Positions 1-30,252 of a DNA stretch of 30,252 bases are shown here, piece by piece; the stretch's first letter is position 1, and each line of letters starts with the position of its first letter. The translations under genes were made by a program, and so were the position numbers. Where the stretch lies: the IMG/VR virus record IMGVR_UViG_2548876960_000006. One strand, given 5' to 3'. The notes beneath the pieces were generated by a model that saw only the letters and a list, made by a program, of their open reading frames with translations, was not told the origin of the DNA and ran no database searches. The DNA is from a virus (lineage: Duplodnaviria > Heunggongvirae > Uroviricota > Caudoviricetes).

Positions 1-129
1 CTATTTATCGGAAGGTTTATCCTGCTGCGGTTTGTTGTTGACCATATCGCACAACATAGAGAGCAGCATTAACCGTACTTTAAAGGGAGAATGACTAAAC
101 ACGCGCATACACCTCTTGAACTCATTCAT
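1..129 (-). CDS. small hypothetical protein (42 aa)
   Basis: ATG at 129..127 with AGGAGG 4 nt upstream; stop at 3..1. Translation MNEFKRCMRVFSHSPFKVRLMLLSMLCDMVNNKPQQDKPSDK. Below the ORF-track size cut-off; AT-rich context downstream of int. Confidence 0.3.
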   Translation of the reverse strand: MNEFKRCMRVFSHSPFKVRLMLLSMLCDMVNNKPQQDKPSDK

Positions 130-296
130 AAGACCTCCTGACTTGCTAATCCCATCGATCCTTGAGGGATGATTGCATTACATACAGATATAGCACAGGC
201 TATATTATAAAGCATCAACTATCTGCGAAAAACAACAACTTACAGTGTTATCAATAAGTTACGTTGGTTAATGTCTGTGAGTATTCGGCAGTATTT

Positions 297-1337
297 CTAA
301 GCTGTCGCGACATTTTTGCGACATTTTAGGGGGTTAAGTCGCACAGCATCTTCAAGGTGGCTTGGGGCGAAGTGGGCATAACGCATTGTCATGGTTATGT
401 CAGCGTGGCCGAGAATTTTTTGCAAAACCAGAATGTTTCCGCCGTTCATCATAAAGTGGCTGGCAAATGTATGGCGCAGTACATGGGTAAGCTGGCCGGA
501 GGGGAGTTCAATGCCTGCGCGTTCCAGAGCAGAGCGGAAAGCGTTGTAGCAGGGCTTGGGGAACAGAGCGCCTTTTGTTTCAGGTAATTCGGACAGAAGT
601 TCATCATCAAGGGGAATTGTTCTGTTGCGCTTCCCTTTGGTTTTGACGAACGTGACTTTACCCCCGGCGATCTGGGAGCTTTTCAGCGTTGCCGCCTCAT
701 TCCACCTTGCGCCGGTAGCAAGGCAGATTTTGACAACTAATTCTAGGTACTTAACTTTGCTTCGTTTGCATTCCAGTAAAAGCCGATCAATTTCTTCGGT
801 AGTGAGGAAAGCCATTTCGGTTTCATCAGTACGATACTGTCTGACGTTTTCCAGTGGGTTGGGTGCTGACCATTCACCAATCCGTTTCAGTTCATTGAAC
901 ATCGCTAGAAAGTAAGCATGTTCAAGGTTCATAGTTTTCGGGGAAACCTTAGATACTCTGTTGGTGCGGGCATAATGCCCATCCAGCCTTTTAGCGCGGT
1001 AGGCTGTGAACAACTGGGCATTAAATTCTGTGGCCAGCGGGAATCCCATGCATTCCGCCGCCCAGGTCATAGCATCTTTACGCTTTTCGCCATTGCTCAA
1101 AGCTACGCCGTGGCGTTCATACCACATTGTTATCAGATCTATTAAAGTTCGCTTGTCCTTCCCTTCACCCAGCCACGGAGCTGCGTCTACTTTCTGAAGC
1201 GTATGGTTTTCGAATGCCAGGGCTTCCCCTTTCGTGGCAAATTTTTTACGTATACGCTTCCCGTTCTTGCCATTACTGCGGTTGACGGTGTAGAAGTCGG
1301 CGATCCATTCGCCTGTAGGAAGTTTACGAACGCTCAT
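297..1337 (-). CDS. int: tyrosine recombinase / phage integrase
   Basis: 346-aa ORF with C-terminal catalytic-type motifs HVLRHTFASHF and MRYAHF; lies directly downstream of the repressor gene on the same strand, as in the 186 cI-int arrangement. Confidence 0.9.
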   Translation of the reverse strand: MSVRKLPTGEWIADFYTVNRSNGKNGKRIRKKFATKGEALAFENHTLQKVDAAPWLGEGKDKRTLIDLITMWYERHGVALSNGEKRKDAMTWAAECMGFPLATEFNAQLFTAYRAKRLDGHYARTNRVSKVSPKTMNLEHAYFLAMFNELKRIGEWSAPNPLENVRQYRTDETEMAFLTTEEIDRLLLECKRSKVKYLELVVKICLATGARWNEAATLKSSQIAGGKVTFVKTKGKRNRTIPLDDELLSELPETKGALFPKPCYNAFRSALERAGIELPSGQLTHVLRHTFASHFMMNGGNILVLQKILGHADITMTMRYAHFAPSHLEDAVRLNPLKCRKNVATA

Positions 1338-1338
1338 T

Positions 1339-1920
1339 TTATTTTATCGTCAGAACAACGCGGCCTATGATTTTTATGTCGTCAATTCCGCAATCAAATG
1401 CCATACCAACACCGCTAACTCTGACTTTTCGTACCGGAATCCGTGTAAGAGTGCGGACGCTTGTTTTTCCTTCAACTTCAACCAACCAATCATCGTCATA
1501 AACTTCAGAATAAGACTGGTCAACAATGTACTGAATAAGGCCATCCAGAACACAAATCGGTTGTTGCGGTAAGGGCTTGCCAGGCAGGAAGATGACTTTA
1601 TCAAGCATAAGTGTGCCAGCGTCATAGAGTTGGCCATCAACAATCTTGCTGCGCGGCATTTTGAGTATGTCTAATTCATCATCATTAAATTTACGTCCCT
1701 GTCCTGTTGCCAGCCACTCCAGATTAGCGCCTGTTTCGGCTACGCATTTCACGACAATATCTGCCGGGAAAACTCCACGCTTGTAGCGTGAAGAAAGAGA
1801 ACTGGCTGCCATGTCCAGATGTTCCGCGAGCTGTAACTTCTGCGTAAATCCGTAAGCCTCGATCACCCTGTCAAGAATCGGTGTGCTATCTACGTTTAGG
1901 TCGATTTTAAATGTGCTCAT
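1339..1920 (-). CDS. cI: CI-type immunity repressor (186 CI-like, HTH N-terminal domain)
   Basis: ORF divergent from the cox-like gene; HTH-like segment GFTQKLQLAEHLDMAASSLSSRYKRGV. Start placed at ATG 1920 (193 aa); the track start at 1962 is GTG and ATG 1956 is also possible. No LexA-type S24 motif recognised. Confidence 0.6.
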   Translation of the reverse strand: MSTFKIDLNVDSTPILDRVIEAYGFTQKLQLAEHLDMAASSLSSRYKRGVFPADIVVKCVAETGANLEWLATGQGRKFNDDELDILKMPRSKIVDGQLYDAGTLMLDKVIFLPGKPLPQQPICVLDGLIQYIVDQSYSEVYDDDWLVEVEGKTSVRTLTRIPVRKVRVSGVGMAFDCGIDDIKIIGRVVLTIK

Positions 1921-1934
1921 AGCGAATCCATAAG

Positions 1935-1947
1935 TCTCGATTCGAGA
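1935..1947. promoter_or_regulatory. 13-bp perfect palindrome TCTCGATTCGAGA; candidate operator
   Basis: Perfect palindrome read directly; the half-site TCTCGA recurs at 1964..1969 inside the putative pR spacer, and TTCGAA at 1995..2000. Confidence 0.35.
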
Positions 1948-1955
1948 AATTGCCA

Positions 1956-1984
1956 TTGACACTTCTCGAAACGCGAATTAATCT
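1956..1984 (+). promoter_or_regulatory. candidate early lytic promoter (pR-like) for the cox/cII/dam/A operon
   Basis: TTGACA (1956..1961), 17-bp spacer, TAATCT (1979..1984), about 70 nt upstream of the cox-like ATG. Confidence 0.45.
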
Positions 1985-2015
1985 GGCTCCATATTTCGAA
2001 TGTTGCCTTATATAA

Positions 2016-2034
2016 CCCTGTATTGCCGTACAGG
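2016..2034. promoter_or_regulatory. dyad CCTGTA-N6-TACAGG (contains CTGT-N8-ACAG) in the switch region; operator or weak SOS-box candidate
   Basis: Inverted repeat read directly between the pR-like promoter and the cox-like start; a possible leftward promoter overlaps it (TTAACC / TATATA on the minus strand). Centre is not AT-rich, so LexA binding is doubtful. Confidence 0.3.
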
Positions 2035-2055
2035 TTAACTTGTGGAGTTTGCCTT

Positions 2056-2277
2056 ATGCGTCCGAACATTACAATCATCATCCCAGAACCATACCTGCCT
2101 TTAGACGAGTATTGCCGCCGTACTGGCACCAACAAAGAAACCGCCAGGAACCTGATCGAATACGGAAAATTACCTATTAAGCCGAAGGGTAAGCAGAAGA
2201 AAGGCCTGGTCGAAGTCAACATGGCCGCGCTCACTATTCAGGCTTTAAGTGAATGTGACATTTCGCTTAACGCGTAA
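2056..2277 (+). CDS. Cox/Apl-like excisionase-regulator
   Basis: 73-aa ORF from ATG 2056 (GGAG 8 nt upstream), first gene of the rightward operon and divergent from cI, as for P2 cox and 186 apl. Track start at 2023 is TTG. Confidence 0.5.
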   Translation: MRPNITIIIPEPYLPLDEYCRRTGTNKETARNLIEYGKLPIKPKGKQKKGLVEVNMAALTIQALSECDISLNA

Positions 2278-2307
2278 TCCATCCTACGGATTAGGGAGAG
2301 GCAAACA

Positions 2308-2811
2308 ATGTTTGATTACCAGACATCTAAACATGCGCACTTTGATGCGGCTTGCCGAGCATTTGCAACTGAGCACAATCTTGAAGATGTGGCCGCTGCT
2401 GTTGGTATGAGGCCACAGATCTTGCGCAACAAACTGAACCCAGCGCAACCGCACCGCCTAACCTGTGATGAGCTTTTGGCTATCACGGATTACACCGAAG
2501 ATGCACGTTTACTTGATGGGATGTTAGGTCAGATTAACTGCCTTCCATCCGTGCCGGTGAACAATGCCACTGAAGCCAACATGCAACTGTGTGCGCTTAG
2601 CGCCACTGCGTGTGTGGGAGCGATTGCTGGGGAAGCCGTATCAACTGGCCATATGACCGCCGCCCGCCGTGCTCAAATTTTGGATCGCGCCCGCGATGCA
2701 ATCCGTAGCTTATCCGTGCTGGCTTATACCGTTGAAAGCCGTATTCACTCTGCGCCGGTTCTGGCTGCTGCGGTGGATCTGGTCACAACCCACGCCACCG
2801 GCCTGATGTGA
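2308..2811 (+). CDS. CII-like lysogeny-establishment regulator (186 CII-like)
   Basis: 167 aa (186 CII is 169 aa), immediately after the cox/apl-like gene; GGGAGAGG upstream of the ATG. Assignment rests on position and size, not on a verified alignment. Confidence 0.45.
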   Translation: MFDYQTSKHAHFDAACRAFATEHNLEDVAAAVGMRPQILRNKLNPAQPHRLTCDELLAITDYTEDARLLDGMLGQINCLPSVPVNNATEANMQLCALSATACVGAIAGEAVSTGHMTAARRAQILDRARDAIRSLSVLAYTVESRIHSAPVLAAAVDLVTTHATGLM

Positions 2812-2820
2812 GGGAACACT

Positions 2821-2994
2821 ATGAAAGCGTTTGTCACTTACCTGAAAAAAGAATCACCAGCCATGCAGTTGCCGAGTGGTTCAACGGGCTGGATAGAACT
2901 GCCGAACGGTCAGCGCTGGAACCCAGGCCACATTTACAAATTCAATGGCCAGCAGCCGCGCCGCCCGTGGTGGCGTCGTCTGATGGGGCTATAG
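2821..2994 (+). CDS. small hypothetical protein (57 aa)
   Basis: ATG 2821 with GAGG 7 nt upstream; MKAFVTYLKKESPAMQLPSGSTGWIELPNGQRWNPGHIYKFNGQQPRRPWWRRLMGL; stop TAG 2992..2994 sits inside the AGGAGG of the next gene. Competes with the GTG-initiated 207-aa track ORF. Confidence 0.3.
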   Translation: MKAFVTYLKKESPAMQLPSGSTGWIELPNGQRWNPGHIYKFNGQQPRRPWWRRLMGL

Positions 2995-3002
2995 GAGGCG
3001 TT

Positions 3003-3431
3003 ATGGCGATTAGCCAGGAACAGCAAAAGCGCGGGCTGGAGCATTTAAAACAGATCCGCCGCAAATACTTCAGCAAAAGCAGCGAGGCCGCTGAATGGTG
3101 GGACAACTTAACACCGGAGTGGCGCGGCGTAGTGCTTCATGCTGCTGCGGTTACATCTGGTACCGGGGCATTTAAAGCCCATTTAAGTAAGTGCTGCTGG
3201 CGGGAGCTTTATGACCGCCTGGGCTATCGGGACATGATTCAACTGCGCCAGGGCATTTCACGGGCGCGGTTAACGTTTGAAGGTTTCGGCAGTTTACGTG
3301 ACAGCGATTTTTCGAAGCGCACCGCGAACCGCTCGATCAAAAAAGTACATCCCATTTATAGCAGTGGCGGGGTGCAGATGGTGATCGCGCCGCATATCGT
3401 CCATAAGTTCCAGCAACAGGGGAATCACTAA
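3003..3431 (+). CDS. hypothetical early protein (142 aa)
   Basis: ATG 3003 preceded by AGGAGG (2993..2998); same frame as the track ORF 2808..3431, whose own start is GTG. Confidence 0.45.
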   Translation: MAISQEQQKRGLEHLKQIRRKYFSKSSEAAEWWDNLTPEWRGVVLHAAAVTSGTGAFKAHLSKCCWRELYDRLGYRDMIQLRQGISRARLTFEGFGSLRDSDFSKRTANRSIKKVHPIYSSGGVQMVIAPHIVHKFQQQGNH

Positions 3432-3832
3432 TGACCATTATTTCCGTTGAGGGCAAATCGTTGGGGGCAGAGCTGGCTGTGTGGGGCGTCCCGCATAACT
3501 ACGCATTAGCGTTTGCAGAGAAAAGCACCAGTAAAAATGGGCGTATCGCTTTGCATCCGTTCTTCTTCAATGACACTGAACACATGACAAATCCGCGTCA
3601 CTGGCTGGCGATCAATGCTGCTTTCTGGTGCTGCGTGTATCGCGAAGCGGAAAGCAAAGAAGCCCAGATAGAAGCGCTGGCGGGGATTCGTGCAATTTTC
3701 TATACAGCCGGGGCATTGGGAGTTGGCGAGATAAAAGCGCTGATCCAGGAGTGGTGGCGGACAACCTATGAGCTGCACCTGATTCCGGCTCCGAACTACT
3801 CAGCCGCCACAGTACAACCCACTTTTCACTAA
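3431..3832 (+). CDS. hypothetical early protein (133 aa)
   Basis: TAATG overlap with the preceding gene; no recognisable motifs. Confidence 0.45.
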   Translation: MTIISVEGKSLGAELAVWGVPHNYALAFAEKSTSKNGRIALHPFFFNDTEHMTNPRHWLAINAAFWCCVYREAESKEAQIEALAGIRAIFYTAGALGVGEIKALIQEWWRTTYELHLIPAPNYSAATVQPTFH

Positions 3833-3844
3833 TTAACAGCCTGA

Positions 3845-3882
3845 ATTTTTTGGCCACGGTTCAAGTGGCCGGGGATTCTTTT
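3845..3882 (+). terminator. intergenic stem-loop flanked by T-runs (possible terminator or attenuator)
   Basis: TTTTTT, then GGCCAC (3852..3857), 7-nt loop, GTGGCC (3865..3870), then GGGGATTCTTTT; lies between ORFs ending 3832 and starting 3900. Confidence 0.3.
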
Positions 3883-3899
3883 GCCTTAAGGAAACCAAA

Positions 3900-4133
3900 A
3901 TGCACATGACACGTCAGGATTTACCCGCAACAAAATCAGGCACCGACCTGCTGGCCATGCTCACCAAAGCCACGCAGGAAGGTAAAGCCGCAGTTGCTGA
4001 TCTGTGTTCCACCCGTCTGGATAAGCTGGCCACTCATGCGGCCAATGAAGGTTTAAGCGCAACGGAAATCGTTGAGTTAATCCGCGAAGAAGCCGCAGCG
4101 ATTTGCAGCAAAGGCGGTGCGGCATGGCAGTAA
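3900..4133 (+). CDS. hypothetical early protein (77 aa)
   Basis: ATG 3900 with AAGGA 8 nt upstream. Confidence 0.45.
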
Positions 4134-4453
4134 AAATTCATGCGGTAAAAATTGCGCCAAAATATCTTGATGCAGTAGTGGCTGGTCAGAAAAAGGCCGA
4201 GCTGCGAAAAAACGATCGCGGGTATAAAACCGGTGATGTTCTTTCATTGTGCGAGTGGAAGCACGGGAAATACACCGGGCGAGAGTGGGCGGCAGTTATC
4301 ACCCATGTTTTGCCGGTGAATGAAATTATCGCTGATACCGAAAATTGGGTGGTTTTATCTATCCGTTCGCTGTCACCGCTTGAAGTGCTGGAATACATCA
4401 TTTCAAACGGTGTAACAGAGTCGTTAGTTGGCGGAGGTCAATATGGCCGTTAA
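4124..4453 (+). CDS. ASCH/PUA-like domain protein (tentative)
   Basis: ATG 4124 overlapping the upstream stop; N-terminal pattern [40 protein letters not shown] resembles ASCH-type folds; overlaps the Dam start by 11 nt. Track start at 4103 is TTG. Confidence 0.4.
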
Positions 4454-5303
4454 AACTCCGCTTAAATGGGTGGGCAGCAAAGCCCGCCTCATGCCTAAGC
4501 TGCGTCCGCACCTTCCAGAAGGTAAACGCCTGGTTGAACCGTTCGCAGGTTCCTGCGCCGTCATGATGAATACGGATTATGACGAGTATCTGATCGCAGA
4601 TGTGAATCCTGACCTGGTTAATCTTTATAAGGCGATGGCGTATCACACTAATGCGCTGCTGAATGAGCTGGAGATCCTGTTTTCTGCCGGTTCGTTAGGT
4701 GATGTAGAAAGCCGTGCCGTTTTCTATTACGCAGTGCGTGATGCTTTCAATCTTTCTGGTGGTAAGGCCGGTTCTGAATCTGTTGAAAATGCTGCGCGTT
4801 TCCTGTACCTGAACCGGCACTGCTTCAATGGTCTGTGTCGGTATAACCGTCGAGGCCAGTTCAACGTCCCGTTCGGTAAGTACAAAAAGCCTTATTTCCC
4901 CGCTGATGAAATCCGCGCCTTTGCTGAAAAAGCAAAACGCGCAACGTTCATTACTGCCCACTATTCAGAAACGCTTGATTTGGTTCGGGGCGGGAGTGAC
5001 GTTGTTTACTGTGATCCGCCTTATCTGACTGATGCCGACAATTTCACCGCTTACCATGAGCGCGGTTTTTCGCATATGGATCAGGGGCGGCTGGCGCGTA
5101 AACTGCGCCGTCTGGCGGAACGTGGGATTCCCGTTGTCGCGTCAAACAGCGATCTGGAAATGGTGCATTACCTGTATGCAGGGTTTGACGCCGTAAAGGT
5201 TAATGCGCCGCGTAGTGTCGGTGCGGCAGCTGCAAGCCCGAAAACGGCGGCAGAGCTGATTCTTAAATGGCCTTTACCGGCGACTTCTGAGGCCAGCGCA
5301 TGA
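4443..5303 (+). CDS. dam: DNA adenine methyltransferase (Dam family, N6-adenine)
   Basis: DPPY catalytic motif ([14 protein letters not shown]), N-terminal [10 protein letters not shown] and EPFAGS AdoMet-binding-type motifs; GGAGG 5 nt upstream of ATG 4443. Track start at 4428 is TTG. Confidence 0.9.
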
Positions 5304-7321
5304 CGCTGGCAATAAACGAACAATGCTATGCCGTTGATGCCTGGAGGCGGGAAACTTTCGCACCAGGCACACCGGCAGACGCGACTATCACAGAACGCCG
5401 CCTGTGGGCTGTAAACCCGCAGGATTATGAATGGCGATCCCGGTACCTGCATGAGATACCCGACTGGTTAGCCGGGTATTTTGGCCGTCGCTATGAAAAG
5501 CTTTTTTCTGGCCGTGACGGGCGTCGCCGTGCCAATACATTCCTGCGCAAAACAATCGGTGAGAATGTATTGCCACGTCTGCGCAAAGTGGCTGCGCGTT
5601 ACTCGCTGGCCGCTGATGCTGCTGATCTTCCTTTTGGTAAGTCGCTGGAGCGCTTGCCGTCACTAGACCGTCCTGATCTTAAAAAACTGGCTGGCCAGGT
5701 ATCTGGCTGGATTTCCCAGTCACTTTATGACTTCACCGAACAGTTTGATTCCGGCACTGACGACGCCAGAGAGCTGCATCGCCGCACTCTGGAATCTTAC
5801 CGCCATCTTTGTGCCTGTTGCCTGATGCTGAATAACCAGCCGCCGTACTGGACTGAACATGAGGCCAATGAAGGTCAACTGGAAATGCGTAAGGCGGAAT
5901 CCGGGATACTGCGCATGATGGCGCCGGAATGGTGGTACCTGCGTCTTAAACGTGCGCGTGATACGCAGCGCGAGCACATGGCCATTGCGGTGGGACAGGT
6001 GCAAAAAGCGGCCAGCGCTTATGTATCCCGCAAAACACTGGGTGAATGGATAGACCAGAAAAAGCGGAATCTGGAGTTCTTTAAAAAGTTTGATCTGCTG
6101 AATGATGAGGGGCTGCGCATTGCACTGGACAGCATGGTGCACCGCAGCGTTGCAAATCCGGCGATCCGTCGATGTGAACTAATGGTAAGAATGCGAGGGT
6201 TTGAAGATATGGCCAATGAAGAAGGGCTGGCCGGTGAGTTTTACACTATCACCGCGCCATCACGTTTCCATGCGGTTCACAGCAAAGGGGGCTTTGTATC
6301 GCAATGGGATGGAAGTACGCCGCAGGATACCCAGCGCTATTTATGCGGCGTATGGGCAAAAGCGCGTGCAGCGATCTCGCGTGCTGGTATCCATGTATTT
6401 GGGTTTCGGGTTGTTGAGCCTCACCATGACGGGACACCGCACTGGCATATGTTGCTTTTTATGCGTCCGCAGGACGTGGACACGGTACGCGATATTCTTT
6501 GTTATCACGCCAGAATTACCGATTCTGAAGAACTGCAATCTGAAAAGGCGCTGAAGGCGCGTTTTCATGTTGAAGCTATCGATCCCGCCAAAGGTTCGGC
6601 CACGGGCTACATCGCGAAATACATTTCAAAAAATATTGATGGTTTTGCGCTGGATGGTGAGCAGGACGAAGAAACCGGCGAAAACCTGCGTGATATGGCT
6701 AAGTCCGTTTCCGCGTGGGCTTCACGCTGGCGTATTCGCCAGTTTCAGCAGATTGGTGGTGCGCCGGTAACCGTCTGGCGTGAGCTGCGTCGGTTGCGGG
6801 ATCAGGTACTGACAGATCGCAGAATGGATGCGGTTCTGGCCGCTGCTGATGTCGGGGACTGGGCTGCATATACCCAGGCGCAGGGAGGTGCACTGGTTGC
6901 CCGCCGTGATCTGGTTGTTCGTCTGGCCTATGAAATTACGGAACAGGGCAACGAATACGCGGAGGACGTGCAGCGCGTACAGGGTGTTTATTCTCCTTTG
7001 ATTCCTGATTCAGAAGTTTGCACCCGTCTGGTTAAGTGGCAAAAGGTTGCGAAGTTGGCCGAAGCGCCAGCGGAGGCGGGTTTTTCTGGCGGCAACGCCG
7101 CCCCTTGGAGTTCTGTCAATAACTGTACGGAGGGGGGAACCCGCAGACGGTTAAAACTGGAATTACGCAGTCGGGGTTTTGAGGGTTCCGATGAAGAAAT
7201 AGCCATTCTCCTGCGGGGTAGTGGTTTGATATTTGGTCAGGGGGCACTGATTTACCGCAATGGGCGGTTGAAGGAAACACGAAACGAACCATTGCAGGAG
7301 CTTTGGCCGGGGTGGTTATAG
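5300..7321 (+). CDS. rolling-circle replication initiator endonuclease (P2 gpA / 186 A family)
   Basis: 673 aa; HUH-type motif HPHHDGTPHWHMLLF and tyrosine motif GYIAKYISK; ATGA overlap with the dam stop. Confidence 0.85.
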   Translation: MTLAINEQCYAVDAWRRETFAPGTPADATITERRLWAVNPQDYEWRSRYLHEIPDWLAGYFGRRYEKLFSGRDGRRRANTFLRKTIGENVLPRLRKVAARYSLAADAADLPFGKSLERLPSLDRPDLKKLAGQVSGWISQSLYDFTEQFDSGTDDARELHRRTLESYRHLCACCLMLNNQPPYWTEHEANEGQLEMRKAESGILRMMAPEWWYLRLKRARDTQREHMAIAVGQVQKAASAYVSRKTLGEWIDQKKRNLEFFKKFDLLNDEGLRIALDSMVHRSVANPAIRRCELMVRMRGFEDMANEEGLAGEFYTITAPSRFHAVHSKGGFVSQWDGSTPQDTQRYLCGVWAKARAAISRAGIHVFGFRVVEPHHDGTPHWHMLLFMRPQDVDTVRDILCYHARITDSEELQSEKALKARFHVEAIDPAKGSATGYIAKYISKNIDGFALDGEQDEETGENLRDMAKSVSAWASRWRIRQFQQIGGAPVTVWRELRRLRDQVLTDRRMDAVLAAADVGDWAAYTQAQGGALVARRDLVVRLAYEITEQGNEYAEDVQRVQGVYSPLIPDSEVCTRLVKWQKVAKLAEAPAEAGFSGGNAAPWSSVNNCTEGGTRRRLKLELRSRGFEGSDEEIAILLRGSGLIFGQGALIYRNGRLKETRNEPLQELWPGWL

Positions 7322-7398
7322 GTGTGCATGTGTGTGTAACACATTCATTTGTCAGTAGATGGCAGGAAATTAAATTTCACAATTCGTGCTTTAAGGTG

Positions 7399-7418
7399 TA
7401 CTGTATGTATATCCAGTT
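7399..7418. promoter_or_regulatory. LexA-box-like SOS operator candidate
   Basis: TACTGTATGTATATCCAGTT; the 16-mer core CTGTATGTATATCCAG matches consensus CTGT-(AT)4-ACAG at 14 of 16 positions; about 25 nt upstream of the ATG at 7441. Confidence 0.4.
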
Positions 7419-7440
7419 ATTTATTGCTTGTGGGGGCTAA

Positions 7441-7647
7441 ATGGATCTTTTGGAGGCGTCGGCACAGCTGGAACGCATTGAGTTATTGGCCAAAATTGCC
7501 CATGTTTACGAAAGTAACCAGAGAGAAAAAACAATCGCTTTGGCCTGGATTGGAGAGCTTGCGGGAGAGGTTCGCGAAATGGTTAAAAAGGAAGGGCAAC
7601 GCCCCCAGAATGGGGGCATTTCAGGCGGCGGGAGTCGCTTTCAGTAG
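7441..7647 (+). CDS. small hypothetical protein (68 aa), possibly SOS-regulated
   Basis: ATG 7441 preceded by a G-rich stretch; MDLLEASAQLERIELLAKIAHVYESNQREKTIALAWIGELAGEVREMVKKEGQRPQNGGISGGGSRFQ; its 3' end overlaps the ogr 3' end convergently. Confidence 0.35.
   Translation: MDLLEASAQLERIELLAKIAHVYESNQREKTIALAWIGELAGEVREMVKKEGQRPQNGGISGGGSRFQ
7585..7617 (-). terminator. possible terminator downstream of ogr (non-canonical)
   Basis: GCCCCC (7601..7606), 5-nt loop, GGGGGC (7612..7617), immediately 3' of the ogr stop on the minus strand; the T-run begins about 10 nt after the stem. Confidence 0.25.
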
Positions 7648-7890
7648 GTCTAATGCCATCTGGCGCTGATCGGGTGAAAGTGCATTCAGTATTTTTTGCA
7701 CCATCGCATCACCCGCTTTAGCGCTGGGGCTGAGAGTGTGGGAGAACGTCAGATTCATAACAAACGTGTGGCCACACTCAACATCTGAACAGGCGCAGTA
7801 AATATCCGCAATTTGCCGGTGCTTCCTGTTCGTTTTACGAATAACAGCCTTTGAGCCGCATTCCGGGCATTCGATTTTCAGAACTCGCAT
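7621..7890 (-). CDS. ogr: Ogr/Delta-type zinc-finger late-gene transcription activator
   Basis: Cys-rich finger CPECG ... YCACSDVEC as in P2 Ogr / 186 B; start taken at ATG 7890 (GGAG upstream). An in-frame ATG at 7944 overlaps the portal stop (ATGA) and would give a 107-aa N-extended form. Confidence 0.8.
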   Translation of the reverse strand: MRVLKIECPECGSKAVIRKTNRKHRQIADIYCACSDVECGHTFVMNLTFSHTLSPSAKAGDAMVQKILNALSPDQRQMALDLLKATPAA

Positions 7891-7940
7891 ATTCCATGCT
7901 CCAGCTGTTAAATGATGCCTGGATTTTAGCCTGTTTCGCC

Positions 7941-9002
7941 TCATGCCGCACCCTTATCCGTTGATTCTGTGTAACTTAAATCAAAGTTAAGGTGTAGCCT
8001 TTCCGGTATTTCGGGATCATTGTTAACGGCCAGCATAAAACGGCGCTGGATGGGGGCAATTTCGCTTTTCTTGTAAATGCGTTCAGCCTTTTCAACATCC
8101 CCCAGTCCGGCAGTGTTCTGCGGGACAATACCGGCGAGGCCAGCAGGGAAACGGTGAGCGTTCAGAATGTCCTGGGCGCTGATGTTCTTGATGTTGGCAA
8201 ATTCATCCTTTGCGGAAATATCCCCCATTTCAATGAATTTGATGGCGTCGCCGTCTCCACCGGGAATGTTTACAAGGATGGTGGAGAAGTTACCGATCCC
8301 TTTGCTGTCACGCAGCTGCTGTTCAATTTCTTCCTCCATTTCGTCCGTCATGCTGGGATCGCGGGTATAAAGAATACCGCCTGTGTGCGCACCATTGTGG
8401 TAATAGCGGCGTCGGAAAATGACCGCTTCACTGTTAAGTAACGCGGAATGCACACCGCCTATGTAGTCCGGCAGCCCGTAGATATGCTGTTGCGGGTCAT
8501 ACATTTTGATGAAGATAATATCTTCTTCTGGCCATACCTGCGGTTCCCCTTCCTGTAACACCACGTAGTCACCAGGCTTATCCAGGGCGTTATCTCTGAC
8601 TTTGCGGCGGCGAATATACAGACCGGGCAAGGGTTCAAGTGCGATCACGTCACCCCAGCCGTTACGAATTTTGGCAATCGCAATATCCCCAAAGGTTATA
8701 TAGTCAAACGCTGCCGCTTCCAGCTGGTCGTGAATAAGCCCGCCCCCCTGGTAGTCTGAAACAATCATGTTTTTACGGGCGTGAATGATGCCGCCGTGCT
8801 GACCGTTAAGATTAATCAGTTGCGCGAGTGCCAGCCGGTCAATCGGCTGGGTGAAGTGATCGGCGGCATTGTCGTACCAGATATCACGGTAATCTGTGCC
8901 GGTAGTCAGAACTGGTTCAGGTTTGCCGAATGTGATAATGCTCATCTTTTTTGATTTGTCGCCGCGCTGGTCGCGCTTAACAAAGCGTTTCTTTTTACTC
9001 AT
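7941..9002 (-). CDS. portal protein (P2 gpQ-like)
   Basis: 353 aa (P2 Q is 344 aa); ATGA overlap with the terminase large-subunit stop; divergent from the O-N-M-L operon as in P2. Confidence 0.85.
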   Translation of the reverse strand: MSKKKRFVKRDQRGDKSKKMSIITFGKPEPVLTTGTDYRDIWYDNAADHFTQPIDRLALAQLINLNGQHGGIIHARKNMIVSDYQGGGLIHDQLEAAAFDYITFGDIAIAKIRNGWGDVIALEPLPGLYIRRRKVRDNALDKPGDYVVLQEGEPQVWPEEDIIFIKMYDPQQHIYGLPDYIGGVHSALLNSEAVIFRRRYYHNGAHTGGILYTRDPSMTDEMEEEIEQQLRDSKGIGNFSTILVNIPGGDGDAIKFIEMGDISAKDEFANIKNISAQDILNAHRFPAGLAGIVPQNTAGLGDVEKAERIYKKSEIAPIQRRFMLAVNNDPEIPERLHLNFDLSYTESTDKGAA

Positions 9003-10774
9003 GCTGCCTCTTTCCTTACACCCCAGCGGGATTTAGGTTTGTTTTCATAATTAAGGGGTTCGTTATGCAGACCGTGGGTAATCGCCCAGAACGCCTCCGC
9101 GTGGCCGGTATCCTGGCTGCGGTCAGCGACAAACGTCATGGCGTTGCCGCTTTGTGTGGTGGTTCGGCGCACAGACATAAAGCTGGCGGCGATCTCTTTC
9201 AGGTTTTTATCCCACTCAATACGCTGGCTTTCCACCACGTCCACCGCTTTCAGTACCAGCTTATTTTTGGTGTTCAGGTCGTAACGAATAGGGACGGCCA
9301 CGCGCATGGCAAAATGCTGAATGTTGTCAAAAACACCCTGGCCAATGCCGGTAACGTCCACCCCCAGATATGTGAAGTTGTATTTTTTGAACAACTGCTC
9401 GATCTGTTTTGCCTGGTACCGGAAGTTCATGCCTTTCCAGTAAATCACCTTCAGAACGCGGAACTTCTCCACGGCGAGCATCGGTGGGGCGATGATGACA
9501 AAACAGGACAAATCCCCGCTGCGAGCCGGGTCAAAGCCGCCCCACACTGGCCTGTCACCGAATGGCCGCGCTGCATCTGGGTTGTGATCCTGCCAGGTGT
9601 CGATTTCAACGCCGCAGGCTTCCAGGTCGGAAAAGCTGAAAACGGAATCTTTGCTGTCAACGAACACGCACATATAGAGCATGTTAAAAGTGGCGTCGTT
9701 GTAGCGGTTGCGAAGTTTCTCGATGTTCGCCAGGTTGAAACCGCCCGCAATGGCATCTTCCATCGTAATGACGTAGCGCCATTGCCCATCCGGGCAGAGT
9801 CGCCCGCCGTCACGCATTTCGTTAAAGGAAGGAAACTTAATGGCCGCACGTTTTTTACTGCCCTGTTTCCACTCATCGCCCGTCCAGAACGGGTACGCCT
9901 GGTGCGTTTTTGCCGATGGCGTTGAAAAATAGGTGGTACGCCACTTGTCATGCGTGGCCATTGCGCTGGCCACTTCGTTAAGTTTTGCAAAGTTTGGTAC
10001 CCAGAAATATTCGTCACAGTACAGGTGGCCACTGTAGGACTGGGCGGTGTTTTTGTTGGTGGAGAGAAAACGCAGTTCTGCGCCGTTGCTTAAGCGGATC
10101 GGGTTACCGGTCAGCGTAATACCGAAATACTGCTCTGCAATATTCACGATGTAAGACCGGAACACTTCAGCCTGAGCCTTTGACGCTGACAGAAAGATTT
10201 GCGGATCGCCGGTCATCACCGCGTTTTCAAACGCTTCAAACGCAAAATACCAGGTCGCACCGATCTGGCGGCTTTTCAGGATATTCCTGACAAGCTGGCC
10301 AATGTTATTGCGCAGGTGTTTCTGATATTCAAAAAGATGTTCCTCAGCCCATGCGTCAAAGTCCTCCTGCGTCAGCGAGGTAATATCGTTTTTCTTGTAC
10401 TTCCGTTTGCTGCGCGGTTCGTCGTCATTGTTGTCCCGCGCAGCTGCTTGCCCGGAACTCTGACCGCTGGCCATTTTCTCTTTGTGTTTATTACTCTGCG
10501 CACGCAGTTTCGTGGCATGAGCAATGAGCATGTCCATTTCTTTCAGGTCGAGATCGGTTTTGTTATCGCGGCTGGCCAGCAGTTGGTAACGGCGTTCAAT
10601 CGCTTCCTCTGTGCTTTCAAAACTGAGCAAATCCGCCCAGCTGTATTTCTCCGCCCAGTAGTAAACGATCCGCGCATTCGGCAGATTTAATTCAGATGCG
10701 ATTTCCTTTGGCGTATAGCGGCGCAGATAAAGTGCGCGAACAACGCCTTTTAATTCTTCAGAGTATTTAGCCAT
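8999..10774 (-). CDS. terminase large (ATPase) subunit (P2 gpP-like)
   Basis: 591 aa (P2 P is 590 aa); first gene of the leftward P-Q operon, divergent from the scaffold gene. Confidence 0.9.
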   Translation of the reverse strand: MAKYSEELKGVVRALYLRRYTPKEIASELNLPNARIVYYWAEKYSWADLLSFESTEEAIERRYQLLASRDNKTDLDLKEMDMLIAHATKLRAQSNKHKEKMASGQSSGQAAARDNNDDEPRSKRKYKKNDITSLTQEDFDAWAEEHLFEYQKHLRNNIGQLVRNILKSRQIGATWYFAFEAFENAVMTGDPQIFLSASKAQAEVFRSYIVNIAEQYFGITLTGNPIRLSNGAELRFLSTNKNTAQSYSGHLYCDEYFWVPNFAKLNEVASAMATHDKWRTTYFSTPSAKTHQAYPFWTGDEWKQGSKKRAAIKFPSFNEMRDGGRLCPDGQWRYVITMEDAIAGGFNLANIEKLRNRYNDATFNMLYMCVFVDSKDSVFSFSDLEACGVEIDTWQDHNPDAARPFGDRPVWGGFDPARSGDLSCFVIIAPPMLAVEKFRVLKVIYWKGMNFRYQAKQIEQLFKKYNFTYLGVDVTGIGQGVFDNIQHFAMRVAVPIRYDLNTKNKLVLKAVDVVESQRIEWDKNLKEIAASFMSVRRTTTQSGNAMTFVADRSQDTGHAEAFWAITHGLHNEPLNYENKPKSRWGVRKEAA

Positions 10775-10828
10775 GCGGATAATTATGCCGTGGCTGTGAT
10801 GAAAAAACGGTGGTGTTAATTCGTGTCT

Positions 10829-10853
10829 GTTCGGTAAAGCGTTATAACCGAAC
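10829..10853. promoter_or_regulatory. dyad GTTCGG-N13-CCGAAC in the divergent P/O late-promoter region (candidate activator site)
   Basis: Perfect 6-bp inverted repeat read directly between the P start (10774) and O start (10936). The P2-type TGT-N12-ACA spacing was looked for and not found. Confidence 0.3.
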
Positions 10854-10935
10854 TGTTCAGAATAAAGCGTAATGCGGTGGCGGTTTTATTTGGCAATAAT
10901 TGATTTGCAGCGTCAGGGAGTGGAACAGGGGGGAT

Positions 10936-11739
10936 ATGTCACATTTAAAAACTGACTGGCTGTGTGTTGCTACTGAAGGGGATACCGTTGACGGCAGGGT
11001 AATTAAACGGCAGTGGATCATTGATATGGGGGAAACCTATGACTATAGCCACTATGTCGCTTTAATCTGGCCAGAACATGAGGATGATTGCGGGAATTTT
11101 GGTGAAGTGCTGGAAGCCACCTGGAATGATGGTGAAGATGGACTGGCACGGTTATATGTCAGCCTTTGCCCGAATATGCGTCTGATTTTCGCAAATCATG
11201 AAGATCAGCTTTTGTTCTTCTCCATTGAGCCGGAAGAAAACTGGCGCGGTAGCGGGCGTACTTACCTGAAAGGGCTGGCGGTAACAGATACACCTGCCAG
11301 CGTTGGCACCACACGGCTGCGTTTTAGTAGTCGGCGCAATAAATTAACAAAGCAGGGATATTACAGTTGTGTAATTTCCCGTGACGGAAAAATTAAACAG
11401 GAAGCAAGAATGAAGAACTGGCAGAAACGGTTTGGTATTAAGCCAAAGTTTGAAGATGAAACGCCACAGGATAATCCTGCCCCGGATGAAGATAAATTAC
11501 AGGCGCTTGCCAATGTAGTGAACGATCTGGAAGCGCGAGTGGCGAAAATTGAAAATCAACTGAATGACGTTCAGGGTGATGTTGACACAATCGCTGAAGT
11601 GGTGGATACGCAGGAATTTGCGGCAATCCGCGATAATGCAAAAGAAATCGTAACCCGCTTTAACGATCTGGGTAATAAAAACACCCGTACACCGGGGCGT
11701 ACTATTAAAGATAAAGCCGGGAAATTTAATTTCCTGTAA
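10936..11739 (+). CDS. capsid scaffolding protein (P2 gpO-like)
   Basis: N-terminal VATEGDTVDGRVI motif characteristic of gpO-family scaffold proteins; ATG 10936 after a G-rich RBS. Track start at 10900 is TTG. Confidence 0.8.
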   Translation: MSHLKTDWLCVATEGDTVDGRVIKRQWIIDMGETYDYSHYVALIWPEHEDDCGNFGEVLEATWNDGEDGLARLYVSLCPNMRLIFANHEDQLLFFSIEPEENWRGSGRTYLKGLAVTDTPASVGTTRLRFSSRRNKLTKQGYYSCVISRDGKIKQEARMKNWQKRFGIKPKFEDETPQDNPAPDEDKLQALANVVNDLEARVAKIENQLNDVQGDVDTIAEVVDTQEFAAIRDNAKEIVTRFNDLGNKNTRTPGRTIKDKAGKFNFL

Positions 11740-11801
11740 TTCGCTTTATTGCTGATTAGTCCAGAACATATTTTTAAATCGCTTAATTGCGAGGGAGTTT
11801 T

Positions 11802-12824
11802 ATGCACCTTAATAATCGTGCGCGGGATTTACTGGATAAATACTCGGCGGGGATGGCGCAGCAGTTTGGTGCGCGTGATACCAGTCGATATTTTTCCCTG
11901 AATGACCCGCAGGAAAATGCGCTGCGTCTTGCGCTGCTGGAGTCCGTCGAGTTCCTGAACATGATCACCTGTCTGGATGTTGACCAGCTGAGTGGCCAGG
12001 TGATCTCTGTCGGTTCCTCTGTGCTGCATACCGGCCGCAGCGAAAATGGCCGTTTCATTCGTCAGGTAGGCGTTGACGGTAATGACTATTCCCTGGTTGA
12101 AACAGACAGCTGCGCCGCACTGCGCTGGGATCTGCTTTCTGTCTGGGCAAACGCCGGTAAGGACGAAAACGAGTTTTACAACCTGGTACAGGCATTCACC
12201 ACGCAGGCTTTTGCGCTGGACATGTTGCGCATTGGTTTTAATGGTAAGAGCCGGGCGAAAACCACTGATCCGGTAGCAAACCCGAACGGTGAAGATGTGA
12301 ACATCGGCTGGCATGAGCGTATGAAAACGCTGCTGGGTGGCAATCAGATTATGACCGATCCCGTGGTGCTCGATGAGGCAGGGGATTACAAGTCACTGGA
12401 TGCAATGGCGTCTGATCTGATTAACGCCAAAATCCCGGCACAGTTCCGCAATGACCCGCGTCTGGTTGTCCTGGTCGGTGCCGATCTGGTCGCTGCTGAA
12501 CAGTACCGACTGTATCAGGCAGCAGACCGTCCGACTGAAAAAATTGCTGCGCAGATGCTGGGAAGCACCATTGCTGGCCGTCAGGCCATTATTCCGCCGT
12601 TTATGCCGGGTAAACGCATGGTGGTTACGCCGCTGTCTAACCTGCACATCTACACCCAGCGCAATACCCGTATGCGTAAGGCGGAGTTTGTTGAAGATCG
12701 TAAGCAGTTCGAAAACAAATACCTGCGCAATGAAGGTTACGCGGTGGAAGTACCGGAGCTGTATGCGGCCATTGATGAATCCGCTGTGACAATCGGCAAA
12801 GTCTCCGAACCGGTGGAGGGCTGA
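11802..12824 (+). CDS. major capsid protein (P2 gpN-like)
   Basis: 340 aa with gpN-like landmarks (GFNGKSRAKTTD, GDYKSLDAMASDL); ATG 11802 with GAGGGAG upstream; position O-N-M. Confidence 0.85.
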   Translation: MHLNNRARDLLDKYSAGMAQQFGARDTSRYFSLNDPQENALRLALLESVEFLNMITCLDVDQLSGQVISVGSSVLHTGRSENGRFIRQVGVDGNDYSLVETDSCAALRWDLLSVWANAGKDENEFYNLVQAFTTQAFALDMLRIGFNGKSRAKTTDPVANPNGEDVNIGWHERMKTLLGGNQIMTDPVVLDEAGDYKSLDAMASDLINAKIPAQFRNDPRLVVLVGADLVAAEQYRLYQAADRPTEKIAAQMLGSTIAGRQAIIPPFMPGKRMVVTPLSNLHIYTQRNTRMRKAEFVEDRKQFENKYLRNEGYAVEVPELYAAIDESAVTIGKVSEPVEG

Positions 12825-12827
12825 TAA

Positions 12828-13532
12828 ATGGCACTTTCCCCCGCGCAGCGTCACAGCCAGCGTATTGCAATGGAACAAAAGCTGAAGCGCAGCCAGGCAC
12901 TGGAAACCGCGGAAAGTATGCACCTGCTGATCAGGGCGCTGGAAACGGATGTGGAACACGTTCGAAGTCTGCCTACCATCGCCGATCGCGTCGAGTATAA
13001 ACGCGATGTGCTGTTGCCGCGCTGGGTTCCCACTGTGGAAGCCTATCTGGAGAGTGGCCAGGTGTATGCAAATCCGGTTTTCGCCTGGTGTGTTATCTGG
13101 CTGTTTGACGTGGGCGATCTGGATAAGGCGCTGGACTGGGCTGACATTGCTATCAGCCAGCAGCAGGCAACCCCGGATCGGTTACGCAGCAATTTTCCCA
13201 CTTTCGTGGCGGATACGATGCTGGCATGGGCGCAGGAAACCGCAGGGCGTGGGGAAAGTGTGGAGCCTTATTTCACCCGCACGTTTGAGCGGGTGGCAAA
13301 CACCTGGCGACTGCATGAGCAAGTGACGGCCAAATGGTTCAAGTTTGCTGGTCAGGAGTTGCTACGCAATGACGATGGCCAGAAAACGGCGGCGGGCGTG
13401 GATGATATTGAAACGCTGGAAAAGGCCGATCAGCTGCTGGCTATTGCAGAAAAACACTACTCAAAAATTGGCGTCAGAACGGCACGGCAGACGATTGCCG
13501 CTCGCATCCGAAAATTGACAACACAAGGATAA
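12828..13532 (+). CDS. terminase small (endonuclease) subunit (P2 gpM-like)
   Basis: 234 aa (P2 M is 247 aa) directly after the capsid gene. Confidence 0.7.
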   Translation: MALSPAQRHSQRIAMEQKLKRSQALETAESMHLLIRALETDVEHVRSLPTIADRVEYKRDVLLPRWVPTVEAYLESGQVYANPVFAWCVIWLFDVGDLDKALDWADIAISQQQATPDRLRSNFPTFVADTMLAWAQETAGRGESVEPYFTRTFERVANTWRLHEQVTAKWFKFAGQELLRNDDGQKTAAGVDDIETLEKADQLLAIAEKHYSKIGVRTARQTIAARIRKLTTQG

Positions 13533-13538
13533 CAACAA

Positions 13539-13685
13539 ATGAAAGAAAGCCATTTACAAGGTGCACATACCCATACCGTGGGGGCACATAGCCATTCTCT
13601 GGGTGGTGCACATACCCATACCGTGGGTGCACATAGCCATTCTCTGAGTGGTGCACATACGCACACTTTTAATACTGAGCAGTAA
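13539..13685 (+). CDS. unannotated 48-aa His-x-His repeat peptide
   Basis: ATG 13539, AAGGA 9 nt upstream, 6 nt after the gpM stop. MKESHLQGAHTHTVGAHSHSLGGAHTHTVGAHSHSLSGAHTHTFNTEQ. Encoded by an in-frame 45-bp tandem repeat. Missing from the ORF track because it is under 60 aa. Confidence 0.4.
   Translation: MKESHLQGAHTHTVGAHSHSLGGAHTHTVGAHSHSLSGAHTHTFNTEQ
13560..13666 (+). repeat. 45-bp tandem direct repeat, about 2.4 copies
   Basis: Units 13560..13604 and 13605..13649 differ at 2 of 45 positions, followed by a 17-nt partial third unit; each unit encodes GAHTHTVGAHSHSLG. Confidence 0.9.
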
Positions 13686-13781
13686 ACGACTACCGCAAGC
13701 CAGGCGGACGCGGTGGAGGGCAGAACACCTTGTGTGTAACTGCGCCGTGGAAACCGGCCAGTCCGCCTTTTCGGGGGATTT

Positions 13782-14234
13782 ATGTTTAGCGGAAAGCCGC
13801 TGGATTATCAGGATGAACCGCTGACCAATAACGGATTCTGGCCAGACCTGAATCTGAAGGATTTTCAGGCGCAGCGGTCACTACCGCCAGATATTGACGC
13901 TGACACCATCAGCCAGGCGCTACTTGCGGCGGTGGCGGAGGTGAATGCGGAGCTGGAAAACGTGGAAGCCAGCTGGAAAGCGAAAGGCAACACGCTGGCG
14001 GCAGAGGTACCAGGCGTAAAAATGGGCGGACTGAACAGCCTGTGCGCCCAGTATATGAAGGCCGTTTTTGCCAGGGCAAAAGCGGATCTGCTGGGGGAGT
14101 TTGCCACCATCGGGCGGCGTGATACCCATCCGGGACAGGAAAGCATGGAAACCCGTGCGGGGTTACTGGCTGAAGCATCGGTGGTGATCCGCCGTATGAA
14201 AGGGCTGAAACGGGCAACGGTGAAAAAAGTATGA
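13782..14234 (+). CDS. head completion/stabilisation protein (P2 gpL-like)
   Basis: 150-aa ORF in the position of P2 L after the terminase small subunit; G-rich RBS. Confidence 0.55.
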   Translation: MFSGKPLDYQDEPLTNNGFWPDLNLKDFQAQRSLPPDIDADTISQALLAAVAEVNAELENVEASWKAKGNTLAAEVPGVKMGGLNSLCAQYMKAVFARAKADLLGEFATIGRRDTHPGQESMETRAGLLAEASVVIRRMKGLKRATVKKV

Positions 14235-14737
14235 GCCAGACGCAGATCCAGAGCCTGACCGCATTTTTTAAAGAGAATGTCCCGCCCCGTGCGATGCGGT
14301 CATTTGACAGTGTGCTGGATGAGATGAAGTTCATTCCTGCGGCGAAGGATTACGGACTGGGACAATATCGCCAGGCGGTGATCCGATATGACGCGGTTCT
14401 GAGCTGGGAGCGTTTCCCGTATCGCCTGTGCCCGCCGCAGCTGCTTATGTCCTTACTGGCGGCGTGGCTGGATGATGCTGACAGGGAACTACTGGATGAA
14501 GTGGGACTGAGTGAAGCCGAACCGGACTGGGATGTGTCGGTGGAGGATGAGGAAGTGGCCACTGTGGTGCTGACTGTTCCGATGGTGGAAGAACTGGTGA
14601 TCAGGCAGGACGAAAACGGGGCTATTCCGTGGCGGGGTGAGCGATGGTCACTGGTTGAGCCTGAAATCTGGACGGCACTGACCGCCAGTATTTACAGCGT
14701 GGATGAGCCCGGTGCGCCGGTGGGGGATAACGAATGA
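14231..14737 (+). CDS. putative tail-completion / head-tail joining protein (gpR-like, tentative)
   Basis: 168 aa; ATGA overlap with L; assignment by position and size only. Confidence 0.35.
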   Translation: MSQTQIQSLTAFFKENVPPRAMRSFDSVLDEMKFIPAAKDYGLGQYRQAVIRYDAVLSWERFPYRLCPPQLLMSLLAAWLDDADRELLDEVGLSEAEPDWDVSVEDEEVATVVLTVPMVEELVIRQDENGAIPWRGERWSLVEPEIWTALTASIYSVDEPGAPVGDNE

Positions 14738-15441
14738 TTGCCGGTGGCGAGCTGAATAAAAAACAGCTGGCCGAATTGCGCAAAGCACTGGCCAGCATGG
14801 AGCTGCCGCCGAGAAAACGGCAGCGTCTGATCTGGCGTCTGGCCAAATATGGCGTGATTGCTGCGGCAAAACGGCATGTGCGCAATCAGGAATCCCCGGA
14901 TGGCCAGAAGTGGCCGGGACGTAAGACAAAACGCAAAGGGAAGATGCTGCGCAACCTGCCAAAGCTGCTGCATATCCGTGAAATGCCAGAAATTCAGGCT
15001 GTGCGGATCTATTTACAGGGCGGCGGATACCGGAACGGGGAAACGCCGGTACCAGCCGGAACGGTGGGTTACGCGCAACAAAACGGAATGCGCGTAAAGG
15101 TCAGCCGCAGTAATCAGCCACGGAAGGCAGAGGCCGGGAAAATGGCGACGCCTGCCCAGGCCAAAAAATTACGGGCGCTGGGGTACCGGGTGAAAACCGG
15201 TAAGCGATGGAAAAAGCCCACACTGGGCGAAATCACCAAAACGATGCCATACAGCCAGGCGGGGCTGCTGATTCGAAAACTCAGCGGTAAAGCCGTGAAA
15301 ACCAGCTGGACAGTGGATCTTCCTGCCCGTGTGTTTCTGGGCATGAATGATGATGAATTTGACAAGGCGCTGGCGCGTCAGCTTCAGGCCATCGGCTTTG
15401 GCTGGGACGTTAAAGCGCAGGATATTAAGGGGAAAGCATGA
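14734..15441 (+). CDS. phage virion morphogenesis protein (P2 gpS / Mu G family-like)
   Basis: 235 aa; basic N-terminal region and ESPDGQKWPGRK segment typical of this family; ATGA overlap with the upstream gene. Confidence 0.5.
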   Translation: MIAGGELNKKQLAELRKALASMELPPRKRQRLIWRLAKYGVIAAAKRHVRNQESPDGQKWPGRKTKRKGKMLRNLPKLLHIREMPEIQAVRIYLQGGGYRNGETPVPAGTVGYAQQNGMRVKVSRSNQPRKAEAGKMATPAQAKKLRALGYRVKTGKRWKKPTLGEITKTMPYSQAGLLIRKLSGKAVKTSWTVDLPARVFLGMNDDEFDKALARQLQAIGFGWDVKAQDIKGKA

Positions 15442-16565
15442 CCTGGCCAATTGTGACCGTAAACCAGGTAAATCAGCTGTTGGGTGAAACCAATGAAGTG
15501 GAACGCACACTGCTGTTTATCGGTTCGGGTACCAAAAATGTGGGGAAAACGCTGGCGGTGAATGCCCAGAGTGATTTTGATTCGCTGCTGGGCGAGGAAG
15601 CCAGTCCGCTGAAAAATGATGTTCTGGCTGCTCTGGCGAACGCTGGCCAGAACTGGTGGGGATTCATTCACGTCCTGCCAGCTGACGCGGAGGCAGATGC
15701 CTGGGTGAAAGCGGTTCTGGCCGCGCAGGTGGTGTGCTCTGTGGAAGGCGTGGTGCTGTCTGACGATGTGACCGCTAAAGCGCAGGTAAATCAGGCCGTG
15801 ACGTTACGATCCACCCTGATTTCAAAGTATGGCCGCTGGGTGTGGTTCATTCTGGCCGCACAGGGAATGCAGGACGAAGAAGCCCAGGCGGATTATCAGG
15901 TACGCATGGCCACCCTTCAGGATGGCATTGCAGAAAAGGCGGTGCAGCTGGTTCCCCGCCTGTGGGGAAATGAACCGGGTGTGCTGGCTGGTCGCCTGTG
16001 TAGCCGAGCGGTAACCATTGCTGACAGTCCGGCGCGGGTTAAAACCGGTGCTCTGATGAATCTTGGCAGTGATGAAATGCCGGTTGATGGTACCGGGGAA
16101 GTGCTGGAACTGGCCACACTTCAGGCGCTTGAAGCACAGCGTTTCAGTGTGCCGATGTGGTACCCGGATTATGACGGTTTTTACTGGGCTGATGGCCGCA
16201 CGCTGGATGTTGAGGGCGGCGATTATCAGTCGATTGAAACCCTGCGCGTTGCGGATAAAGCTGCCCGCCGTGTTCGTCTGCTGGCTATCAGCAAAATCGC
16301 GGATCGCTCGCTGAACAGTACGCCGGGAAGTATCGCCGCACATCAGACACTGTTTGCCCGTCCACTGCGTGAAATGTCCACTGCAGCCAGCATTAACGGT
16401 GTGTCATTTCCGGGTGAAGTGAAGCCGCCGCAGGATGGTGATGTGACCATTGTCTGGAAAAACAAAAAGGCGGTGGATATTTACATTGTGGTGCGCACCT
16501 GGGAAGTGCCGCTGCAAATCACCATCAGTCTGTTACTGGATGCGAGTCTGGAGGCTACAGCATGA
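15438..16565 (+). CDS. putative tail sheath protein
   Basis: 375 aa, immediately followed by a 151-aa tube-like ORF; ATGA-coupled. Assigned by size and synteny, no motif verified. Confidence 0.45.
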   Translation: MTWPIVTVNQVNQLLGETNEVERTLLFIGSGTKNVGKTLAVNAQSDFDSLLGEEASPLKNDVLAALANAGQNWWGFIHVLPADAEADAWVKAVLAAQVVCSVEGVVLSDDVTAKAQVNQAVTLRSTLISKYGRWVWFILAAQGMQDEEAQADYQVRMATLQDGIAEKAVQLVPRLWGNEPGVLAGRLCSRAVTIADSPARVKTGALMNLGSDEMPVDGTGEVLELATLQALEAQRFSVPMWYPDYDGFYWADGRTLDVEGGDYQSIETLRVADKAARRVRLLAISKIADRSLNSTPGSIAAHQTLFARPLREMSTAASINGVSFPGEVKPPQDGDVTIVWKNKKAVDIYIVVRTWEVPLQITISLLLDASLEATA

Positions 16566-17017
16566 CTAAACGTATTTCGGGTATGTCGTTTGACACCTAT
16601 ATGGACGGCGATCTGATCCATATCGAGAAAATCACGCTCGATATTACGGATAACAGCGCTGCCGCCCAGACGCGTGGCGTCCCTGACGGGTATGTGGATG
16701 GCGATGTTGCTGCTGAGGGGGAAATTGAAGTCAGTTCAAAAACACTTCAGGTGCTGACAGCCAAAGCCCGTGCAGCGGGTTCATGGCGTGGGCTTCCCCC
16801 ACTTGATTTTCTTTTCTATGCCAAAGCCAGTAGCGAAGAAATGAAGGTGGAGACGTTCGGCAATAAATTGCAGGTCAGCAACCTGCTGGATATTGATCCG
16901 AAAGGGGGCGGCGTGACCACGCACAAAATCAAATATTTCGTGACCAGTCCGAAATTCGTCAACATCAACGGTGTGCCGTATCTGGAAGCGGAAGCCACAG
17001 AAAACCTGATCGGATAA
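16562..17017 (+). CDS. putative tail tube protein
   Basis: 151 aa, ATGA-coupled to the sheath-like gene. Confidence 0.45.
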   Translation: MTKRISGMSFDTYMDGDLIHIEKITLDITDNSAAAQTRGVPDGYVDGDVAAEGEIEVSSKTLQVLTAKARAAGSWRGLPPLDFLFYAKASSEEMKVETFGNKLQVSNLLDIDPKGGGVTTHKIKYFVTSPKFVNINGVPYLEAEATENLIG

Positions 17018-17026
17018 GGGGCAGGG

Positions 17027-30252: not shown

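Follow-up and report, generated by a model that had tools for sequence, protein, structure and literature searches.

A probable 186-like lysis-lysogeny switch in an Escherichia coli prophage, with predicted operators that follow the CI repressor type and a candidate RNA hairpin in the early lytic leader

The region described here is probably the lysis-lysogeny switch of a 186-like (Peduoviridae) E. coli prophage, and comparison with relatives makes operation as in phage 186 the most likely reading. It lies in a 30,252-nucleotide stretch of DNA (IMG/VR record IMGVR_UViG_2548876960_000006), the whole of which we refer to as the window. The switch is an ordinary, expected new heteroimmune relative of the well-studied 186 paradigm; its sole element that appears undescribed so far is a conserved hairpin downstream of the rightward promoter, pR. 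An E. coli chromosome matches the window at 100% identity. Relatedness to other prophages and to Escherichia phage ESSI2_ev015 (Peduoviridae) spans 77-97%, with 87-97% for other E. coli prophages and 78% for the phage.

Open reading frames and Pfam matches give the gene order int-cI leftward and apl-cII-fil rightward, and the RefSeq annotation of relatives agrees; the cI start is the one that RefSeq annotates in close relatives. Residues 15-77 of CI match the helix-turn-helix domain Pfam Phage_CI_repr (PF07022, E 6.5e-23) and residues 88-189 match the oligomerisation domain Phage_CI_C (PF16452, E 6.9e-31). The gene order and the two-domain CI, 45% identical to 186 CI over 183 residues, are like those of the 186 pR-pL switch (CI, Apl, CII; Eganvirus). 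The Cox/Apl-like protein (Apl in the comparisons below) belongs to PHROG 575 (E 1.5e-27), and the best structural match of its predicted fold is P2 Cox; this prediction was made with 44 homologues after one from the single sequence had proved too poor (pLDDT 53). Searches of PDB sequences, NCBIfam and Pfam returned no useful match for it, and a direct comparison with 186 Apl, as a test of homology, detected no sequence similarity. Protein families and gene order support the sequence-only reading, which had seen an arrangement comparable to the 186 switch between divergent cI and cox-like genes.

For comparison we collected 105 loci by searching two collections with the Cox-like protein. In every one with enough upstream sequence, cI adjoins the Cox-like gene, and the motifs noted at the switch hold their positions in about 90 distinct relatives. 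Identity across loci is mostly 80-100% for Apl and 52-100% for CI. Because Apl is nearly constant while CI varies, sites that follow CI can be separated from sites that follow Apl; one Cox-like protein, WP_001247709, is identical in four E. coli relatives that span two of the CI types set out below. We assigned sites by three comparative criteria: (i) covariation with the CI N-terminal domain; (ii) invariance with Apl; and (iii) recurrence of boxes beside int. The sequence-only reading had held that the binder of each site is not deducible. This was too pessimistic, since these comparisons assign most sites, if by inference.

Table 1. Features of the switch region and neighbouring genes in the window. 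Promoters, operators, boxes and transcript positions are predictions.
Feature	Position	Strand	Sequence or product	Basis and remarks
Two 10-bp direct repeats	277-296	plus	GTGAGTATTC and GGCAGTATTT	just beyond the int stop codon
Integrase	297-1337	minus		Pfam Phage_integrase
cI	1339-1920	minus	186-type immunity repressor, 193 aa	Pfam domains, identity to 186 CI
O1, predicted CI operator	1934-1948, centre 1941		GTCTC-GATTC-GAGAA	about -50 from predicted pR start; one mismatch to TTCKCN5GMGAA
pR, predicted early lytic promoter	1956-1984	plus	TTGACA (1956-1961), 17 nt, TAATCT (1979-1984)	predicted start near 1991
O2, predicted CI operator	1963-1977, centre 1970		TTCTC-GAAAC-GCGAA	fills the pR spacer; exact match to TTCKCN5GMGAA
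O3, possible weak CI site	1995-2009, centre 2002		TTCGA-ATGTT-GCCTT	includes TTCGAA; left half alone fits
Putative Cox/Apl-like boxes, 10 bp apart	2002-2007; 2012-2017; 2022-2027	plus	GTTGCC; ATAACC (degenerate); ATTGCC	
Conserved hairpin	2017-2034	plus	CCTGTA-TTGCCG-TACAGG	about +27 to +44 of predicted pR transcript; third box in loop
pL, predicted lysogenic promoter	2046-2074	minus	TTGTAA (2074 to 2069), 17 nt, CAAACT (2051 to 2046)	predicted start near 2039
Cox/Apl-like gene	2056-2277	plus	73 aa, first of the rightward operon	PHROG 575, fold
FR-like distal site	2262-2276		TTCGC-TTAAC-GCGTA	overlaps the apl stop codon; O2 is 299 bp away; one mismatch to operator pattern
CII homologue	2308-2811	plus		Pfam Phage_CP76
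Fil homologue	2821-2994	plus		Pfam Phage_186_Fil

The two inverted repeats at pR vary with the repressor. In many immunity types a 5-N5-5 inverted repeat lies at about -115 from the apl ATG, the position of O1, with a half-site that depends on the CI N-terminal domain. All 13 distinct loci that share the window's CI N-terminal motif have O2 at -86 from the ATG, and under other CI N-terminal domains the same position is occupied by TTAGA-N5-TCTAA, TTCGA-N5-TCGAA, TTCGT-N5-ACGAA and others. The correspondence can be written as a short code: the CI motif RGVFPADIVVKC goes with the half-site TTCTC or TTCGC (14 distinct loci), RGGLPADIM.KCM with TTAGA (about 10), RFKRGIFPADMV with TTCGA (2) and SGRYKRGGFPADIVVRCI with TTCGT (2). 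Apl is 99-100% identical across the first two of these groups despite their different half-sites. Since the half-site tracks the CI N-terminal domain against the background of an identical Cox-like protein, we assign O1 and O2 to CI, as predicted operators whose specificity follows the N-terminal domain of the repressor.

Comparison within an immunity type also fixes the register of the predicted sites. The outer pentamers are constant and the central five bases vary, as in loci L005 and L059, which both carry TTCGC-TAAAC-GCGAA. Because the centre is variable, the half-site is TTC(T/G)C and not TCTCGA, the unit chosen in the sequence-only reading: judged by these alignments, the conserved operator unit is TTC(T/G)C-N5-G(A/C)GAA, and the 'GA' of TCTCGA is part of the variable centre.

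The motifs that had drawn attention to this region are present: the perfect palindrome TCTCGA-T-TCGAGA at 1935-1947, the hexamers TTGACA and TAATCT 17 nt apart, a second TCTCGA within the pR spacer at 1964-1969, TTCGAA at 1995-2000, and the dyad CCTGTA (2017-2022), six bases, TACAGG (2029-2034), which starts at 2017 and not, as first given, at 2016. Taken singly, no motif exceeds chance, whereas their clustering and conservation do. Perfect inverted repeats are common in the window (12 of the 6-1-6 form, 9 of the 6-6-6 form) and TCTCGA shows no overall excess (6 copies, 6.9 expected), as one would expect if the repeats were chance matches in an AT-rich intergenic region in which only the genes are meaningful. 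We find this account scarcely credible in view of the position-specific conservation over about 90 distinct relatives, the half-sites that change in step with CI type, and the compensating changes in the stem described below. Three of the six TCTCGA copies fall within 35 bp, and of the seven sequences that fit TTCKCN5GMGAA with one mismatch or none, three fall within 343 bp. Clustering as tight as that of the three pattern matches arose in 0.2% of 2000 Markov simulations, a figure that is partly circular because two of those sites had served to define the pattern. TTCGAA is the weakest of the noted motifs; it reads TTTGAA in several relatives that share the window's CI N-terminal domain.

A third site, O3, is a possible, weak CI site. 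The operator centres are 29 and 32 bp apart, and several immunity types have pR operator spacings of 28-29 and 32-33 bp. Other types carry a cognate site at the O3 position, -52 to -54 from the ATG, for example TTAGA-tactg-ACTAA (L006) and TTCGT-tatct-ACCAA (L097). Within the window's own type, the left half changes from TTCGA to TTTGA in L040, L044 and L049. Three loci (L039, L055 and L075) join a TTAGA-type O1 and O2 to a right half (O3 region, boxes and hairpin) nearly identical to that of the window, which indicates a recombination junction between O2 and O3. We set aside an extra half-site, GCGAA at 1922-1926, because its partner half would fall in constrained cI codons, and we judged a predicted O1-O2 pairing in the pL leader to be a by-product of similar palindromes.

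The predicted operators share the 5-N5-5 geometry of 186 FL (TTCAC-TTAAT-GTGAA) and FR (TTCAC-TTTAT-GTGAA), with the half-site TTC(T/G)C in place of TTCAC, and as in 186 a predicted inverted-repeat operator lies over pR. Their arrangement differs: 186 pR has three operators spaced two helical turns apart (PMC3675496), whereas the sites at the window's pR are FL/FR-like and 29 and 32 bp apart. The closer parallel in spacing is 186 pB, where two A-type CI sites lie 32 bp apart, a spacing at which the DNA is distorted and which is said not to be favoured (PMC3675496). O1, O2 and O3 have the same operator geometry as pB and a centre spacing of about three turns. In 186, pB controls the late activator gene; in the window and in several immunity types the three-turn arrangement is at pR of the switch itself. 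Given the 29- and 32-bp spacing, the 14-mer wheel model of 186 CI, to which the window's CI is linked by its match to the C-terminal domain family, may not transfer unchanged. An Ogr/B-like zinc-finger ORF (CPECG...CACSDVECGH) on the minus strand at 7621-7944 abuts a portal-like gene. Two one-mismatch matches to the operator pattern, at 17435-17449 and 17511-17525, lie 76 bp apart deep in the late region, far from the expected position of a pB analogue, and are probably chance.

We also considered the flanking positions, about 300 bp from pR, at which 186 has FL and FR. The site over the apl stop codon has the position of 186 FR, which abuts the stop of apl, so that the window, like 186, has a distal operator-like site there. 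Its conservation is no evidence of function: the same sequence is found in relatives of other immunity types, whatever their CI, and coding constraint on apl explains it. A function is suggested only by the fit of this sequence to the window's predicted CI specificity. No cognate FL was found in cI at up to two mismatches to the operator pattern, which, with the lack of detectable similarity between the Cox-like protein and Apl, sets the window apart from 186. The sole FL-like sequence in cI, TTTGA-GTATG-TCTAA at 1660-1674, is of the TTAGA type and not cognate for the window's CI. TTAGA-type relatives such as L006 carry this very sequence as their FL-like site, and its presence in the window looks like a relic of the exchange of a module made up of the N-terminal domain and its operators. 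Other immunity types have their own cognate FL at about -385 and FR at +242. In a group of loci represented by L085, whose switch region carries TTCA(C/T)/GTGAA motifs, the stop-codon site (+205 to +222 from the apl ATG) reads TTCAC-TTAAC-GTGTA in place of TTCGC-TTAAC-GCGTA; both halves change symmetrically, and the last Apl residue goes from Ala to Val.

A consensus promoter scan of positions 1700-2500 called no promoter, so our promoter calls rest on conservation. Both -10 hexamers are weak (TAATCT and CAAACT; TAATCT agrees with TATAAT at 3 of 6 positions). At pR, the TTGACA-like -35 and TAnnnT -10 elements stay put in heteroimmune relatives even as the O2 spacer between them changes. Retention of these hexamers across types and the exact pattern match of O2 support the rightward promoter of the sequence-only reading, with a predicted operator within the spacer.

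The leftward promoter is most likely TTGTAA-17-CAAACT at 2074 to 2046 and not a sequence at the dyad, as alignments of relatives indicate. In 81 distinct sequences the stretches 2046-2052 (AGTTTGC) and 2068-2075 (ATTACAAT) show about 100% conservation, even at 2070 and 2073, which are synonymous third positions; at other third positions the figure is 18-50%. The -10 hexamer stops 4 nt short of the ATG, with the -35 at +13 to +18, offsets identical to those of annotated 186 pL. These stretches could instead be conserved for translation initiation or for another factor. The predicted starts face each other about 48 bp apart, compared with 62 in 186. These predicted convergent promoters, with the predicted operators, agree with what had been proposed from comparison with 186.

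The sequence-only reading had put the leftward promoter over the dyad at 2016-2034, with the dyad as a CI or Cox/Apl-like operator controlling it. The minus strand does offer TTAACC (2033-2038) and a TATA-rich stretch (2008-2015) that can be read as TTAACC-18-TATATA, the best hexamers there, and the dyad is a perfect 6-6-6 inverted repeat. Against this, TATATA has no T at position 6, 18 nt separate it from TTAACC, the consensus scan makes no call, and the hexamer positions vary among relatives (2035-2043, for example, is 23-88% conserved). The arms of the dyad differ at identical Apl (CCTGTA versus CCGATA) and agree across different CI types, so the specificity of neither regulator tracks them. 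We therefore consider a promoter-operator combination at the dyad very unlikely and keep pL at 2074 to 2046.

Between the predicted promoters, and apart from the operators, lie the putative boxes of the Cox/Apl-like protein. In 96 distinct relatives, starts of TTG[ACG]C peak at -53, -43 and -33 from the ATG, and some relatives have cleaner arrays, such as ATTGCCCATTATTGCCCATTATTGCCCTGTATTGCCG in L093; only two of the window's three boxes are good matches. An initial view of the window's TTGCC copies as unphased, with spacings of 20 and 26 bp, was overturned by the 10-bp register of the relatives, in which the middle box is degenerate. The reverse complement of the box, GGCAAT, recurs as 10-bp direct repeats beside int in relatives (AAGGCAATATAGGGCAAT in L084, TGGCAAATAATCGGCAATAATCGGCAGT in L110), and by their likeness to these the repeats at 277-296 are probable att-arm boxes of the Cox/Apl-like protein. 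Phased direct repeats both between the promoters and beside int match the 186 pattern of Apl sites at the switch and at attP, and its box spacing of 10-11 bp (PMC7498355); we read the 186 Apl box as GGCAAA from the annotated 186 interval. The window's boxes are fewer and weaker: three lie between the promoters, on the opposite strand relative to apl, whereas 186 has seven there and five at att, and 186 Apl needs three adjacent operators in vitro (PMC7498355). As regards the flank of int, L010, L064, L084, L111 and others have an apparent tRNA 3' end (TGGTGGCCCCTGCTGGACTTGAACC...) about 90-150 bp past the int stop codon; these tRNA-flanked relatives carry an integrase 71-77% identical, and the window's integrase type has a different flank, which is not a tRNA. 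Over the cII start, at 2302-2335, we observed CAAACA-A-TGTTTG, with AAACAT at 2330-2335; these motifs resemble the 186 CII half-sites ATGTTTG...CAAACAT, the activator's sites for pE.

The dyad itself behaves as a stem. Pairing over 47 distinct relatives amounts to 97.9% of cells, and each of the six pairs has changes on both sides. Covariation scored 0.703, compared with 0.234 in shuffles, and none of 500 shuffles reached the observed value. The sequence of the arms follows neither CI type nor Apl: it varies at identical Apl and is the same under different CI. Arm changes that compensate at 100% identical Apl, irrespective of CI type, argue against the earlier proposal of an operator, and they point to an RNA stem-loop in the leader of the pR (apl) mRNA rather than a type-specific operator. 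A search of Rfam 15 gave no match at 2017-2034; the sole match in 1700-2500 lay elsewhere and is a chance one (E 3.5).

A second reading of the dyad is a DNA palindrome bound by another dimeric protein, of phage or host, with no role as RNA structure. The minus strand pairs nearly as completely (96.8%) as the plus strand, and the central TATTGCCGTA shows the good conservation expected for a protein site. Yet complementarity is kept by at least 19 distinct arm sequences, which a single conserved protein would not tolerate, and a variable partner protein was not found. The strands also differ: read on the plus strand, the six non-Watson-Crick in-stem cells are all G-T, never A-C, which leaves six unpaired cells on the minus strand opposite these G-U pairs, and for 16 of 19 distinct stems folding is better on the plus strand. 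This strand preference rests on five wobble-pair lineages and on a difference in energy to which the conserved loop contributes. We consider the protein-site reading improbable and prefer a stem-loop in the pR leader.

The 186 lineage has a longer covarying stem in the same place (L112-L191; 2070-2112 in L002). It comprises 8-12 bp between pR and pL, with the arms GCAATTGAT and ATCAATTGC in 186 itself, encloses the central Apl boxes and varies by compensating substitutions. Pairing there is 82.5%, with double changes in 7 of 12 pairs, counts that refer to a stem specified by us and are a weaker test; RNAalifold, applied to the alignment of the 186 lineage, missed the long stem. Stability favours the plus strand in 38 of 39 sequences, by about 5 kcal/mol on average. 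We found no mention of a stem between pR and pL in the 186 literature searched. It is conceivable, and on balance doubtful, that the stem-loop functions as an RNA element within the early lytic transcript, kept by compensating changes in two 186-like lineages whose Apl/Cox proteins are unrelated in sequence. Candidate roles are that it could pause RNA polymerase before pL, affect the stability or translation of apl mRNA, or promote readthrough of pR transcripts past tR1-like or other downstream terminators. On the plus strand at 3847-3885, between the ORFs 3431-3832 and 3900-4133, there is a terminator-like hairpin followed by a T-rich tail, in a position like that of 186 tR1, upstream of a replication gene.

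Based on sequence comparison, we propose the following mechanism. CI dimers would bind 15-bp inverted repeats of the form TTC(T/G)C-N5-G(A/C)GAA, and CI bound at O2 in the pR spacer and at O1 29 bp upstream would block RNA polymerase at pR. The predicted pL would be a weak promoter that overlaps the apl ribosome site and first codons and faces pR. With facing starts about 48 bp apart, an active pR would interfere with pL, and repression of pR by CI would relieve this interference. The Cox/Apl-like protein would bind ATTGCC-like boxes between the promoters and beside int, and this sharing of boxes would link repression of both promoters to excision. The dyad would act as a stem-loop of the pR (apl) mRNA leader and not as an operator.

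The switch also bears comparison with P2 Pe-Pc, which has face-to-face promoters 40-60 bp apart and, as first early gene, a Cox-type winged-helix protein with direct-repeat boxes (PMC7498355). The P2 repressor C is small and binds direct repeats (PMC1904263, PMC1904268). A P2-type switch, with a small C repressor on two direct repeats at Pe, is not what we found in the window: unlike P2, it has a CII gene and a two-domain, 193-aa, 186-type CI that is unrelated to C and has predicted inverted-repeat operators.

The many natural immunity types that have one Cox-like protein and one promoter scaffold in common, and that differ in CI N-terminal domain and operator pentamer, offer a residue-to-base specificity map for 186-type repressors, and variants whose operators stand three turns apart would allow a test of the CI wheel model. 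If the reading of the hairpin is true, it would add an RNA layer to a switch that has been explained by proteins and promoter interference alone, and if the hairpin is functional it would bear on promoter-interference models of convergent switches.

Follow-up and report, generated by a model that had tools for sequence, protein, structure and literature searches.

The early operons of phages 186 and P2 are the described systems against which the present locus can be read. The early operon of coliphage 186 runs apl-cII-fil-dhr-tR1-orf79...orf84-A. In the 186 record, tR1 is annotated as a terminator that is anti-terminated early in lytic growth, while the gene just downstream of it, orf79, is annotated as DUF2732 and noted as not essential. 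The genes that follow encode a DksA-like zinc finger, an exonuclease, DUF5405 and the PAPS-reductase-like orf84. This final gene overlaps the start of A, and translation to the end of orf84 appears, according to the same record, to be necessary for the translation of A. In P2, gpB is a DnaB helicase loader of 166 amino acids needed for lagging-strand synthesis, and the relationship between gpB and DnaB was reportedly the subject of a study by Odegrip et al. in 2000. The GenBank note on B describes it as needed for DNA replication, B is listed among helicase loaders (PMC12661323), and both PMC12661323 and PMC11087808 cite Odegrip et al. 2000. At the place equivalent to tR1, the P2 record carries a 'putative rho-independent terminator', followed by orf80, which is likewise annotated as DUF2732. 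P2 has no dam, and its Orf91, annotated as DUF3850, lies downstream of A.

The window analysed here comprises the 30,252 nucleotides of the IMG/VR virus record IMGVR_UViG_2548876960_000006 (Caudoviricetes), and all features discussed below lie on its + strand. The block of interest is bounded upstream by cII (2308..2811), a CP76-family lysogeny activator (Pfam PF06892, 5.7e-47; 44% identity to 186 CII), and downstream by the replication endonuclease gene A (5300..7321), a member of the gpA family with 46% identity to 186 A, whose relatives are annotated as replication endonucleases. Between them, the five ORFs listed in the preliminary description are all present in the given order, at 2821-2994, 3003-3431, 3431-3832, 3900-4133 and 4124-4453. 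The order cII, fil, one slot, terminator, DUF2732, cargo and A is common to 186 and the window, including the overlap between the final cargo gene and A, although comparable proteins are just 39-46% identical. The two differ in that 186 has dhr where the window has the ORF2-ORF3 pair, and in that the cargo of the window consists of DUF3850 and Dam. Escherichia phages ESSI2_ev015 and ev040 (Peduoviridae, Quadragintavirus) and matching E. coli prophages are far closer, with about 94% nucleotide identity to the window over 2200-7400. Their genes match in content and order for cII-Fil-ORF2-ORF3-DUF2732 and for DUF3850-Dam-A, but between DUF2732 and DUF3850 they have an additional cassette, encoding a 3'-5' exonuclease of the RNase_T family, that the window lacks. 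The exonuclease-free layout is common, being found in 17 of the 80 sampled loci, and 8 genome loci, representing at least six named genera and one unclassified bacterium, retain the core gene order.

The block is thus the ordinary early-gene region of a 186/ESSI-2-like prophage of the Peduoviridae (P2/186 family) and not an unassigned island. The region probably forms the centre of an early lytic (pR-type) operon with a fixed and a variable half, in which ORF2 and ORF3 would act on DnaB, a tR1-type terminator would follow them, and a translationally coupled cargo slot would lead into A. The fixed half would consist of cII, fil, ORF2, ORF3, the terminator and DUF2732. A promoter scan found no sigma-70-like promoter inside the block, and an Rfam search of 2000-5400 gave no matches. 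Compared with relatives at 70-78% nucleotide identity, codon position 3 holds most of the substitutions in each annotated frame (positions 1/2/3: Fil 5/5/23, ORF2 26/16/66, ORF3 27/22/62, DUF2732 13/8/34), and this clustering argues that the ORFs are real genes rather than chance frames. The view that none of the five could be assigned a function now holds for ORF3 only, since ORF1 belongs to Fil, ORF4 to DUF2732 and ORF5 to DUF3850, while ORF2 is a putative remote relative of gpB and DUF5347. The converse possibility, that homology to known regulators such as 186 fil/dhr or P2 B would explain every ORF, was borne out in part, by ORF1.

ORF1 (2821..2994, 57 amino acids) is a homologue of fil, which encodes the cell-division inhibitor family of phage 186. 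Its assignment is drawn from Pfam, PHROGs and position: PF10893 (Phage_186_Fil) scores 40.1 bits against a cut-off of 25 (E 3e-10), matching residues 1-37 to model positions 1-34 of 56, and phrog_7623 (5e-30) and phrog_816, 'cell division inhibitor' (3.5e-8), agree with it. Identity to 186 fil is 39% by tblastn (E 1e-3). The gene starts 9 nt past the cII stop, the same position as in 186 and nearly every sampled relative. Conservation is concentrated in the N-terminal ~45 residues; the C-terminal third is unlike that of 186 Fil and the relatives, and the protein is shorter at this end (57 amino acids vs 62-75 in relatives). By homology to 186 Fil, the product would block host cell division.

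As the preliminary description had observed, competing frames exist in 2808-3431, namely a 207-aa ORF with a GTG start (2808..3431), the 57-aa ORF and a 142-aa ORF preceded by AGGAGG. The reading in which the 207-aa ORF is the true gene and fil a spurious overlapping ORF is extremely improbable. Its frame is open in the window and its three closest relatives, but the N-terminal part contains stop codons in 8 of 11 relatives (L005-L012), and its first 65 codons match no family. In those eight relatives, ORF2 stands in a different frame relative to fil. The Fil frame, in contrast, is open in 12 of the 12 sequences compared, scores above the Pfam threshold, and is the frame that the third-position substitution bias tracks; RefSeq/PGAP likewise calls Fil and a 142-aa protein in relatives. 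Since the Fil frame is always open and its rival is so often interrupted, the question is settled without Ribo-seq, and the 207-aa ORF was rejected as a gene and regarded as a chance 5' extension of ORF2 across fil.

ORF2 (3003..3431, 142 amino acids) encodes a helical protein with AGGAGG 8 nt upstream. Sequence searches of Pfam, NCBIfam, PADLOC and PDB returned no meaningful matches for ORF2 or ORF3. Profile-profile comparison, however, connected ORF2 to gpB through a chain of short B-like proteins encoded in related phages. The ORF2 profile matched 120-aa B-like proteins at 97.5% (E 6e-12), and these in turn matched B at 92.7%. B-like proteins of 100 amino acids matched P2 B and Serratia RepB at 96.9% (E 1e-10), a relationship that blastp also detected (46-49% identity over 35-39 residues, E ~1e-9). 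Additionally, ORF2 matched DUF5347 at 75% (E 2.5e-5), and DUF5347 matched the pooled B set at 94.5%. In control comparisons of five families with the pooled B set and six with ORF2, every score was at most 0.4%. Direct comparison of ORF2 with P2 B gave 5-14% probability in hhalign, which is not significant, so the link between ORF2 and gpB depends on intermediate sequences and small profiles. As a modest new lead, ORF2 may be described as a distant relative of the N-terminal domain of the P2 helicase loader. A motif of the form W..L...R..(V/L).(L/F)HA.(L/V) ... C.W.E(L/M) ... R is common to ORF2, gpB, DUF5347 and the short B-like proteins, all of which occupy the same slot, just 5' of the terminator and the DUF2732 gene. 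Membership of DUF5347 (PF17282) itself was rejected: ORF2 had no Pfam match at E<=5, and two distant members of its family reached E 0.066 at best. The profile match points instead to a related family.

The resemblance to gpB is confined to one half of that protein. Residues 30-106 are aligned, and the C-terminal 35 amino acids of ORF2 have no counterpart. Because gpB apparently contains two such domains, whereas ORF2 is predicted to bear a single gpB-type helical domain followed by a C-terminal tail, homology does not guarantee that ORF2 shares the activity of gpB.

ORF3 (3431..3832, 133 amino acids) shares 1 nt with ORF2 (TAATG) and is its conserved partner. Its structure is predicted with confidence as a small alpha/beta N-terminal unit and a three-helix bundle, yet no specific structural match was found, and comparisons with P2 B, DUF5347 and DUF2732 gave no signal. 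ORF2 and ORF3 always occur together, and the pairing persists at 22-33% identity for ORF2 and 40-47% for ORF3. ORF3 is absent beside gpB, DUF5347 and the 100-aa B-like proteins. The architectures found between cII-Fil and DUF2732 include Dhr, DUF5347, a short B-like protein, ORF2 with ORF3, and the 120-aa B-like protein with ORF3; in the Serratia locus L017, full-length RepB is encoded shortly before DUF2732, and Dhr fills the post-fil slot of L174. Most occupants of this slot (gpB, the short B-like proteins, DUF5347 and ORF2 with ORF3) appear to be related to one another. In the mechanism favoured here, ORF2 and ORF3 would constitute an obligate two-gene module in the slot filled elsewhere by gpB, a short B-like protein, DUF5347 or 186 Dhr, and would target replication proteins of the host, with DnaB the likeliest among them, in support of rolling-circle replication of the phage.

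Downstream of ORF3, a terminator scan and folding identified an intrinsic-terminator-like hairpin with a GGGGATTCTTTTG tail (3850..3883). The intergenic hairpin flanked by T-runs that had been placed at 3845..3882 is therefore present, with arms at 3850-3857 and 3865-3872, a 7-nt loop and T-runs at 3846-3851 and 3876-3882. Its T-tract is interrupted (TTCTTTT). Its stability alone is unremarkable (z = -1.3), and its significance lies in conservation: all ten distinct sequences aligned from relatives, which represent at least six genera, retain the stem, whereas the loop varies freely, and one stem pair is changed on both sides among relatives. The tail GGG(G/C)ATTCTTTTGCC is common to this hairpin and to the annotated tR1 of 186, which likewise lies just upstream of the DUF2732 gene. 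With a GC-rich stem-loop, a T-tract and the conserved tail between the post-fil slot and DUF2732, the hairpin is, on this sequence evidence, the counterpart of tR1 and a putative terminator. Unless read through, a terminator of this type would restrict how much transcription reaches the replication half of the operon.

ORF4 (3900..4133, 77 amino acids) is the DUF2732 gene (PF10809, 4.4e-12, 46.2 bits against a cut-off of 25) and is homologous to 186 orf79 and P2 orf80. The stretch from DUF2732 to A would serve as a variable cargo slot for nucleic-acid-modification genes, here DUF3850/ASCH and Dam. In relatives, this slot contains a 3'-5' exonuclease, a Dcm-like ORF (recognised by its N-terminal sequence only), a PAPS-reductase-like gene, a DksA-type zinc finger or DUF5405. 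The left cassette junction, GGCGGTGCGGCATGGCAGTAAAA (4113..4135), contains the Shine-Dalgarno sequence and start of the DUF3850 gene. The right junction, GGCGGAGGTCAATATGGCCGTTAAAA (4430..4455), contains those of dam and is an imperfect direct repeat of 4113-4135; both proteins start with MAVK. The left-junction motif recurs in L003, at the transition from DUF2732 to Dam, and in L001, at either junction of the exonuclease cassette. Cassettes could be gained or lost by recombination between copies of this shared motif of ~25 nt. DUF2732 and DUF3850 overlap by 10 nt, and Dam and A by 4 nt (ATGA). Since the cargo genes are joined by overlapping stops and starts, translation is proposed to proceed from DUF2732 through DUF3850 and Dam to A, with Dam in the position of the 186 orf84.

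ORF5 (4124..4453, 109 amino acids from its ATG) belongs to the family of P2 Orf91. The preliminary description had called it ASCH-like and reported an 11-nt overlap with dam, and both statements proved correct. PF12961 (DUF3850) matches at 6.3e-23 (81.2 bits against a cut-off of 22.9) and PF04266 (ASCH) at 3.8e-5 (24.8 bits against 21.2), PDB entry 3IUW matches at E 2e-8, which assigns the ASCH fold by sequence homology, and the overlap reaches the Dam ATG at 4443. The DUF3850 domain is full-length and carries the GxKxxExR-type motif (G21-K23-E26-R28) of the DUF3850/ASCH superfamily. Matches to DUF3850 by tblastn extend to 508 phage records, and no member with a reported tested function was found. 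The adjoining gene (4443..5303) encodes a Dam-family N6-adenine DNA methyltransferase with a D12-class domain (PF02086, 1.5e-65; TIGR00571 dam, 7e-80, 268 bits against a cut-off of 115) and an invariant DPPY motif (D191-Y194). It matches PADLOC orphan methyltransferase models (3e-91), and no other ORF of the block matches a PADLOC model. Dam is predicted to methylate DNA adenine, probably at GATC, and DUF3850 would accompany it as a small PUA/ASCH-fold binder of nucleic acids or nucleotides.

The pairing of the two genes is recurrent but one-sided. Close relatives of this DUF3850 immediately precede dam in 76 of 80 IMG/VR loci, and two further contigs end at DUF3850; the adjacency spans two phage lineages that share only ~38% identity in their A proteins. 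Where the exonuclease cassette is inserted, it lies 5' of the DUF3850-dam pair and never between the two. Among 80 loci selected by dam, however, just 17 have DUF3850, so Dam can do without it. In P2, Serratia L017 and L185, DUF3850 is present but Dam is not, and beyond P2/186-like phages, an examination of T1-like, Webervirus-like and Clostridium phages revealed no link to a methylase.

The position of ORF2 and ORF3 alone cannot separate a loader from an inhibitor, because Dhr, an unrelated inhibitor of replication, fills the same slot in 186. The pair could therefore be read as an inhibitor of host replication and functional analogue of Dhr, rather than a promoter of phage replication, and its location after fil and before tR1 is exactly that of dhr, with L174 carrying Dhr at this very place. 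A single gpB-like domain could, moreover, sequester DnaB by binding but not loading it. This reading is nevertheless rather unlikely: neither ORF2 nor ORF3 shows any sequence relation to Dhr (0.1-0.3% probability, and never above 0.44% in hhalign for either), the homology that was detected for ORF2 lies with the gpB/DUF5347 group, and the position suits a loader just as well. An action that promotes phage replication through DnaB is the reading retained for the pair.

A different role for the block, that of anti-defence or host-takeover genes in which DUF3850 and Dam work together as a pair to counter restriction-modification or other defences, is rather unlikely. Dam would protect GATC sites, and the ASCH protein would read or modulate m6A or modified nucleic acid. 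In favour of this role, homology marks Fil as a host-takeover gene, and the frequent and undivided adjacency described above is in keeping with such a pair. The association of ASCH with N6-adenine methylases has already been described, with m6A reading predicted from fusion or operon linkage (PMC4738411, PMC11037411), and a PUA/ASCH-clan domain was reported to bind Dam-derived m6-dAMP (bioRxiv 10.64898/2026.01.15.699771). The m6A-reading role is, however, explicitly termed unconfirmed (PMC11037411). The scarcity of DUF3850 among dam-selected loci and its occurrence without Dam also weigh against a functional pair, cassette linkage could alone give the pairing, and DUF3850 adjoins no methyltransferase gene in the T1-like and Clostridium phages examined. 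PADLOC matches are limited to the methyltransferase, and the window shows no depletion of GATC (126 observed vs 135 expected). Hosts such as E. coli and Salmonella normally have their own Dam, so protection of GATC by a phage Dam would gain little there. Alternatively, DUF3850 could be an RNA-directed ASCH protein unrelated to Dam (an RNA binder, an ac4C eraser/amidohydrolase or an RNase), with adjacency reflecting the shared cargo slot. PHROGs labels the family 'RNA-binding protein', characterised ASCH proteins such as E. coli YqfB act on ac4C (PMC6972931), and DUF3850 is widespread in unrelated phages away from methyltransferase genes. This too is unlikely, as it leaves the one-sided association with dam in 186-like phages unexplained. 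The N4-acylcytidine amidohydrolase triad of YqfB (Lys21, Thr24, Glu74, with Arg26) was not found in ORF5: in a weak alignment (E 0.16), Lys21 pairs with K23 and Arg26 with R28, but the nucleophile Thr24 is replaced by Glu26, which is invariant in the DUF3850 alignment, making this mechanism improbable. A small nucleotide or nucleic-acid binder beside Dam remains the preferred description of ORF5.

Taken as a whole, the block is ordinary, a standard 186/P2 early operon with one swapped slot, and adds little. It is quite unlikely that ORF2 and ORF3 represent an unrecognised two-protein version of the gpB loader or a DnaB-hijacking device, and/or that the Dam-linked DUF3850 binds m6A DNA or free m6-dAMP. 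If the gpB-like reading were true, gpB, the short B-like proteins, DUF5347 and ORF2 would form one superfamily of small DnaB-directed phage proteins. A gpB-related group of this kind would offer a first testable function for DUF5347 and the ORF2 family, engaging DnaB, and may bear on the differing need of P2-like phages for host helicase-loading functions. If DUF3850 did bind m6A, it could soak up Dam-derived nucleotides as a sponge and so conceal them from PUA-Cal-HAD and similar sensors, or alternatively serve as a reader, directing either the phage methylase or replication towards sites that are methylated. In the 186-like group, this DUF3850 subfamily is found almost only beside dam, providing a compact natural system in which the long-standing hypothesis of ASCH as an m6A reader can be pursued.

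The gene order of the window, running from mntS (1-129, minus strand; the first gene) and the integrase (297-1337, minus strand) through the CI repressor, a Cox/Apl-like gene, cII, the block at 2821-4453, dam, A, ogr and the portal gene, is that of a P2/186-family prophage. Among phage records, Escherichia phages ESSI2_ev015 and ev040 (Peduoviridae, Quadragintavirus) come closest, sharing about 94% identity, and the block is present in 31 of 5,426 complete E. coli genomes at 80-99% identity. The block is ordinary for this phage family. The preliminary description had assigned no function to its five ORFs; three of them, and the hairpin, have clear counterparts in 186 and P2. All its features were found where it had placed them: the five ORFs, a 207-aa GTG-initiated ORF, the AGGAGG ahead of a 142-aa ORF, the hairpin, and the last ORF overlapping the Dam start codon by 11 nt. 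The integrase adjoins mntS, and the identical neighbour in a related E. coli prophage (NZ_CP046006) suggests a common attachment site beside mntS for the two prophages.

Homology to 186 fil or P2 B, which had been raised as a competing explanation for all the ORFs, was recovered for ORF1, is transitive and probable for ORF2, and does not extend to ORF3. ORF1 (2821-2994) matches Pfam Phage_186_Fil above threshold as well as a PHROG whose annotation is cell-division inhibitor, and it occupies the same position as fil in phage 186. When the annotated frames are compared with relatives at 70-78% nucleotide identity, substitutions at codon positions 1/2/3 number 5/5/23 in Fil, 26/16/66 in ORF2, 27/22/62 in ORF3 and 13/8/34 in the DUF2732 gene; they fall mainly at the third position, and the four are protein-coding genes under purifying selection.

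The competing frames noticed in 2808-3431 are real, and comparison of 12 sequences settles them in favour of Fil plus the 142-aa ORF. All 12 have an uninterrupted Fil frame, conserved over its first ~45 residues. Upstream of the ORF2 ATG, the 207-aa frame stays open in just four of them, the window and the three relatives nearest to it, and is interrupted by stop codons in the eight others, where the frame of ORF2 relative to fil differs. Since, in addition, profile searches returned no family match for the 65-residue extension and RefSeq annotates Fil and a 142-aa protein in relatives, the 207-aa ORF was rejected as a chance extension. Window Fil has 57 aa and ends 8 nt upstream of the ORF2 start codon, while Fil in more distant relatives (L005-L012) has 62-75 aa and in most of them continues past the ORF2 start, with overlapping stop and start codons; its C-terminal third is poorly conserved in this comparison.

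The hairpin pairs 3850-3857 with 3865-3872 around a 7-nt loop. Its stem is preserved in every relative aligned, with one pair altered on both sides, and the loop varies freely. The 3' tail, GGGGATTCTTTTGCC, almost matches that of the annotated 186 terminator tR1, which likewise lies directly upstream of a DUF2732 gene, and P2 carries a "putative rho-independent terminator" at the equivalent position; on these grounds the hairpin is read as the counterpart of tR1. ORF4 (3900-4133) belongs to Pfam DUF2732, the family that also supplies the gene next after the terminator in 186 and in P2. We infer termination and read-through at the window hairpin from the 186 annotation only. At 3873-3895, the T-tract is predicted to pair with the DUF2732 Shine-Dalgarno region (AAGGAAAC), and this second helix is mostly conserved, which hints that read-through is linked to translation initiation.

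ORF2 (3003-3431) and ORF3 (3431-3832) belong to small, restricted families (107 and 93 database clusters, respectively), whose named members come from Enterobacterales only and are all labelled "hypothetical"; when 1.84 billion proteins were searched in full with the ORF2 HMM profile, only 40 representatives were recovered. The two genes form an obligate pair: they occur together in 8 genome loci (six or more named genera) and, among 160 IMG/VR loci, in each architecture that includes ORF2, and the pairing persists in distant relatives at 22-33% identity for ORF2 and 40-47% for ORF3. This pairing is counted among the modest new results, as is ORF3 itself, predicted to fold confidently and without recognisable relatives.

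Between fil and the terminator, 186 carries the replication inhibitor Dhr. Other 186/P2-like phages have in this slot a DUF5347 protein, a 100-aa protein that is 46-49% identical to P2 gpB over residues 44-82, a B-like protein of 108-120 aa with an ORF3 homologue behind it, or full-length gpB/RepB. In profile-profile comparison, ORF2 matched the 120-aa B-like proteins (probability 97.5%, E 6e-12), the 100-aa ones (87.9%, E 3e-6) and DUF5347 (75%, E 2.5e-5); gpB with Serratia RepB was matched by the 100-aa (96.9%, E 1e-10) and 120-aa proteins (92.7%, E 4e-7), and the pooled B set by DUF5347 (94.5%, E 8e-8), with five or six control families reaching at most 0.4%. The 100-aa proteins also show sub-threshold Pfam matches to DUF5347. 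Because direct similarity between ORF2 and gpB is not significant, the relationship of ORF2 to DUF5347 and the gpB helicase-loader domain is transitive, and therefore probable rather than proven; it too is a modest new result. Dhr showed no relationship to ORF2, DUF5347, the B-like proteins or gpB. The P2 record notes that gpB is required for lagging-strand synthesis, and PMC12661323 counts it among helicase loaders, citing Odegrip et al. 2000. From the equivalence of the slot and the profile links to gpB, ORF2 and ORF3 would be expected to act on the host replication machinery, either promoting phage replication or inhibiting the host. In P2 gene B (L020 1959-2459), the 100-aa B-like profile matches gpB residues 30-83 at 97%, with a weaker match to the C-terminal half (75%, E 2.5e-5); gpB thus appears to contain two copies of an ORF2-like domain, through internal duplication.

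The stretch between DUF2732 and the replication endonuclease gene A (5300-7321) appears to behave as a hotspot for DNA-modification cargo. It holds a 3'-5' exonuclease, DUF3850 and Dam in ev015, and in other relatives Dam alone, a DksA-type zinc finger with DUF3850 and Dam, DUF5405-type genes, a Dcm-like ORF, recognised by its N-terminal sequence only, or a PAPS-reductase-like gene. The window arrangement, without the exonuclease, was found in 17 of 80 sampled loci. The gene junctions carry a common ~25-nt motif of Shine-Dalgarno sequence, ATG and first codons (consensus GGCGG(T/A)G...ATGGC(A/C)GT(A/T)AAAA), with copies at 4113-4135 and 4430-4455 in the window, at both exonuclease junctions of relative L001 (3411-3440 and 4005-4030), and at the DUF2732-Dam junction of L003, a relative without DUF3850 (4311-4340); DUF3850 and Dam alike begin with MAVK. 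Recombination between these repeats would explain cassette gain and loss, including the relatives' variants lacking DUF3850 or the exonuclease. DNA-modification genes other than dam lie in this stretch of relatives at L134 2605-3501, L146 4448-4738 and L187 2105-3118. The candidate Dcm-like ORFs, assigned by motif only, begin with YYNEIDP, and a PAPS-reductase-family gene directly follows Dam.

The ASCH-like nature proposed for ORF5 (4124-4453) is borne out: it is a DUF3850 protein with a secondary ASCH match in Pfam and homology to PDB 3IUW, and P2 Orf91 is a member of the same family. Dam (4443-5303) is a Dam-family enzyme of the D12 class, in which the DPPY motif is invariant. Among 80 loci selected at 65% identity or more to the window DUF3850, dam lies immediately downstream in 76, and of the remaining four contigs two stop short of that point, whereas DUF3850 is present in only 17 of 80 Dam-selected loci, in reversed order in one; the window subfamily thus travels with Dam, and Dam does not need DUF3850. 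By tblastn, 508 records from a wide range of phages contain the domain; it stands without Dam in P2, a Serratia prophage and L185, and no methyltransferase adjoins it in those T1-like and Clostridium phages that were inspected. This linkage is an already known type of association: both the linking of ASCH to N6A methyltransferases and m6A reading by ASCH are published predictions (PMC4738411), the latter called experimentally unconfirmed (PMC11037411), and a PUA/ASCH-clan domain in a defence system is reported to bind Dam-derived m6-dAMP (bioRxiv 10.64898/2026.01.15.699771). The literature yielded no DUF3850 protein with a tested function. A YqfB-like amidohydrolase role is unlikely, since the catalytic Thr24 of YqfB aligns, in a weak alignment, with an invariant Glu. 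In an IMG/VR prophage (L167 1857-2564), an ORF of 235 aa that matches DUF3850 and lies directly upstream of dam may be a fusion or an over-extended ORF call. Between the window lineage and a 186-like lineage (L013-L016, L019), DUF3850 shares 61-73% identity, far above the neighbouring genes (Dam 50-54%, cII 46-49%, A 35-38%).

Follow-up and report, generated by a model that had tools for sequence, protein, structure and literature searches.

Gene content of the locus

The stretch analysed here (hereafter the window, 30,252 bases) is a P2-family prophage of the 186/ESSI2 type (ESSI2-like, Peduoviridae). Its nearest deposited phages are Salmonella phage S.Kent 1-2-1 and the Escherichia ESSI2_ev phages, and near-identical prophages are present in 25 of 5,426 complete E. 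coli genomes. The features considered in the text are the following (positions in the window):

297–1337, minus strand: integrase
1339–1962, minus strand: CI immunity repressor of the 186 type (Pfam Phage_CI_repr 6e−23 and Phage_CI_C 8e−31; true start codon uncertain)
2023–2277: apl-like ORF
2308–2811: cII (Pfam Phage_CP76)
5300–7321, plus strand: replication gene A (Pfam Phage_GPA 6e−105)
7376–7381, plus strand: −35-like hexamer TTCACA of a putative SOS promoter, the counterpart of 186 p95
7399–7418, strand not applicable: predicted LexA operator (SOS box) TACTGTATGTATATCCAGTT, the first six bases of which double as the −10 hexamer
7432–7436, plus strand: ribosome-binding site (RBS) GGGGG, read from the sequence, 4 nt before the ATG
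7441–7647, plus strand: 68-aa ORF (ATG at 7441, stop at 7647), a stand-alone homologue of the Tum N-terminal (TumA-type) antirepressor
7441–7575: conserved core of the 68-aa ORF (codons 1–45), followed by a variable, probably disordered tail (codons 46–68)
7590–7606, minus strand: terminator-like hairpin and T-run inside the 68-aa ORF, the probable ogr terminator (terminator scan)
7621–7890, minus strand: ogr/Delta-type late activator gene (Pfam Ogr_Delta 9e−20)
7941–9002, minus strand: portal
8999–10774, minus strand: terminase

Accessory genes sit between cII and A. The ogr gene, whose 89-aa form agrees with the annotation of ESSI2_ev040, converges on the 68-aa ORF and overlaps its last 27 bp. 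The intergenic gaps around 7621–7944 measure 50 bp or less, and the terminator scan found no plus-strand terminator after the 68-aa ORF. No match to the P2 cos core sequence was present in the window. In the cI/apl switch region we also observed a perfect palindrome, CCCTGTATTGCCGTACAGGT (2016–2035), with CTGTA...TACAG arms and a GC-rich centre, which reaches only 9.6 bits with the LexA matrix described below and may be a CI or Apl operator. In about half of the E. coli genomes listed, the 68-aa ORF appears in the PGAP annotation as a 'hypothetical protein'; in the others PGAP does not call it, and ogr alone is annotated under the match.

The order A, small ORF, ogr (minus strand), portal (minus strand) recurs in almost all loci of the window's lineage. 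The sequence-only reading had likened this position to that of 186 tum, which it placed between A and the late activator gene B; in the 186 record, tum has A and orf97 as its neighbours, close to the right end of that record, and B is located between D and attP, so that 'between A and B' is wrong for 186. In 186, Fels-2 and the E. coli HS prophage alike, B/ogr is found between D and att, whereas ogr of the window is located directly downstream of portal and overlaps the tum-like ORF. In six related loci (L039, L055, L067, L069, L071, and L073), the tum-like gene and ogr are separated by approximately 0.7–1.3 kb of additional DNA, which could represent cargo genes at the position of 186 orf97.

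Homology of the 68-aa ORF to Tum

A Pfam search with the 68-aa ORF gave no match at E up to 1, and sequence searches of Pfam, NCBIfam, and PDB with the ORF or its family alignment returned nothing; in PHROGs it belongs to phrog_698 (E 2e−22), the function of which is given as unknown. BLASTP nevertheless aligned residues 4–41 with residues 5–42 of 186 Tum (32% identity, 1e−5). As the Pfam DinI domain of 186 Tum covers residues 87–145 only, the ORF resembles the N-terminal, non-DinI half of the protein. Better matches were obtained with short stand-alone genes, namely with Fels-2 STM2728 and E. coli HS ECHS_RS04495, which have identical cores (35% over 43 residues, 9e−9), and with the 60-aa 'tum protein' of Yersinia phage vB_YenM_06.16-2 (41%, 3e−10). 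An unannotated ORF of Yersinia phage vB_YenM_324 is matched by both 186 Tum (3e−6) and the window ORF (2e−3) and thereby bridges the two. When a profile of 18 members of the window family was compared with a profile of the 186, ENT90, Yersinia, Fels-2, and PSP3 proteins, hhalign returned a probability of 97% (E 7.6e−11) over the same 38 columns. The motif common to the multiple alignment reads LERIEL(I/L)A(K/R) ... (K/R)(D/E)x-IAL-x-WI-x-E(L/I)A, although PSP3 TumA is very divergent (11% in the alignment).

An HMM search of 1.8 billion representatives (E up to 0.001) recovered 78 proteins, nearly all of 36–112 aa, and did not reach the 146-aa Tum-type proteins, so the link to Tum rests on pairwise BLASTP, the bridging sequences, and hhalign. 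The stand-alone form is thus the common form of the gene. Close homologues of the 68-aa ORF fall into 66 clusters from Escherichia, Salmonella, Citrobacter, Pluralibacter, Raoultella, and Cronobacter, and every one of them that is named in its source is a 'hypothetical protein'.

Selection and predicted structure point to the same part of the protein. In a set of 40 different alleles of 68 codons, pN/pS amounts to 0.16 in codons 1–45, 0.73 in codons 46–59, and 0.98 in codons 60–68, the nine codons that overlap ogr; by this measure, codons 1–45 are under purifying selection and the tail is almost neutral. AlphaFold2 predicts a helical hairpin (helices 3–21 and 27–53, mean pLDDT 81.5), with confidence dropping after approximately residue 54 (block means 63, then 45) and falling below 50 at residues 62–68. 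Given both the pN/pS values and the AlphaFold2 confidence, the functional unit is probably the N-terminal ~45–53 residues, the part common to Tum, while the remaining tail looks like read-through into sequence antisense to the 3′ end of ogr.

Two other assignments were rejected. Membership of the DinI family (PF06183) is not compatible with a Pfam search that gave no match at E up to 1, and an antirepressor unrelated to Tum is refuted by the homology to the Tum N-terminal half. The latter bears on the sequence-only reading, which saw no similarity to Tum and proposed a distinct small SOS-induced antirepressor: the absence of similarity is contradicted by the BLASTP and hhalign matches, and of the proposal the LexA-repressed antirepressor holds while 'distinct' has to be dropped. 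By homology, we classify the 68-aa ORF as a counterpart of the Tum N-terminal half that is encoded on its own, an arrangement already known from PSP3 TumA and from the tum genes of Fels-2 and E. coli HS.

LexA box and putative promoter

Within the window, only TACTGTATGTATATCCAGTT (7399–7418) agrees with the 20-bp LexA consensus TACTGTATATATATACAGTA at three or fewer mismatches, and no match to this consensus occurred in 100 dinucleotide-preserving shuffles of the window. Sites were also scored with a symmetrised LexA weight matrix built from 25 E. coli operators, which is approximate. With this matrix, TACTGTATGTATATCCAGTT reaches 26.6 bits, on a par with the strongest E. coli operators (the training operators gave 8 to 27 bits in leave-one-out scoring, with dinD at 26.8, umuDC at 26.5, and recA at 21.2), compared with 12.3 bits for the runner-up site in the window. 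The best scores in 200 shuffles averaged 11.2 bits (sd 2.5) and did not exceed 22.0. The looser pattern CTGT-N9-CAG occurs 12 times in the window, and apart from TACTGTATGTATATCCAGTT none of these occurrences scores like a LexA site. The close resemblance to the SOS-box consensus noted in the sequence-only reading is thus borne out by a unique match and by the matrix score; its description of the downstream ORF was accurate as to length, start, and G-rich RBS, and its estimate of about 25 nt between box and ORF corresponds to an actual gap of 22 nt between box and ATG.

A putative promoter is formed by TTCACA (7376–7381), a 17-bp spacer, and TACTGT (7399–7404). It closely resembles 186 p95, which is annotated as TTCACA, 18 bp, TACTGT, and the annotated LexA site of 186, TACTGTATGTTTATACAGTA, begins at the p95 −10 hexamer just as the window box overlaps its own −10. 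The TTCACA/TACTGT promoter was missed by a generic sigma-70 scan, as TACTGT matches the −10 consensus poorly; the scan's own proposal (TTGTCA, 16 bp, TAAATT; 7349–7376) was set aside, as it is not the element conserved among the loci. We anchored on the box the upstream regions of 21 tum-type genes, including those of 186, PSP3, Fels-2, E. coli HS, ENT90, a Yersinia phage, and diverse members of the window's lineage. Most of them have a TTtCACA-like hexamer 17–18 bp upstream of the box and share the order TTtCACA-like hexamer, box, G-rich RBS, start codon.

Conservation across related loci

In total, 88 related loci were retrieved, 86 of which had upstream sequence. The best match to the LexA matrix (18.6–28.3 bits) lies 14–32 nt before the start codon in all but one of these 86. 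The centre of the box varies (ATGTAT, ATGCTT, GTATTT, ATATGC, and others), and the CTG and CAG arms are kept in every one of the 85 boxes, nearly all of which retain the full outer TACTG...CAGT. The loci bearing the box span Escherichia, Salmonella, Citrobacter, Kluyvera, Siccibacter, Pectobacterium, and others; the G-rich stretch at the position of the RBS recurs in related loci, and a LexA box also precedes the tum-type genes of 186, PSP3, Fels-2, E. coli HS, ENT90, and the Yersinia phages. From this pattern of conservation, 7399–7418 is taken to be a genuine, strongly conserved LexA operator at the promoter of a short gene of the Tum antirepressor type.

The lone exception is L018 (IMGVR_UViG_2791354791_000011), in which an ISL3-type insertion sequence interrupts the exact centre of the box (L018 positions 1620–1650 and 2955–2985) of an otherwise 99%-identical prophage. 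The element, approximately 1.3 kb long with inverted ends GGGTCTTCCCC / GGGAAGACCC, codes for a transposase of 406 aa, and an 8-bp target duplication, ATGTATAT, borders it on both sides. Since the insertion parts the tum-like ORF from its promoter, this prophage may be non-inducible or misregulated.

Comparison with known relatives

In phage 186, SOS derepression of p95 leads to induction through sequestration of CI by Tum (PMC7708051), and the 186 record annotates tum as LexA-repressed and inhibiting DNA binding by CI. The two systems have in common a LexA box over the −10 of a TTCACA...TACTGT promoter directly after A and a 186-type CI without self-cleavage. They differ in that 186 Tum (146 aa) is fused to a DinI-like C-terminal domain and followed by orf97, whereas the window has neither DinI sequence nor orf97: tblastn with three DinI-like queries found none in the window at E up to 1, no DinI-like sequence was detected in any locus of the window's lineage at E up to 1e−4, and no orf97 homologue was found in the window.

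Tum has been noted to look like an antirepressor fused to DinI; the tum coding region is reported to be split in two in Fels-2 and PSP3, with the antirepressor activity of PSP3 residing in the upstream gene (PMC3121763). In the PSP3 GenBank record, the 60-aa TumA bears the note 'similar to 5' end 186 tum; UV induction of prophage', and TumB is listed as the DinI homologue. PSP3 TumA and Fels-2 STM2728 (62 aa, annotated only as a hypothetical protein) are, like the window ORF, short stand-alone genes located after A and behind a LexA box; both are followed directly by a separate dinI-like gene, which the window does not have. A DinI-like module is typical of the characterised family members but is not their antirepressor portion; its absence from the window leaves membership of the antirepressor family unaffected, and the ORF can be described as the DinI-less short form of the known Tum antirepressors.

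Functional evidence comes from a P2-like prophage of E. coli HS, in which either deletion of tum or a lexA(Ind−) allele abolishes induction by mitomycin C (PMC12055606). The published tum-deletion primers match the HS locus (L097) around 11469–11620 and 11808–11830, on either side of ECHS_RS04495 (62 aa), the gene immediately ahead of the dinI-like gene; the gene tested experimentally in HS is therefore the short form. This gene, the tum of prophage DuoHS, is like the window ORF a short stand-alone homologue after A under LexA control, with approximately 35% core identity to it; it differs in having a dinI-like gene after it and two LexA boxes in front. Fels-2 likewise has an overlapping pair of LexA boxes, compared with the single one of the window. 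In both HS (L097, 11550–11600) and Fels-2 (L095) the two boxes are offset by 15 bp, and score 23.8 bits plus 16.9 bits (HS) or 15.0 bits (Fels-2), an arrangement reminiscent of colicin promoters; 186 and the window have a single box.

Short Tum-N homologues behind a LexA box, as in the window, were also found in other genera of Peduoviridae, namely in Yersinia phages vB_YenM_06.16-2 and vB_YenM_324 and in Erwinia phage ENT90 (gp09), with 38–41% identity to the window ORF. No credible DinI match was detected in the Yersinia and ENT90 loci that were fetched. Phage vB_YenM_324 shows the same order as the window (A, tum, ogr on the minus strand, portal on the minus strand), and its tum-like ORF is unannotated. 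Beyond this family, the Gifsy-type GfoA and GftA and the N15 AntC are LexA-repressed small proteins that inactivate a non-cleavable repressor (PMC3121763); these belong to other phage groups and repressor families, and are likened to the window system by their regulatory logic.

CI repressor and its possible pairing with Tum

The CI protein of the window (1339–1962) has the same Pfam domain pair as 186 CI and is 43% identical to it, and 34% identical to the CI of the E. coli HS prophage. Pfam found no Peptidase_S24 domain in this ORF, in keeping with the sequence-only reading that it has no LexA-type autocleavage motif. Induction through a self-cleaving repressor of the LexA/lambda-CI type was rejected, given that CI matches only Phage_CI_repr and Phage_CI_C, and, with no self-cleavage domain in CI, no other induction route is visible.

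Covariation between Tum and CI was assessed in 61 distinct Tum/CI combinations. Over all pairs, Tum-core identity correlated with CI identity (Spearman 0.64–0.70) and more strongly with identity of the adjacent A gene (0.80); a partial Mantel test controlling for A gave r of about 0.4 (p 0.001) for both CI domains. The pairing is not tight, since identical Tum cores occur beside CI proteins that are 56–68% identical in their N-terminal part, and, in a few pairs, less than 50% identical. Phage ESSI2_ev040 (L002, 9146–9406) is the clearest single case: its A, ogr, and portal are 97–100% identical to those of the window, but its tum core (34%) and the distant cI (40–42%) are divergent and closer to the HS/Fels-2 type, which indicates that both were exchanged in a mosaic fashion. 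The covariation is only moderate and is partly explained by linkage to A; it gives moderate support to a functional link between Tum and CI, and the combinations suggest that one Tum type may serve several immunity types.

Probable induction switch and alternative explanations

We consider it highly probable that the induction switch of this prophage is a LexA-repressed short Tum cassette, devoid of a DinI-like module, that antagonises the 186-type CI. In the lysogen, host LexA would occupy 7399–7418, over the −10 and the likely transcription start of a weak promoter, and would keep the 68-aa gene silent. Upon DNA damage, active RecA would promote self-cleavage of LexA and the promoter would fire. 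The resulting two-helix protein would bind the non-self-cleaving CI through its conserved N-terminal ~45 residues, and CI kept off its operators would leave the early lytic operon (apl, cII ... A) derepressed. Directly readable from the DNA are the operator, the layout of the promoter, the fact that the ORF is coding, its homology to Tum and TumA, and the type of CI. LexA binding, SOS inducibility, and antagonism of CI would be expected in the window's clade by analogy with 186 Tum, PSP3 TumA, and E. coli HS tum, bearing in mind that identity to the experimentally tested proteins is only 32–35% over about 40 residues. The 186-like mechanism put forward in the sequence-only reading is strengthened by the homology to Tum, the box in 85 of 86 loci, and the 186-type CI, with the binding of LexA and the action on CI argued by homology.

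A different target for the SOS-induced protein is conceivable, such as modulation of RecA/SOS, a division block, or an anti-defence function, with induction of the prophage driven in some other way. That phrog_698 is of 'unknown function', that the named proteins among the 66 close homologues are all hypothetical, and that the Tum core and CI are loosely coupled would fit such a reading. We nevertheless regard it as improbable: the aligned region corresponds to the antirepressor half of Tum (on the evidence of PSP3 TumA) and not to the DinI-like half, loss of the short HS homologue alone blocks induction (PMC12055606), and a CI without a self-cleavage domain leaves no alternative route of induction in sight. 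Slighter still is the chance that the main product is an antisense RNA that runs through ogr and the portal/terminase operon, timing or damping late genes, with the peptide being secondary. The geometry would permit it, as the ORF converges on ogr with the 27-bp overlap and contains the probable ogr terminator, the plus strand shows no terminator, and the convergence is conserved across the lineage. The pN/pS of codons 1–45, however, argues that the peptide itself is selected, the homologues of 186, PSP3, Fels-2, and HS are not followed by ogr, and in several loci approximately 1.3 kb of additional DNA separates the ORF from ogr. A chance match or relic in front of a silent ORF would agree with the failure of PGAP to call the ORF in about half of the listed E. 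coli genomes, but it deserves almost no credence and is effectively refuted, as no shuffle gave a comparable site, the box recurs in loci of many genera, and the ORF is under coding-type constraint.

Two extensions of the LexA-repressed short Tum cassette are put forward as rather unlikely but worth naming. The DinI-less tum cassette could act in trans on co-resident P2-like prophages, comparable to the Gifsy antirepressors, a possibility raised by the occurrence of one Tum core beside CI proteins of clearly different immunity types. Its transcript could also delay late activation, coupling induction to a delay of late genes, since no terminator is seen after it and it would continue, antisense, into ogr and on to the portal/terminase operon.

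Implications

The locus represents no new kind of switch: it is an ordinary one for prophage induction, which annotation almost always misses. That a LexA-repressed antirepressor acts against a non-cleavable CI is established knowledge from the work on 186, and the gain is accordingly one of annotation and not of concept. Because the Tum N-terminal domain has no entry in Pfam, NCBIfam, or PDB and its PHROG has no function assigned, the alignment together with the LexA-box context could seed a family model. The assignment would give a function to a small gene that is usually a 'hypothetical protein' or not called at all, and would account for the induction by DNA damage of the widespread ESSI2-like P2-family prophages of E. 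coli, Salmonella, Citrobacter, and their relatives.

Follow-up and report, generated by a model that had tools for sequence, protein, structure and literature searches.

Organisation of the M-L locus

The window, i.e. the whole stretch of 30,252 nucleotides analysed here, is the genome of a P2-type phage in the ESSI-2 group (Peduoviridae, Quadragintavirus). Between the genes for the terminase small subunit, gpM, and the head completion protein, gpL, it carries a short open reading frame (ORF) whose product, MKESHLQGAHTHTVGAHSHSLGGAHTHTVGAHSHSLSGAHTHTFNTEQ, is made up of an N-terminal cap (MKESHLQ), five histidine-x-histidine (HxH) motifs at residues 10, 17, 25, 32 and 40, and a C-terminal cap (FNTEQ). 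The frame belongs to an unbroken run of genes on the same strand (scaffold, capsid, terS, the HxH ORF, gpL, gpR, gpS and sheath), and the order O-N-M-HxH ORF-L-R-S is that of the late structural operon. This region is 86-95% identical to that of Escherichia phages ESSI2_ev129, ev015 and ev040, and related prophages with a region in this range of identity were found in 25 of 5,426 complete E. coli genomes. Coordinates of the features are listed in Table 1.

Table 1. Features of the M-L locus, of the tail fibre genes and of one related chimeric gene (positions are those of the window unless another record is named)
Feature	Position	Strand	Evidence and remarks
gpM, terminase small subunit	12828..13532	+	PF05944, E = 1e-39; upstream neighbour of the HxH ORF
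Shine-Dalgarno sequence AAGGA	13525..13529	+	Within the last gpM codons; 9-nt spacer to ATG; kept in 11/11 carriers
HxH mini-gene, 48 codons incl. stop (ATG 13539 to TAA 13685)	13539..13685	+	ORF translation, PF03335, relatives, pN/pS, public gene calls
45-bp (15-codon) tandem repeat, 2.2 copies	13560..13660	+	TRF, 96% matches
Structured RNA element, stop codon to gpL	13686..13781	+	Covariation; context, not part of the HxH gene
gpL, head completion / Ad1 adaptor	13782..14234	+	PF05926, E = 2e-38; downstream neighbour of the HxH ORF
Tail fibre with T4-gp37-like tip	22653..24257	+	PF12571 N-domain, Collar domain, six HxH motifs
Tail-fibre assembly chaperone (Caudo_TAP)	24257..24844	+	PF02413, E = 5e-36
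Antisense ORF, 69 aa	13457..13666	-	Spans the repeat, overlaps the gpM 3' end
Antisense ORF, 60 aa	13474..13656	-	Spans the repeat
Antisense ORF, 36 aa	13554..13664	-	Spans the repeat
YpM_44 chimera	L215 3147..3860; OR545055.1 45202..45915		E = 4e-32 to P2 G

A crude consensus scan of the + strand flanks of the HxH ORF detected neither a sigma-70-like promoter nor a simple terminator. The HxH mini-gene is an accessory gene of the late structural operon; its classification as a classic moron was rejected, as it has no promoter or terminator of its own and starts 6 nt past the gpM stop codon (13530-13532). Histidine accounts for 11 of its 48 codons, which alternate with other codons and are never consecutive. 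The tandem repeat is composed of a 21-nt and a 24-nt sub-unit, with 2 mismatches in 45 positions between its two full units and a partial third copy, and is a substrate for copy-number change. A first-pass annotation of this DNA had described the ORF, with its coordinates, 48 codons and AAGGA 9 nt upstream, exactly as the sequence has it, and its account of the 45-bp repeat agreed with both TRF and the comparison of units. That annotation had also called the ORF unannotated, which is true of the ORF track it was given but not elsewhere, since RefSeq/PGAP annotates homologues. These, found in E. coli prophages and ESSI2_ev129, are named 'hypothetical protein', 'phage tail protein' or 'tail fiber protein', and at least 24 public contigs have a gene call for precisely the 48-aa product, placed between gpM and gpL in each of them. 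The existence of the ORF is therefore not new.

Coding status of the HxH frame

The HxH peptide scored 25.2 bits on Pfam family PF03335 ('Phage tail fibre repeat'; gathering cut-off 20 bits) over 5 stretches, and longer relatives scored 29.8 and 33.8 bits. No Pfam or PHROG domain besides PF03335 was found in its 48 aa. We surveyed 102 loci in which both gpM and gpL could be located. The ORF was present in 11 of them as 10 distinct DNA versions, coding for 32, 32, 33, 48, 53, 61, 68, 78, 78 and 82 aa with 3-10 HxH motifs. All 11 carriers kept the Shine-Dalgarno sequence, the start MKESHLQG, an open frame and the end HTHTFNTE(Q/H). The repeat units between these caps varied widely (GAHTHTV, GAHSHSL, SAYNHSA, GAHTHSV) yet retained x-H-x-H. 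Comparison of the M-L interval across relatives, which the first-pass annotation had proposed, thus found start codon and frame preserved and copy number variable.

Two antisense frames are also free of stop codons over the repeat, so openness alone is uninformative, and pN/pS was therefore compared in all six frames using 33 HxH-anchored units; since these units are paralogous, the values are supportive rather than rigorous. The annotated frame (+0) gave the lowest value, 0.43, the other five frames giving 0.59 (antisense frame -2), 0.76, 1.06, 2.0 and 2.8. The three antisense ORFs of Table 1 were rejected as genes, as they are stop-free merely through the composition of the repeat, have a higher pN/pS than the sense frame and overlap the 3' end of gpM. 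His, Thr, Gly, Ala and Val codons of the HxH units differ at the wobble base, and serine at equivalent positions of the repeat has the codon TCT in some units but AGT or AGC in others. Such switching between serine codon families would make sense only under selection on the protein of the annotated frame. Stronger coding evidence than pN/pS comes from Ewingella prophages, in which the HxH repeat runs in frame behind a globular domain (see below). Taking the PF03335 score, the ORF conserved in relatives and pN/pS together, the earlier claim of a genuine coding frame is borne out, and the HxH mini-gene is very probably a real, translated gene.

The M-L junction as an optional cargo slot

The least biased sample of the junction is the set of 78 IMG/VR loci closest in gpM, of which 4 carried the HxH gene, 4 an unrelated gene for 63-65 aa and 70 a spacer only. 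This empty state is a spacer of 95-99 nt that holds nothing but a conserved RNA hairpin. Of the 12 relatives nearest to the window, with gpM identities of 96% or more, 4 were carriers and 8 had empty slots, and in the complete E. coli genomes the HxH gene was found in 5 of the 25 related prophages (5 of 5,426 genomes), about 20 of the 25 slots being empty. In P2 itself, M and L are separated by 99 nt without a gene, in agreement with the first-pass annotation. A sensitive blastn search found the DNA of the HxH ORF nowhere outside the M-L slot, fibre genes included; the ORF thus did not arise recently as a piece of a fibre gene, and the resemblance to fibres does lie at the protein level only, as had been noted earlier. 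Judged from these distributions, the HxH cassette is gained and lost freely and is dispensable.

In ESSI2_ev015 and ev040 the alternative gene of 63-65 aa bears the annotation 'L33', taken from the ORF of that name in phage phiP27, and it was seen at six loci (L002, which is ESSI2_ev015, L023, L045, L046, L064 and L105). Its product belongs to PHROG 8618 and is an SH3/Tudor-like β-barrel of about 60 aa with the consensus ISGE.G.VKARAEY...YLIHY.AADGR...WFDE. Profile search placed 842 clusters in this family, mostly of 60-65 aa. The fold is a generic SH3/Tudor/KOW barrel, and a PDB profile search with it returned nothing significant. Burkholderia and Bordetella phages also have members of the family in arrays of early genes, and the one in phiP27 adjoins HNH/terminase genes. 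The window peptide has no such barrel, and its assignment to the L33 barrel family was rejected, the only relation being orthology to the Ewingella tail described next. As a separate observation, an E. coli protein of 144 aa (P0059) joins the L33 barrel to the C-terminal part of a DUF2586 sheath-like protein and looks like a deletion chimera reaching from the slot to the gene at 15438..16565 of the window.

In Ewingella prophages the slot gene codes for 89-100 aa, namely the L33 barrel followed in frame by 3-4 HxH motifs and the end ...GSHTHTF (five distinct proteins, P0010-P0014; loci L024 and L188). The 3' end of this fusion gene is collinear with that of the window ORF, at about 73% identity across the final two HxH units, and the element downstream is common to both; 12 extra nt in the E. 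coli lineage add NTEQ. These collinear, homologous 3' ends make the window ORF the positional and sequence orthologue of the tail of the two-part gene. The two genes share the M-L slot and the same kind of tail ending in ...HTHTF. However, the window gene has no barrel, begins at a start of its own (MKESHLQ), is extended by four residues (NTEQ) and spaces its HxH motifs by 7/8 residues, as against 8/8 in the Ewingella tail. In Ewingella sp. L026 the barrel is ended by a stop codon and the HxH tail is decaying behind it. Since other extended members of the L33 family end in an acidic tail of unrelated sequence, HxH tails occur in the Ewingella group only; no barrel-HxH fusion of the Ewingella type was found in IMG/VR. 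An AF2 monomer model of the fusion (82 sequences; an alignment of 12 sequences gave an unusable pLDDT of 49) showed a confident barrel and an unstructured HxH tail.

When 1.84 billion representative proteins were searched exhaustively with phmmer, just seven matched the HxH peptide. One of these, a second HxH mini-protein of 54 aa, MMNNKNNNVCTHNHAVGAHTHSLGGTHSHTPGVHTHSLGGTHTHTLGAHTHEQA, has caps unlike those of the window peptide, but its motif spacing of 7-8-7-8-7 matches the 7-8-7-8 in the window. Its gene, known from a single contig (L107), also lies between gpM and gpL of a P2-like phage, the gpL of which is 58% identical to that of the window. It sits on the gpL side of the conserved intergenic element, with 3 nt left to gpL, and the window ORF on the gpM side. 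The same kind of peptide in the same slot at a different insertion point points to recruitment rather than accident, and by sequence and position the 54-aa gene is an independent second case in the M-L gap. Much longer arrays, of about 10 to 40 consecutive HxH motifs, were noticed in P0007 (234 aa), P0008 (1026 aa) and the fibre of Aeromonas phage phiA050 (L009); their motifs are 6-8 residues apart, like those of the window peptide and unlike those of the window's own fibre, and the arrays are longer than that of gp37. Further tblastn matches that lay at places without a tail-fibre annotation, in Aeromonas phiA050, phage 204576 and ECO26.1, proved to be ordinary fibre C-termini.

Could the window ORF be an orphan remnant, i.e. 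an HxH tail left over after loss of the barrel, perhaps translated but functionless, its length drifting by repeat recombination? Its 3' end is homologous to the fusion gene, Ewingella sp. L026 shows such a tail in visible decay, most slots are empty, and carriers are as rare as 5 in 5,426 complete E. coli genomes. A functionless remnant sits poorly, however, with a start, Shine-Dalgarno sequence, caps and open frame kept in 11 of 11 carriers through 10 DNA versions and expansions to 82 aa, with the pN/pS of 0.43 and the serine codon switches, and with the independently placed mini-gene in a distant phage. We regard this explanation as unlikely, while giving it real weight. Dispensability of the gene and the decay of the tail in L026 do speak against strong selection on the HxH gene, and selection may thus be weak.

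The first-pass annotation had also suggested a head decoration, and the related alternative of a virion-associated mini-fibre, a trimeric rod built into head, neck or fibre, has in its favour the position of the gene in the head/neck part of the late operon, the fibre-type repeat and the globular domain of the Ewingella form, which could serve as an anchor. But the E. coli form has no anchor domain, the L33 barrel family also occurs in non-structural gene arrays, and the closest relatives make virions without the HxH gene; ESSI2 phages were isolated as plaque formers (PMC6969025). With a dispensable gene and a peptide without an anchor, head decoration found no support, and a virion component of any kind appears quite improbable.

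Taken together, the survey reveals the M-L junction as a small cargo slot with four interchangeable states: empty, barrel, barrel plus HxH, and HxH.

A conserved RNA hairpin between the slot and gpL

The upstream ORF, whatever the state of the slot, stops 0-3 nt before a structured RNA element that extends to gpL. The element was present in all of the approximately 100 M-L loci surveyed, including those with empty slots, down to 55% identity in gpM. On its 5' side it has a nearly invariant single-stranded stretch, GACUACCGCAAGCC, followed by helices P1 (13702-13709 with 13761-13768) and P2 (13711-13714 with 13753-13756), the nearly invariant internal loops GGAGG and GUGGAAA and an apical hairpin at about 13721-13742; a U-run and the Shine-Dalgarno sequence of gpL (GGGGGA, 13773-13778) come after it. 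In an alignment of 18 sequences, 98.9% of cells were paired and 7 of 15 pairs showed compensatory changes; the covariation score was reached by 0 of 500 shuffles, and controls in shifted register paired at 32-54%. The structure emerged by comparative analysis only, the single-sequence fold being unexceptional (z = -0.83). No Rfam match was found for the element, one miRNA match at E = 0.56 being dismissed, and the P2 M-L gap has an analogous hairpin. The hairpin may serve to split the capsid/terminase part of the operon from the later genes, as a partial terminator or as a processing site of the RNase III type.

Since the stop codon of the HxH ORF lies 1-3 nt before the conserved single-stranded leader and hairpin, where the gpM stop codon sits in empty-slot phages, the ORF or its repeat could be regulatory, translation of a His-codon-rich frame that ends at the hairpin tuning read-through, processing or translation of gpL and the downstream genes. 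The strong covariation of the hairpin, the U-run and the 11 His codons among 48 add to this picture, which resembles a leader of the his-operon type, a short ORF rich in His codons ending beside a hairpin and a U-run. The his-operon leader, however, has a run of His codons, whereas those of the HxH ORF alternate and are never consecutive. No alternative pairing of the kind expected for attenuation was identified in the window, where the hairpin does not overlap the HxH ORF, and the ORF is optional while the hairpin is constant, remaining unchanged with or without it, unlike in an attenuation leader. Moreover, the sequence scores as a protein repeat family, the same repeat forms a C-terminal protein tail in Ewingella, the mini-gene of L107 is placed after the hairpin, and three-fold variation in copy number would be odd for a calibrated leader. 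A regulatory role of the frame is, in our estimate, very improbable.

Relation of the HxH peptide to tail fibres

The tail fibre of the window has four consecutive G-x-H-x-H-T-V motifs near its C-terminus, in keeping with the approximately four reported in the first-pass annotation, and two earlier ones; the last four HxH motifs are 9 residues apart. Its C-terminus (...GAHSHTITV...) is almost identical to the receptor-binding tip of T4 gp37. This gp37-like tip is paired with a chaperone of the lambda/P2-type Caudo_TAP and not of the gp38 type, and related phages were observed to swap the tip for at least five other C-terminal types. The only solved structure matched by the HxH peptide is that of T4 gp37 (2XGF), and only weakly (phmmer E = 4.7), and tblastn matches of the peptide fall in the HxH regions of gp37-type fibres. 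According to published summaries of the gp37 structure, seven iron ions on the axis of the needle are coordinated by the HxH histidines of its three chains, and these histidines are indispensable for function (PMC6957217; PMC11705849, citing Bartual et al. 2010).

The mini-peptide shares with the PF03335 repeat the motif G-x-H-x-H-(T/S)-(V/L), with a score above the cut-off. The known members of this family, however, are segments of proteins of about 500-1000 aa that have attachment and receptor-binding domains, whereas the window peptide is 48 aa on its own, its gene is placed among the head/neck genes of the operon, and its DNA recurs in no fibre gene. The gp37 tip has a 9-residue spacing and a C-terminal module, features matched by the window's own fibre but not by the peptide, which is spaced 7, 8, 7, 8 and has no such C-terminus. 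The difference in spacing, 7/8 in the peptide and 9 in its own fibre, argues against co-assembly in register.

Tail fibre assembly proteins, namely Tfa (P2 G, Mu U, lambda Tfa) and T4 gp38/gp57A, are likewise small, late accessory proteins and act on fibre tips. The HxH peptide, however, gave no match to PF02413 and showed no similarity to any Tfa; Tfa comprises an α/β domain and a helical domain, whereas the window peptide is repeat only. The window phage already carries a standard Tfa of the Caudo_TAP family, which weakens a direct partnership of mini-peptide and fibre. All HxH carriers with a complete fibre (the window, L029, L031 and L032, on shared IMG/VR contigs) have the gp37-like tip, as compared with 9 gp37-like tips and 25 other fibres among empty-slot phages and other fibres in two L33 phages; the nearest empty-slot relatives share the fibre of the carriers, and the association between slot and fibre is thus confounded by ancestry. 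In the Ewingella phage the fibre (547 aa) is built alike, with PF12571 and Collar, its C-terminus lying outside the retrieved locus.

The L33 barrel also turned up in a chimeric protein of 237 aa in Yersinia phage vB_YpM_44, in which a Tfa N-domain of the P2 G / Mu U type (25.1 bits on PF02413, cut-off 22.1) is followed by the barrel, in the usual place of the C-terminal, trimerising Tfa domain, and an acidic tail. The N-domain of Tfa is summarised as binding the fibre and its C-terminal helices as driving trimerisation (PMC9608196, summarising North et al. 2019). Homology of the L33 barrel to the Tfa C-domain was rejected after comparison. The occurrence of the barrel on two fibre-related, trimer-dependent parts is consistent with an oligomerising or adaptor role. 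The chimera gene, however, lies among methyltransferase/ParB-like genes and not beside a fibre gene, and as the L33 family is also found in early-gene arrays and beside terminase genes and its fold is generic, the fusions make thin evidence for a role in fibres. On present comparisons, a fibre-related role of the HxH mini-peptide is possible but doubtful.

A target other than the phage's own fibre was considered as well: the peptide might buffer metal, interfere with the HxH fibres of competitors or, as a decoy, divert a host defence sensor. The very high histidine content would suit such functions, as would the 7/8 spacing, which is unlike that of the own fibre and like that of the long arrays of P0007, P0008 and phiA050, and the L33 barrel family behaves as a mobile accessory, moron-like domain. 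Yet no signal peptide or other targeting feature is visible in the peptide, placement in the late operon would restrict its synthesis to lytic growth, and the metal demand of fibres is presumably tiny. Such a target seems to us improbable.

Proposed function and significance

The best explanation overall, which remains tentative and as a whole somewhat less than an even bet, is that the HxH mini-gene is a real accessory late gene whose product would be a metal-stapled trimeric rod and a non-essential helper or modulator of fibre biogenesis. The mini-gene would be translated late from its own Shine-Dalgarno sequence and ATG just past gpM. Three chains would then align, with six histidines holding one metal ion at each HxH level after the manner of the T4 gp37 tip, and the product would be a short homotrimeric, metal-stapled β-rod with five sites in the case of the window peptide. 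Recombination or slippage within the repeat would change the number of HxH motifs and so set the length of the rod, which would assist or modulate the biogenesis of the tail fibre with its HxH needle rather than form part of the capsid. By analogy with gp37, the one solved structure matched, and with the HxH tail unstructured in the monomer model of the Ewingella fusion, we put the chance that the mini-peptide is a metal-bridged oligomer at about even. A broader and rather unlikely extension is that free-standing HxH peptides form an unrecognised class of trans-acting fibre factors, copy-number-tunable metal-stapled mini-rods with or without an SH3-like barrel, which might nucleate, cap or poison the HxH needles of their own phage or of competitors; the M-L junction of P2-like phages would have acquired such peptides in two or more independent events.

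To our knowledge, HxH repeats have been described only within large trimeric fibres, of which they are internal segments. A literature search found no description of the HxH mini-gene or of any free-standing HxH peptide. What is new here is the stand-alone, repeat-only protein, the cassette with four states, and its recruitment twice to the same junction. Folding of trimeric fibres that bear HxH repeats requires dedicated chaperones. A natural protein of 32-82 residues consisting of HxH repeats only would be the minimal unit of the metal-stapled fold, a simple system for the study of fibre nucleation and metal loading and a possible building block for engineered fibres. If the HxH peptide acts in trans on fibre assembly, it would be a new player in the host-range biology of P2-like phages.
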